Shown one piece after another: positions 1 through 64,000 of a DNA stretch of 64,000 bases (within the stretch, counting starts at the first letter, position 1; the number at the start of each line of letters is the position of its first letter). The notes below the pieces were generated by a model. That model did no database searches and had not been told where the DNA came from. It saw only the letters and a program-made list of their open reading frames with translations. The position numbers and the translations under genes are program-made. The stretch covers positions 51,646,001 through 51,710,000 of the forward strand of contig OX597831.1 of assembly GCA_951406725.2 (NCBI GenBank), in the 5' to 3' direction. The stretch is from Octopus vulgaris (Eukaryota).

Positions 1-2001
1 GGAAAATAAGCTTCTTACCACAGCCACACCTGCACCTATCACTTGGTTTTCTTTTTTTCTTTTTGAACTATTAGAAGTTATCAAAGAGCTCAGTATTTTT
101 GATTTCAGAGGAATGGGTAACTGGAGTAATGGCATTGAGGTGTTTTCCAAGAGTATGTGTAAAGCAAGAGAAACAGCAACAATCAGATGCTTTGAGTATA
201 TGTTTAGAAACAAACAGGTTCTTCTGTCAGGCTATAAAATATTTAATTAGAGAGCTTTTTGCATGTTTACACAAACTAATCAAATAGAATTCTTGTTTTA
301 TTGATGATGCACACATAGAAATACCAATTGAATAGAATTCTTGTTTTATTGTCAGACAAACAGAAAAAAGTACAAAAAAAAAAAAGAAGGAAGGAGAAAT
401 TGAAGAAACTTTTAAAGCTTCATCTTTATTAATGCATCCAATGTCTCTCAATATTACCAGATAAAAAATAGATACAGAAATGAGCCACAACACAAACTTA
501 GAGAAAAAATATATATTTATTAACGGCAAGAGATTTTTAATGCCATGATGTGAAAAATGTCCATTTACAGATGACTTAAAGAAAGAGAATTGTATGTAAG
601 TGTATGTGTGTTTAAGGTTCCTCTCACTCACCAAAAGTGGTGTCAAAATATAAACAGAAATGAAGGAGACAGTCCTTTATGTTAAATATAAACAACAAAG
701 AACACACCTTGAATATCAATTCTCTAATTTAATGTAGATGGAAGATTTAACTTGGTTGCTAAATAATAAATTCATCAACTTATATGAAGTGCTGCTCGAG
801 TTAATTTAGCTGGTTTAAAGCAAAATCTGCAAATCTTTATGGTTGAGTCACAAATCCTTGTTCAGATCTGTAGGCATTGCATAAATCTTCAGAGTTATAT
901 AGGAAAATGCTATCCATACACAGTACAGAATTAAAGCAGACTGATTCATCAAATATCCAAACTGCAGAAGACCTTAGACGATCACATATTCAGAAGATTT
1001 TGTTGGAAAATGTATTTGAAGCTACAAAGGATAATGTATACTATGTTCATTAAGCAAAGTAAATTGAAGAGTTTATCCAATTAACTAATTGCTCAATGAA
1101 TACAATGAAAAAAAAAAATAAAAAAAGAATGGTTTTCAAAACTAACTATTTGTATAGGTAATTACATTTCTTTAAAATGGTGATTTACCCAAATGAGCAA
1201 CATCAACCTTTCACTAATGACCTCATTTGTTTAGCGAATATTTTAAGTTAGGGAGATCTTTTTCAATCTCGGAAAATTTCCTTGAAAATAACAAGATCTA
1301 ATCCCAAATCAGATATAACTATGGTTGAATGGTTAAGATCTATTTGAGATCTTATGTCACTAATGCCTGTTTTGAGATGCAAATATTGAATATCTATTTT
1401 GATAATAATAATAAATAGTACACATTCCAAAACAGTCAAGTCTATAAAAAACGAAAAATATAAATAAAAAACTTACAAAATGCTTATAATTATATACTAC
1501 TTCCCATAAATCAGATTTCTTTCATTTAAAGATAAATAGTGAGTGTAAAATAAATCATTATAGTTTATAACTATAAACCAAAAATTAAGGGGTTACAATG
1601 ACCATTTGCCAAATACTAGTTAACTTTTAAAATGGAAGTGAAATCTCAAAGTTTTAAATAGAGATAAAAATCATTAAAATGAGAAATTTAAAACTTGGGG
1701 AGAGAAATCTTTCAGACACATGCATGTCATTTCAGTTTAATTTGCTTATATAAGCTTAATTAAATCAAAGATGATTATTTAATTTATTTGAAGCATTAGG
1801 AACCCTAAAAATAACACTGACATTGCTAATAGAAACTAATTCCTTCTTAGACTATAGTTCTATGAGGGCCTTGCTTTGCACCAAATCTAGTGAGAAAAGG
1901 AGGAAAAATAAAGTATGTTTTCAAAGTAATGGACGATATGTGTGACTTTAAACATGGTGTAGTAATGAAGACGTTCCTCCAATATTTAAGTCAGATTTTT
2001 A

Positions 2002-2141
2002 TCAACCATCTTGCTGTATAAAAGGATTTGGAATAGCTTCCATTCCATCAGCTGGACAAATAGATACTACTGAGGTTCCTCGACAAACTACTAAACCAAG
2101 TGTCCGGGTATCTTCAGTTAATTTGTATGGATCATCAGGGT
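2002..2141 (-). CDS. LSM7: LSM7 coding exon 4 (DPDDPYKLTEDTRTLGLVVCRGTSVVSICPADGMEAIPNPFIQQDG*)
   Basis: Hand translation; Sm2 motif LGLVVCRG and C-terminal EAIPNPF typical of LSM7; acceptor ttttccag, stop TGA 2004-2002. Joined CDS is 420 nt (139 aa). Absent from the supplied ORF track. Confidence 0.96.
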
Positions 2142-3939
2142 CTGGAAAAAAGACAAACAAATAAAAAAAATAAAATAGGAAGGGAAACCAAAAAATGGAA
2201 ATTTTTTTTTGTCACTGGGAATTAACGGAACAGAACAATGGCTAGGCTTCCACAACACAACACTGAATCTATAAATACTTCAAATGTAAACCTACTTAAA
2301 GTCACCATCACCACTGCCATTGCCACCATCATCATCATCATCATTTAACATTTACTTTCCCATGCCTGCATGATTTGAATGGAATTTGTTCAGACAGGTT
2401 TTCTAAAGCTGGATACCCTTTCTATTGTCAACCTTCATTTATTTCTAAACAAGGTAACATTTTTCTATGGCCAGACATGATTTTCACAGAAAACTGGAAA
2501 CAAACGCCACCACTTGTGTGACTGATACTCATTTACAACCATCACATGATGTCAAGACAAGGGTACACACAACACCCACACATGTATATGACAGGCTTTT
2601 TTCAGTTTTCTTCTACTAAATCCACTCACAACGATAATGGACTGAACCGTAACTAATCTGCACATCCTCTGATAACCTACAGATGGTGATTTGACCGTTT
2701 CCCCTCACAGCTGCACGTACATCTCCAACGTTTTTCTCAATTCTGCTGGTTGTAGGTCCCCAGAACATTCATCAATATCAACATTTTTTCAGCCATCTTG
2801 GAAACGTCTAAATCACTCGTACACTTGTGTGTGGCTCATACACTTTCTGCAACTTTACACAAGCCTTTGAGCAGTCATTGCCATGACAACTTTCTCTGTC
2901 ATGGTCAATGCGACAATCACATATCACATGTTACGTCAAAGCACTGCTATAAACAGCAGAAATGTGCTAGAATGTTAAAACTTAGTGCACATGCACATCA
3001 GAGATCAAGGTCAATCTGTGCTAAGCAGCTTCACTCTGTGTGCTTTAGCTTTGTTACTATGGTAACAGTCTGGATACTTATTGATCAAACCTCGTACATT
3101 AATAAGCAAATTTTTTTTGCGACCTTATTTCAGTAATTGCTAATTTCTGTTAATAATGGTAACTTTTAAGCAGTTTTATATTACCTGAGCAAAAGTATAT
3201 GTCTTAGGCAACTGAATATTCTCTTATAATTACAATGTACAAGTACCCCTCTCGTATGTTGGTGCCACAATGAAGAGCTAGCTTCATTAATCCATCTTCT
3301 GTGCACCCTTTGGGGACTGGGGAGCAAGCAAGGGTAGTGTTGAGATGTCCCTTAGTTCTGAAAACCTTCCTTGTGCTTGCACCAGAAAAGCATTCATACT
3401 GTTCACAATGCAAAAAGGATGGGAAATGAGCAAAGAAAGTATAAGGTCATGAGGACTTAGCAACTTGTCTAGTGCTGGTGCTACAAGAGAATGCACCCAG
3501 CATACTCTGCAAAGTGGTTGGCAATAGGAAGGGCATCCAGTCATAGAAATTAAAATGGCATGTACAAGCACCAGCCTATAAGAGCAGTGACTCCCAATAA
3601 AAAAAGACTTGAATCGTGATGACTCATCCAATCCATGCCAGTATGGAAAGCAGCCATAAAAGTGACGATGAAATGCAAGATTCAAAAGATTTTTCTCACA
3701 ATTCCTTTCCTCGTGAAATGAATGTGATTTATTGGTCTCTTTTGCTGAACCACAAAGCTATGAGGATGTAAAAAAATCAACCCTAGACTTCAAGCTGTGG
3801 TGGTTGGGGGACGGACATCACAAATTGACCTTGGACTCTGTTGTGCATGTGCATTAAGTTTTAATGTTGTAGCCCACTTCCGCTGTTTATAGCAGTGCTC
3901 AGTAGGAAGGTCTGTAGCACATGATCGTTGCATTGACCA

Positions 3940-4625
3940 TGACAGAGAAAGTCGTCCTGGTGATACCTGCTCAGAGGCTTACCCAAAGTTGCAGAAAGTG
4001 TATGGAGAGGAGTGTGTGAGCCGCACACAAGTGGATGAGTGTTTCAGACGTTTCCAAGATGGCTGGAAAAATGTCGATATTGATGAACATTCTGGGAGAC
4101 CCGCAACCAGAACTGAGAAAACATTGCAGATGTGCATGCAGCTGTGAGGGGAAAAGGTCAAATCACCATCCAGGAGTTATCAGAGGATGTGCAACTTGGT
4201 TACAGTTCAGTTCAGTCCATTATCATTGAAGATTTGGATATGAGACATGGGTCTGCCAAGTTTGTGACAAAATTGCTTTCAGCTGACCAAAAAGACATTC
4301 GGGTTTTAGTTGCACAAGATCCCTTCAAATGACATGAGAAGGATGAAAACTTTGTGTAAGCCCCTGAGTAGGTATTGCCAAGCTTCTGGCAAAAATTTGA
4401 TGCAGATTCTCTCCTCAACTTTCTCTGTTATGGTCAATGCGATGATCCCACACTACACACATTCCTTCAAAGCACTGCTGCAAACAGTGGAAGTGAGCTA
4501 GAATGTTAAAAATTAGTGCAGATGCACAGCAGAATTCAAGGCCAATCCACGCCAAGTGGCATCACTCTGTGTACTTTAGCTTTGTAACTATGGGAACGGT
4601 CTGGATACTTGTCGATCAGACCATG
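3940..4625 (+). mobile_element. Degenerate mariner transposase fragment (related mariner remnant at ~2700-3095)
   Basis: Frameshifted peptides LQKVYGEECVSRTQV..C.RF..G and ITIQELSEDVQLGYSSVQSIIIEDLDMRHGSAKFVTKLLSADQK are mariner HTH/linker-like; shared end sequence gtctggatactt.t.gatca.acc at ~3068 and ~4599. Confidence 0.75.
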
Positions 4626-4919
4626 TATGGATATACTTTGAGCTTCCACATAATTTCTGTCGATCAAATTCACTTAAAAAAATTGGTCGACCCAGAGCTA
4701 TAGTAGAAGGCACTTTCCCAAGGTGCTGCCCAGTAGGACAATGCAAAAGCATAAGGTTGCAAAGCTAGCTTCTTAACAAACAAAACCAAACACATTTGCA
4801 TCAGTGCAAAAATAATTAAGAGCGTAATCTTTTATCAGATGTCAAAATAAGTCAGTTTTATGTAAAAAGAAAAGTTTCGTGAACAATAAAAAAAAGAAAA
4901 ATGACAAACATAAGCTTAC

Positions 4920-4991
4920 CTCTAAGGTATTCAATTGTCCCATCTAACACAAGATTCAGTAAAGGATCATGACCTTTTAGAATACCACTTA
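4920..4991 (-). CDS. LSM7: LSM7 coding exon 3 (VSGILKGHDPLLNLVLDGTIEYLR)
   Basis: Sm1 motif G.LKG.D.LLNLVL; acceptor tttcag, donor G|GTAAGC, 72 nt, phase 1/1. Confidence 0.96.
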
Positions 4992-5150
4992 CTGAAATAA
5001 ATAAATAGAAATATTTATTAAAAGAAAAGTTTATAGAAATTAATATCTCAAGAACAAGAGATAATAGCTCCAAGATGACCAAAGCCTTGTGGGAGAATGT
5101 AGTAGATCGGGACTGAAAGAAGCCTGCTATGCATATGTAAATATATATAG

Positions 5151-5184
<34 letters not shown>

Positions 5185-5707
5185 ATGCACATACATCTGT
5201 GTATTTGTTTATATTTGCATTCTACAAATGTCACAAACAATATTGCTACTGTGACATCTCATCTCAATAAACTATCCACTCACTTTGCATCTTCAAAAGA
5301 TATGCGAAATAAGAGATCCTTTACTTGAAAACATGTAAGGGTTTGTAACAGGAAGCGAATTCAACTGGAAAAAAAAATCAATTCTACAATGATATATTCG
5401 TCTAACCTATGCTGGCATGGAAGAACAGATGACTAAACAGTATTTGACTGGTGTTTAGCTTATACTTAATGTTTTATATATGGAATAGAGAGAACTCAAA
5501 GATTCTCTTACAAACATACTAGTGCCTGTGATATGATAAAATGCACTTACTAAAGTGGGAAGGTAATCTATCAGTAAAAACCATGCCAAGACCCATAAAC
5601 TGTTGCTCATGTAAGTAAAAAAAACCCCAACAAAAATCAAAACAGAATGACCATCCTGATAATTCAAATATAATTATATATTAGCAACAGAGACAATATC
5701 AATACTG

Positions 5708-5872
5708 AGAGATAATATTTATCCTCGCTTAAATGTAGATGTTCTGTTAGAACAAAATATACTAGAGTAAAAACCATAAGAGAAACTATAAGAGTTTGTC
5801 TCATGGTATTTACTGCAGTATAGTCTGTTCTAACAGAACATCCACATTTAAATGGGGATAAATATTACCTCT
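5708..5872. repeat. Fold-back inverted repeat, ~80-bp imperfect arms
   Basis: 5708-5787 is the approximate reverse complement of 5794-5872, with a short loop; lies in LSM7 intron 2. Confidence 0.85.
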
Positions 5873-6654
5873 TAAATCTAATTGGAGAAGAGATTTTATA
5901 TGTTCATGCTCTCTGTAATAACAACTAGTGATTAATACAGGCAGAAATGAATGCAGAAGGTGGATGGAATTTACTGAGCTCCAACAAAAACAGCTGTATA
6001 AGAGACAGAAAGTGTCTCTCCATTTCAGAGAACATTATTTGAACCTTCAAACAATCTTCTCAGCAAGACTAAGTACATTGTATGCACACAAGGGCTATAT
6101 CATGTGTTGTGTGGTGAAAAGAATAATCGTTACGCAAGAAAAAGATTTAATACAAGTAAGTATCTCAAGAGAATGAAGTTTGATTAACAACTGAATTGTT
6201 ATGCTAATATGAAAGTAATAAGTCCATTGGAAATATGAAATAAAATATATCAAAATGAAAACAAAGCCCAAGCATCACACAAGAACACCTATGAACTTTT
6301 GAAGAAGCTAAAAAGAAAAGAAAAGAAAAAACCCATCAGATTTACATGGAAACAGAAATGAAATGTGTGTGACATTCAAGAACTTCCAAGGAAGATAATC
6401 TTTCATTTCAAAGTGCCCATATCTTATAATAATTCTGCTTGTTCCTACATTATTTAGCCCCGTAATGCTTCCATGTGATTAGTTGGGGAGGGAAGAGACA
6501 GGAGGGAGAGGCGGTGGTAAATGAAATGTGTAAATTTGTTTCTCCATTACTCGGCCCATCTGAAACGCTTTCATGTGATTAGTTAAAGGGAAAGGCAAAC
6601 GGCAAAATAAAAAGGAGGGTGCTATGTATTAAGTCTGTAAAATTGTGCATATAT

Positions 6655-6822
6655 GTATTTCTTTACAACCCACAAGGGGCTAAACACAGAGGGGACAAAC
6701 AGATTAAGTCGATTATATCGACCCCAGTGCGTAACTGGTACAACCCCGAAAGGATGAAAGGCAAAGTCGACCGTGGCAGAATTTGAACTCAGAACGTGCT
6801 AACGATTCTGCCAGCTTGCCGG
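6655..6822 (-). mobile_element. tRNA-derived SINE with Nin/Deu-like core (partial)
   Basis: Reverse complement contains ttctgagttcaaattc (B box) and gactttgcctttcatcctttcgggg; same family as 19808, 26015, 26232, 27012 and 51590. Confidence 0.7.
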
Positions 6823-7789
6823 CATTAAGTAATCATCGTATCCTAATTTCCTTCACTTTTCAATGATTAGCAGATGAGCAACTCTCTTTTGATACAGATA
6901 CAATACAGGCTATGCTTCCAGGTTTCTTGGATAAAGTTTTCAGAAATAACCCAGTAAGTTTACCATTAATTCCGTGAATTATTCATGGGTCCTGCTAGTT
7001 TAAATGAAAACTTTTCACCACAATTTTATACAAGAATCCTTATGTCCCAAACAAAGGCATATGAGGCCTAATTATTAGGGTGCTGCACTTACAATTGTTA
7101 GGTTATGGGTTCAATTGTTGGACTAGGTGATGCATTGTGCTCTTGAGCAAAGCACTTCATCTTGATTCAGTTAACTTAAGTGAAAATGAGTATCAGCGGT
7201 AGCTAGCAATTAACCCTGCAATGGACTGGTACCTTGATCTAAGGTGAAATCTTGTACTCTCCATTTCCTGGATAAGCTGTGGTCTTGTGAACCTGTAGGT
7301 TTGAAGCAGACTTTCTTTATCTTTTAATGTCCCAAAACACCAGCTTAGCCCTTTAACTAAGCTTATTGTCAAAAGTATTGATTATTTATTCCCACTGTTT
7401 CCTATCAATCATGCATTATGTTGTAGCTTTGAGATTTTGAAGAGCTAACTTAATTTTTAGAATGATATTGTAGGGTTGGTGTAAGAGGTCAGTTTGATCA
7501 TAAAACAGGTAAAATATTTTGATTGGGTATGGCTGGTTTAAATAACTTTGACAACATTATTTTACTAAATACCTCAGGTTCTTGATCATTTTTTAAAAAT
7601 TAATGTATTTTATTAACAATATAACCACAACAAAAGATTCAAGATTCCAGCCTAGAAAAGAAACCAAGTTGCAAACTTGACTAACCAGAAATTTAATCAT
7701 GCTCTTTGGTATTTGACTTCAGAATATAATTGTAATAAACAAACATTTAAGAGTAAAATGAAAAAAAAAACAACAAAAAAGTTACAGTT

Positions 7790-8121
7790 CTATATTTAAG
7801 AGATGAGGAATTATGTACATTATTTACATTTGATGGTATTAAGGAAGGATAGGAAAATATTAGAGTTATAAGCCCTAAAATTCACTCCATAATTGCCCAC
7901 AGGCATATGGCTTAGTGGTTACAAGCATGGGCTACTAACCCCAAGATTCTGAGTTTGATTCCAAGCAGTGACCTGAATAATAACATCGAAAAATACCTTA
8001 GTAATGAGAACCCAGGTTCGAAATTTCCCCAAGACGCCTGATGAAGGCTGGCGGGTATATCAACCGAAACGTGTTAACAATAAACAAGATGAGGCTAAAT
8101 ATCCGTCAAATGTAAATAATG
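7790..8121 (+). mobile_element. Composite element: tRNA-like head, hammerhead motif and PLE-type inverted tail
   Basis: A box TGGCTTAGTGG 7908-7918, B-box-like AGTTTGATTCC 7952-7962, CTGATGA 8038-8044 ... GAAAC 8066-8070; 8103-8121 is present inverted at 7818-7836. Confidence 0.65.
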
Positions 8122-8744
8122 AAAAAAATGTTATAGTGATTAAATAAAAATAAGAATGAATGCCAAGTTCAATAATAAGTTTATACATTAAAACTAGTTT
8201 TAATAATTCATATAAGAATGGGGAATCTCAGTGAGGTGAGTTGAAAATATGTTGGATTAATAGCTACAAGATTAGTGGTTCACAGCTTGTCACTAATAGC
8301 ATAGTGTGTCCACAAACATATCCATTTCTTTATAGTCCAGCCATGAGATAGTTTGCTGATGAAAGCTGCAGGAACATCATAAAATAGGCATTGAATTTAA
8401 GTATTTTCTCTTAGAAGTAAGTACTGTCAGGTTGATACACTACATGATGAGATCAATGGTCCACCAATCAGTCATCGTCGTCATCATCATCATTTAATGT
8501 CAGTTTTCCATGCTGGCATGGGTTGGATGGCTTGACCAGAGCTGGCAAGATCACGCTCCATTGTTGAGGTATGATTTCTATGCCTGGATGCCCCTCCTAA
8601 CACCAACCGCTCCACAGAGTGTATTGGGTGCTTTTTATGTGACACCAGTACCTGTGCTTTTAATGTGGCAATGATTTAGCATCAGATGAATAACATGGTG
8701 TAAAAAGAAAACAGAACAATATTTAGTAAGAAATAAGATGTTAC

Positions 8745-8850
8745 CTTCCCTACCGCCACTGAACTTTACGCGAATTCCTTTGTCCAAGTATTTAGACAAA
8801 TCTAAGATAGTCTCCTTTCTTTTCCGTTCTTTGTTCTTGTCAGTAACAGA
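8745..8850 (-). CDS. LSM7: LSM7 coding exon 2 (SVTDKNKERKRKETILDLSKYLDKGIRVKFSGGRE)
   Basis: Peptide matches the LSM7 N-terminal Sm1 region (KKESILDLSKYIDKTIRVKFQGGRE type); acceptor ttcccaacag, donor G|GTAACA, 106 nt, ends phase 1. Confidence 0.95.
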
Positions 8851-9360
8851 CTGTTGGGAAAGAATGAACAAACTGGTGAGATAAAAAGTTATCGAAGCCA
8901 GATAGGTTAAGGATAAAAAAAATAATAAATAAAATAAACAAAAATCATGGAACAACTGTTGATTTTATTTTGAGTACAATTGAATGTAAACATGTTTACA
9001 CTTACCCAATTTCCTGTCCTCAAAACCATTGCATTTTTACTTCCATGTTAAATATTTAACTAGTCTCTCTTCCCTAAGAATATATCTCCCTAGAACTTCA
9101 TTTGTAACCAGTTTTTTTAATTTTTACATTTTGATCATTAACAATCATCAATTACTGAATTGCCCTTTATTTCGACCCCAGTTCTTTCTTCTTTGGGACA
9201 ACACCGAGAATAAGCCAGTACCTGAACATCATAAGACTTACTAAGAACCAGAGTTCTAAGTAAGACTTTTAAAAAATCCTGCTTTTCAATACTTTGCATT
9301 AGATGTCACCTTTTTTTCATTTCTTGTACCTCTATCTGGCTGGGTAACCACATACCTCCT

Positions 9361-9785
9361 CTATAGCAATACATCTGTTTCTGTCTCCCTGTCACACTCA
9401 AACCTATTATCATCTGACACAAGATTTCCTCCTCCAATACCCCCTCCCCTCTCAAAATTCCTTTTCCGGCAATTTACTTGGTGGCCCTGCCAGTGTTGGT
9501 GCCATGTAAAAAGCATATAGTCTACATTGTAAAGTGGTTGGCATTTGGAAGGGCATCCAGCTGTAAAGATCATGCCAAGACTGACCTTGCCTGTGCTTGT
9601 ACCATGTAAAAAGCACTCAATCCACTCTGCAGAGAGGTTGCTGCTAGGAAAGGCATCTGGCTGTAAAAACCTTGCCAAAACAGAGACACAGTAGCCTGAG
9701 GTAGTCTTCTACCTGGCCAGCTCCTGTCAACCGTCCTATCCATGCATGCATGGAAGACGGATGTTAAATGTTGATAATGATGATG
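9361..9785 (+). mobile_element. SINE with GGAAGGGCATCCAGC core and (GAT)n tail (other copies ~2325-2560, 3480-3670, 8472-8650, 28712-28887, 31765-32070, 34378-34665, 38328-38605)
   Basis: Recurrent tggttggc.ttaggaagggcatccagctgta core and cccatgc.agcatggaa...gacgttaaa.gatgatgatg 3' end seen in many copies in the window. Confidence 0.75.
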
Positions 9786-11055
9786 TCTCTTCTGACATAA
9801 ACTAAATATGCTTTTGAATGTACTTTATTGCTAATTTAGGTGGTGATGGTTGGGGGGGGGGGGGGGTTGTAAGGAGAAAGTATACAACACAGTATGTGTG
9901 AAACTACTATTGTTGAACATGGAACTGGATGTTTTATCAGTAACTAGATCTAAGTACTGTTCCAAGTTCAACTCTTACCAGGCAAAATCCAGATATTGAT
10001 GCTTGTTATTTTTTTTGGACAATTTTAATAACTCTACTTTCTTACTTAAAGAAATTTGGTATTCTTTCGGTATTGGTACTTTAATTGGGTTTCAGATTCA
10101 ATGAATTAGTTTTGAATTCTGTACTGCAATTTAAGTTTCAATGATTAAACAAGACTTGGTATAATTTATAGAGCAATATGAGGTACTTTAGACGATTCCT
10201 TCGCTATATATTGGTAAGAGTTTCTGGTGGAGTTTTGGAATGGCTACCTCTCGGAGTACCATATTTCATAAGGAAGGAAAGAGTATGAAAGTGAGGAAAT
10301 CTAAACATTTTAAAGACTATAAGATATGCGACTTTAAAGTACAAACATTCTAAAATTCTGCGGAGTTTCTTTGGTGACCATTGCACAAGTACTCTCTCTT
10401 TGGTTTCATTTTCTCGTAAGACATTATTACAATCACGGGCAAATTGCGACTGGCGGGACTTTCTTAATGGCACACCTGAGCCGTGCCGTACTCTGTAATT
10501 TATGCTGAAAAACACGACTAATTAATTGTACCAATAGCAAATAATTAATGCACCAATACCGAAAGAAAACGAGAAATTTTACATAAGAGTCTCTTGTTTC
10601 AAAGTAACCAACACAGTAGATTTATGGGAAATGAGGTAGTTTTATGAAAACGAATAACCAACAAATCTATTAGAAATTATAACTCTACCTCCTAATTTGA
10701 ATCCTGTTTTAACATTGTACATTCATTATATTAAAACATCAAGCTTAGTATATATATAAACAGCCGAAATCACTAAGATGATCCGGTTCCCGACTGAAGA
10801 TTAGAGGCTTCGAGTGACCCGTCGGTTTTTTGTGTCGTCTCCTTGTGTGTTTTTGCGTTCTTGTCCCACTTTGTAATTTATATTTTATATTAAATTCTAT
10901 ACATATATATATATATATGACCATTTTCAAAGAGAGAAAACATTTCCATTTTGTATGTTAAACGACATGTGCGTGTTTGTAAGTTATATTCCCTAAAGAT
11001 AATGGGTATTACAAAAATGGAAACTAAATGAAAAGGATTTAAAATTTATAATGAC

Positions 11056-11157
11056 CTGTTGTTGCTGCTGCTGTTGTTGTTGTTGCTGTTGCTGCGGTTG
11101 TTGTGGAGGTTGCGATTCCGCAGGAGCGGCGCGTTTTTGTTGTTGTTGAAGCGACAT
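11056..11157 (-). CDS. LSM7: LSM7 coding exon 1 (MSLQQQQKRAAPAESQPPQQPQ13), poly-Q N-terminal extension
   Basis: ATG at 11157-11155 in AAAATGT context; 102 nt, phase 0; donor CAG|GTCATT splices in frame to exon 2. The donor is non-optimal and the peptide is not part of the conserved Sm fold, so this exon is less certain than the others. Confidence 0.7.
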
Positions 11158-11475
11158 TTTGGATATGAAGGACCCTTCTAGCAACGAACTAGCCGCTTAT
11201 GATGTTGAGATAAAAACCAAAAAAAAAAGCTTGTTAACACGGACTACTGTCAGTTATTTCATGAAGAATGTCAACAATGTTGTTAATTATATCTGCAATC
11301 AGATAACGTTTAATTATATCTGCAAATCAGATAACGTTTCACGCGAATAAATATCGCTTCATCAATAGTCATTGCAATTTAAAATATTGGCTAAAATTAA
11401 TAAGTAGTAAGGAGTTATCTCCCATTAATCATATTTTACTCTAATTTATTCATACATACATACATACATACATAT

Positions 11476-11829
11476 ACTCTTTTAATTGTTTCAGTCATTT
11501 GACTATGGCCATGCTGGAGCACCGCCTTTATTTGAGCAAATCGACCAAACGAAATTATTCTCTGTTCGCCTAGTACTTATTCTATCGGTCGCTATTGCTG
11601 AACCGCTAGGTTACGGGGACGTAGACACACCAGCATCGGTTGTCAAGCGATGTTGGGGGGGGGGGACACAAACACAGACATATGCACAAACACACACACA
11701 CACATATACCACGGGCTTTGGTCGGCTCGAGGCTATAGTAGAAGACACTTGCCCAAGGTGCCATGCAGTGGGACTAAACCCGGAACCATGTGGTTGGTAA
11801 GGAAGCTACTTACCATACACCCACTCCTA
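11476..11829 (-). mobile_element. Abundant ~400-bp tRNA-derived SINE (family of 59977-60381)
   Basis: Reverse complement of the copies at 59977 and 62835, with internal deletions. Confidence 0.85.
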
Positions 11830-11834
11830 TATAT

Positions 11835-12358
11835 ATAATCAAAATAAGCAACAAGTATATCCAAAGTAGAGTAGTACAATTGTTTCATGCTACTTCATTT
11901 TATTAAACACTGTAAGTATTACATCAGTTTTAAAATGTCGAGCAATCTTCACCCACTTATAGAATTTTCCAATTAAACGGACAATGCACATTCTTATCCC
12001 CGGAGAGTGAACAATCTACTATCATGTTCTTAAGAATGAAATCAACCTCTCTGTCTGTATACCTACCCTCTTTATAATGTTGGCAAATGAAACAGGGATA
12101 AGAATGTGCATTGTCCGTTTAATTGGAAAATTCTGTAAGTGGCTGAAGATTGCTCGACATTTTAAAACTGATGTAATACTTACAGTATTTAATAAAATGA
12201 AGTAGCATGAAACAATTGTACTACTCTACCTTGGATATACTTGTTGCTTATCTTGACTATAATCATCCCATTTGATTTATATGGATAATATCATACAAAA
12301 TTCTGGTACCTTTAACTTAAATACCATATTCATCTGAATCTAAATTTTGCTAAACTTA
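11835..12358 (+). mobile_element. Non-coding Penelope-like remnant: 166-bp inverted repeat carrying a hammerhead, followed by (TA)n
   Basis: Arms 11835-12000 and 12095-12260 are near-perfect reverse complements; hammerhead in right arm; unique tail to ~12358 then (TA)n. Confidence 0.75.
12138..12225 (+). ncRNA. Type I hammerhead ribozyme with extended stem II (predicted)
   Basis: Stem I AGTGG/CTACT; core CTGAAGA 12143-12149; stem II TGCT...AGCA; GAAA 12209-12212; palindromic stem III ACAATTGT; GUA triplet, predicted cleavage after 12220. Confidence 0.8.
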
Positions 12359-12376
12359 TATATATATATATGTGTG

Positions 12377-12430
<54 letters not shown>

Positions 12431-12433
<3 letters not shown>

Positions 12434-12628
12434 GGTCCCGGGTTGAATCGGGGTTAACCACAGTAAATAAGGTACTCAATACATAGCAGAGTAAATTAAT
12501 TTATTTTATAGAAGGAGCTTCTACAGGACTAGAACTGTTTTATTCAAAAGAAATCATCAGGAAGCCCTGATGATTTCTTTTGAATGAAACAGTTCTAGTC
12601 CTGTAGAAGCTCCTTCTATAAAATAAAT
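12431..12628 (-). mobile_element. Short PLE-like remnant: 63-bp inverted repeat with two hammerhead copies, between (TA)n tracts
   Basis: Arms 12499-12561 and 12566-12628, loop AAGC; CTGATGA-TTTCTTTTGAAT-GAAAC-AG..CT-GTA-GAAGCT motif. Confidence 0.75.
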
Positions 12629-12634
12629 AAATAA

Positions 12635-12702
<68 letters not shown>

Positions 12703-12876
12703 TTAAATATTTGTTGTGCAAGATTATATATATATATATATTTATTTATATGTATATATGTATATATATATATATATATGTATATATATGCATATATATA
12801 TATATATATATATATTTTTATTTATATGTATACATGTATATATATATATATATCTATATATATATTTATATGTATA

Positions 12877-12940
<64 letters not shown>

Positions 12941-13220
12941 GTTATTGTTATTAATATTATTATTATTGTTTTTACGTATTATTTTTGTATTCATATTCGT
13001 GTAACATCGTCCGTTTTTCTGTTTTTGTTTTGTATACATTCGAAGCTTTCTTCCAACAAATCTAATGCGCTTAGCTTAGTTTTTCCTTGTGGCTGGCCAG
13101 ATAGGAGCAATCTCAAGATTAATCAGCCGAAATTGCGAGGATGATCCGGTTCTTGACTGAAGATTGAGGGCTTCGAATGTCCCGTCCGTGTTTTTTGTGT
13201 CGTCATCAAAATGTTTTGCG

Positions 13221-13268
<48 letters not shown>

Positions 13269-13314
13269 AATATATGAAAAACGACAGAAGATATGTTAAA
13301 AAATATATATATTT

Positions 13315-13800
13315 GTGTCACTTAAAAAGATTCTCACAAAGGCAAAATTGTCTTCTAAAATTACGGATGCAAAAGTAAAAAAATGTGGTAGATCGAACTG
13401 TGCAACATGTCCTAACCTATTGGAAGGATCAGAATTCTTCTTTAAAGAGGGACAGAAATTTAAGATCAAATCTAACTTTACTTGTGCCTCTGAAAACATA
13501 ATTTATGTTATTAAATGCTCGGGCTGCCACCAAGACTACGTGGGTTCCACGGGACTATCACTCAGGCGCAGATGCACACTGCATCGACAACAGATTGCAT
13601 TCCCAGAATATAGAATGATACCTTTTAGTGAGCACATTGAGAAATGCGCAAAGCAACTACTGCCACAATTTTTAATCTTCCCATTTTACCAATGTGCTTT
13701 CGGATCATCAACACAAATGAGACTGAACAAGGAAACATTCTTCATTGAAAAGTACAAACCCAGACTCAACCATCCGAACATACTGACACAGAGAAATTAA
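13315..13800 (+). pseudogene. GIY-YIG endonuclease domain of a Penelope-like element (uninterrupted frame, no true ATG, RT missing)
   Basis: 161-codon open frame with IY-x10-YVG plus downstream Arg, Glu and Asn motif residues; begins at the inversion junction. Confidence 0.88.
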
Positions 13801-13931
13801 CAAGGAAAAGGAAAAAAATTTTTAAGCGATTATCTCCCTACACCGGAAAAATCACTCACTACCTCCCTTATTTAGAAATCTCCTGGAAATAAAAACAACG
13901 ATAATTCCATGCAATATAAACATAACGTCAC

Positions 13932-13971
13932 AAGAAATTTGAAAAGCTACACGCGAAACCGGTAATTTCTT
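13932..13971 (+). ncRNA. Minimal type I hammerhead, U3:A8 core variant (predicted)
   Basis: AAGAAAT-TTGAAAA-GC(TACAC)GC-GAAA-CCG-GTA-ATTTCTT: 7-bp stem I, palindromic ACCGGT stem III, GUA triplet; located in the PLE pLTR. Confidence 0.8.
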
Positions 13972-14147
13972 AAAAATTTTTAAATTATGTCATTTTAAGG
14001 AAAAAAAAAAAAAAATTTTTCCAATATTCTCCAGACATTTTGACACAAATATATATATTTTTTAACATTTAAGTCTTCTGTCGTTTTTTCACACTTTACT
14101 ATTTTCTTATATATTCACCCACGTGCTTTACCAAACAAACTTTCTTA

Positions 14148-14197
<50 letters not shown>

Positions 14198-14307
14198 CAT
14201 ATACATACATACATATATTGATAAAAATGGTAAGACAACAAAAGAATGAAAGAGACCTTAGAGGAATTTATCTTAAATGTATTATGTGACAATTATTCGG
14301 TAGCTAT

Positions 14308-14368
14308 GGTAAAACTCCGAGTTTCGGATGCCGGGGTGGAAGTCCACGCCGCTATCTCTTCAGTTATC
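14308..14368 (-). ncRNA. Type I hammerhead in PLE-like remnant 14215-14425 (predicted, somewhat degenerate)
   Basis: Minus strand GATAA-CTGAAGA-GATAGCGGCGTGG(ACTT)CCACCCCGGCATCC-GAAA-CTCGGA-GTT-TTACC; adjacent ~30-bp hairpin 14357-14418. Confidence 0.65.
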
Positions 14369-15565
14369 CGGCCATCGGAAAAAATGTTCATTTTTTCCAA
14401 TGGCCGGATAATTGAAGAAAATCGCTACCCACTACCTATATATATATATATGTATGTATGTGTGTGTGTCTTTTTTTTTTTATCTATGTCTGTCCCTACC
14501 ATCGCTTAACAACCAATGTTGGTGTGTTTACGTCTCAGTAAGTAATCGGTTTGGCAAAAGATACCGACACCATCTGACCAGTCCGTGGTCATCAGTACTT
14601 CATTGTTTTTGCAGATGACATATAGTACACCTAAAGTTTCGCAACATCTTAAAGCATTTGTCTACTCAATATTTATACAAACTGCACATCATGTTTGCTA
14701 AAGATCAGAATATACTTCCCCACACCACCACCAATCTCCAATTTTAATTGTAATTTCTTATGTGTCAACTCATACCAAAGAAATATTTTGTTTTGAGTTG
14801 TCTCTTTTGCCTTTGCTTTGTTTATTTAGACATTGTTCAACGATGTTTACCTCTCCACAAATATCGCTATAGCCTTATTTAATCAAAGTTATCGTATTTG
14901 CCTCATTATGTTAGTTAGTATTTAATTCACAATGCCATTTCAAAAAATCGCTTAGTCAAGAGAGAAAGGCAGTATCCTTGACCTTTTACAACACTTCCAT
15001 GACCAGTGGGTGGAAGGTGTTCTCAAATTGATGACTTGCCTAAATATTTGTAACTAAAGCACTCCGCCAAAAGCACCTCTAGTTGAATAGGTTGAGCCAT
15101 CTAACGTGACTCTGCTCAGAAGGCTTTAATCTCATTTGACAGGAAACGCAGTATAAAGAATATATAAAACAAGGCTGTGACTTTAAATGCCTTTAATGTG
15201 GTCACACATATATACAAGCTGAATGATAAATAAAAATTGGTTTGATGCGTGGAGACCATGGTCTCCTGTGCGTTGCCTCCTATCTGCTTGCTGGCGTATC
15301 GTGTGAGAGAGAGAGCCAACTAGATTACGTCTTCACAGTCTCGCATCCCAATGCAGAAAGAGGAAGAGATGAGTCTCCGAACCTTAATGTTGCGCAATTC
15401 CCTTTATTGCTCAAATAATTAGGCAGCCGTCGTCAAGGGAGGTAACTGCGCCTACAGAGCCTCCCCTTAGACCGTAAGCGATCGATTAAGAGTAGTGTAG
15501 GCGGAGTAGGTGTGTTCTAGGAGGACACAGAAGAACGATCCATGGCAAAACAGTTGTATAAACAA

Positions 15566-15881
15566 TGGAGGCACATGGCCTAGTGGTTAAAGCAGCGGAC
15601 TCGCGGTCAAGGGATTCGCGGGTTCGAATCTCAGACCGGGCGATGTGTGTGTTTATGAGCGAAGCACCTAAGCTCCACGCGGCTCCAGCAGAAGGTAATG
15701 GCGAACTTCTGCTGACTCTTTCGCCACAACTTTCTCTTATTCTTTCCTCCCATATCTTGCAGCTCACCTGCGATGGACTGGTGTCCCGTCCAGGTGGGGA
15801 ACCTATACGCCAAGGAAATTGGGAAACTGGCCCTTATGAGCCAGAGATGGCTCGAGAAGGAAGGAAGGAAGGAAGGAAGGA
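15566..15881 (+). mobile_element. tRNA-derived SINE with (GAAG)n tail and 14-bp TSD
   Basis: A box TGGCCTAGTGG, B box GGTTCGAATCT, core gcgatggactgg.gtcccgtccagg; TSD agttgtat(a/g)aacaa at 15552-15565 and 15882-15895. Confidence 0.9.
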
Positions 15882-15905
15882 AGTTGTATGAACAAGTGAA
15901 ATTGA

Positions 15906-15937
<32 letters not shown>

Positions 15938-16599
15938 TCCAATGCAAGTATGTACAAGGAAAAAGTTCAGCAAAGAAAGGTGTCCAATCAAATAGAACAA
16001 AGCATATATGTACAATGATTCAGAAAGCGAGAAAATGTGAATGCGGTGTCTATAACGAGATATGCCTATTCTCCGAAACAGTTACTGGCGAGGCAAAATT
16101 AAGAAATGTAAATAGTCTTAGACATAAAAAGTCTGACATGCAAACGTGATAACAACTGTCCAGGAAACTGGAAATCACAGAATGCATAAGTCAAAGTGCT
16201 GGAGATGCAATGTTGGCTGCTTAGACACGAGCAGAGCCAAGACTTTGCCTACAAGGGCAGTAAGTGACTTGTAGTGGAAAAAAGGTGTTGTTAGTCTGCA
16301 GGAGCGGTAGGTCACTTGCAGAGGGTGGAGGTATTAGCATGCAGGAGCAATGAGAAAGCAACTAAAATCCTAGAATGTCAGCGTTCCAAACAGCATCGTC
16401 ACGTTTTACCGCGAGAAAAGTGCTGTTGAACTGTTAATTGAAATTTGGCTATCGAGGATCGAATCCGCACCATGGCTGCAAGATCCACTACACACACACA
16501 CACTAGAAGGATTATTGTCTGGTGTTCTATCGCTTATTTCTAGTACAAGATGCATTCCAGAAGTTTGAGACTTTGTCAGGAGAGGCATTTAATAATTTT

Positions 16600-16890
16600 A
16601 AAGAAGTACGAAAACTCTGATCACCTTCAAAGTAAGATCTTCTGATTTAATGCATTGGTTGTAGCGTTCCACCTACTTCGTGAAGGCCTCACAGAAGTCA
16701 TCCAAAATGAAACTGTCCAAGACCCTTGTCACAGCTTCCTTCATAGACTTATATAATCGACTTACTTCCTCTGCCGAAGTTATTAAAATTTGAAACCAGC
16801 ATTCAATGGTATACTTAAAAGATTCTTTGTTGGTGGCTAGGTCTGATATTCGTTTAGTAATATTGTTTGGCAAGCCTTTTAAAACGACTA
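16600..16890 (-). mobile_element. Adjacent fragments: mariner C-terminus (~16600-16760) and Penelope RT-region piece (~16770-16890)
   Basis: Peptides MKEAVTRVLDSFILDDFCEAFTK*.ERYNQCI (mariner-like) and PNNITKRISDLATNKESF (PLE-like). Confidence 0.5.
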
Positions 16891-17078
16891 GAAAACAGCT
16901 GGAGTATTTGTAAATCTATTGTAAGGTCCCGTTCGATTTTCTATATGAGTTGTATTTTTCAGAACCCGAAGAAATTAACAATGCTGATACTGGTACCGAC
17001 GATAATTATTAAAGTTTAGAACGTATCAGTTAGATCTTGTTGAAACCCATCTAGTTAGTGCCCATTTTAATTAAGTAG

Positions 17079-18433
17079 TGTTGTGTAGACTCGGGTGAAA
17101 TTCCTCTCTCCCTTTATTATATAAACGTGCATTCGAACGTCGCAGGGAACAGCTAGCCTGTTGTGTCCACTACTCTGATTGGTTGGTATTTGCGCAATTT
17201 GTCTCTTACCTGATTGCTCCAACTTGCTATGTATAACGAGTCGAAGGCCCTAAATAGGATCACGTGGGACAGCCTGTTCAATATCCTGTCTGAATAAAAA
17301 CTCAGCTTGGATCTTTTCGGTTTGAATGGCAGTTTTTTCTAGCGGTGTCATATGAAATTGTCACCCATAATTATGACCCTAGTATCGATCTATTGCATTT
17401 CAATCAGTTTTAGGGTTAGGGTTAGGGGTGGAAGGATATCTTTTTTTTCTTCACAAATGTAAATAAACCCAATCTGTTTCTTAAACGAAGGACATATTCA
17501 TATGGCACAGAATGTTTTTTTTTTACCTCAATGGACGTCATTGATTGGTTGAAATTGCAGAAATTGAAGAAAAAAAACAACAAATATCTTACAAACTATA
17601 GAATTTTCTCAATAAAGCCAAGAGAAAAAGATGTTTTATAAACACATTCTACCAGTATACGAAGTTTAAAATTTTTAGTTACCTAGAAATTATGTTAAAA
17701 ACTGCCGTTCAAACCGAAAAGATCCTTCAGCTTCTCGTTCCGGAGTCTTTGATTCTAGACCTTTTCAGGTCTAGCCACTGACCGCAAAGACACAGCCAGT
17801 TCCGGCGACAACGCCAGACAACACCACCACAGCTATGTTTTGAGACTTACCAACTTCGTCCAGCAGTATTACCGCAATCTCCTTCTTTGACGCTACCATT
17901 ATGTCCTTCTCAACGTCGTCAACATCATCTATCTTCGTACACAGCGTAGCAAGCAATTCGCCCAAGTTCACCACGGATCAACAGCGAATATACAACCTGC
18001 ATGAACTCCTGTATCAAGTGCCCCAGGCAGCAGCATCACAGCCGTGACTTCACGTATATGTACCTGTAACCGGCTCAATACCATGGCCGCAACTTCTTGA
18101 TACAGTTTTTCAAACACCGTATACTAATGACTACGAACTGGTTATTATTCATCTTTGTTGTGTCTATGAACTTCTCACTTCCATGGCTCATGTACTCTTT
18201 CACTGTTTCCTTCATTGCTATTCTTATATGTTCTTAACATGCGCATACCTTTATGCCTACACGCACACATAGATTTTGTCCTCATGACGGCCAGACTATT
18301 ATTCTGTATACATGACGCATATACAGACACACATGTTATTACATCAATAAATGTTCTCTAACCATTCTCATGCGGTTGTGTCTCTATCATTCTGGCGTTT
18401 ATTTGTTCCATTCAATCTCTCATTATTGTAACA
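17079..18433 (+). mobile_element. Probable solo LTR interrupted by a MITE
   Basis: TGTT...AACA termini, imperfect 4-bp TSD gtag/gtcg, TATAAA near 17120 and AATAAA near 18346; composition differs from flanks. Confidence 0.45.
17309..17725. mobile_element. MITE with ~28-bp TIRs and 8-bp TSD (Merlin-like)
   Basis: GGATCTTTTCGGTTTGAATGGCAGTTTT / AAAACTGCCGTTCAAACCGAAAAGATCC; TSD ctcagctt/ttcagctt; internal short TTAGGG run. Superfamily inferred from GG termini and TSD length. Confidence 0.85.
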
Positions 18434-19807
18434 GTCGCATTGCAGTAGTATAATTAGTCCGTCATCTTTGTAAAGCGCTAGCTGCAGTGGATCAACTGCC
18501 ACTCTGATTCTATCAACTATTCACATAGTGTACCACAGGCATGGCTGGGTGCTTAGGAAGTTTGCTTTGCGATCACGTTGTTTCAGGTTCAGCCCCATTG
18601 CGCAGCCCCTTGGGCAAGTGGGATCTTGGGTTTTCTACTGTGATCACTACTTGTGAGGGAATTTGGTAAGTGCAGAAACTGTGTGGAAGTCCGCAAGCCT
18701 GTGTGTGTGTGTGTTTGCGTTCTCGTGTGTTTCTCTCGCCGTAAATTAGAGGTTCAGCAAAACAAATCGAAGGAATAATTACCAGACTTTAGAAAATAAG
18801 AAAATAAGTACTGGGGTTGATTTGTTCGACTACACCCTTCAAGGTGGTGCCCCAGCTTAGCCACAGTCCAATAACTGAACAAGTAAAAGATTAAGATACC
18901 TTTAACATAATGCTCAGGCCGAATCAGTATGAAACACTGGTCCTTTGAGTTACAGAAAAAGTCCAACTGATTAGTTACCTATCAGTCTCCATTTATCTAA
19001 TTTCAGTCAAGGTTTGGGTTAACCTGAGACACTGGCATAAAACCCAATTTGTCGCGCAGTGAGATCTAATAATTGCAAGCTCAGTCACGTCAGCCCCCAC
19101 CTCCCCCAGTACTAGCAATTAACACAATTCAAACTTTTAAAGCCAAATCATTTAGGAGTGTCTCCTCATTTCTAGAGCAAGTAGGATTGTCCAGAGACAA
19201 TGGGGAAAGACTAGACGAACTCTTTGCTTTTGGGTCAGATGCTGATGCCTAATTAGGGACGTCACCGTTAGAAGCTCTTTTGGTCTATTACACGTTCTTA
19301 ATGCGGAAGTGGAGGCACAAAGTTACTGCGTCCATAGCTGAACGGAATAAGACACTGAAATAGCTCGGTAAATTACATTTTTTCAGACGTGTAACTTTTC
19401 GGTTAAGCAGAGTTACTCAAGGAAGTTTTTGATTTCATTAATGTTCCACTTCACTGAAATATCATGATGCTAAGGAGTGTACTAGGCTGGTCCAGCGCTT
19501 CGGCCGCGCAGTCACCCACAGTTATGCCATGAAAGTTTTGGGTCATCTCAAATTATTTTAGAGAGAAATGTCAGTGTCTCATTGAACGATACATAAATGA
19601 CAGTGTCCATAACTCTTTATGTTTTTTTTTTTTGATAAAAAATTTCCTGGTTTTCTTTACACGTTTTTTTTTCTTCTATATTCATACTTTTTACTTTTGC
19701 AAATTGTATTCATTTTCACTGAATTGTTATTTTTCGGGATTTTTTATTGTAATAGTATTCTCAATCTATATTGAGAATACTATTACAATAAAAAATCTCG
19801 AAAAAAG

Positions 19808-20022
19808 TGGCAAGCTGGCAGAATCGTTAGCGTGCCGAGCAAAATGCTTAGCGGCATTTCGTCCGTCCTTACGTTCTGAGTTCAAATACAGCCGGAGTCA
19901 ACTTTGCCATTAATTCTTTCGTGGTTGATAAAATAAGTACCAGTTAAAACACTGGAATCGATTTAATCAACTCAGCAGCTCCCCAAAACATGTTGGCCTT
20001 GTGCCAAAATTTGAAACCAATA
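19808..20022 (+). mobile_element. tRNA-derived SINE with Nin/Deu-like core
   Basis: ctggcagaatcgttagc head, ttctgagttcaaat B box, gataaaataagtaccagtt core, gccttgtgccaaaatttgaaac end. Confidence 0.8.
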
Positions 20023-20545
20023 TTCGCAATACGGACAATTTGGAAACACTTCAATTCGCATTCCTTGACTCTTGGGAAAAGCATGAAAGTCAAGCAATCT
20101 CTTATTGCTTGCAACATAGGTCTGAGTTCTTAAGTTTAAATAAAAAGATAAAATCCTTAATTAGGATTAGATATATACTTTTTAAAATCTAAAATTTAAA
20201 ACTTAGTACTAGTCTAAAATTAAATACCCACCACAACCTTCGCATAAAATTTATTCTGAATTATCTCCCTTAATAACAAGCGTCAATCGATTTGTACGAA
20301 AATAACTACCGAATAACTGTTTTAATAGAAATTAGATTTAAAGATAACAATTTAAATTTCCAATAGAGATCATAAAAATTTATGACTTAACTAGTTTTTG
20401 AATTATTACTGGTTGCTTGCGTTAATATTTACAGATATATATTGCTTAAACCGATGAGTTACTACGAAACTATTAAAAGTAATAAATCTGTCTGGACCAT
20501 CCATTTCCTTACGAGACGAGATTGGCAAAATATTCGACCCCGGTT

Positions 20546-20573
20546 ATGCTGGCAGTAAGGACTTTAAGATCTG
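20546..20573 (+). CDS. ATP5PB: ATP synthase F0 subunit b, coding exon 1 (MLAVRTLRS; start of mitochondrial presequence)
   Basis: ATG followed by an Arg/Leu/Ser-rich peptide and strong donor G|GTGAGT; 28 nt, phase 1, in frame with downstream exons. Confidence 0.75.
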
Positions 20574-22680
20574 GTGAGTATGTGAACACAATGACTCGTA
20601 CATGCATCTAACTGTAATTTATCAAATGGTTCTACTATATAAGATTTGCGATATAAACCTGGTGAGAAAGACATCAGTTGTTCTTAAGTAACGTTATTGA
20701 CCTTGACAGCTAATTTCTCTTCACTCGTCCTCCCTCATGTGCACGAATATATATATACTGTATAGATATGTATACGTCTCAATGTTATATTGTATTTAGT
20801 ATTATATATATATATATATTCTACCAGCCATTATATTAGAATGTCCTTGTTGATCATGTCTGCTTGCTTTTGTAACTAGATTGATTTATTAAAAAATTAC
20901 ACACAGGCCGTTTTTATTTTGCGATTTCTGATACCCTTCTACATATCTCAAAATTAATCGAGCAATCATCTTCTATTATAATACTATAGTCTAGCAATTA
21001 TGTGAGACGGGTTTAAAAAATGCCCTTAGATGCTGTCTTTCCTCTTTTGCACTTTTAAAGTGCACTGAAATATATAAACACACCGTATCCACACACACAC
21101 GTAACGTGTATTATACATATGTAAAGCCGAAAGAATGCCTATGTTTATTACTAGTTATTATATCAGAATACCCTTGTTGATATGTACCTCATAGCATGTT
21201 TTGTTGTAATCAAAAGTTACACGTATGGAATTTTTTATTCTGTGATTTTTGTTCCTTTATCCTCTTCAATGTCAACCGCAGTTCTCTTAATACGTTTGAA
21301 CTCTACGTTCAGGACATTGTTATTCTGAGAGTAAAAATAATTTAATATCTAGGACGGGATTTTCATCCGTCAATTATCATTGAAGCTGAGGTTTCATACC
21401 GATGTATATTTTTAAAATAATTGTTTATACTGATAGATTAAAAAAAAATCCTGTGTATAGAGTTATTTTGTATTTTTATTTCTATGTCGGCTTTCTTTAT
21501 GCTAGAATGAACTTACTCTTCCATCCGCTCATCACCTTCGAAGTTACGTCCTACTTACTGCTAACGAATGTATGAGAGAGGGGATGAGGGTAAAGAAACT
21601 CCCCTCACCTCTACTGCTTTAATCTACAGGTCACAATAGACAAGTAATTTATTTCAGAGTGTGCAGTTAATGATATGAAGGGTTATCACATTAAATTCAC
21701 GAAATATTGCGGATTATGTAAGAAAGTAGCCCCAAAATTATATTTTGCTCTTGTTAATGACATATGTACATACATACATACATGCGTGCATATATACGTA
21801 CGCAAGTACAATGATTGCTTGTAGGTCGGTTCAAATGATAATTTAATATGATATTCAATTGGATTTTTGCCTTTTGAAAATGAAAAATTTTAAGTAGCAA
21901 AAGTCCAAATTAAATTAGGAAAAAAAGCAAAAAAAAAAAGCGTGCAACACTGAAAGGTAGCGTAAATTGGCAATTGTAGCTCAGTCTAGCAACGTTCATG
22001 ATATTTATGCACCTCTTTATTTTATTTAACGATATCTTTCTAAATATGCTTAAGACCTTTAATTTATTAATATCAGCAATGAGTTTATGTGATGTTCATG
22101 CCTTTATTATTTTCTCAAGGACATTAGGTGACCTGGAGTGAAACGGTTGGCAGCAAGAGTTTTTACTTTCTATGACCCTTTTTTAATACACAAATGGAGG
22201 ATCACCTAATGATCGTAAGCGTTCCAGCCACAACCACTCTATCATTGTTACATCAAAGACAGATCACATTATCCGAAGTGTACTATGTATATATATATAT
22301 ATGGTCGATAAGATTTACACCGGTACATTAGAAGCTAAAACGAATTTGATGAATCCTGGACTGCTGATATAAGACTAAATCGAACTCAGTGATTCAATTC
22401 ACTATACTCATCTCCTATAGAGTTGTTCCTTATGCCATTTCACAAAATCACATTTAAAGACAGAATACTTTATTTTATATAGTTGTACAAAAAAGATATT
22501 GTTAAAGAAAGGTTGGTCTTTGGTCTTTTTCGACTATAAAAAAACCCAAAAAACCCCCCAAAACCCTGCTTATTTTTAAATAATTAAAAACCATTAATCA
22601 AGACTTTGGAGGAATTCAATAAAATAATTGGCTTATTTATTATTGAGTGCGGGTGTGTGTGTGTGTGTATATATATATAT

Positions 22681-22933
22681 AAATTATAATTTACGGTATC
22701 TGAGAGATATCACCACGTTGAAAATAGCAGTCAAAACCTGACTCTAAAGCCACATTAAATGTTCATATAGCACTAGGAGAGAAGACAAAGAGACAAAATA
22801 AACTAGCAAAGTTTATTTTGTCTCTTTGTCTTCTCTCCTAGTGCTATATGAACATTTAATGTGGCTTTAGAGTCAGGTTTTGACTGCTATTTTCAACGTG
22901 GTGATATCTCTCAGATACCGTAAATTATAATTT
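22681..22933. repeat. Perfect 124-bp-arm inverted repeat (5-nt loop) in ATP5PB intron 1
   Basis: 22681-22804 is the exact reverse complement of 22810-22933 by manual comparison; preceded by (TG)n(TA)n and followed by a short tail and (TA)n. Confidence 0.95.
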
Positions 22934-25381
22934 TTAAATAATTATTACCTTTGAAAGGTTTTTATTCCCATGCTGGCCACTTGATGAGATAGATATTTAA
23001 ATATCAATCTTTCCTTATATATATATATTATATATATATATAGGTATATAAATAGGTATATAAAGATAAATATAGAGATATCTTATTGGCAATCCAATAA
23101 TTTATTTATATTACATTAAATACTATGAATATAATATATAACATATTATATAACATAATTATAAAAACCATAAAAGGCCAACAAATTGTTTCGACTTATA
23201 TTTTTTCAGCTATACATAATCACAGTTCCATTATATATATATATAGTCACTTCAGGGTCTTTGGTATAGAAAAAGATGAAATTCTGTGTGAAAGGACGAC
23301 TGGATTGTAAAAGTTAATTCAAATGTAATTTGAATTACTTTAATGAAGCAAATGGATATAAGTGGTGGTATAGAGTCAGAAATGTTACGGATTATGTAAG
23401 AAAGTAGCCCCAGGGACCATAGTAGTCTCAGCAGATACAGTTTAATTGTAGACCCTTGTTAGTATTTGGACTCCATTCACTGTTGTTTGTCACTGTCTGC
23501 TTTCATTTTGATTTGATGCCAGTCTGTAATGGTTATGTTTGGAATGTCTTCAGTTGTATGACTCCTGGATCACAGCTAAATGGGAATCAAACAACAACAA
23601 TCTATAGATATTTGGACAAGTGCTCTTGTCAAAATCTGTCTTGAATACTTACCACTACAGCAATGGATGAAGTCAGCTTAGGCATGATGTCAGTGTGGGT
23701 AAAATCTTCCAAATGGCATTGGTATGCATTGGAAAACTGGCAAGAAGTAGATTCTGAATTCCGATAACAGTTACCTCACGGAACAACACGCTTTGCTTAT
23801 AGATTGGAAACACTCATACAGTCAATGAACTAAACTCAGTGTTTTCAGAAGCCAATTCACAAACGCCTATAAACAACAGACCTTCGATTTGTGTAGGTGA
23901 TTATGGAGTTACTTGAAATCCAGGAATCTTCCTGTATAGCTTCATCTCTATTTGAAACCATGGCTGAACATTATTAGTCTTGTGAAACAATACAAGCTAA
24001 TTTAATGTACTTCTCATTCTTGTTCTGGCTACTTGGTAGGACTTTTTTTAATTTTATCTAGTTTCAGCTCACGAGCTGTGGCCATGCTGGGGCAAGGAAA
24101 CTTTAAGTTGATTGCATTTCTTTTTGAACTCATGCATCATCTGACACTGATCCTGAGATCACACTGTATGATTTCACTAGTACTTCAAGGTTAGATGACC
24201 TGAGAATCAATGTATCCAAGATGCACTTTCAGCTGGCTTTGCAAACAACAAGAGTATGTGCTTGCAGCTGTTAGCTGCAAGGAATGGATGAATTAATTTA
24301 TTTGTACTCTTCATTCCTACCACCTAATTGTGTTCTTAATGATATCTAGAAGAAACGCTTGTCCTTACTATGGTGTTGTTGGCAGCTGGTAGAGGTAGCT
24401 AGTGTAATGATAGTCGGTTGAATGAAAGCACGATGTGTTGTAGTATCTAAAGTTAGATAACTCATTGTTGTGAATTCAAATCCATTTTTTAAAATTCATG
24501 ATGGCTTAATGATTAAGGAATAGAAACATTATTTCTGCAAGTACATACTTCTTGTCAGTTAAACTGTAAAAAGGAAACTGATGTTAGACTTGCTCCAATC
24601 CCTTTTGTTAATGTTTAGCTTTGTTAAAAACTGCAGTATTAATATTCAGTTCAAGGAAGAGAGGCAATGCTTATAGCTCTTACTGGCTGGTGAGGTTAGT
24701 GCAGCTGATATTTTATTTAAAATTCTGCATAAATGTGAGAGAAAATGTGCAAAAGGTTGGAAATTAAGAGAGTTACACCCTGGGGAGGAGGAACTTGATG
24801 AAGTATTGGATTTTGGTGAATGCATTTAGTAGTTTGAGGTAAAGATGGTATATAGTTTGCCAGGATGACCATTTTAGCTTGAGACAGACTAGAGTCAGTG
24901 AGCTTGTTGTTTAGTCCTGATTAAGCAGATCTTTGATCAAAGACATTCCAAATGTGACCTTCATCATTTTGCCTATGTGCAGATAACTCAGAATCACATT
25001 CAAAGTACCATTTTCTAAAATAATTCTTTCTACTATAGGCACAAGGTTTGGCCCTTTTCTGAAGTAATGAAAAGTGATTTCAATGGAGATTTGTCTTTTA
25101 AGTTTAGCAAGTTAACTGACCATATAGAAGCTCTCATTGTGAGTGAATACTGACCTGTTTAGTCACATAGTCTTTTTTGTTTTTCTAATGTGCTTCAGTG
25201 TGTGTGTGTGTGTATGTATAATAGCCAGACTATCCTGTATCTGTATATATAAATAGTACTTGTATCTTGTAGAGTCAGCAACTGTTTAGAAATGAAGTAG
25301 TTTCTAGCACTTGTTGGCAGGCAAGACGTTCAACAAACATTACAGTTGAGTTTCTATAAATGTTATTTCTATCTTTTGCAG

Positions 25382-25421
25382 GCCATTTTGGCTGTGTGCT
25401 GAAGCAGTTGAATGGGAAACA
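25382..25421 (+). CDS. ATP5PB: ATP5PB coding exon 2 (GHFGCVLKQLNGK)
   Basis: Acceptor atcttttgcag, donor CA|GTAAGT; 40 nt converts phase 1 to phase 2, as required to join exon 1 to exon 3. Confidence 0.75.
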
Positions 25422-25518
25422 GTAAGTAATGTTCAATACACAAACTCTTCATATAGTCTGTCACTTACATATTGACTTTTGGCTTATCAAGAATTTTAGC
25501 CTACTACTTTGTCTAAAG

Positions 25519-25828
25519 GTGGAGGCGCAATGGCCCAGTGGTTAGGGCAGCGGACTCGCATTCGGAGGATCGGGGTTTCGATTCCCAGACTGGGCATTGT
25601 GTTTATTGAGCGAAAACACCCAAAGCTCCACGAGGCTCTGGCAGGGGGTAGTGGCGACCCATGTTGTACTCTTTCGCCCCAACTTTCTTTCACTCTTTCT
25701 TGCTGTTTCTTGAGTAACGCTATGATGGACTGGCATCCCATCCAGCTGGGGGACACACATATGCCACAGAAACCGGGAAACTGGGCCCATGAGCCTGGCT
25801 GGGCTTGAAAAGGGCGCATAAATAAAAA
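25519..25828 (+). mobile_element. tRNA-derived SINE with 14-bp TSD
   Basis: A box TGGCCCAGTGG, B box GTTTCGATTCCC; TSD tactttgtctaaag at 25505-25518 and 25829-25842. Confidence 0.9.
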
Positions 25829-26014
25829 TACTTTGTCTAAAGTAAGATCCTCACTCAGTCTGGTTGATATAGGCACCTATTTCAATGGAACAATGTTAGG
25901 ATCAACAATTGTAGCATAATAGTAAGTCAGGTCTGAGTTGTATGATGAGAAAGTTAATATATAATGTGATTACTAAATAAAATAGAAGTTAATATAATAA
26001 TTTCGTTTTCTTAG

Positions 26015-27240
26015 ATAGTGAACTGGCAGAATCATTAGCATGTCAGGCAAAATTTTTAGTGACATTTTGTCTGTCTTTCTGTCCTGAGTTCAAATTCTGC
26101 CAAGGTTGACTTTGACTTTCTTCCTTTTGGGGTTGATGTAGTAAGTACCAGTTACTCCTCCCCAAAAATTGCTGGCTTTCTCCTCTCCCAAAATTTCAGG
26201 CCTAGTACCTATAATAGAAAGAATTATTATTAAGGCAGCGAGCTGGCAGAGTCATTACCATGCTGGGTGAAATGCTTAGTGGCATTTCATTCATCTTTAA
26301 TGTTCTGAGTTCAAATTTCACTACGGTCATCTTTGCCATTCATCCTTTTGGGCTCGAGAAAATAAATACCAGTTGAGCACTGGGAGTGATGTAATTGTCT
26401 TACCCCTCCCCACAAATTCCTGGACTTGTGCCAAAATGTTAAACCATAATTATTATTATTATTGAGTGAGAGAGCAGTGCATGCCATGAAAGTGACACTG
26501 GGTTACAAATATATGAAGCTCAGTTTACCCATCATGACTTTCCGTCTGATAAGGATACACCAGGCACATGCATCACAACCATATGTGTGCGACATGGTGA
26601 TCTCATATCAAGATAAACAGCGCATGACCTTGCAGGTGGGGCCCAGTTAGAATTCTCTTCAGGTTGTGTAGCCCATCCTGCTCAAAAGGTCACTGAATAA
26701 AGGTTGTTTAAGGATGATGAATGAATCACTCATGTTTCCATAAGTGAATTATCCAAACCCCAGAGAATTCCTCTCAACACATGGCTATGGTGCTCCTCTA
26801 CTGCTCTTGATTAAAGATGCACATATCATCAGCCACAAAGGGACATGGTCAACTGGTTACGGTCAAACAACTGACAATCAAATCTGTGGTATTGAGCCGA
26901 ATATTTGCTGTAGCCCATCTTTTATACCAAGACAAAACAATGTACATGATAACTCTTCCAATCAGTGAAGATCAGAAGCCATGAGAGCCACTGCCTGGTA
27001 CTATTATTTTTAAGGCAGTGAACTGGCAGAATTGTTAGCACACTGGACAAAATTCTTAACAGTTCATCTGTCTTTACATTCTGAGTTAAAATTCTGCCAA
27101 GGTTGACTTTGCTTTTCATTTTTTCATGGTTGATAAATTAAGTACCAGTCAAACACTAGGGTCAATGTAAACAACTAACTCCCTTTTCCCAGATTTCAGG
27201 CCTTGTGCCTATAGAAAAGATTATTATTATTATTATCATC
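26015..27240 (+). mobile_element. Tandem cluster of three Nin/Deu-like SINE copies (26015, 26232, 27012) with an unrelated ~540-bp repeat in an (ATT)n tail (26462-27002)
   Basis: Repeated ggcagtgaactggcagaat..ttagca heads, each following a tattatt tail. Confidence 0.7.
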
Positions 27241-27361
27241 ATTATCGTACCAGCTCAGCCTTAAGGTTAATGAAGTTGATTAGCACCCACGTCCCCCAAC
27301 ATTTCGGGCCTTTTACCTACACTAGAAAGGAGTTTTACTTATTTATTTAATTATTTTTCAG

Positions 27362-27564
27362 CATTTCAGTTCCTGCCAGGCTGTCTTCATCTGTCGTTGA
27401 GCAGGTGAAGAACTGGGAGACAGCCAATGAAAGATATTTTGGCCCCGAGAGAGATGTCAAGAATTTTCCTCATCCAGCCATGTTGGACCAACCAAAGGCT
27501 GTCAAATTTGGCTTCGTTCCAGCTTCATGGTTTGATTTTCTTTATCCCAAAACTGGTTTCACAG
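27362..27564 (+). CDS. ATP5PB: ATP5PB coding exon 3 (HISVPARLSSSVVEQVKNWETANERYFGPERDVKNFPHPAMLDQPKAVKFGFVPASWFDFLYPKTGFT)
   Basis: PERD..NFP and V.FGF.P..WF.FLYPKTG.TG are hallmark subunit b motifs; ttttcag acceptor, G|GTTAGT donor, 203 nt. Confidence 0.95.
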
Positions 27565-28249
27565 GTTAGTACTCCGTGAGTGTGTCATGTTTATGTGTGT
27601 ACATCTGCTGATGTTTCTTTGTTTCATTCTACTGCTTGTTGTTGTCTTTGATTTTGTTTCGTACCCCTTTACCTCAAAACTGGTATTTCAGGCCAGCATG
27701 GCTAAAAAGTCAAGAAGTTTGCTTCACAGTTATGAGATATTCAGTTCAATCTCACTGCATAGCATCTTGGGTAGGTGTTCTTTTTTTTTATGATAGCCTT
27801 GGGCTAACCCCAGGCTTGTGAATGAGATTGGGTTTATGGAAACAGTTTTGGGAGCCTCTCTGAAAGTATTGGATCCATCATCCAAATCTACTCATAAGGC
27901 GTGGTCAGTCCAGGGCTATAGTAGTAGACTTTTGCTCAAGATGCTGCATAGTGGGACCGAAGACTGCATGGTTGAGAAGCAAGCTTCTTAACCAAACAAC
28001 CCCATCTGTGCACGTGTACACACATTCATTCACTCACTCACACACACAGTTAATGAGAGAGAGATGAAAGATGCAAGATGTGAGAATGTTTATTGATGAC
28101 TATATATGTTTGATAAGTGTCAATGCACGAAACTCTTGGCCCTTGAGTCACTCTGTTGCTTCTGCTAAATATTAATAAAAATATACATATACTCATATTT
28201 TGAGTTGTATTTTTCCTGTTTGCATCACCATACTGTATATATATATATA

Positions 28250-28503
28250 TTCTCTCTTTACTCTTTTTTATTCTTTTACTTGTTTCAATCATTTGACTGT
28301 GGTCATGCTGGAGCACTGCTTTTAGTCGAGCAAATCGACCCCAAGACTTATTCTTTGTAAGCCTAGTACTTATTCTATCGGTCTCTTTTGCTGAACCTCT
28401 AAGTTAGGGGGACATAAGCACACCAGCATCGGTTGTCAAGTGATGTTGGTGGGACAAACACAGACACACAAACATATACAGTTCAATTTCATTGCATGGT
28501 ATC

Positions 28504-28539
<36 letters not shown>

Positions 28540-28702
28540 GATGGGCTTCTTTCAGTTTCTGTCTACCAAATCCACTCACAAGGTTTTGGTCGGCCCGAGG
28601 CTATAGTAGAAGATACTCGCTGAAGGTGCCATGCAGTGGGACTGAACCCAGAACCATGGGGCTGGTAAGCAAGCTACTTACCACACAGCCACTCCTACGC
28701 CT
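28250..28702 (-). mobile_element. Abundant ~400-bp tRNA-derived SINE
   Basis: Near full-length reverse complement of 59977-60381. Confidence 0.9.
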
Positions 28703-28886
28703 ATATATATATCATCATCATCATCGTTTAACGTCCGTTCTCCATGCTAGCATGGGTTGGACGGTTCAACCGGGGATCTGGGAAGCCAGAAGGCTGCACC
28801 AGGTTCCAGTCTTATCTGGCAATGTTTCTACAGCTGGATGCCCTTCCTAACGCCAACCACTCCGTGAGTGTAGTGGGTACTTTTTA

Positions 28887-28922
<36 letters not shown>

Positions 28923-29487
28923 GTGCACACATATATATGATTATCATTTTTTAATGTTGTTGCATGCTGTTATCTCTATCATATCCAGAGGAAAAGATAT
29001 CTCTTGTTATCCACATTGTTATATTCACTGTGGCACCTTGGATAAGTGTCTTCTATAACCTTGCACTAACCAAATCCTTGTGGGTGGATTTGGTAGACAG
29101 AAACTGAAAGAAGCCTGTTGTGTGTGTGTGACAGGATAAGAACCAGACTTAAAACTAAGTACTTGGGTTGATACATTCAGTTAAAATTCTTCAAGATGTT
29201 GTCCCAGCATGGCTGCAGTCTATTGGCAGAAACAAGTGAAAAATAAAAGACTTGTCTTCTCTCATCATTTCTCTCTCTCCCCCTCTCCCTGCACTTCCTT
29301 TCTCTCTCCCTTCCTCTTTCTCTCTTTTCCTTCCACCTTTATTCCTCTATCTGTTTAAAGTTACTGCCTCTTCTATTGAAACTCCATGTGAAGTATTCTG
29401 GCTAAACTTCCTCCTCTTCTTTCTCTTTTCCTGACACACTAAATGAAACCTTAAACTCTATCTTATTTCTTCATTGTTCTTTTCCAG

Positions 29488-29651
29488 GTCCATATGTCCT
29501 TGGGGCTGGTTTGTTGGCCACTGTAATGTCCAAGGAAATTTGGGTTATAGACCATGGTTTTGCTGATGTAATAGGATTTACTGGCGCCTTCCTTTTCCTC
29601 GTTTACAAAGTTGGTCCTGGTATGGCTAAATTTTTAGAAGGCAAGCAACAG
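29488..29651 (+). CDS. ATP5PB: ATP5PB coding exon 4 (GPYVLGAGLLATVMSKEIWVIDHGFADVIGFTGAFLFLVYKVGPGMAKFLEGKQQ)
   Basis: GPY..G.GL....SKEI.V motif and hydrophobic membrane segments; ttttccag acceptor, CAG|GTAAAG donor, 164 nt. Confidence 0.95.
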
Positions 29652-29990
29652 GTAAAGTTAACAACTTGTCAATGTTACTTTCGTCTCTTTGTCTCATAAG
29701 AGTATGGGCATAACTTTATTTCTCACTTAGTTTTTAGTCTTTTAGTTGGATGAGGCAAAGGAATAGTGATAGTTTGCACTCACTTATCCCACTCTTGTGT
29801 CTAGAGTTAAATAGGGTAGAATAGGCTGTGAGAGTAAATATTTTGATGATCTACGAAGCAAGTATGCTGGGAATATGGCAAACTTGCTGACAGCTATTAC
29901 AATCTGTTATTTTGTATGAAAGTTCCATGATGAGTGTTCAGTTATATCTAATATTCATTTATTGTTGTAGAGAAAATATTTATATATGTA

Positions 29991-30339
29991 CTAGCAGTAT
30001 CGCCCGGCGTTGCTCGGGTTTGTAAGGGAAATAACTATATAAGCATTTTTAGAGAGTTACTTCCCTTATAGATGCCAATTCGGGCTTTCTTAGCCATTTC
30101 TGTTTTGGTGTCTTCAAGCCATGAAGTCGTTGTTCTAAAAGAACGCTGGTCTCCTTGACAACGCTTTACATCATAAAAATGATGTTAAATTATTTTTAAA
30201 ATCGTAGACGCGCGCTAATACTCAGATGGGTTGATATGAATCACGACTATAAGATACCCGAATTTGGTTAAACTGCACCGCGAAATGTGGGAGTAGTTAG
30301 GAATCTAAATCGAAGGGGACAGACACTCACACAACTACA

Positions 30340-30345
<6 letters not shown>
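29991..30345 (-). mobile_element. Non-autonomous Helitron-like element
   Basis: Minus strand ends with hairpin CCCGAGCAACGCCGGG followed by CTAG|T; other end sits in (TA)n; no TSD. Confidence 0.7.
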
Positions 30346-30370
<25 letters not shown>

Positions 30371-31378
30371 GAATAATCTACAAGTGGTTATTTGCCAGAT
30401 TTAAATGTCTACTATGAACAGACTGTTAATAATATTACATATATCTAACCAAGCATTGACTTTGTAACATACAGCAATGTCATTGATTGAAGGTCAGTGA
30501 TCTGACTTCACAGTTATTTCAGAAGTTGGTCTTCATTCTCCTTCATAGACACTTTCCATAGTCTATAAGACTGATGGGTGCCACTTATATATATATATTT
30601 TACCTTGTGCATATTCTTTACAAATGAATTTCGTATTTCATAGAGAAATATTGGTCTATTTTCATCAATAAAAATTATATGCAGTGAATATTTTGTAGGC
30701 TATTAGTCTGATGTGATGTTTTTTAATTTTCCCCCCTGATTTTGGATACAGTTAGATAGTTTGTTGTAATGTTTACATTTTCACAAGTGTTAATTTTCAC
30801 TTTTATATTTAGTAATGATTATCTGACCTCCCACCGTTGAGATTTTTATCAAAATAAATCTAAAAAAAAATCCTCTACCTGCATGTATGATTATGAGTAT
30901 TAACAGAACTTGAGTAATAGCACTCAAGCACATTGAACTAGATTGAGGGCTATCATTCAGTAGTCAAAAAAAAAAAAGAAAGAAAGAAAAAACAACAAAA
31001 TACAGGATAAATTTTGGGAATGGGTGAAAATACCAGGTGTTTAAGGGAGCCTGACATCTTAAGTAAGTATCAGATTTCGAATAAAACTAAGAACAAAGTT
31101 CACATCCGGAACTTTCAATTGATATATAATTCTCCAAGGAAAATAGGTATTTTGTCATGCAAATGATGTATTAAAAAATAGGGTTTTGCATTGTCGAACT
31201 GTGTGTTACTTGTTCCACAGAGCTCTCCAAGGATACTTATTAAATTTATTGCAAAGCTCCAAACTTAGAGATGATTCAGTTTTATACCCCACACCATTGT
31301 ATCAAAACTGAGCCCCCCCGAGTGTCAAATGATTTTAACATGATATGAACTATTGCTGCTATTTTTGTTGTATTGCAG

Positions 31379-31507
31379 AGAATCTATGAGGAGACCTACA
31401 CTAAACCAATAGCTAAAGCTAAAGAGACCTTCGTTGATGAAATAAAAGAGTGTAATGATGCCATCTGGAGTCTTGAAGGACAGAAATATTTGTTTGAAGC
31501 TAAAAAG
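31379..31507 (+). CDS. ATP5PB: ATP5PB coding exon 5 (RIYEETYTKPIAKAKETFVDEIKECNDAIWSLEGQKYLFEAKK)
   Basis: tattgcag acceptor, AAG|GTATTA donor, 129 nt open, ends in conserved GQ.YLFEAKK. Confidence 0.92.
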
Positions 31508-32502
31508 GTATTAATTCTTTGGCAAGAATCTTTTACATTTTGACTTTGTTCTGTCGCTGCCACTAAGAGTTGTAAATTCTTCCATGTCTCATATTCATTG
31601 AAAGCTACTTGCTAAGCATGCACTTCTAACTTTTACTTCACACCCCATTAGCTATCTGTCTAATGCATGAGCAGGTAAACATAAGCATTATTTCTCATTG
31701 TCCCTCACTCTTTGTTTTCTCTGTCTGTCTCACTCTCAAAAAAATATATATAGTTGATATCCTATCATCTTCGTTATCAACACTTAATATCCATTTTCCA
31801 TGCTGGCATGGGTTGGATGGCTTTACAGGAGGCTGCACCAGGTTTCATTGTCTGTTCTGGCATGGTTTCTATTGCAGGATGCCCTTTCTAACGCCAACCA
31901 CTTTTCATAGTGTACTGGGTGCTTTTTACATGGCACCACCACCAGTGGTTTTTATGTGGCATCAGTGCGTTTTTTTACCTGCCACCAGCACCAATACTAA
32001 TGCTTTTTATGGCACATTGGTTTTAGGATCTCAATTCTGTTGTGGTGGGCGGGTCTTCTCTTATAAACCTTCAAGATAATGTGAACTAATTATTTTTTGG
32101 AATTGTGGACCTTGAAGTACACATAAAGCCATAAATAATATATATGTATAAATAATATATATGTATAACATGTAATTATAATATATAATAAATTATATAT
32201 TGTGCACTTATTGTTATGTGTGTGATCCTGCTGTCTGTGGAAAAACTGTCTTGCATGAAAACCAGTCTCTGCTCTAACTTATCTACTTCATGTTTGTATG
32301 TTTTACACACTTTTTATGTAATCTTTAATCAGAACACAGCAAAGGCCAGTTAATTTAACAATTTCTTCCACATTTCTATCTTATCAGAGATCTACTGATA
32401 TTATTTGTTTCTTAAATATTTATTGCACCCCCCACCTTTTCTTTTAAATTTCTTCAAAATTGGTGACATGTTTTGTTAATATTTTAAATTCTTTGTCTGC
32501 AG

Positions 32503-32580
32503 GAAAATGTTGGTCTTCAGCTTGAATCAGCTTATCGCAAAAGATTAAACAAAGTCTACACAGATGTGAAGAGTCGATTG
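32503..32580 (+). CDS. ATP5PB: ATP5PB coding exon 6 (ENVGLQLESAYRKRLNKVYTDVKSRL)
   Basis: ENV.LQLE..YR.RL..VY..VK.RL motif; tctgcag acceptor, TTG|GTAATG donor, 78 nt. Confidence 0.95.
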
Positions 32581-33051
32581 GTAATGTTGAAATACTTTAC
32601 AGGCATACATTTCCATTTCCATACATATGTGTGTATGTGTGCACACACAAAGTAAAACACCCTCATATGTTGCATAATTGTAATATATCATTGTATCCAT
32701 GCTCAAACATGGATACATAGTTTCTCTCCCTTTTATACACACTCAGACACAGACACACACATGCATGCACGTACACTCACACACACATTTGCAGACATAT
32801 ACAAGCACATGCATATGGATACACATACATTCACGTGGGCATACAACACACACATATACACACACATGACAAACACATGCTTATATGCAGATGTACACAC
32901 ATACAGTTATATATGCACACGGGGACATACATGCGCACACACAGTTACACACACAGACATACACACCTTATTCATGATTTGTGATACATCAATAATTCCC
33001 CTCCACAAATCACAAAACTAACAATTTTAACACCGCCATTCAAATATTTGT

Positions 33052-33361
33052 GGAGGCGCAATGGCCCAGTGGTTAGGGCAGCGGACTCTTGGCCGGAAGA
33101 TCATAGTTTCGATTCCCAGACCGGGCGTTGTGTGTGCTTATTGAACGAAAACACCTAAAAGCTCCATGAGGCTCTGGCAGGGCGTGGTGGCAACCCCTGT
33201 TGTACTCTTTCGCCACAACTTTCTCTCACTCTCTCTTCCTGTTTCTTGAGTAACAAAGCAATGGACTGGCGTCCCGTCCAGCTGGGGGGGGAACACATAC
33301 GCCACAGAAACCGGGAAACCAAGCCAATGAACCTGGCTAGGCTTGAAAGGGGCGAGGAAAA
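33052..33361 (+). mobile_element. tRNA-derived SINE (family of 25519) with 14-bp TSD
   Basis: Same head and core as 25519; TSD attcaaa(t/c)atttgt at 33038-33051 and 33362-33375. Confidence 0.9.
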
Positions 33362-33992
33362 ATTCAAACATTTGTTGCTAACAAATAAATGCTCTGACAG
33401 TATTTACACTTATTGCTGTTCTCTAGTTCTGGTCTATGTTCTATCCTTAGAGAAAATTTGTCACTGTATTTACTGAAGTGGCTGGGCATCATTCTACTTA
33501 AACCTATTACAAATGGAATGATAGACATTTCTTGACTTCTGTAATGTCTTTTAACTTCATAGCAAAGTTGGTATTGCTTCTTTGCCTCTAAGTTCACGAC
33601 TGCACAAAATTATAATCGTTTGCTACTACTACTACTACTGCTGGTAGTAGTAGTAGTAATGTGCTGTGGTAATGTAATCTTCTTCCCAAAATTTGTAGCT
33701 TTGTGCATTCCTCACACTCCCTCCTTTTATCTCCCTTTCTTTCTCTTTTGCACTCACTCACTCACACACACAGACAAACCAACACCATTTGTCAAGCAGT
33801 GGTAGGACACACATACACACACTGAGCTGCTTTCAGTTTCTGTCTACCAAATCCACTCACAAAACGTCGATTGGTTCAAGACTCTAGTAAAAGACACTTG
33901 CCCAATGTGTCCTTGAACCATGTAGTTAAGAAGCAAGTTTCTTACCACACAGCCATGCTTGCATCTATTATTTATTTTATTTTGTTTTTCAG

Positions 33993-34094
33993 GATTATCA
34001 TGTAGCTGTTGAGAATACTAAGCGCAGGTTTGAACAAGAACACATGGTGAACTGGATTGTTAGCAGTGTAGTGAAGAGCATAACCCCTCAACAG
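33993..34094 (+). CDS. ATP5PB: ATP5PB coding exon 7 ([34 protein letters not shown])
   Basis: DYH....[11 protein letters not shown] motif; tttttcag acceptor, CAG|GTATGT donor, 102 nt. Confidence 0.96.
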
Positions 34095-34273
34095 GTATGT
34101 TGTCTATCTAGATGTCTTGTCTTATTTATCACTTAACTCAAATTACCATACTTGCTTATGTATATGTCACATTTTTATACTTAATATTTTAACTGCAAAA
34201 ACCAAGGTGCTCCTTATATACAGAGCAAAGCTCAAATTATGAAAGGAAAAATTTTGTAATCAGATTTAATAAT

Positions 34274-34852
34274 ATGAGGTGTGTTCAAAAAGTATCAATC
34301 TTTTATTTTTTCCTCACCAAATCTAATGCCATTTGGGCGCAATCTTTTTGGTGGAAGGTGATGCCATCCTCCTCTACATCATCATCATCGTCATCGTTTA
34401 AAGTCTCTTTTTCATGCCAGCATGGGTTGGACAGTTCAACCGGGGTCTGGGAAGCCAGGAGGCTGCGCCAGGCTCCAGTCTGATCTGGCAGTGTTTCTAC
34501 AGCTGGATGGTCTTCCTAACGCCAACCACTCCATGAGTGTAGTGGGTGCTTTTTACGTTTCACTGACACGGACGCCAGTCAGGCGGTGCTGGCATCGGCT
34601 ACGTTTGGATGGTGCTTTTTTATGTGCCACTGGCACGGGTATCACAACTAAAATTTTCTCTGCTTGAAGTGTTTGGTGAAAACGAAAATCCGGTGAGCCT
34701 ACACTATACATCTGTACTCTAGGTATAACAGCTGGGAACTGAATGGTTCCACTGGTGTGAAAATTTTTCATGCATGTGTAAGAAGAGTGGTATCACATTC
34801 CACCCAAAGGATTTTGCCCTTGTAACATTAGATAATTTTTGAATGTACCTCG
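34274..34852. mobile_element. Mariner-type MITE with a nested SINE (34378-34665)
   Basis: TIR-like tgaggtgtgttcaaaaagtatc / gataatttttgaatgtacctcg with TA flanks. Confidence 0.6.
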
Positions 34853-35797
34853 TATATTAGGGGTGTAACATATGCACGAGTGCAACTTAATACTAGTAAT
34901 ATGGTACTTAACCCTTAAATGGCAAGAAAGGGTCACACAAATCTATGTGCCAAATGGGCTAAACCAAAGCATATTTCTTTTTCTTAAGGGTAATTTTTAT
35001 ACTTATTTTCACTTAAGATTAGTACAAGAACTATGGTGTGAGCATAAATTCGTTTGAGTTTTCCTGCATTGTTGTTGTTATACAAATGTACGATTGGAGA
35101 AAAATTGCTGCACTTTTTCCATCCAAAGCTAGTTGCACTTTCTTTTGAGCTATCTGGAGCATCACGATCATCATTATCTACCTTGTCTGATGATGACGGA
35201 ACAGATTTACTGCTTGATTTCTCCCATCGATAAGGGCCCCTTATGTTTAGTTGCATCTGACGAAGTTGACACTTTGGCTTTGATTGATGATGGCTGTATG
35301 CATGTAGGAATTGTATAATTATTATTATACAATTTCCTGATAATGTTTAATTTTAAGAATATAAGATTTTTTAAACATCGAATGGCCAGGAGAGTCCACT
35401 TGAGTAGAAATAGGAATCAAAAGGGTCCACAGGTAAAAAATGATTGAGAAATACTCGATTTAAATCTACAGCGAGAATTATTAGTTATTGCCCTTGGCAC
35501 CGTCATTCAAAGTTATAATTGTTGAAGCATAATCACATACAGAACAACATCTTAATGTTTCAGATATTGCTATTTCGATGAGGGATTGTCTTTTAGTGAT
35601 TTAGTAATTCGGAAGAATCCTGATAAATTAATAAATGTATGGGCATGGCTATGTTGGAAATAAATTTACAACTAAGTAGTTGCATTACATGGTCTTTTGG
35701 ATTAGTATCTTCTTAGCTTGACCAATTCCTGAGTAAATTTTAGCAGCCAGAAACTGTGTAGAAGCCTGTCGTGTATGTGTGTACATATATCTTTTAT

Positions 35798-36157
35798 GTT
35801 TTACTTATTTCAGTCATTAGACTGGCCATGCTGGAGCACTGCCTTGAAGAATTTTAAGTCAAACGAATCGACCCCAGTACTTATTTTTAAGCCTGGTACT
35901 TATTCTATTGGTCTGTTTTGCCAAACCACTAAGTTATGGGGACCTAAACAAACCATCACCAGTTGTCAAGTAGCAGTGAGGGACGGACACACACACACAC
36001 GATGGACTTCTTTCAGTTTCCAGCTTCCAAATCTACTCACAAGGCTTTGGTTGGCCTGAGGCTATTGTAGAAGGCACTTGCCCAATGTGTCATCTAGTGG
36101 GACTGAACCCAGAACCATGTGGTTGCGGAGCTAACTTCTTACCACACAGCCATGCCT
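35798..36157 (-). mobile_element. Diverged copy of the ~400-bp SINE
   Basis: Similarity to reverse complement of 59977-60381 throughout. Confidence 0.75.
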
Positions 36158-36555
36158 ATATATATATGCGTGTGTGTGTAAGTGCGGGTGTAGCAATGTG
36201 GTTAAGAAATTTACTTTCCAACCACTTGGTGTTAGGTTCAGGCCCACTGCATGGTACTTTGTTGCATTTTGTTGGTGATAATATATATGTAATGGAACAA
36301 GATTAGAATATACAGTTTGAACCATGGGAGCTAGCCTTTCACCTTTGAGGGTCAGTAAAATAAAGTACCAGTCAAGTACTGGGGTTGATGTAATTGACTG
36401 TCCTCTCTCATCAAAATTGCTGGTTTTTTAAATACACATAATGCTATTGTTTCATGATTGAAATGATAGAGTAAAATTTAATGTATGATGAGCAAATAAT
36501 AAAAATATAACAGTGAAAACTATTTTTTCTGTTCACTGGTGGTGTGTTGGTGGGT

Positions 36556-36903
36556 TGTTGTTGTTGTGACCCACTTCGGTCATGACACTGACCATAGGTT
36601 TGCACCTAGAAAGTTACCCTCCAAGGTACAAGTCTGGGCAAGGTTGTTTATGGAAGGCCAGCAGTCGCCCATGCATACCGGCCCCCCCTCTCCACGGCAC
36701 CAGTGTTATCCAAGAGAAAGGCAAAGGCTGATACAGCTTGGCACATGTGACGTCGCAACTCATTTCTAGAGCTGAGTGAACTGGAGCAATGTGAAATAAA
36801 GTGTCTTGCTCAAGAACACAACACGCAGCCCGGTCCGGGATTCGAACTCACAACCTCACGATCGTAAGCTCGACGCTCTAACCACTGAGCCATGCGCCTT
36901 CAC
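36556..36903 (-). mobile_element. Young tRNA-derived SINE with (CAA)n tail and 11-bp TSD (older relatives ~7080-7310, ~37950-38250)
   Basis: A box TGGCTCAGTGG, B box GTTCGAATCCC; TSD tgttggtgggt at 36545-36555 and 36904-36914. Confidence 0.9.
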
Positions 36904-37116
36904 TGTTGGTGGGTACCTGTACATAAATTCATATAAGAAATACGCAGAAGAATAAAATATATAAAAAAAGTGAACATGTATGAAAGAGTTCTCTTCCTTG
37001 GACGCAGCATATTACTTTATCCTATATGCCTGCAACTATTCAGATTGTGTGTGTGTGTTCGTTTCTGTCTTGATTTTATATTTATTTATTATGATTATCT
37101 TTTCTGTTTTTTTTAG

Positions 37117-37173
37117 GAAAAAGAGAGCATCAAGAAATGTATTGCAGAGCTGAAGACTTTAGCTGCTGCTTAA
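37117..37173 (+). CDS. ATP5PB: ATP5PB last coding exon (EKESIKKCIAELKTLAAA*)
   Basis: EKE.I.KCIA.LK.LA C-terminus; ttttttag acceptor, TAA 37171-37173. Joined CDS is 801 nt (266 aa). Confidence 0.95.
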   Translation, partial: EKESIKKCIAELKTLAAA

Positions 37174-37314
37174 ACTTGTCAATTAGTGGATGTTACCAGC
37201 GAAGTTACTGCAATTGGGGGTGGGAGTGATTAGGTTAAGTAGATTCTCTGGTCACCTGACTTGTTTGTCTACAGAAGATTTTCTATCAAAAAACGAAATT
37301 AGAGATGTAATGAT

Positions 37315-37320
37315 AATAAA
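37315..37320 (+). promoter_or_regulatory. Probable polyadenylation signal of ATP5PB
   Basis: AATAAA about 140 nt after the stop codon, followed by a T/GT-rich tract (37340-37400). Confidence 0.6.
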
Positions 37321-37664
37321 TATACAAAAAAAATAATCCTGATTTGTTTGTTTTTATTTTTGTTGCTTCTTTTCTTTGTAATTATTTTTTAATATTTTGG
37401 ATTAATGAAAAAAATTTATGAGTAATTTGGGAGGAAGGTGTATCATCCATGACCCTTTCAGAACTGAGGGCAGTTGTGAATTCATGCATCTGAATGGATT
37501 TTACTAGGAGGTTGTGGTAGTTGTGGAGTTGTGTGGGCAAGTGAGTCAATAGAAATAGTTAACATCATGTTAGAATCATGGCAGCCATTCAAAACACATT
37601 TTATATCTTGGTACAGTTATGACAGCAATTTTAAAAAATACATACACTTCCATTTTGTAATAGC

Positions 37665-37903
37665 CAGGGCTGTGGAGTCCAAACAAAAAAACCTTGACTC
37701 CGACTCCTGTACTATTGGCACCTCCAACTCTGACTCCTCTTTAAGTGATTGTGGTCTACATATCTCAGAAAGCATATGCATACACTTGTACGTTGAGTAG
37801 GTTTATATTAAAGGATAAAGATATTGTGAGTCAGTCAGTATAGTTTTACCGACTCTGCCTCGGACTCCAGCTACCCTTTAATTGTTTCTGACTCCACAGT
37901 CCA
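37665..37903. mobile_element. Small TIR MITE (hAT-like, degenerate)
   Basis: CAGGGCTGTGGAGTC / GACTCCACAGTCC ends with internal GACTCC repeats. Confidence 0.6.
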
Positions 37904-39293
37904 CATTGTTCATTTAATGCTCATTTTTGTATGCTAGTGTGAAAGTATATCGTTTAGTGGTTAGGGTATTTGGCTCCCTGATTGTAAGGCCGTGAGTTCG
38001 AATCCTGGCCACACACTGTGTCCTTGAGCCAGACACTTTATTTCATGTTGCTCGGATCCATTTAGCTGGTAGAAATGAGTAGTACTTGTATTTCAAAGGG
38101 CCAGCCTTATCTCATTCTGTGCCATACTGAATCTCCCTGAGAACTACATTAAAGGCACACATGCCTGTAGAGTGCTCAGCCACTTGCGTGTCAATTTCAC
38201 GAGCTGCTTCTGTTGATCAGATCAACTGGAACCCTCATCTTCATAGTGCCAGATTTTTAGTTTTGCATTCTAGTATGGGTTGGATGAGTATATAATACTG
38301 AGACATTGTTTTATAACCCGATGTCCTTCATCATCATCGTTTAACGTCCACTTTCCATGCTAGTTGGACGATTTGACTGAGGTCTGGCAAACCAGATGGC
38401 TGCACCAGGCTCCAATCTGATCTGGCAGAGTTTCTACAGCTGGATGCCCTTCCTAATGCCAACCACTCGGAGAGTGTAGTGGGTGCTTTTACGTGCCACT
38501 GGCACGAGGGCCAGTCAAGTGGTACTGGCAACGGCCACGCTCAAACAGTGCTTTTTATGTGCCACCTGCACAGGAGCCAGTCCAGCGGCACTGACAACGA
38601 CCTGTTCCTGTTAATAACTCATAACTGTATTTTGTACTTGATTTCCTCAGTCCGTCTTCTAGTCCAAGCTACAACTAGAAACCAAATGTCTGGGAAGGCC
38701 AATAAGAAGAGATATAGAAATCAGTTTAGGCTCATGTTGACATAGTGTAAAATTCTTCAGAAAAATTGGTAAAAGATTGCAATAGTGTAAAAACTACAGA
38801 AGTATACTAACTACAGGACACGAATAGACAAAAACTGGTCCATGTTTCAAAAACAAGTAACTATCAACAACCACATGTATATGTTCCCTATATGTGAGCC
38901 TGAATCAGTTGGCACATGTATACTCATAGATAACAGCTTTGGAGGGGTCATCATTGGCATATATATATATATATTTATATGTATTTGTTTTGCAAAATAT
39001 TTGATGTGAAATCGTATGTTGAAACAGATATTGTTATACTTGGGGATGGTCATATTTTGCCACTTAAATACACACACTGTATATTTGGTCTTTACTTCAG
39101 CTTTATTCTTATTGGAAAATGGAATAAGCAGAACAAAAGGAGACACTTGGGATAGAAAGTCACTGAAGAGGTTACATGATGTGTGATGAAAGAACTTTGA
39201 CAAAGATACTAAAATAATAAGAATAAAGATGAATACCAAATATATATAATGCATGTTTAATTGGTAAAATATGACCATCCTCTTGTATAACTA

Positions 39294-39332
<39 letters not shown>

Positions 39333-39439
39333 AGTTCCAAGCAGTCAATCTTTTTGCGGCTGCTTACCAGCACACTGTGGACCTGTTTAACTTTTCCAGG
39401 TGCCCCTGGCCAACAAGGGTGGAGGCATGGTGTTGTGGT

Positions 39440-40106
39440 GCGCAGACCTCTACACAGCAAAAGCTCTCTGCCAATTTCGAGACACCTTCATCTACAGTCC
39501 GAACCCTCCACTTTGCACGTCTTCCCTAATCGACCCCTCCCTTACTTCAAACGAGACCTCTTGGTCCACAGTTTCTTCCCTAAATCAACTTCCCAGCCTG
39601 GCTCGTTCCTCTGCTTCCACCCACTTTGCTGCACTTGTCCTTACCTCCCTACCATATCACCAACTCCTTCACCTGCACTTCTACCAATCTCATCTGCATC
39701 TCCTGCTCTCTCTGCCCTTCTCTATACATCGGGCAAACGGGACGCCGCTTGGCTGACCGGTTTGCGGAATACCTCCGAGACATTCGACTCGGCAATGACA
39801 CCCCGCGCCATTTCCGCTCTACCGCTCACTCTTTGTAACACCTGTCTGTGTTCGGATTGTCCTTGCACAGGGGCCATCTGGACTCCCGTTTGCGCCATGA
39901 ACAGAGATTAATCTTCGCCATGATAGATCGCTAGCCACCACACATTCTTTATTTTTTCTCCTTGTTTCTTTCTGTATTCCTTTCTGTGGAAGAGCGTAGG
40001 CTCGAAACGTTAAAGACTTTTTTTTACTTCCCGAGCGTTAAACTAACACATCTGTTTGTTGTCTACACCACCTGTCTTTGTCTTTTGTTTTTTTTTTGTG
40101 AATTCT

Positions 40107-40110
<4 letters not shown>
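39440..40110 (+). mobile_element. Degenerate Penelope-like (Neptune-type) 3' end: GIY-YIG remnant plus pLTR with hammerhead
   Basis: Peptides LCFHPLCCTCPYL and SFTCTSTNLICISCSLCPSLYIGQTGRRLADRFAEYLRDIR...RLRHEQRLIF; (TA)n flanks; pLTR tail recurs inverted at ~56940-57025. Confidence 0.85.
39980..40015 (+). ncRNA. Minimal type I hammerhead, A6U variant (predicted)
   Basis: CTTT-CTGTGGA-A-GAGC(GTAG)GCTC-GAAA-C-GTT-AAAG; palindromic AACGTT stem III. Confidence 0.65.
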
Positions 40111-40148
<38 letters not shown>

Positions 40149-40633
40149 CCATATAATATAAATTCTTGATCTATTAAAATTATCTCCACCTTAATAGGAT
40201 GTGTCATAGTACCAAATGGTGATTGAAACACGCTCCATATGAGAAGGGGAAATATTCTTCAGAATCAATTCTCCAAAGTTGACATGCCATTGACACAAAA
40301 AACAGAATCGTCCGGAGATAAAAGGGTAGTCGTGAAAATGTTTCTGCCTCAATAGACTTCGTCAACACAATAAATTACATACTTTGTCTCCAATAGCCAA
40401 GGGACGTAGACATACATGAAGAGTGGAACACATTTATGGCTTTGGTAATCTATAAATTAAAGAACAATGAGCTAAGAAAGATAACTCTTGATGGATGGAG
40501 GCATGTATATGAACAACATAGACCAGTGGCTCTCAACTATTTTTTACCTACGGACCCCTTTGGTTATATTTTATTCCAGTGGATCTCCATAGCTATTCGA
40601 TGTTTAAAAACTAGTTTATATGTGTGTGCGTGT

Positions 40634-41010
<377 letters not shown>

Positions 41011-41211
41011 CACACATACGTACATATATGTGTGTGTGTGTGTGTGCGCGCGTATGTGTATGCTTTATACATGTATGTACCTAGATTATGTGTAAACACA
41101 TATTACGTATTCATATATATATATATATCACAATTGCAACGTGGAAGGTGTTTATAAACTATTTAAGAAACACACAAAATCCGTTAGATTCACTTCAACA
41201 TTTAAATTTAA

Positions 41212-41262
41212 TTTGCCAAAATATTTTCGTCGCTTTGAGACCGCGACCTGTTCACTGACAAA
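41212..41262 (-). ncRNA. Minimal type I hammerhead, G3:C8 core variant (predicted)
   Basis: Minus strand TTTGTCA-GTGAACA-G-GTCGC(GGTCTCAAA)GCGAC-GAAA-ATA-TTT-TGGCAAA: 7-bp stem I, 5-bp stem II, palindromic AATATT stem III. Confidence 0.7.
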
Positions 41263-41751
41263 ATTCCGTGTTGCGGACCCCTTTGGCTATATTTTATTCC
41301 AGTGGATCTCCGTAGCTATTCTACGTTTAAAAACTAATTTATAGATACTTGTTTCAAAATTCTTATTTTGTTTTTCACACATTCACTCGTGTACTTTGAA
41401 CTATGTGAAACATTAGAGACAGAAAGCTTGCTATTTCTTACAATAGATACGTCTAAATCATTTTTTTTCATGGACCCTTAATATACTACCCCTAAAAATA
41501 TTACATGAACCCTGGTTGAGGACGACTGACATAGACAAATAAGTATATCAAATACGAAATAGTATAAATTCTTGATTTATTAAAATTGGCAGAAACTTAT
41601 GTGCATAACTGTCCTCTTTTGTCTTTCTTTAATGATATGTTAACTTAGGAGAATTTTTCTTGAAATTTGTCTCCCTTTCTCATATGGAACTCGTTTCAGT
41701 TGCCATTTGGCAATTGGGACGTATCCCTTAGAGGTAGAGTTAATTATAATA

Positions 41752-42460
41752 CAGTGATCCCTCGTTTATCGCGGTAGATTGGTTCCGAGACCGGCCGCGA
41801 TAACTGAATTTTCGCGAAGCAGGAACACCATATTTACAGTATTTATTTAACGTGTATTTGGACTTTTAACCCCCCCCCCCTGTACTGTTAACAACCCACC
41901 CATTACAGTAGTCTATTAATAACAAGGACAACTGTTAAGCAATAACACTTTAGATTTAAAAAATAATAAAGATTGTTACTGTACTCAACTCGAAAGAAGC
42001 TTGGGAGCCATTGCAGGGGATGAAAACGCAAAGTTTAGTGCAAAGAAACAAAAAAAAAACAAAAAAAAAAAATCACACACAGCTCAGCGTAAAGTAGTAG
42101 TACAGTAAACCACTCGGCGAGAAAGCTTGAAGCGAAATGGCCGCAAGAAGAGACAAGAGAAGATGCTACGGATCTGAGCATCGGTCAAAGCATCAATCAA
42201 AGGCCAAATTACAAAATAGAAAGCTGTGATCGTCGTCTCTCTCCACTGCACCAATCACAGCCCATCTTAAGTTCAAATATCCCTGTATATGCTGCTTTGC
42301 TATTTTACGCTTGTTTTGTTGTTCTTAGACTAGGAAATGATATTTATTATTAATATTTTAATGGATTTAATGAAAAATTTTAAGTGTTCATATATATTTT
42401 TAAAATCCGCTAAGTCGTGAATCCGCGATAGTTGAACCGCGAAGTAGCGAGGGATCACTG
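41752..42460. mobile_element. pogo/Tigger-like non-autonomous DNA transposon
   Basis: TIR CAGTGATCCCTCG / CGAGGGATCACTG with TA duplications at 41750-41751 and 42461-42462; subterminal CCGCGA repeats. Confidence 0.9.
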
Positions 42461-44128
42461 TACATCAAGAATTTATGTTGTATGATATTCAATATTACTG
42501 TATTTGCCTGTGTTAGTTATATATACATGCTACTGGCTACTTCGAATAATTTCTTTTAGCTCATATTTGTTTAACCCTTTAATATTATATTTGATAGAAT
42601 AATTTGAATGCTAAAGGGTTGATGAATAAATTTAATAAACACAGCTTGCAGTTTATACCATTTGTTCTATTTTGGGGGTGAGGCGAGGAGAGTGTGATTT
42701 AGGGAAGGTTTTAACACGATTTCTAAAAGGCTGAATGACTATGTTGAGAGTTGCTTCTTGGTTCATGGAAAATACGGCCGGTATGGTAAGTAGTCGTTGA
42801 TACCTTGTTGAGTTATCTGCCTTTGTAGACACGTATTACAGTTTTTTTTCGTTTGCTATGTCAAAGTTTCCAGTCATCCTGCATCCATACACCGAGTGAG
42901 ATCCTAAAGGGGTGTTGCTGGTTTATTCTGCGACGCTCCAAATACAAAACAATATGGTTTACATACTAAGTTCTTTTAAAAACAATCGGAGGCGATTTGG
43001 GAGGAATTTAGTACTGATTTCTAGCAGGTCGAGTGACCACGAAGAGGTGCTCTTGTTTGTTCGTAAATTGCTAGTGAAACGACACAATGTAATTAGAGTA
43101 GCAAATCATATTTGATCTGATCTGTTCTAATCTCACTTAACCTTTTCTCTGATCTTGGGGGATCCAAGCAAGATAAGTGCTAGGACTACCCAAAAGGACT
43201 TAAATTAGAACTGCCTGATTGTAGTGTTGAAAACACAACCCAACGATAGATATGGTCTATCAGAGAGGTTTCTAGTTACCTAGGTTCACTCAAAGCTATG
43301 ACAGAAGATACTTGGACTAAGTTGCTTCGCAGTGGGATTGAATCTAGAGTTGCATTATATTGAAGCTAATGTCATAACATTATGACCACGCTGGAAACCT
43401 TATAAAAATTCTATCAAAGATTTTAATTGATGCTTTCTGTGACAATATTGATGTATTTCAATTCTGTTTAAATAACTAGAAAAAGAAAACCCTTACATTT
43501 TAAAGCAAGAGGCATTAGAAAATATGCCTCTCTTCATTTGTGCATCTCCTTTATGTTTTAGGAGAGTGAATAAGACGAATTTGTTTTGGCTTAGCTCTGA
43601 AGCTGTAGCGAAGAGCTTTTATGTGGTCACTCGATTTGCTTAAAGTGGTTGCAAAATCTCCCTCAAATCATATTTTATCGTCTTAAAAAAATAGAACACA
43701 TTGGATAATGTGATCCTGGTTCCAATCACAAAAATACCTTTGAGGATATGTCTGTCTGCTTGAGCAGAGCTAAACCAGGGTTAAACAACAAGAACAGCTA
43801 AGAGAAACAAGGAAAGACAGGCGTGTCATCCGAGAAAGTAGGTCATCGTTATGTTTATATATTCAATGAAGTTTGTGAATACAGAGATTATTGTTAGCGG
43901 TTAGGGGGGGGGGGCGGAGGAAAAAGTAAAACAACAAAGAAACGAATCTTAAGAGCCTTTGCGAAGGAAACATCTGGAAATGATATGTCAGCAAAGCCAT
44001 TTATGAAATACGAAACTCTGGCGATAAACCATCCTCAGTCGAAGCTATGTTCAAGTCATGTTCGTTGAGGTGATTCTGGAAAAAAAGAAAATAGCCACAT
44101 CGAACGTGTGCGAATTATATATATGTAC

Positions 44129-44190
<62 letters not shown>

Positions 44191-44194
<4 letters not shown>

Positions 44195-44572
44195 TTTTAC
44201 TCTTTTACTTGTTTCAGTCATTTGACTGCGGCCATGCTGGAGCACCGCCTTTAGTCGAACAACTCGACCCCAGGACTTATTCTTTGTAAGCCCAGTACTT
44301 ATTCTTTTGCCGAACCGCTAAGTGACGAGGATGTAAACACACCAGCATCGGTTGTCAAGCGCTGTTGGGGAGACAAACACAAACATACACGCACACACAC
44401 ATATATATATGCATATATACGACAGGCTTCTTTCAGTTTCCATCTACCAAATCCACTCACAAGGCTATGGTCGGCCCGAGGCTATAGTAGAAGACACTTG
44501 CCCAAGGTGCCACGCAGTGGGACTGAACCCGGAACCATGTGGTTGGTAAACAAGCTACTTACCACACAGCCA

Positions 44573-44575
<3 letters not shown>
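44191..44575 (-). mobile_element. Abundant ~400-bp tRNA-derived SINE inserted in (TA)n
   Basis: Reverse complement of 59977-60381. Confidence 0.9.
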
Positions 44576-44644
<69 letters not shown>

Positions 44645-44851
44645 CGTGTGTGTAAGAAGTAAAAGGGATTAGTAAATCCAGGGAGATATCTACAAAGCAC
44701 ACTCAATGTTAAACGAATTTGGTTAACTATATTCAGCAATCAGATCCCAATAAATGCAAGCAGAATAAACATCCAAAGTAATTCTTCATGTACGACAAGT
44801 AAATCCAAATATCGCTTATGAAGAATTTTAAGAAATTCGGAATATAAGACA

Positions 44852-44975
44852 ACAAGAATAAGAACGGAGAAAATCACATCTTTAATTGGTGATTACACAA
44901 TATATTACCGTAGATACGTTAATGTATAGTGTAATCACCAATTAAAGATGTAATTTTCTCCATTATTATTCTTGT
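44852..44975. repeat. Inverted repeat, ~55-bp arms
   Basis: 44852-44907 pairs with 44920-44975. Confidence 0.85.
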
Positions 44976-45025
44976 ATCTCAATTGTGTGTGTGTGCAGGA
45001 ACCATTTTAAAGCTTAATTTCAACT

Positions 45026-45193
45026 TGGCTATTAAGTCTACAGTTCTTGTGGCTATTAAGTCTACAATTCTTGTGGCTATTAAGTCTACAATTCTTGTGG
45101 CTATTAAGTCTACAATTCTTGTGGCTATTAAGTCTACTATTCTTGTGGCTATTAAGTCTACAATTCTTGTGGCTATTAAGTCTACAATTCTTG
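45026..45193. repeat. 24-bp minisatellite x7 (TGGCTATTAAGTCTACAATTCTTG)
   Basis: Seven consecutive near-identical units. Confidence 0.97.
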
Positions 45194-45394
45194 TTTCCTC
45201 TGCTGTCTTTAGGCGGTACATGAGTGACGTCTTGTTGGTCTTAATCAGAGTTTCTTGTTCTGTGGCAACAAAAATTTGTAGTAATGAGGTAAGACAAAAG
45301 ATCAGGAGACGAATGTTAATGTTCTGTACCTTTGTAATGAAAATCAACCTTGTGACCAGTTTCCTTTCTCCATGTTCATGTTGAGGCCCAAAAT

Positions 45395-45930
45395 CTCTCC
45401 AAGTTCACTGGCCCCCAAGTCAGAGCTTTACGGTCGTTATGTCGACAATAGTATCGGCACTACCTCTCTCACCCTCGAACCGTTCAAAACTCATCACTTC
45501 TGTCAACTCCTTCCACTTTACTTTAGAATTAATTTCCTCCATCTCCGTCTCCACTGCTTCCATCAAGTTTATAGATATCTCTCGATTACACTTTATCTCC
45601 CAACCGCGAAACGTGACACCCACTACTCTCAATTCCTTCACCTCTGCCGCCACTGCAGCCACAAGCGTAACTTTGTGATCCAATCTCAATGTCCGGTCAC
45701 TTCACGTGTAACTAGTATTTTCTGTTATAGCCAAAACTGTCCGCACTCACGCTCGTGACATCGACCGAACCTTCCCTCTACCATTTGTTCGCCTCGCCAC
45801 TAACCCCGTTCCCTTTCTTATAACATACTATCTTTCTATGTTACCTTCCATCGCATTATCCAGCTTCTCTAATCTGACCCTGCTACCTACACCTCTTCCC
45901 CAATCAACCATTTCCTTCATCTAAAAGCTT
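45395..45930 (+). mobile_element. Degenerate Penelope-like reverse transcriptase fragment
   Basis: ELYGRYVDNSIGTTSL (RYVDD motif), FTLELISSIS, YSQFLHLCRHCS (YSQFLRLRRLCS-like); many frameshifts. Confidence 0.75.
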
Positions 45931-46172
45931 CTATTAACACCAAATATTATGTTCCAGCTTTCATAATCGTTCCAGGATTGGAATCGAAAAACTCAGAATA
46001 GCGATTTGTGAAATTACAGCTCTCTATTAAATATACAACTCTACCTTCCGTATAGAGTAAGATCATTTCTTTCTTTGTTCAGACTGAAATGTTTACACAC
46101 ACACACACACACACACACATGCACAAATAATATGTATAAAAATGAGTACGCCCACACGCACACATACACACA

Positions 46173-46209
<37 letters not shown>

Positions 46210-46252
46210 GGCAGTGGAGAGCAGTCGCCATATTCCCTTCCATGTCGGATAC

Positions 46253-46329
46253 CTCTGATGAGCGTATTTATATAATTGGTTTGTTGCATAACACCCCATT
46301 GTATTTTTTGCGCGAAACCAATTGGTAAG
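46253..46329 (+). ncRNA. Type I hammerhead with canonical core in a ~160-bp island between (TA)n tracts (predicted)
   Basis: CT-CTGATGA(46255-46261)-GCGTA...TGCGC-GAAA(46314-46317)-CCAATTG-GTA-AG; perfect palindrome ACCAATTGGT as stem III; stem I is short. Confidence 0.75.
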
Positions 46330-46365
46330 ACCAGCCGTGACGGATACTTTATGCTATAAAATCGC

Positions 46366-46430
<65 letters not shown>

Positions 46431-46621
46431 ATACGTAATATGTGTTTACACAATCTATGTACATACATGTATAAAGTATACACATACGCACACACGCACC
46501 TATATATATGTATGTATATATATGTATAATAATTATTTAAGAGAATATTAATCCTAACTTACAGGGAAAAATTCAATTTAGAAATACTAAATCAAATTTC
46601 ACACAATGTAATATATATATA

Positions 46622-46796
46622 TATATAAATTAGAAAAAAAACACCTTTTATCAATTCAAAATGAACAATTAAATTACACCATCAAGAAAATTACATATAA
46701 TAGAAATATTAAAATTAATATTTCTATTATATGTATTTTTCTAGATGGTGTAATTTAATTGTTCATTTTGAATTGATAAAAGGTGTTTTTTTTCTA

Positions 46797-46806
<10 letters not shown>
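46622..46806. repeat. Inverted repeat, ~90-bp arms, 2-nt loop, (TA)n-flanked
   Basis: 46622-46712 pairs with 46715-46806 with few mismatches. Confidence 0.9.
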
Positions 46807-46839
<33 letters not shown>

Positions 46840-47538
46840 TATATACATATATGCACACACACACATATATAAACACATGCATGAACATGTACATGCATAC
46901 ATTATATACGTAAATATACGTATATGATGTGTGTGAGTATAAATATCCATACATACGTTCACATACATACGCGCACGCACACACATAATCAAGCTAATTC
47001 CATTAATATGAAACACATTTCTTATATTTTTTTTCCTTGTCTGATACAGGATTTCCTGCTTTTCCCTCACACTCTACTCACAGAACGTTTCTCTCTCTCT
47101 CCCCCTCTCTGTCTCACTTCCTCTCTCACTTTCTCTCCTCTTTCTTCTCTTCTTTTCCTTTTCTTTTTTTCTTCTGCAGAGAAAATCGGAACAAATTAAA
47201 TTATCGCTGGTTGTGTAAAACATTAATGAGGAAATCTAGATTCTCATGTCTCTAACCAGAGGCGCTAACAAGAATAATATTATCAATAAATAGCAATAAC
47301 AACACGCAACAGTAGAATATACAACAATAACAGCAACAACAAGAACGACAACTCCGACAGTAGCGATAACAGAAGCGACCACAAGAACAGCAACAACAAC
47401 TTTTACTACAGCATTTGCAACTGCAATAACTGCAATGATAACAACAACAGCAGCAACACCAACAACACCAACAATAGCAACAACAATAGCAACTTCAATA
47501 ATAGCAAAAGCAACATCGACTAGCGTTTGCAACAGTAA

Positions 47539-48343
47539 TAACTGCGCTCGCTAAACCGCGGGTTCAAATTCTTAATTGCGCTCGCTACACTGCGGTTTCA
47601 AACAGTTAACTGCGCTTGCTAAACCGCGGGTTCAAACGCTTAACTGCGCTTGCTAAACCGCGGGTTCAAACGGTTAACTGCGCTCACTTAACCGGGAGTT
47701 CAAACTCTTAATTGCGCTCGCTTAACCGTGGGTTCAAACTGTTAACTGTACTCGCTAAACCACGGGTTCAAACAATTAACTTTGCTCGCATAACCGCGGT
47801 TTCAAACTCTTAATTGCGCTCGCTTAGCCGCGGGTTCAAACGGTTAACAGCGGTCGCTTAACCGCGGTTTCAAACTCTTAATTGAGTTCGTTAAACTGCA
47901 GGTTGAAACGTTTAACTGCGGTCGCTAGATCGCGGGTTGAAACGGTTAACTGCGGTCGCTAAACCGCGGGTTGAAACGCTTAGTCGCGGTTTCAAACTCT
48001 TAATTGCGCTCGCTTAACCGCGGGTTCAAACGGTTAACTGCGGTCGCTAAACCGAGTGTTCAAACCGTTAAATGCGCTCGCTTAACCGCGGTTTCAAACT
48101 CTTAATTGCGCTCGCTTAACCGCCGGTTCAAACGGTTAACTTCGGTCGCTAAACCGAGTGTTCAAACCGTTAACTGCAATCGCTTAACCGCGGTTTCAAA
48201 CTCTTACTTGCGCTCGCTTAACCGCGGGTTCAAACGGTTAACTGCGCTCGCTAAACCAAATGTTCAAACTGTTAACTGCGCTCGCTTAACCGCGGTTTCA
48301 AACTCTTAATTGCGTTCGCTAAACCACGTGTTCAAACGGTTAA
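47539..48343. repeat. CpG-rich 34-bp minisatellite (~24 units) with higher-order structure
   Basis: Consensus TAACTGCGCTCGCT(A/T)AACCGCGG(G/T)TTCAAAC(GG/TC)T; three-unit block repeated about three times at ~47997-48302. Confidence 0.95.
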
Positions 48344-49459
48344 GGGCTACCTCCATGCAAGTCATCTTGCATTAATTTCGACGGCGAGTACTCTATTTGA
48401 TCGACAAACCAAACTACATACTCATCTGTCTGATGCTCTAATCTAAACTTAATGTAGAATCAGCATGCAACAGTGTGTGACAAAACTAGCTTTTTCATTT
48501 ACAAAAGAAGTAGGCCATCTGACAGGCATCCTTACGGTTTTTATCTTCCTGAAAGCCATATGTGGTCACTTGATTCGTTAGAAATAACTGTTAAATCTTC
48601 TCTAGATTATAGCCTACTATATTAAAAGGGAAGGAGACACTAGATAATGTGTCCTTAAAAAGAAAGGACACTTGGATAATGTGTTCCTGAATACATACCA
48701 TTCTTAAAAAAACAACAACAAAACAAAACAAAGAAGGATGGTCATGGTTGGAGCAGTCGGGCCTGAGATGAACAACAACCTTATTTCATATACTTCAGTT
48801 GACTAAAGCGTCCTGTAATGGGATCTAGATAGAATCTCTAAACCAGTTCAGCCATACTTACATCTTTCTGACCATGCAGTTTATACGTAAAATAAAAAAA
48901 TAAAAAAAAAAAAGCAAAGTTCAAAGTTTTGTTATGTCTTGGGACGGTCATTACGTCAATAATAATAAACACACACACTGGTTCCATATCATTTGTTTTT
49001 TGTTAGTCAATCGGTTAAATGTCTAACCAGGTAACTAATCGATCGTTTGTTTAATGTGTTGGTTAAACAACCATATATATCAAACAATCAATCGGTTGTT
49101 TGTTTGTTAAAATCCTTTCTTCGTTATTCGCGACCTCACCAACGACTTCCTCCTCTCTTCAAGATCTGTCTTCGAGCGAAGGCACATGGAGACAAGCTCA
49201 AGCTAAGCTAGCAAAGCGCTGAAAAACATTGTTCTGCTGTGTAAAAATCAGAATAAACCACTCGACAGCTCCACTTCATTAAGGAATACATTACTTCCAG
49301 GCTGTTCACTAAATCCATTCACTCGACTGTAAGACGGCTTACGTAGTGCCAGGCAGGAAAATTAAAATGCACGACGTTGTTGAACATCAAAAACAAAATA
49401 CGCACGGAAATCAGCCCAGTACCTTGTCATCCCGTTCCTCATGTTTTTCAAAGACTCAA

Positions 49460-49533
49460 GGCAACAACAACAACAACAACAACGACGACGACGACGACGA
49501 CGAAAGCCGGCAATTTTAGTAGAGTAGAAAGGG

Positions 49534-49571
<38 letters not shown>

Positions 49572-49822
49572 ACGCGTGTGTATGTGTGTTTGTGTGCACG
49601 TGTGCAGGAGTGTGTGTAGAAGTCATGTTTTTGCTAGTGATGATGACAAGGGTAATGATGACGGTGACGACGATGACGAAGAGGAGGATGAGGAGAAAAG
49701 GGAGAGGAGGAAGAGGAGGAGAAGAAGACGGGGAGAAACAACACTAGAAAGTAGATGACGACGACGACGACGACGACGATGATGTTGATGATGATGACGA
49801 CGACGACGACGACGACGACGAC

Positions 49823-49858
<36 letters not shown>

Positions 49859-50078
49859 AGTGGTGGTGTGGTGATGATATTTTTCGCGATCGTATTGAAT
49901 TATTATTATTGTAGAAACCAAGCTGAAAATACCAACATTAATTTCCACAATAGACAAAAGGAAAAACATGTAGATAACAAAAGCAACGTCAGCAGCAGCA
50001 GCAGCATCGGCAGCAGCAGCAGCACATTAAAAGCAACTGTAACAGCAACATTATCGTCAACGACGTCAGCAACAATCA
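49460..50078. repeat. Mixed low-complexity simple repeats (ACA/ACG/TG/GAT/GCA); similar tracts at 47285-47530 and 51415-52220
   Basis: Direct reading. Confidence 0.9.
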
Positions 50079-50080
50079 TA

Positions 50081-51413
50081 CGAAGTGGTATCAAAAGTTT
50101 CGCGGACGAGTTGTGTTTAGCCAAAAATAACTCATTGGCTGTGTGGTAAGTAGCTTGCTTACCAACCACATGGTTCCGGGTTCAGTCTCACTGCGTGGCA
50201 CCTTGAGCAAGTGTCTTCTACTATAGCCTCGGGCCGATCAAAGCCTTGTGAGTGGATTTGGTAGACGGAAACTGAAAGAAGCCCGTCGTATATATGTGTA
50301 TATATATAAATATATATAGATATATATATGTATGTGTGTGTGTGTGTGTGTTGTCTGTGTTTGTGCCCCCAACATCGCTTGACAACCGATGCTGGTGTGT
50401 TTACGTCCCCGTAACTTAGCGGTTCGGCAAAAGAGACCGATTGAATACTAGGCTTACAAAGAATAAGTCCTGGGGTTGATTTGCTCGACTAAAGGCGGTG
50501 CCGCCCCAGCATGGCTGCAGTCAAATGACTGAAACAAGTAAAAGAGTACCTAAGCTTTAACATGATCTCCTTCGAAATTGTCACCTTGCACAGCAATACA
50601 CGGTCCCAGCGACCCTGTCACTTTCGGAATCTGGCCTGGAAGTCGTTTTCTTTAAGCGAGTCGAGGACGTTCTGCGATTCACTCTGGATCTTGAAAATGG
50701 TGTTAAAACGGCGGGGACCTATGAGCTGCAATTTCATATTGGGGAAGAGATGGAAGCCTGCAGGTACTAAATCTGGTGAATAGGGCGGGTGTGGAAGCGA
50801 TACCATGTTTTTGGCGAGAAACTCACAAGTGAAAAGAGCTCGTTGACAGAGTGCATTGTCATCGTGAAGAATTGAATCCTTCGCGCTCCACTGATCCGGT
50901 CGCTTTCGCTGAATGTCCTCTCTCAGACGCTTCAAAACGTTGCAGTTGAACTCTCAATTGACGGTCTGGCCCTCAGGGACGAATTCACGATGCACAATAC
51001 CACATTTCCGTGGGTGATTCCCTTGGCAGGTCTTCCCGATCGCCCATCGTCTTTCAGGGACGTTCTTCCACTTTTGAAGCGCATGCGCCACTCGAAACAT
51101 TGTGTACGAGCCGTTGCTTCGTCGCCGTAAGCTTGCCGAAGCATGCTCAATGTCTCTGTAGCAGACTTCCCGAGTATAACACAAAATTTCACGGTGGTTT
51201 TTTTTGTTCTTGTCTATGACAGAATCGCAGACTACAGCATACACGTGATCACAAAAATACCAATTCCACAAGTTGCGAAGTAAAACAAAGCAATGTCACT
51301 CGGCATACTGTCTCATGAAGGTCACTGCTAACTCTCACTGCGCACGCAACCGTGTGCTGCCATCTGTTGGCGCATCACAGAACTAGTCTGGGTAAGTTTT
51401 TGATACTACCTCG
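50081..51413 (-). mobile_element. Internally deleted mariner with both TIRs and a nested SINE (50136-50547)
   Basis: TIRs CGAAGTGGTATCAAAAGTTTCGCGGAC / GTCTGGGTAAGTTTTTGATACTACCTCG; transposase pieces KFCVILGKSATETLSML...GRSGRP, ILHDDNA, HPPYSPDLVP. Confidence 0.9.
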
Positions 51414-51589
51414 TGACATCATCATCAGCAACATCGTTGACAACAATAACAAAAACAAGCATAATAGTTTCGAATAACATCGTAGTATAACCAACAACCA
51501 TAGCGACAGTAAGAACAACGACATCATCATCAGCAACAGCATCAACAACAATCTCAACAAGAACCATACCACCACTGTCATCATCATTA

Positions 51590-51785
51590 CCTATTTCTTT
51601 ATTACTCACATGGGGCTAAACATAGAGGGGACAAACAAGGACAGGCATAGGTATTAAGTCGATTACATCGACCTCAGTGATGAAAGGCAAAGTCGACCTC
51701 GGCGGAATTTGAACTCAGAACGTAACGGCAGACGAAATACCGCTAAGCATTTCGCCCGGCGTGCTAACGTTTCTGCCAGCTCGCT
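51590..51785 (-). mobile_element. tRNA-derived SINE with Nin/Deu-like core
   Basis: Reverse complement gagctggcagaaacgttagcacgccgggcgaaatgcttagcgg...ttctgagttcaaattccgccgaggtcgactttgcc. Confidence 0.85.
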
Positions 51786-51998
51786 CGTCATCATCATTGA
51801 CGCCATCGTCGTCGTCGTCGTCGTCCTCCTCCTCCTCCTCCTCCTCCTCCTCCTCCTCCTCCTCCTCATCATCATCATCATCATAGTCATTGTCATCGTC
51901 ATCCTCGTCATTGGTCGCCGTCGATGTCGTCGTCGTGATCGTGGTCGTGATCGTGGTCGTTGTCGTCATCATCGTCGTCAACAACAACGACAGCAGCG

Positions 51999-52036
<38 letters not shown>

Positions 52037-52290
52037 GAACAACAACGTTCATAGCAACAAAAGAAACGAAATATCTCCACATGAAAATCCGATATATATC
52101 CTTGAGACATCATATGGAAATATAATTGGTTATCTTGATATCGTGGTAATGGTATTGTTGTTATTGCTGATGTTGTTGGTGCTGCTGGTAATGATGGTGA
52201 TGATGATGAGGATGATTATGAGAATGACAAGGACGTCACATATACATATATGTATATATATATATATATGCATATATATATACATATACA

Positions 52291-52357
<67 letters not shown>

Positions 52358-52364
52358 ATATATG

Positions 52365-52430
<66 letters not shown>

Positions 52431-52454
52431 AACACACACACACACACACACAAA

Positions 52455-52485
<31 letters not shown>

Positions 52486-52654
52486 GTTTATACATACCCA
52501 TACATATATGTATATACTTACAAACAAGAATAATACAGCACAGGGATGGAGGATATCGGGCTTTGATAGATCACATTTGTTTCTTTATAGTTACTATATA
52601 TATGTTTCTGTCATTTGACTACGGCCACGCTGGAGCACTACCTTATATATATAT

Positions 52655-52928
52655 ATTTATTTATTAAACTGATAATTACAATAATATACATACATATAAC
52701 ATATTATGCTTTACATATAAAATATAAAATATAGTAATATATAAGGATACCAGTAATTATTATAAAATAACAAACATGAGTATAAATTGGGAATGTTTGT
52801 TATTTTATAATAATTACTGGTATCCTTATATATTCCTATATTTTATATTTTATATCTTATATCTTAATGTAAAGAATAATATGTTATATGTATGTATATT
52901 ATTGTAATTATCAGTTTAGTAAATAAAT
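52655..52928. repeat. Inverted repeat, ~125-bp AT-rich arms, with tail to ~53165 and (TA)n
   Basis: 52655-52777 pairs with 52793-52928 apart from a small indel. Confidence 0.88.
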
Positions 52929-53288
52929 AAATAAATAAATTAATATTATGTCTAAAAGTTGATGAACCACCTATTGATCTCCTCCATTTTCTTATTGCTA
53001 TATAAATTAATGGTAAAATATCTCTTTACCTTCACCCATTTAGTACATTGGAATGCAATAAAAAACACTTGTGTATTAATAATTGGGTATTCTACCAGCA
53101 GTATATTGGATAGATATTATCCCTTAGTTGGTTGGATTCACAACATCTAACTTTCTTGGAGTTAATATATATATATATATATACCGGAGTAAACACATAA
53201 ATGTGAAACAAGGTGGAAAAAAAGAGTACTCAAATACCAGTGGTAGAGTAATATGCTTTATTTAAAGCAGCAGAAAATTCTACAAAAC

Positions 53289-53326
53289 CTGTTACTCTGA
53301 GTTTCACGTTGCCGTTCATCTGACAG
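53289..53326 (-). ncRNA. Minimal type I hammerhead, position-4 variant, in PLE-like remnant 53184-53335 (predicted)
   Basis: Minus strand CTGT-CAGATGA-ACG(GCAA)CGT-GAAA-CTCAGA-GTA-ACAG, followed by AATAAA and a tail ending in (TA)n. Confidence 0.7.
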
Positions 53327-53906
53327 TTTTTGCTCGGGTAACCCTACAGCTTCCAAGAGCACAACTGTATTCGTTTTTGCTTAGATAAAATGACAAAATT
53401 GTGGGTGTTAAGTCCCCATGGAGGGGTCTTTCTAACTTTGTAAGAAGATGAAATTTTATAAATATTACTTCATTTGTGTCTAATATCTATGATTAAAATT
53501 TCATCAACAGCAAAAATATATGAATTGTCATGGGGGTTATGGCCCTTATGCTTAGAATATAATTTCCAAATTTTATAAAGATCCATTCAGTACTTTTGAC
53601 CTAGTTTTGGATCATAAAAGAAATGACTAAAATTTGGGAGTTAAGGCACCCATTAGGGTGTTATATATATATATAGATAGATAGATAGATACACACACAC
53701 ACAAAAAAATAAATTGATAGATACAACTGAGTGGGCAAACAAAAATATGAGACACAGCCTAGTGCTTTTTTATGTTGATAAGCCTAGTACTTATTCTATT
53801 AGTTTGTTCTTGTGAAACCAGTAAGTTTTGTGGATGTAAATAAATGAACAGCAGTTGTGAAGCAGTGATGAAGGCGAAACACAGACACAAAGACACACAT
53901 ATACAC

Positions 53907-54026
<120 letters not shown>

Positions 54027-54068
54027 GATTGATTTGTTTCAGTTCCTGTCTACGAAATCCATATATAT

Positions 54069-56800
54069 GGTTGTTGGCATCCTTTTTGTCTCGGGAGACA
54101 ATGGAGTTGCGCATAAAATAATCTAGTCCGGCTTTTACATTTCATGTCCTAATACATCTCCTGCTGTGGCTGTGTAGTCCTATCCTGGACAAACACTCCC
54201 TCTTGCAGGTGCCGCAAATGTAGCGAAGACTTTGCCTGGCTGGTTGTAATGTCATTCTTTCTTGTTGACGTCTTTTCTTGTCTTTCCATTTCTCCTCTCC
54301 CTCTATGTCACTCCTTTGTGTTCCCTCTTTTACGGTACGTCGCCAATCTCCAAGGTTGCTGGCAACTGCTTCCCAGTTGGTAATATTGATGTTTCAGGCA
54401 TTCATGTCCTTTTTGCAAACATCCTTGTGTCGTAAGAACGGTCTTCCCACAGACCTTGTGCCCCTAGCAAGCTCTCCGTTGAGTATGTCCTTGGGGATTC
54501 TGCCATCTTCCATACGGCTAACATGTCGAAGCCATCTCATACGTCTTTGTGTGAGGAGTGTAAACATGCTTGGTATTCCTGCTTGCTTGAGGACATCTTT
54601 GTTGGGGACATGATTCTGCCATTTGATGCGAAGGATTTTCCGGAGGCAGCACAGGTGAAAAATATTTAGGTGACCTATGGCGTCGTATGGCGTGTGTATA
54701 GCGTCCAAGTATCACTTCCATACAGTAGAGTGCTAAGTACACATGTCTGGTAAATCTTCATTTTTGTGGTCTTGGTCAGCTTATTGTTGTCCCATGCCCG
54801 TTTGGAGAGTTGGGCCATCACAGCAGCTGCCTTGCCAATGCGTATATTGAGCTCAGTATCAAGGGATAGGTTGTAGGTGACGGTAGAGCCAAGATAGGTA
54901 AACTTCTCCACCTCCTGTTGTCTGTGGTCTCCAATATGTATGTTTGGGATGGTCGATGTAGCCTGACCCATGATGTTAGTCTTCTTGAGGCTGATAAATA
55001 AGCCAAAGTTGCCACATACTTGCTCAAAACAGTTGATGAGCCTTTGTAGGGCTTCTTCTGTGTGTGATACCAGAGCGGCATCATCAGCAAATAGCATCTC
55101 CTTGATCAAGATGCTTCTGATTTTGGTCTTGGCACGCAGACGCGAGAGATTGAACAGTTTTCCATCACTTCTACTGTGCAGAAACACTCCATCATCTGAT
55201 GTCACAAAGGCATGTGACAGCAGCAGCGAGAAGATGCCAAATAATGTAGGAGCAAGGACACAACCTTGCTTTACCCCATTTTTTATTTGGAAGGCGGCTG
55301 ATGTTGAACCATTGTGCTGTATGGTGCCTTGCATATCATCATGGAAAGATGTGATGATCCTCAGCAGCTTTGGTGGACATCCAATTTTTTTGGAGTAGGA
55401 TGAAGAGGCCTTTTCTACTTACCAAGTCAAAGGCCTTTGTCAGATCAATGAAGGTCATATATAATGGCATTTTCTGCTCTCTGGACTTCTCCTGAAGTTG
55501 GCGTATGGAGAATATCATGTCAATAGTTGATCTGCTTCTTCTAAAGCCACACTGCGATTCTGGATAAATTCGAGAAGCAAGCAGTTGCAGCCTGGCCAGG
55601 ATAATGCGAGCAGAGGCCTTTCCAACAGTGCTTAGAAGAGATATTCCACGGTAATTGTTATAATCACCACGGTCACCTTTGTTTTTGTAAAGCGTAATGA
55701 TGTTAGCATCCCGCATATCCTGAGGAACTGTATCCTCTTCCCAGCACTGACACAGAAGCTCATGAATGTGCCGAAGCAGGATGGTGTTTTTGCCGGTTTT
55801 GATGATCTCTAAGGGGATGCCGTCTTTTCCCGGAGCCTTGTTTCTTGCTAGGGAGTCAATAGCCTTGGTGAGCTCTGCTATAGATGGCAGACTGTCAAGT
55901 TCACACATGACTGACAAGATCATGACACCCTCGATTGCAGCCTCAGCTACCGTGGTCTCTCGTGAGTAGAGATCCTGGTAGTACTCCACCCATCTATCCA
56001 TTTGCTTGCTTTGGTCCTTGATAAGATCCCCAGTAGTTGATTTCAGAGGGGCTGACTTGGTTGCGGATGGACCGAGGGCCTTCTTCAAACCGGCATACAT
56101 CCCACGGGTGTCGCCACTGTCAGCAGCTGACTGGATACTCTGACAGATTTCCTGCCAATACCTATTTGCACAAAGTCTAGCAGTCAGTTGGGTTTTATTT
56201 CTTGCCTTTCTGAGTTCTTCGAGTGACTTTATAGAAGAATCCCTCTTGTATTACATCAGAGCTGCACGCTTTGTTTCGATAACTGTTTCCAGCTCTGAGA
56301 GTCCAGCACTGAACAAAATCTGGGTTTTGCCTTTCTCTCATGCCGAAAGTATCTATTGATGTGGTATACAAAGCTTCCCTGATATAATTCCACCTACTTT
56401 CAGCAGAGGTGGTTGGGCGGCTACTGAGGGCAACTTTGATAGAAACAGCAAAACATTGTCGCTGTGTAGGGTCGGAGGTTCTGGCAGTGTTAATGCGTGG
56501 TCGGCTCATTTTCTTGGAGTGATAGACTTTTTAGGCAGAATCCTCACCCTGCTTCTTATTAGTGAATGATTTGTGTCACAATCCGCGCTGTGGTAACTAT
56601 GAGTCAGTTGAAAAGAATTCAGAAAGGGTCTTCGTGTAATGATGAGATCCAGCTGATACCAGTGGTGAGATCTTGGATGTCTCCAAGATGCCTTGTGGGA
56701 TGTCTTATTGGGAAAGAATGTGTTAGTGATGCACAGGTTATGGTATGTGCAAAATTCAAGTAGTCTCTGGTCATTGTCATTCATGTTGCCAATACCAAAA
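54069..56800 (-). mobile_element. 5'-truncated RTE-clade LINE (end of AP endonuclease plus RT), frameshifted
   Basis: SWRHPRSHHWYQLDLII, SADCDTNH, KAPGKDGIP, NYRGISLL, ESQCGFR, FIDLTKAFD, GVKQGCVLAPTLF, LFADD, FTYLGS, LLYGSDTW motifs across ORFs 56823-54394. Confidence 0.95.
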
Positions 56801-56867
56801 CACATACACTTACATATATACATACATATATATACGATCGATTTGTTTCAGTTCCTGTCTGAGAAAT

Positions 56868-56916
<49 letters not shown>

Positions 56917-57639
56917 TACACAGACACACATACATATATATTTGGAATTTATAAAAGAAACGAACAAAAGACGAAGACGGGTGTGTAAACAGCAAACAGG
57001 TTTATTAGTTTAACGCTCCGGACTTAGGAAAATTTATATAGGGAGTACTACTAATTTTAAAATTAGATATAGGGGACACAAGAATTCCTTTATTCACCCC
57101 TATGTAAAAAATTACAGACATTTTAGTATGTTGTAAGCATAAATATTTAGCGTCTTATAATTTTCTTAAACTTTAAAATATAATTTTTAGAATATAAAAG
57201 CTTTTTGAAAATTCGGTCCAATTAGATCATTAGATCCAATGAACACTTATGCACAAACCTGTAATCTTAAATTATTTTTTTATAGTAGAGTGTGGAATAT
57301 TCCCATTGGCTATTATTTGCATGATTAACTAAAGTTAACCTTTCAATGAATTCCATTTCTTATTTAAACGTGGTAATCCTCTTGAAAATCTGTCACTTAT
57401 TCATCGATACTCAAAAACTGAACTTTCACCAACTGAATACTCACCATGTAGTGCCTTAATGCTTTTTGCGGGATTTTACCTCGAGAAAGGAATCCTGAGG
57501 AAGGAGGGCTGAATTTCGAATACTTCGTACAACCACTTTTCTGAAATGGCTGCAGGTTAAAAAAAAAATTTTAATCGCCTCTTTCAATTTAGGTTTTTAT
57601 TTTTCATGTTTATATTCGTATTTCATTGTTATGTTTATA

Positions 57640-58205
57640 TTGGGTTGTCCGGAAAGTTCGTTCCGATTTTTAAAGGAAAGTAAAGGTCACTAAATACTTG
57701 CCATTACATTTTTAATGAACCAAATCTGAACCTTTTTGTTGCACAATACGTCTCCATCTTTCCTTTACCTTGAAAATACCCTCTTCCTAGAATTGGGGTG
57801 GTTTCAAGGCAAAGAATTCGTCAAGGTATCGTTTTACGTCATCTAAGGAATTGAAATTTTTACCATTAAGACTTTTCTGCAGAGACCTGAATAAGTGGAA
57901 ATCCAAGGGAGCAATATCTGGGAAATAGGGAGGGTGGGGGTAACACATCCCAGCCGAGCTGCAGCAATTTTTGTCTGGTTCCCAAAGCATCAAGTGCCGA
58001 AAATTAACTTTCTCATCTTTTATTTTAAAGGGTTACAAAATTAACACAGGTTATAGGAACATAAACCTTCTTCCACAAAAAGATAGCTTAAACTGTACTC
58101 TAAATGGAGGTGTAGTCAAATCCTATTTTATGGACTCAAACATGTTCTAAAATAAGTCGAAAGATAAGCTACTATAAATCGGCACGAACTTTCCGGACAA
58201 CCCAA
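57640..58205 (-). mobile_element. Internally deleted mariner with near-perfect TIRs
   Basis: TTGGGTTGTCCGGAAAGTTCGTTCCGATTT / AAATCGGCACGAACTTTCCGGACAACCCAA, TA flanks; PHPPYFPDIAPLDFHLFRSLQKSL peptide. Confidence 0.92.
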
Positions 58206-59254
58206 TATTTCTATATTTTTATCATGAAACTCTTAACATAAATATGTGTATATTCGTATGTGCTACATCTGAATTTTCTTGTCTGAATGTTTTAAGACAA
58301 ATATCCGAAATTTTTATCGTATACCACATTTTATTAATATTTAGCTCATATACGGAGACAAAAATGTTGTACTATATACTGCAGGCTATCTCCATTAAAA
58401 CTCTCGTATTATATACATTATATATATAAGATATACACACTGGCGAAAATAAATTTAAGACCGATGATAAAAGTTCTATTTCTTGCAGAATATTCTGTTA
58501 CTAGTCCTTTGCCGATCTTTATATTGACCAGTCTCCGAGTATAACTTCCACGCTTGCACGCAAGCCGGTTTACTGCACTTTAGTTGCTTGCTGATGTTCG
58601 AAAAGGAAACTTTTTGCTGTAATATACGAATTTTGCTCTCGTGACTGGACTAAAGCTACGTTGTGCTTTAGCTTCGTTATTATGGCAACAGTCCGGATAC
58701 TTATTGATCAGACCTCGTACATTTATATAGATGTGCGTGTACATTCATATATATATGTGTGTGTGCGTGTGTTTGCATATAGATCTAAATGTGTGATTGT
58801 TCGTTTGTCTAACAATCCACTATTTATTGTGGGTTCTCTGTGTAATAACAATCATTCCTCCTAGGGAAAGAATATTTCACGTGAGATCACACGAAGTAAG
58901 CTAAAACCAGCAGTAACAACAGATACCATTCCATTATCAGTTAAGAGTTGGAAGCAGTGTAAGAAATTCACAATACGTTCTTTTGTCATAGCTTCACCAT
59001 TTCTACAGACGTCTGAGCTGGATCGACACTTCTGGCGATGTTGAGAACAACCGCTTATATTTTTACTTTCTCATACACCAGTTGTACAAATATTTGCTGT
59101 TGTCACAGCTGATCATACATTTCCATATATACACGCACGCACGCACGCACGCATGTCTGTATATATTTATAAGCATATATACATATGTTTAAAAGTATGT
59201 GTGCATGTGAGTTCTTCTCCGGATTTATGCTTTTTTAATAAAACGATATATATA

Positions 59255-59440
59255 CTCTCTTTTACTCTTTTACTTGTTTCAGTCATTTGACTGCGGCCAT
59301 GCTGGACCACCGCCTTTAATCGAGCAACTCGACCCCGGGAATTATTCTTTTGTAAGCTAAGTAACGGGGACATAAACACACCAGCATCGGTTGTCAAGCA
59401 ATGCTAGGGGGACAAACACAGATACACAAACACAGACACA

Positions 59441-59514
<74 letters not shown>

Positions 59515-59658
59515 TACGACGGGCTTCTTTCAGTTTCCGTCTACCAAATCCACTCACAAGGCTTTGGTCGGCCCGAGGCTATAGTAGGTGCCACGCAGTG
59601 GACTGAACTCGGAACGATGTGGTTGGTAAACAAGCTACTTACCACACAGCCACTCCCG

Positions 59659-59660
<2 letters not shown>
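59255..59660 (-). mobile_element. Abundant ~400-bp tRNA-derived SINE
   Basis: Reverse complement of 59977-60381 with small deletions. Confidence 0.9.
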
Positions 59661-59727
<67 letters not shown>

Positions 59728-59976
59728 CACATATATATGCTGTAGAGATTTATAAGGCATGCCAAATATTCTCCATCTGAGATTCTGTAGAAGAATAGAT
59801 GTACACACATGGATGTGTGTATCAACAGTTCAACCAGCACACCAACTCAATCTCATATTGACAAATAGTGGGAACACTCTTAACTCAAAAAATCTTGTCG
59901 CTTTGTTAGCAATTGCCTTGAAATCTCTCAAGAAGAACTTAAATTGAACACAAAGAAAACTCATACATACATACAT

Positions 59977-60381
59977 AGGCGTAGGAGTGGCTGTGTGGTA
60001 AGTAGCTTGTTTACCAACCACATGGTTCCGGGTTCAGTCCCACTGCGTGGCACCTTGGGCAAGTGTCTTCTACTATAGCCTCGGGCCGACTAAAGCCTTG
60101 TGAGTGGATTTGGTAGACGGAAACTGAAAGAAGCCCGTCGTATATATGTATATATATATATGCGTGTGTGTCTGTGTTTGTCCCCCTAGCATTGCTTGAC
60201 AACCGATGCTGGTGTGTTTATGTCCCCGTTACTTAGCGGTTCGGCAAAAGAGACCGATAGAATAAGTACTGGGCTTACAAAGAATAAGTCCTGGGGTCGA
60301 TTTGCTCGACTAAAGGCGGTGCTCCAGCATGGCCGCAGTCAAATGACAGAAACAAGTAAAAGAGTAAAAAAGTAAAAGAGT
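59977..60381 (+). mobile_element. Full-length ~400-bp tRNA-derived SINE with internal (TA/TG)n and (AAAAGAGT)n tail
   Basis: A-box-like TGGCTGTGTGG, B-box-like GGTTCAGTCCC; about ten related copies in this window. Confidence 0.92.
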
Positions 60382-60383
60382 AA

Positions 60384-60800
60384 TACATACATACATACAT
60401 ACATACATACATAACACAGACAAATTCACATTTGAAACTTGAGAAAAGTCTTGCATTTTTTTACTGTTCCACTCACAGATTGCACTTGTAATGTACGAAT
60501 TAGTCGGTCGATTTCTCTTTCTGTAGATCCCAGTTCATCCAAATTCTCCTTTAAGCATTTACTAACAAAATCTATTGCTCCAATTATTATCGGTATGAAT
60601 ATGAGTTCATAGTTTGGATATAGAAGCTGGAGGTTTCGAAGCTGTTGTCCATAGATATCCTCTTTTTCTTTGATTTTCAAAGAGGTATTTACATCTGCAG
60701 AGCAGCTGACCTCTATGATGGTACATACCTTTGCCCCTGTGTCCTAAACAACAATATTCGGCCTAATTTTTACATTTGACAGAAGTTTTGATAGGAATTT
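60384..60800 (-). mobile_element. 3' end of an RLE-type (R4/Dong-like) non-LTR retrotransposon with (TATG)n tail
   Basis: Minus frame RPNIVV*DTGAKVCTIIEVSC...KIKEKEDIYGQ...IPIIIGA resembles the PD..D restriction-like endonuclease; weaker relative at ~33420-33600. Confidence 0.75.
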
Positions 60801-61438
60801 TCCACCGGTATTCCTTGAGTTGGTGTTTATGTCAGTCTGTCTGTCTTTCTGTCTGTATATATGTATGAATGTATGCATGTATGTATGTGCGCGTGTGTTG
60901 TTTGTTGTGTAGTGATTGTGGTGGTGGTGTGTATGTGTGTGACTCCATTGCTGCAATCTAAGTTAAGAAACAGCGATCTATTGTTTTATGTTTGTATTAA
61001 ACTTAGATTTTCCACTTGGTGGTGGGGAAAAGCTTTCTAAAGAATAAAAAGGCTAGAAGGAAAAAGATGGGTGATGAGGTAGAGTTTGTAATAGATCTAA
61101 AGGATAAGGTATACCTATATATAGGTTTCTTCTTACAAGGCTACGATGCAAAAGAAAGGAATACAGTTGTTACAATCAGCTCTAATGTATTAATAGTATT
61201 TGTACGATCTAACGAGTTAACCATTATGCATTCCCTCGATCTGATAAAAATAGTTGCTAAGTCAGACTTGAAATTAAACAAAAAAAAAAAATGACAAAAA
61301 GAACAAAAGATTAAAAAAAAAACCCAGATCAACTTTTGTCATGAGGTCTTAGATATACTATGTATGTAAAATAAAAAGACGAGACGTTCACACAGGGCCG
61401 AGATTAAGACTCTAAGCACTTAAAAGATTTTGGTTCCT

Positions 61439-61507
<69 letters not shown>

Positions 61508-61749
61508 AATAAACCATAACATAAATTTATATTTTTCAAAATGAAACAGAAAGATGGAAAATAATGTTTTTTTAAATTTTTACACCATGAACACTTCGAA
61601 ATGATATTTTCAATCACTTAAACAACTTCGAATATCATTTTAGCAAGTTTAAAGTGATTTCTTTTGTGCCGTAAATCATTTACCATTTCTGTGGTTCGTC
61701 CTTCCCTAGATGCCCTAACCGCGTGCTTATTTTGCTTAATGGTTAATCA

Positions 61750-63324
61750 AGTACTGATCTACACTTGTATACGCATACCTAGACATGACTTTTTTGAAGA
61801 AAACTGCCCATGCATGCAAGTTTATTCTCTCCATACTAACGATGTTTATCCAAGAGGAAGGCCACAAACGTACCAGTAATAATGCCTGGTACGAGAACGT
61901 CACAGTCATTATTACTGTCACAACGCAAAGACATTTCACCAAACCATGGAATGGTTCCACCAATTCTGGCTTGATTTTTATTTTTATATAGACCGCGAAA
62001 GAACGAAAAATAAAGTTGAAAAAAAAAAATACATGTCGCCTGATCTACATAAGATAAAACTTCGGATGGGGGAAAATGCCGCATCTATGCCTCGATAGTA
62101 GCATTATCGCTCTAGTGTGACGGGACAAGAAAAACGTCCGCATGTTGTCCACAGTGCTTTCCGCAAGCATGAAGGACACTAGGATACTAGATGCGGATGG
62201 TAAACCGATAATGAAACCAAGTGTGTTTTGTACAATGAAAGGGTGGGTGGCGTGAATCGTTCAGATCAGTTGGCGGCGACACACAAATCGGCCAGAAAAT
62301 TTGTGAAATGGTATAAAATAAATTTCCTTGTATATTGTTGACATGTGTATCATCAATTCTCATTTGATTTGGCAGATGCTTCGAGGTGACAGGGATGGAT
62401 CGAAAGTTCGAGATTTATTATTCCGCAGAATTATAAAAGTGTCAGATCTACCAAGGTACCGAACACGAATACGTTTCCACGCCGGACACTCTTCTCGCCG
62501 CATAGTGAAGGGATATGGGTATTTCTAAAGATTGTTTATCCCCCAACGCAGTGAAGGCAAATACGACAAATAAATGTACTGAGCAAAAAGCTGAAGGGAA
62601 ACGAAAGGAGACCAGATACGTTTGTTCTGATTGTAATACGCCGCTGTAACATGGCACCATGTTTTGAGACGTATCACACTAAAGTTAATTTTGAATTAAC
62701 TTGTGTAATGTGATTGTATAAAGCATGCAAGGGCGATGTGCGGCCCTCGACATGTTGTTGTGCGGCGAGTTTCTCGATTACTAATTTCATACTAAAATAA
62801 ATAAAATTTCATACTAAGACAAATAAAATTTCATAGGCGCAGGAGTGGCTGTGTGGTAAGTAGCTTGCTTACCAACCACATGGTTCCGGGTCAGTCCCAC
62901 TGCGTGGCACCTTGGGCAGGTGTCTTCTACTATAGCCTCGGGCCGACCAATGCCTTGTGAGTGGATTTGGTAGACGGAAACTGAAAGAAGCCCGTCGTAT
63001 ATATGTATATATATATATGTGCGTGTGTGTTTGTGTGTCTGTGTTTGTCCCCCTAGCATTGCTTGACAACCGATGCTGGTGTGTTTATGTCCCCGTTACT
63101 TAGCGGTTCGGCAAAAGAGACCGATAGAATAAGTACTGGGCTTACAAAGAATAAGTCCCGGGGTCGAGTTGCTCGATTAAAGGTGGTGCTCCAGCATGGC
63201 CGTAGTCAAATGACTGAAACAAGTAAAAGAGTAAAAGAGAGTAAGAGTATACCGAGACAAATAAACTTTTATACTAAGACAAATAAGATTAAGAAGAACT
63301 GCAAAAAATTCAGTGTTTAAAGGG
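61750..63324 (+). mobile_element. Degenerate piggyBac 3' half with a nested SINE (62835-63249)
   Basis: YNERVGGVNRSDQL, KWYKINFLYIVDMCIINSHLIW, ETRYVCSDCNTPL/CFETYHT Cys-rich end; terminus AAAGGG|TTAA at 63324. Confidence 0.85.
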
Positions 63325-63817
63325 TTAAGTCATATTTCATGCATATGCATTCTATCATGCGGCCCTCTCCCACTTGGAAATGGTACGATGCGGCCCCATT
63401 TGAGGAAAAGTTGCCCATCCCTGGGCTTGTCTGACTTGTGCTAAATGCATGGAATTTGTCTGACTTATGCTATCGAGTAGAAATACCGCATCGGCGTCTT
63501 GCACAGTGATACAGTTTAGGTAAATAAACAGTGCCTGCTTTGAAGCGGTTGACACAAATATATGCTGAATGTTATCTCGCACTAAATTTTGACCTCAATC
63601 GGCGCGATTGCCGTGGCCGCGCGCAAGCTACCCAATGCATCACAACCGTGAAGTGGTTAAAAGGCACGCAATGTCAATAAGTTGCGTTAAAACTACACAT
63701 TGGCAGTGCGGGGCCTGGTTAAGAGTCACATTCTATTGGTGGAATATATTTAAAAATAAAACATAAATCTGGTAATTTTAAAGTAAAAATACAGCAAGAA
63801 CAAATAAAATTAATTCT

Positions 63818-63915
63818 TAGTAGTAGTAGTAGTAGTAGTAATAGTAGTAGTAGTTGTAGTAGTAGCTGTAGTAGTAGTAGTTGTAGTAGTAGTAGCAGCA
63901 GCAGCAGCAGCAGTT

Positions 63916-63975
<60 letters not shown>

Positions 63976-64000
63976 ATGGTAGTAGTAGTAGTGATGGTAG
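63818..64000. repeat. (TAG)n/(CAG)n microsatellite
   Basis: Direct reading; runs off the window end. Confidence 0.98.

What the first reader, a model, noticed from the sequence alone, without database searches (positions are those of the whole stretch)
13932..13971. Natural U3:A8 hammerhead in the pLTR of a young GIY-YIG Penelope element
Seen: AAGAAAT-TTGAAAA-GC(TACAC)GC-GAAA-CCG-GTA-ATTTCTT, about 130 nt after the endonuclease stop. The core reads UUGAAAA instead of CUGAnGA. Established: positions 3 and 8 form a Watson-Crick pair in the active fold. Inference: the double change is compensatory, implying selection for cleavage, and stem II is reduced to 2 bp.
Basis: partly seen in the sequence, partly recalled or inferred. 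Interest (0 to 1): 0.72.

Follow-up and report, generated by a model that had tools for sequence, protein, structure and literature searches.

The report
Penelope hammerhead with cleavage footprints
A young jumping-gene family carries a tiny hammerhead RNA motif, predicted to cut itself slowly as a pair, whose U-A core pair is an already published variant; other copies in the genome show joins at or across the predicted cut site that likely record real cutting in the cell.

Summary
The motif is real: a type I hammerhead shape at 13932-13971, cut predicted after A13964, in the 3' pLTR of a 5'-truncated Penelope-like copy. U3 and A8 are family-wide: 780 exact-context matches, one non-U3, no non-A8. 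Natural U3:A8 is published, also in Penelope elements (PMC3088659, PMC4209133), and this scan noted U3:A8 and A3:U8 before in this genome.

Fixation in a 99%-identical family shows nothing about selection; relatives do. A sister clade uses A3:U8 and close relatives use U3-G8. Helix III is a palindrome, so cleavage would need a dimer.

New here are three weak footprints of cutting. The family is a mosaic with one switch across the cut site. One copy joins a 28S rRNA piece exactly to nucleotide 1.1. 5' junctions at the site number 9, against 1 and 4 at controls.

Against efficient cleavage: copies run through the site, relatives spread with off-register stems, and U3 can pair with A17. Cleavage is untested.

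The parts
13932..13971 (+). Minimal type I hammerhead motif, U3:A8 core, 2-bp stem II, palindromic helix III
   Evidence: sequence; numbering; 780 family matches
13932..13938 (+). Stem I, 5' strand (position 2.1 = 13938)
   Evidence: 7 pairs with 13965-13971
13939..13945 (+). Core positions 3-9; U3 = 13939, A8 = 13944
13946..13954 (+). Stem II: G10.1-C11.1 and C-G, 5-nt loop; the loop differs between subfamilies
13955..13958 (+). G12-A13-A14-A15.1
13958..13963 (+). Palindrome ACCGGT: predicted 6-bp helix III between two motifs
   Evidence: active-like dimer -14.1 kcal/mol, monomer +3.1
13964..13965 (+). Predicted cut between A17 and A1.1; lies inside the family's mosaic switch interval (about 13952-13984)
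   Evidence: hammerhead numbering (inference)
13965..13971 (+). Stem I, 3' strand
13318..14156 (+). 5'-truncated copy of a 3,994-bp Penelope-like unit, with the 3' tail, ending in (TA)n
   Evidence: 98.3% over 845 columns to the natural full unit of L090
13321..13800 (+). End of ORF2: CX4CX2C linker and GIY-YIG endonuclease with CCHH residues; no RT in this copy
   Evidence: Pfam GIY-YIG E=0.0037, below the curated cut-off; open RT-EN frame in L051
13257..13320 (-). Short inverted piece of the pLTR at the 5' junction, beside a (TA)n tract
   Evidence: 81% to 14041-14114 reversed

Best explanation
This is a minimal type I hammerhead motif in the 3' pLTR of a young Penelope-like retrotransposon, and it likely cuts its own RNA after A17, slowly and only when two motifs pair through the ACCGGT palindrome, perhaps helped by the element's protein. 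The 3:8 pair is likely kept by selection, but any pairing seems to do (U:A here, A:U in a sister clade, U-G in close relatives, C:G in an old family). Only a fraction of transcripts would be cut. Cut ends would sometimes be joined again, by RtcB-type ligation or by an end-to-end jump of the reverse transcriptase, to the element's own RNA, a sister subfamily's RNA or a host RNA, and then copied into the genome. The window's own copy is truncated and has no partner motif on its strand, so it is likely inert. Shown: anatomy, family counts, 3:8 states, mosaic, junction sequences. Inferred: dimer, cleavage, ligation or jump.
For: Same scaffold, different 3:8 pair: with A8, 1,961 matches, 98 of the first 100 U3; with non-A8 and non-C3, 1,146 matches, first 100 = 80 A3:U8, 18 U3-G8, 2 mismatched; with C3, 26 matches, 7 C:G and 19 mismatched. 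A3:U8 copies lie behind RT/EN remnants at about 65% nucleotide identity and form one clade, with stem I covariation such as AUAUC/GAUAU, GAGUC/GACUC, AUGUC/GACA. Dimer energies. Mosaic of a U3-G8 parent and a U3:A8 parent: 20 switches among 170 diagnostic sites against a shuffled mean of 83, minimum 54 in 10,000; one of four main switches lies between -12 and +21 of the cut site. L205/L212: a 184-nt 28S rRNA piece joined to nucleotide 1.1 without microhomology, inside (TA)n. 5' junctions at the site 9 against 1 and 4 at controls, pooled p=0.017. A Penelope hammerhead cleaved only with its protein in PMC11167929; RtcB closes hammerhead-cut retrozyme RNA in PMC7229834.
Against: No cleavage or RNA end was observed. 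Among 47 of 48 copies that reach the ORF1 start, 28 extend upstream past the site and none begins clearly at +1. Only 1 of 136 U3:A8 places of this loop type has (TA)n right after A17; the copies whose rows I saw end about 148 or 190 nt further on. 18 of 81 sampled copies, and all 9 U3-G8 places seen, have stem I one nucleotide out of register. U3-A17 pairing is favoured by 1.4 kcal/mol in the dimer, like the inactive C3-G17 form in PMC3884650. In a type III hammerhead only the G:C swap rescued the 3:8 pair (PMC9901934). Hammerhead mutants did not affect insertion in vitro and no RNA-seq ends were found at the site in PMC11167929. The junction excess is small: p=0.09 against the downstream control alone, and 2 of the 9 are internal deletions or rearrangements. 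The rRNA chimera is one event, found by a search aimed at the site.
Confidence: 0.62

Rival explanations
1. The fold is kept for a non-catalytic job, such as RNA dimerisation or protein binding, or is a decaying relic in the youngest families; cleavage is negligible and the joins at the site are template switches in a conserved, AT-rich stretch.
For: Subfamilies with off-register stem I, U3-G8 or A17 multiplied. Copies read through the site. The switch interval is identical in both parents, which favours homology-driven switching. 5' ends cluster at +39 to +77 (9 of 47 copies), not at +1. PMC11167929 and PMC9901934 as above.
Against: A:U versus U:A is a double change at a tertiary pair that matters for catalysis, and mismatched states are rare. 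The remaining core letters are shared at 65% ORF identity, although my patterns selected for them. The rRNA join has no microhomology and falls on the exact nucleotide.
Confidence: 0.26
2. Cleavage is efficient and obligatory: every cycle goes through a cut monomer that is closed to a circle, and reverse transcription around the circle rebuilds the motif and the tandem pLTRs.
For: On a monomer running from +1 to A17, three internal crossovers explain the mosaic and the fourth boundary falls on the ends by itself. Tandem units spaced 3,994-3,996 bp read through the motif. The recombinant with an extra A, which restores the register, makes up 63 of 81 sampled copies against 4 without it. The model was proposed in PMC4209133.
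Against: Poor cores and off-register stems spread widely. Low in vitro rates of minimal Penelope hammerheads (PMC4209133). Read-through fits uncut tandem transcripts just as well.
Confidence: 0.12

Closest known systems
U3-A8 minimal hammerheads in Cercyon Penelope-like pLTRs of Schistosoma mansoni (Cervera and De la Pena 2014, PMC4209133; parts 1-2 of 4 read, supplement file 2 searched, file 1 not searchable)
   Same: Type I motif in a pLTR, U3-A8 core (about 1,300 hits there), G10.1-C11.1, predicted dimer, mostly single copies from truncated elements.
   Different: The Schistosoma minimal motifs are described with a 7-8 bp helix II, an extra base after A9 and no helix III loop. Here stem II is 2 bp, there is no extra base, helix III is a 6-nt palindrome, and relatives carry A3:U8 and U3-G8.
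Penelope hammerheads with a small palindromic helix III (Drosophila virilis, rotifers, shrimps, mosquitoes; PMC4209133)
   Same: Palindromic helix III, dimer needed.
   Different: The D. virilis motif has a 6-bp helix II and a 2-bp helix I; here 2 bp and 7 bp.
Natural U3:A8 hammerheads and 2-bp stem II (Perreault et al. 2011, PMC3088659; passages read)
   Same: C3/G8 covary to U3/A8 in nature; stem II often has 2 bp; insertions next to C3 occur.
   Different: Those passages give no A3:U8 or U3-G8 family and no Penelope context.
PAc Poseidon hammerhead of the green anole (Frangieh et al. 2024, PMC11167929; parts 1-2 of 4 read)
   Same: pLTR hammerhead; two 3' ends forming a tail; uncut RNA seems to be the main template.
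   Different: C3:G8 core overlapping the ORF start, Poseidon clade. Here the motif lies about 215 nt before ORF1, and genomic joins at the site are seen.
U6/LINE-1 chimeras made by RtcB (Moldovan et al. 2019, PMC6789731; abstract and start of introduction read)
   Same: Host RNA joined to a retrotransposon RNA and then inserted.
   Different: Here the host piece is 28S rRNA and the join is at a predicted hammerhead cut; ligation and RT jumping are not told apart.

Membership tests
Type I minimal hammerhead of Penelope-like elements | Core U4 G5 A6 A9, G12 A13 A14 A15.1, U16.1 H17 | tested here: met
Type I minimal hammerhead of Penelope-like elements | Literal C3 and G8 | tested here: not met
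   U3 and A8; a published variant (PMC4209133, PMC3088659)
Type I minimal hammerhead of Penelope-like elements | Watson-Crick pair between 3 and 8 | tested here: met
   U:A here; U:A, A:U, U-G and C:G across relatives
Type I minimal hammerhead of Penelope-like elements | Stems I and II, G10.1-C11.1, palindromic helix III | tested here: met
   stem I covaries across families
Type I minimal hammerhead of Penelope-like elements | Position in the pLTR | tested here: met
   present in both repeats of tandem copies L053, L089, L090, L148
Type I minimal hammerhead of Penelope-like elements | Self-cleavage after position 17 | not testable with these tools
   only indirect genomic joins
Rfam hammerhead models | Covariance model match | tested here: not met
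   no hammerhead hit at E<=10
EN+ Penelope-like element | RT followed by C-terminal GIY-YIG with CCHH | tested here: met
   811-aa open frame in L051; relatives carry PF00078 and PF01541; window EN weak in Pfam
EN+ Penelope-like element | Partial tandems, inverted 5'-truncated copies, 30-40 bp tail | tested here: met
   features as in PMC8557442 (passages)
Neptune or Nematis clade | CX2-5CxxC linker before the endonuclease | tested here: met
   CX4CX2C; definition in PMC8557442
Neptune clade in particular | Placement in an RT tree with named references | not tested
   no named reference sequences were on hand; Neptune and Nematis not separated

The most novel reading that the evidence does not exclude
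The genome holds direct fossils of Penelope hammerhead cleavage in vivo. The cut monomer is a real replication intermediate whose ends get joined, so that subfamilies recombine at the cut site and host RNAs are captured onto nucleotide 1.1; the young family arose by such a join and spread after one added A restored the hammerhead register. The lineage also runs on A3:U8 and U3-G8 cores that I did not find in print.
Probability: 0.3. Interest if true: 0.72.

Novelty: new variant of a known kind. Interest (0 to 1): 0.46.

Why it matters
Whether Penelope hammerheads cut in cells and matter for transposition is open: PMC4209133 had no in vivo evidence, and PMC11167929 found cleavage dispensable in vitro. 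This family is young (99.3-99.5% between three full copies), has copies with an open RT-EN frame, and offers a natural series at positions 3:8, 17 and the stem I register, plus joins at the predicted site. That makes the question testable. About 3,100 motifs of this scaffold are almost all non-C3:G8, so CUGAnGA searches miss the whole lineage. The U3:A8 pair alone is ordinary.

Tried and rejected
Rfam scans gave no hammerhead. Monomer folding is not significant. Private mutations in this copy: rejected. Fixation within the family as proof of selection: rejected, since the copies are about 99% identical. Copies ending at A17 as the normal 3' end: rejected, one case. Full-length copies starting at +1: not found. 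A tree-based order of events: the first tree was poorly supported, and the second nests the family among U3-G8 copies, but the family is a recombinant, so I read no simple reversion from it; one row (L148m4243) is a misassigned upstream stretch and was ignored. The idea that the rRNA piece is a common discrete pseudogene: only 1 of 20 other places has the same ends, the other 19 are longer rDNA pieces. Sequencing runs: no RNA holder listed; the four runs laid are contigs and cannot show ends. Searches for A3-U8 in print and for joins at the Penelope cut site (listing only) found nothing relevant. Lunse et al. 2017 and Przybilski and Hammann 2007 were not held and may cover these variants; supplement file 1 of PMC4209133 could not be searched.

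Full report
Observation. The quoted letters stand at 13932-13971. They map onto a type I hammerhead: 7-bp stem I, core U3 U4 G5 A6 A7 A8 A9, a 2-bp stem II starting with G10.1-C11.1, G12-A15.1, U16.1 and A17 at 13964. A15.1 to U16.1 is the palindrome ACCGGT. The active-like monomer costs +3.1 kcal/mol and the double-hammerhead dimer scores -14.1. The monomer fold is not better than shuffles (z -0.37) and Rfam has no hammerhead hit.

The element. The motif lies 132 nt after the stop of a GIY-YIG frame. Window 13318-14156 is a 5'-truncated copy, 98.3% identical to a natural 3,994-bp unit, with a short inverted piece at 13257-13320 and (TA)n on both sides. Full copies carry an ORF1 and an overlapping RT-EN frame, open over 811 residues in L051. 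The CX4CX2C linker fits Neptune or Nematis as defined in PMC8557442 (passages); I did not separate the two. Three full copies are 99.3-99.5% identical, so 'young' holds. My scan of the window found no second motif of this family, so this copy has no partner in cis.

Is U3:A8 fixed? Yes. A 33-letter pattern with free positions 3 and 8 has 780 matches, and the first 100 listed are all U3:A8. One match has another base at 3 and none has another base at 8. In so young a family this reflects descent, not selection.

Is the pair selected? Relatives with the same scaffold say probably yes. With A8 there are 1,961 matches, 98 of the first 100 U3. With other bases at 8 and no C3 there are 1,146; the first 100 are 80 A3:U8, 18 U3-G8 and 2 mismatches. 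With C3, under a slightly looser pattern, there are 26: 7 C:G and 19 mismatches, which I read as decayed copies of the U:A and A:U families. The A3:U8 motifs sit about 180-320 nt behind RT/EN remnants, at about 65% nucleotide identity, in a clade with support 100, and their stem I covaries. The patterns fixed the other core letters, so their conservation is partly built in.

How good is the ribozyme? Probably poor. Of 81 copies sampled on contig C1, 63 have stem I in register and 18 carry an extra U before position 3; all 9 U3-G8 places seen are off-register too, and these subfamilies multiplied. In the window's family U3 can pair with A17, which is favoured by 1.4 kcal/mol in the dimer, whereas an older C17 subfamily has no such gap. 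The C3-G17 trap is discussed in PMC3884650 (passages). In a type III hammerhead only the G:C swap rescued the pair (PMC9901934, passages), while PMC3088659 cites in vitro activity for U3:A8.

Ends of copies. In the rows I saw copies end about 148 or 190 nt past the site (coordinates), the known tail. One inverted copy in L003 passes into (TA)n right after A17, 1 of 136 such places. Of 48 copies that reach the ORF1 start I scored 47: 28 extend upstream past the site, 19 start downstream, 9 of these at +39 to +77, none clearly at +1. Most templates therefore held an intact motif, uncut or rejoined.

Footprints at the site. First, the family is a mosaic of a U3-G8 parent and a U3:A8 parent: 20 switches among 170 diagnostic sites against a shuffled mean of 83 and minimum of 54. 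The four main switches lie near -2100, -740, -440 and between -12 and +21; an insertion shared with the U3-G8 parent narrows the last to about +8. By simple arithmetic one of four switches would fall in a given 33-nt interval of a 4-kb unit about 3% of the time, but the interval is identical in both parents, which favours switching there. Both parents are off-register; 4 of 81 sampled copies are recombinants that stay so, and 63 have one more A, which restores the register. Second, 9 copies have a 5' junction at the site against 1 and 4 at two control positions; with match rates of 44, 38 and 50 of 81, p is 0.017 pooled, 0.019 and 0.09 singly, and 0.039 for 7 against 4 after dropping internal rearrangements and one duplicate. 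Third, in L205 a 184-nt GC-rich piece is joined to nucleotide 1.1 inside a (TA)n target. It comes from a tandem array that is 28S rDNA. The join has no microhomology, and 1 of 20 other places holds a piece with nearly the same two ends. RtcB joining of such ends is known for U6/LINE-1 (PMC6789731, abstract) and for retrozyme circles (PMC7229834, passages); an RT jump would look the same. Each line is weak; together they lean towards occasional cleavage.

Comparison with what is known. Natural U3:A8 and 2-bp stems II are in PMC3088659 (passages), and U3-A8 in Penelope pLTRs in PMC4209133. PMC11167929 found a protein-assisted Penelope hammerhead, not needed for insertion in vitro, with no RNA-seq ends at the site. 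I found no A3-U8 report and no report of joins at the cut site (listing only), but two key papers were not held. Earlier notes of this scan report U3:A8, A3:U8, G3:C8 and U-G in this genome; none matched the words for breakpoints or rRNA chimeras. I had counted the pair states before reading them.

Verdict. The headline is a known variant; the value lies in the natural series and the possible in vivo footprints. Interest 0.46.

Noticed in passing
window 41262-41212, minus strand: Hammerhead shape with a G3:C8 core, 7-bp stem I, 5-bp stem II after an extra base and a palindromic helix III, upstream of a (TA)n tract; likely another Penelope pLTR.
   Followed up: partly
window 12487-12640: Near-perfect inverted repeat between (TA)n tracts; the plus arm holds a C3:G8 hammerhead-like core at about 12564-12600 (seen by eye; not picked up by the scan).
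   Followed up: no
window 10780-10830 and 13135-13195: Two related segments with CTGAAGA followed by a short GAA or GAG motif; possibly remnants of another retroelement end.
   Followed up: no
L090 about 3611-3680: ORF1 and ORF2 overlap, with a T TTT TTA run as candidate -1 frameshift site followed by a GC-rich stretch; no pseudoknot was tested.
   Followed up: partly
pLTR, +39 to +77 after the cut site (window about 14000-14040): 5' ends cluster here in 9 of 47 copies that reach ORF1; a transcription start or the A/T palindrome could explain it.
   Followed up: partly
window 13321-14140, runs X2 and X9: Some contigs carry clustered T>C changes on the plus strand, as A-to-I editing of antisense RNA would give; the runs are only guessed to be RNA and no matched DNA run was laid.
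   Followed up: no
L234 804-980: A second, older 28S rRNA piece with nearly the same ends as the one captured in L205, joined to a different sequence.
   Followed up: partly
L059 and L199: L059 has a short duplication starting at the cut site; L199 lacks the whole motif by an internal deletion ending at nucleotide 1.1.
   Followed up: no
window 8635-8964, minus strand: Frame that holds an LSm7-like exon (label recalled, not tested); the element probably lies near or inside a host gene.
   Followed up: no

What the first reader, a model, noticed from the sequence alone, without database searches (positions are those of the whole stretch)
41212..41262. Hammerhead topology with an inverted G3:C8 core pair and UUU triplet
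Seen on the minus strand: 7-bp stem I (TTTGTCA/TGGCAAA), GTGAACA, one extra G, 5-bp stem II (GTCGC/GCGAC), GAAA and palindrome AATATT. GUGAACA swaps the 3:8 pair. With the C3:G8 and U3:A8 examples, three pairings of this tertiary contact occur in one window. Inference: a rare natural core variant; the UUU triplet suggests slow cleavage.
Basis: partly seen in the sequence, partly recalled or inferred. Interest (0 to 1): 0.72.

Follow-up and report, generated by a model that had tools for sequence, protein, structure and literature searches.

The report
Swapped-core hammerhead of Penelope-like retrotransposon
This is a hammerhead-shaped RNA motif from the end of a Penelope-like jumping gene, present in thousands of copies in this genome with one core base pair flipped relative to sister families, and it likely still cuts itself slowly, which is untested.

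Summary
The motif is real (minus strand, 41262-41212). It is not a one-off. It sits in a 145-bp solo copy (41274-41130) of the pseudo-LTR of a Penelope-like element (PLE): 26 of 30 loci holding the 3' end of one RT + GIY-YIG ORF carry the same unit downstream. G3:C8 is the family state, in 6,609 of 7,244 pattern matches, with no C3:G8 revertant. Sister families keep C3:G8, and all six differences at paired positions between families A and B form three compensated pairs. So the swap looks selected. The other two pairings in the window are confirmed, but they belong to other repeat families. U17 is ordinary for PLE hammerheads (24 of 56 in PMC4209133, Fig. S3). An engineered C3G/G8C double mutant of a PLE hammerhead is already known to be partly active (PMC11167929). 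I found no report of a natural G3:C8 family, but four key papers were unreadable. Activity is untested. Copies were mostly made from uncleaved RNA, and 227 G3·G8 copies are unexplained. Verdict: new variant of a known kind, moderate interest.

The parts
41212..41262 (-). Type I minimal hammerhead motif with G3:C8 core pair, extra G after A9, 5-bp stem II, palindromic 2-bp helix III and U17
41249..41255 (-). Core strand with G3 at 41255 and C8 at 41250 (swapped tertiary pair)
   Evidence: family counts
41229..41247 (-). Stem-loop II (5 bp, 9-nt loop); pair 10.4:11.4 is G-C here and A-U in sister families
41219..41225 (-). Palindromic helix III (41225-41220) and U17 (41219); the predicted cut lies between 41219 and 41218
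   Evidence: register supported by the A-U/G-C double change at 15.2:16.2; cut site inferred from hammerhead numbering
41130..41274 (-). Whole solo insertion: the short (untailed) form of the PLE pseudo-LTR unit, subfamily A1, starting about 4 nt inside the usual 5' edge and ending at the first of two recurrent 3' ends, next to a (TA)n tract
39154..39206 (+). Sister-family (B) hammerhead with C3:G8 and U17, used as the covariation comparator; a separate insertion
13932..13972 (+). U3:A8 hammerhead (2-bp stem II, A17) in the 3' pseudo-LTR of a different, young PLE family; a separate insertion with no DNA similarity to family A

Best explanation
The motif is the hammerhead-type RNA element in the pseudo-LTR of a Penelope-like retrotransposon family in which G3:C8 is the family state, and it likely self-cleaves weakly, as a dimer or with help from the element's protein. 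Shown: repeat membership, linkage to an RT + GIY-YIG ORF, fixation of G3:C8, compensated differences from sister families, two recurrent 3' ends and head-to-head pairs. Inferred: (1) A promoter in the pseudo-LTR starts a capped transcript about 24 nt before G3. (2) The element's RT primes at AT-rich DNA and starts inside the RNA at one of two sites, about 125 and 185 nt downstream of G3. (3) It runs off the 5' end of uncleaved RNA, giving 145-205 bp solo copies such as this one, which then decay neutrally. (4) In the master lineage the 3:8 pair flipped while base pairing was kept. (5) A non-C at position 17, already present in sister family B, likely made this tolerable, because G3 could otherwise pair with C17.
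For: Linkage: 26 of 30 loci found with the ORF's 3' end (query locus included) have the unit 0.4-1.3 kb downstream on the same strand. That ORF passes Pfam GIY-YIG (22.8 bits, cut-off 22.6) and has RT motifs alignable to a canonical PLE protein through an 803-aa homologue (52% identity; E 8e-08). Fixation: 6,609 of 7,244; none of the 20 double changes is C3:G8. No other letter reaches 3% at positions 3, 8 or 17 in contigs of 4 runs under 4 other organism codes. Covariation: double changes at 3:8, 10.4:11.4, 15.2:16.2 and in stem I across four families; 94.6% of cells paired against at most 45% when partners are slid. Relatives of the parent ORF in other hosts have C3:G8 (2) or U3:A8 (1) in the 3 of 27 loci where I found a hammerhead, so G3:C8 is likely derived. 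PLE signature: 64 of 83 head-to-head pair records join one untailed and one tailed end, matching the two RT start sites in PMC11167929. 5' edge: an untemplated G precedes the edge in 23 of 43 short copies (background 13.5%, p 6e-10); reading it as a copied cap is recalled knowledge. Activity precedent: C3G/G8C partly rescues a PLE hammerhead, which needs protein. A G3-C8 variant was more active with G17 than with C17 (PMC3884650, 'data not shown').
Against: No cleavage was measured. Only 4 of 246 aligned copies begin within 3 nt of the predicted cut, and 1 of 47 in the set chosen by the 3' half, so templates were mostly uncleaved. RNA reads of 3 runs (organism code F, about 6% of each read) show no pile-up of ends; this is a weak test, since the libraries are fragmented cDNA and thousands of copies contribute. 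227 copies are G3·G8, 37% of the 615 single changes; this predicted-dead state is more than a plain transversion should give. The minimum-energy fold pairs G3 with U17, extending stem I into an inactive shape. Cofolding two copies did not form the intermolecular helix III, and the 6-nt duplex is only -0.2 kcal/mol. The covariation is about one event per pair on one branch, not 26 independent events. A-to-B homology outside the hammerhead beat all shuffles in only 1 of 4 copies tested. The ORF-linked copies are subfamilies A2/A3; no ORF-linked copy of the window's subfamily A1 and no full-length element were found. In organism F reads, about 10-17% show A at position 17.
Confidence: 0.68

Rival explanations
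1. The fold is kept, but not as an enzyme. [quoted passage not shown]
For: Copies derive from uncleaved RNA. Hammerhead mutants do not impair insertion in vitro, and no RNA-seq reads end at the cut in the Anolis element. The G3·U17 pairing appears in the best fold. Naiad PLEs amplify without canonical hammerheads.
Against: A compensated change at 3:8, a pair that positions G8 for catalysis (PMC8495972), and retention of U4, G5, A6, G12, A13 and A14 in all 20 aligned sequences of four families (partly built into my search patterns) are what selection on catalysis predicts.
Confidence: 0.2
2. The ribozyme is a dead passenger. Two chance changes became fixed in one master copy through a mismatched intermediate, and the family amplified regardless.
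For: 227 G3·G8 copies. In 3 of 10 inverted pairs with both cores readable, both halves are G8, so some templates may have carried the mismatch. Genomic copies change at 3 and 8 at about 4% per site, like the rest of the unit.
Against: All six differences at paired positions between families A and B are compensated. G3:C8 persists in several subfamilies, in an older composite repeat at 80-86% identity and under 4 other organism codes. G8 is scattered over subfamilies and discordant in 7 of 10 pairs, as for a recurrent copy-level change.
Confidence: 0.1
3. The sharp 5' edge is a 3' splice site, not a transcription start, and the solo copies come from spliced RNA with a very short first exon, as with the intron of Drosophila Penelope.
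For: Longer copies have a branch-point-like motif, a pyrimidine tract and CAG right at the edge. The Penelope intron ends at helix I and lies in the promoter.
Against: Short copies often keep the AG that splicing would remove (43 of 124), share only one extra G and no exon sequence before it, and a TATA-like run lies about 30 nt upstream. This rival concerns the origin of the copies, not the 3:8 swap.
Confidence: 0.15

Closest known systems
Minimal type I hammerheads of metazoan Penelope-like elements (Cervera and de la Pena 2014, PMC4209133)
   Same: Type I layout, extra nucleotide between 9 and 10.1, G10.1-C11.1, short palindromic helix III, location in the pseudo-LTR, mostly solo or opposite-strand pairs, U17 common (24 of 56).
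   Different: In their 56 examples the 3:8 pair is C:G in 53, U:A in 2, U·G in 1 and G:C in none (my count; their descriptors fixed C3/G8 or U3/A8, so G:C could not be found). The extra nucleotide is G; their consensus is H, with one G example.
Poseidon element PAc of Anolis carolinensis (Frangieh et al. 2024, PMC11167929)
   Same: Two internal RT start sites giving tailed and untailed ends, AT-rich targets, both strands extended, uncleaved RNA as template, protein-assisted hammerhead; engineered C3G/G8C is partly active.
   Different: There G3:C8 is a laboratory mutant; here it is the natural family state. The tail here is about 56 nt (30-40 bp in Penelope). The parent protein differs, with a longer stretch between RT motifs A and B and a CxxCxxC linker; its clade was not determined.
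Natural U3:A8 core variants (Perreault et al. 2011, PMC3088659, section 8)
   Same: Compensatory covariation of the 3:8 pair in nature.
   Different: Pyrimidine 3 and purine 8 are kept there; here the purine and pyrimidine are exchanged. G3:C8 is not mentioned in the section read.
Non-LTR retrozymes (bioRxiv 10.64898/2026.07.22.740005, first fifth read)
   Same: Small non-coding repeats with type I hammerheads related to PLE pseudo-LTRs.
   Different: Retrozymes are defined by head-to-tail tandem units. These copies are mostly solo or head-to-head, with PLE tail ends. The one tandem array inspected has damaged stems.

Membership tests
Hammerhead ribozyme (type I) | [quoted passage not shown] | tested here: met
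   Stems I and II in the best fold; helix III only 2 bp, register supported by a double change
Hammerhead ribozyme (type I) | Core U4 G5 A6 A9, G12 A13 A14, A15.1-U16.1, H17 | tested here: met
   kept across families, partly by pattern design
Hammerhead ribozyme (type I) | Literal C3 and G8 | tested here: not met
   G3 and C8; this is the variant itself
Hammerhead ribozyme (type I) | Watson-Crick pair between positions 3 and 8 | tested here: met
   G:C in family A, C:G in families B-D
Hammerhead ribozyme (type I) | Match to an Rfam hammerhead model at gathering score | tested here: not met
   0 hits in the window; the C3:G8 and U3:A8 motifs of the window were missed too, so the test is insensitive to this minimal class
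Hammerhead ribozyme (type I) | Site-specific self-cleavage 3' of N17 | not testable with these tools
   No assay; read ends and copy 5' ends give no sign of cleavage, both weak tests
PLE minimal hammerhead | Extra nucleotide between 9 and 10.1, G10.1-C11.1, palindromic helix III | tested here: met
   against the criteria in PMC4209133
PLE minimal hammerhead | Cleaves as a dimer or with protein help | tested here: inconclusive
   The palindrome allows it, but cofolding did not form the intermolecular helix; needs an assay
Penelope-like element (EN+) | Linked ORF with PLE-type RT and C-terminal GIY-YIG endonuclease | tested here: met
   26 of 30 loci; Pfam GIY-YIG at cut-off; RT similarity to a canonical PLE protein. 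Shown for subfamilies A2/A3; the window copy is a solo A1 copy with no parent ORF in the window
Penelope-like element (EN+) | Inverted, 5'-truncated copies and an optional tail at one end | tested here: met
   64 of 83 pair records are short + tailed; inverted ORF-bearing pairs
Penelope-like element (EN+) | Full-length element flanked by two pseudo-LTRs with an intact ORF | tested here: inconclusive
   All 21 extended loci are 5'-truncated or broken; only 30 of 368 candidates were fetched
Penelope-like element (EN+) | Clade assignment (Penelope/Poseidon, Neptune, Nematis, Hydra, Naiad) | not tested
   No reference set or tree; the C-terminal EN argues against Naiad/Chlamys as described in PMC8557442
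Non-LTR retrozyme | Head-to-tail tandem units each with an intact hammerhead | tested here: not met
   Window copy is solo; family mostly solo or head-to-head; one 426-bp array has broken stems

The most novel reading that the evidence does not exclude
A retrotransposon lineage has replaced the near-universal C3:G8 hammerhead pair by G3:C8 as its working natural core, enabled by an earlier C17-to-U change (families C/D: C3:G8 + C17; family B: C3:G8 + U17; family A: G3:C8 + U17). This would be a natural stepwise epistasis series in a ribozyme active site, frozen in thousands of dated genomic copies and not yet described.
Probability: 0.35. Interest if true: 0.58.

Novelty: new variant of a known kind. 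Interest (0 to 1): 0.42.

Why it matters
Hammerhead searches usually fix C3 and G8 (or U3 and A8), so a whole G3:C8 family of more than 6,600 copies is invisible to them; other such families may be missed. The compensated swap is evolutionary evidence that the tertiary fold matters to the element, which bears on the open question of what PLE hammerheads do, given that cleavage is dispensable for insertion in vitro. The graded sister families give a ready-made natural panel for testing 3:8 by 17 epistasis. The cap-like G and the paired short/tailed ends give genomic support for internal RT initiation on uncleaved RNA. It changes no textbook mechanism, since engineered G3:C8 hammerheads are known to be partly active.

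Tried and rejected
Rfam scan: no hit. A read-derived continuation after the tail looked like the ORF start, but it belongs to an older composite repeat into which the unit was inserted, with no long ORF. A 31-codon frame in the tail: none of the 150 best of 15,256 candidates lies in a frame longer than 230 aa, so an ORF start there is not shown. The young PLE at window 13318-14197 as parent: rejected, no DNA similarity and its own U3:A8 hammerhead. G3·G8 copies as one subfamily or as the evolutionary intermediate: not supported, scattered over subfamilies. Halves of inverted pairs from different subfamilies: none of 83 by the two diagnostic sites. One search's column counts mix in 20 loci picked for changed 3/8 and hold duplicate copies, so I used only its divergence figure (median 3.9%). 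Sequencing-run search: no RNA holder listed. PDB search uninformative. Pfam RVT_1 did not reach its cut-off for the parent's homologues. No passage on cap-derived G was found. Earlier findings were not open. Not readable: Lunse 2017, Hammann 2012, Przybilski and Hammann 2007, Nelson and Uhlenbeck 2008; any of them may report natural G3:C8.

Full report
Observation. RNAfold gives stems I and II (z -2.0). A descriptor with free Watson-Crick pairing at 3:8 finds 2 hits in the window against 0.1 per shuffled window (40 shuffles). A looser scan finds three candidates in all: this one, 39163 (C3:G8) and 13939 (U3:A8). Rfam misses all three.

It is a repeat. The 271-bp region has 3,076 candidates in the 2.8-Gb genome. 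The shared unit starts about 24 nt before G3 and ends either about 125 nt after G3, as in the window copy (41130), or about 56 nt further on. Exact pattern counts with the flanks fixed: 7,244 with positions 3, 7 and 8 free, 6,609 with G3 and C8, and 20 with both changed, of which 7 are A:U, 1 is U:A and none is C:G. That leaves 615 single changes, about 4% per site, close to the median 3.9% divergence of copies, so genomic copies decay neutrally. In sets chosen without the hammerhead, G:C is seen in 33 of 36 and 28 of 29 readable cores, and UUU in 38 of 41 and 29 of 31. Contigs of four runs under four other organism codes show no other letter at 3% or more at positions 3, 8 or 17 (all 12 rows shown). 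In RNA reads under a fifth code, about 10-17% show A at 17, and 55 rows were not displayed. The host is likely a cephalopod; this is an inference from genome size and a 52% homologue named as an Octopus protein.

It belongs to a Penelope-like element. Thirteen longer copies extend upstream through a microsatellite-rich region, and two share the end of an ORF. Searching with that ORF end gave 368 candidates; I fetched 30, and 26 of them, the query locus included, have the unit 0.4-1.3 kb downstream on the same strand. 23 of the 24 cores printed are G3:C8. [quoted passage not shown] Its 803-aa homologue aligns to a canonical PLE protein (E 8e-08), although Pfam RVT_1 stays below cut-off. All 21 extended loci are truncated or broken. 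The linked copies are subfamilies A2/A3; the window copy is A1, and no parent ORF lies in the window. Of 83 head-to-head pair records (a few are segmental duplicates), 64 join one short and one tailed end, 3 two tailed, 2 two short, and 14 have an unclassified end. This fits the two internal RT start sites and two-strand extension reported for the Anolis element (PMC11167929, first half of the text read).

Origin of the solo copies (inferred). Of 246 aligned copies, 168 begin at the 5' edge and 4 within 3 nt of the predicted cut; in the one set not chosen by the core the figures are 30 and 1 of 47. Among 124 short copies, 43 keep the three bases AGA before the edge motif. In 23 of these the next base is G, where the long copies have C and the background is 13.5% G (p 6e-10). 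From recalled knowledge, such a G is the mark of a copied 5' cap; my searches found no passage for it. With a TATA-like run about 30 nt upstream, I read the edge as a transcription start, and the solo copies as run-off cDNAs of uncleaved RNA. A 3' splice-site-like motif overlaps the edge and remains a rival.

The swap is compensated. The C3:G8 motif at 39163 is itself a repeat (823 candidates), and a pattern search revealed further families. Family A has G3:C8 and U17, family B C3:G8 and U17, families C and D C3:G8 and mostly C17. In an alignment of 20 natural copies that I picked, families A and B differ outside loop II at six paired positions, which form three compensated pairs (3:8, 10.4:11.4, 15.2:16.2), plus one or two loop III positions. 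Overall 94.6% of cells pair, against 22-45% with slid partners. These are about four events, not 26, and related sequences can beat the shuffles. Homology of A and B beyond the hammerhead is modest: 1 of 4 copies beat all 300 shuffles over about 100 nt. Relatives of the parent ORF in 27 metagenome loci gave 3 hammerheads, two C3:G8 and one U3:A8 (many loci end soon after the ORF), so G3:C8 is likely derived.

Does it cut? Untested. For: the compensated core; partial rescue by C3G/G8C in a PLE hammerhead and in general (PMC8495972, passages). A remark that G3-C8 works better without C17 (PMC3884650, passages, 'data not shown') suggests that U17 was permissive. The one other convincing G3:C8 hammerhead I found has A17: it is locus L195, 1 of 27 pattern hits in viral contigs (2 passed my stem filter), against 72 of 80 canonical hits examined, and its best fold recovers stem III only. 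Against: uncleaved templates; no pile-up of read ends (weak); a G3·U17 pair in the best fold and a marginal helix III duplex; and 227 G3·G8 copies. These are spread over subfamilies, discordant in 7 of 10 pairs and concordant in 3, and I cannot explain them.

What is known. Cervera and de la Pena 2014 (PMC4209133; first half of the text and parts 1-2 of 3 of the supplement read) define this class: extra nucleotide, palindromic helix III, low activity as dimers. By my count of their Fig. S3, the 3:8 pair is C:G in 53, U:A in 2, U·G in 1 and G:C in 0 of 56, with descriptors that could not find G:C; U17 occurs in 24 and UUU in 1. Perreault 2011 (PMC3088659, section 8 and passages) reports natural U3:A8 and does not mention G3:C8 there. 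Library searches for a natural G3:C8 and for cephalopod PLE hammerheads returned none. I saw passages only of PMC8557442, PMC6765202, PMC6155905, PMC13282606, PMC2377424, PMC10085705 and PMC11014359, and the first fifth of bioRxiv 10.64898/2026.07.22.740005. Lunse 2017 (a large survey of PLE-associated variants), Hammann 2012, Przybilski 2007 and Nelson 2008 could not be read, so absence from print is not established.

Verdict. A real PLE-type hammerhead motif with a family-fixed, compensated G3:C8 core: a new variant of a known kind. Identity as a PLE pseudo-LTR motif is well supported; catalytic activity is likely but unproven. Interest 0.42.

Noticed in passing
window 13318-14197 (+): 3' end of a very young PLE family: the 150 scored of 18,423 candidates are 100% identical over the 155-aa EN piece, with open frames up to 869 aa. 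Its pseudo-LTR holds the U3:A8 hammerhead at 13939.
   Followed up: partly
window 39154-39206 (+): Family B hammerhead (C3:G8, U17) in a 5'-sharp short repeat with inverted pairs, 823 candidates; its parent ORF was not sought.
   Followed up: partly
window 39391-39911 (+): Degenerate remnant of another PLE: weak match to the EN region (E 0.004) and an RT N-terminal-like frame.
   Followed up: no
window 54675-56250 (-): Frameshifted LINE-type reverse transcriptase in two frames, both Pfam RVT_1.
   Followed up: no
window about 12500-12625 and 13136-13190: A near-perfect inverted repeat containing a hammerhead-like core without a closing stem I, and a second core-like motif with GAAU in place of GAAA; neither passed my scans.
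   Followed up: no
window 47539-48343 and 45026-45194: 34-bp GC-rich minisatellite (about 24 units) and 24-bp tandem repeat (7 units).
   Followed up: no
window 11635, 28503, 35964, 44384, 59481: Five dispersed copies of an approximately 210-bp repeat, with inverted relatives near 59963 and 63023; probably SINE-like.
   Followed up: no
genome-wide, e.g. L332-L361: 227 copies with G3·G8, 37% of single changes at 3 or 8, spread over subfamilies; possibly a slippage hot spot or gene conversion; unexplained.
   Followed up: partly
L081-L100: An older composite repeat of more than 1.3 kb carries the family-A unit (80-86% identity, G3:C8 kept), in some copies interrupted by an insert with telomere-like repeats.
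   Followed up: partly
L362:1627-4908: 426-bp tandem array of 7-8 units, each with a family-A copy whose stems I and II are damaged.
   Followed up: partly
L195:25-105 (-): A type I hammerhead-like motif with G3:C8, 9-bp helix III and A17 in a viral contig; a second candidate natural G3:C8 case.
   Followed up: partly
L402, L404, L410: ORF pieces of other PLE families abut long family-A copies on the same strand; nested insertion or template switching.
   Followed up: no
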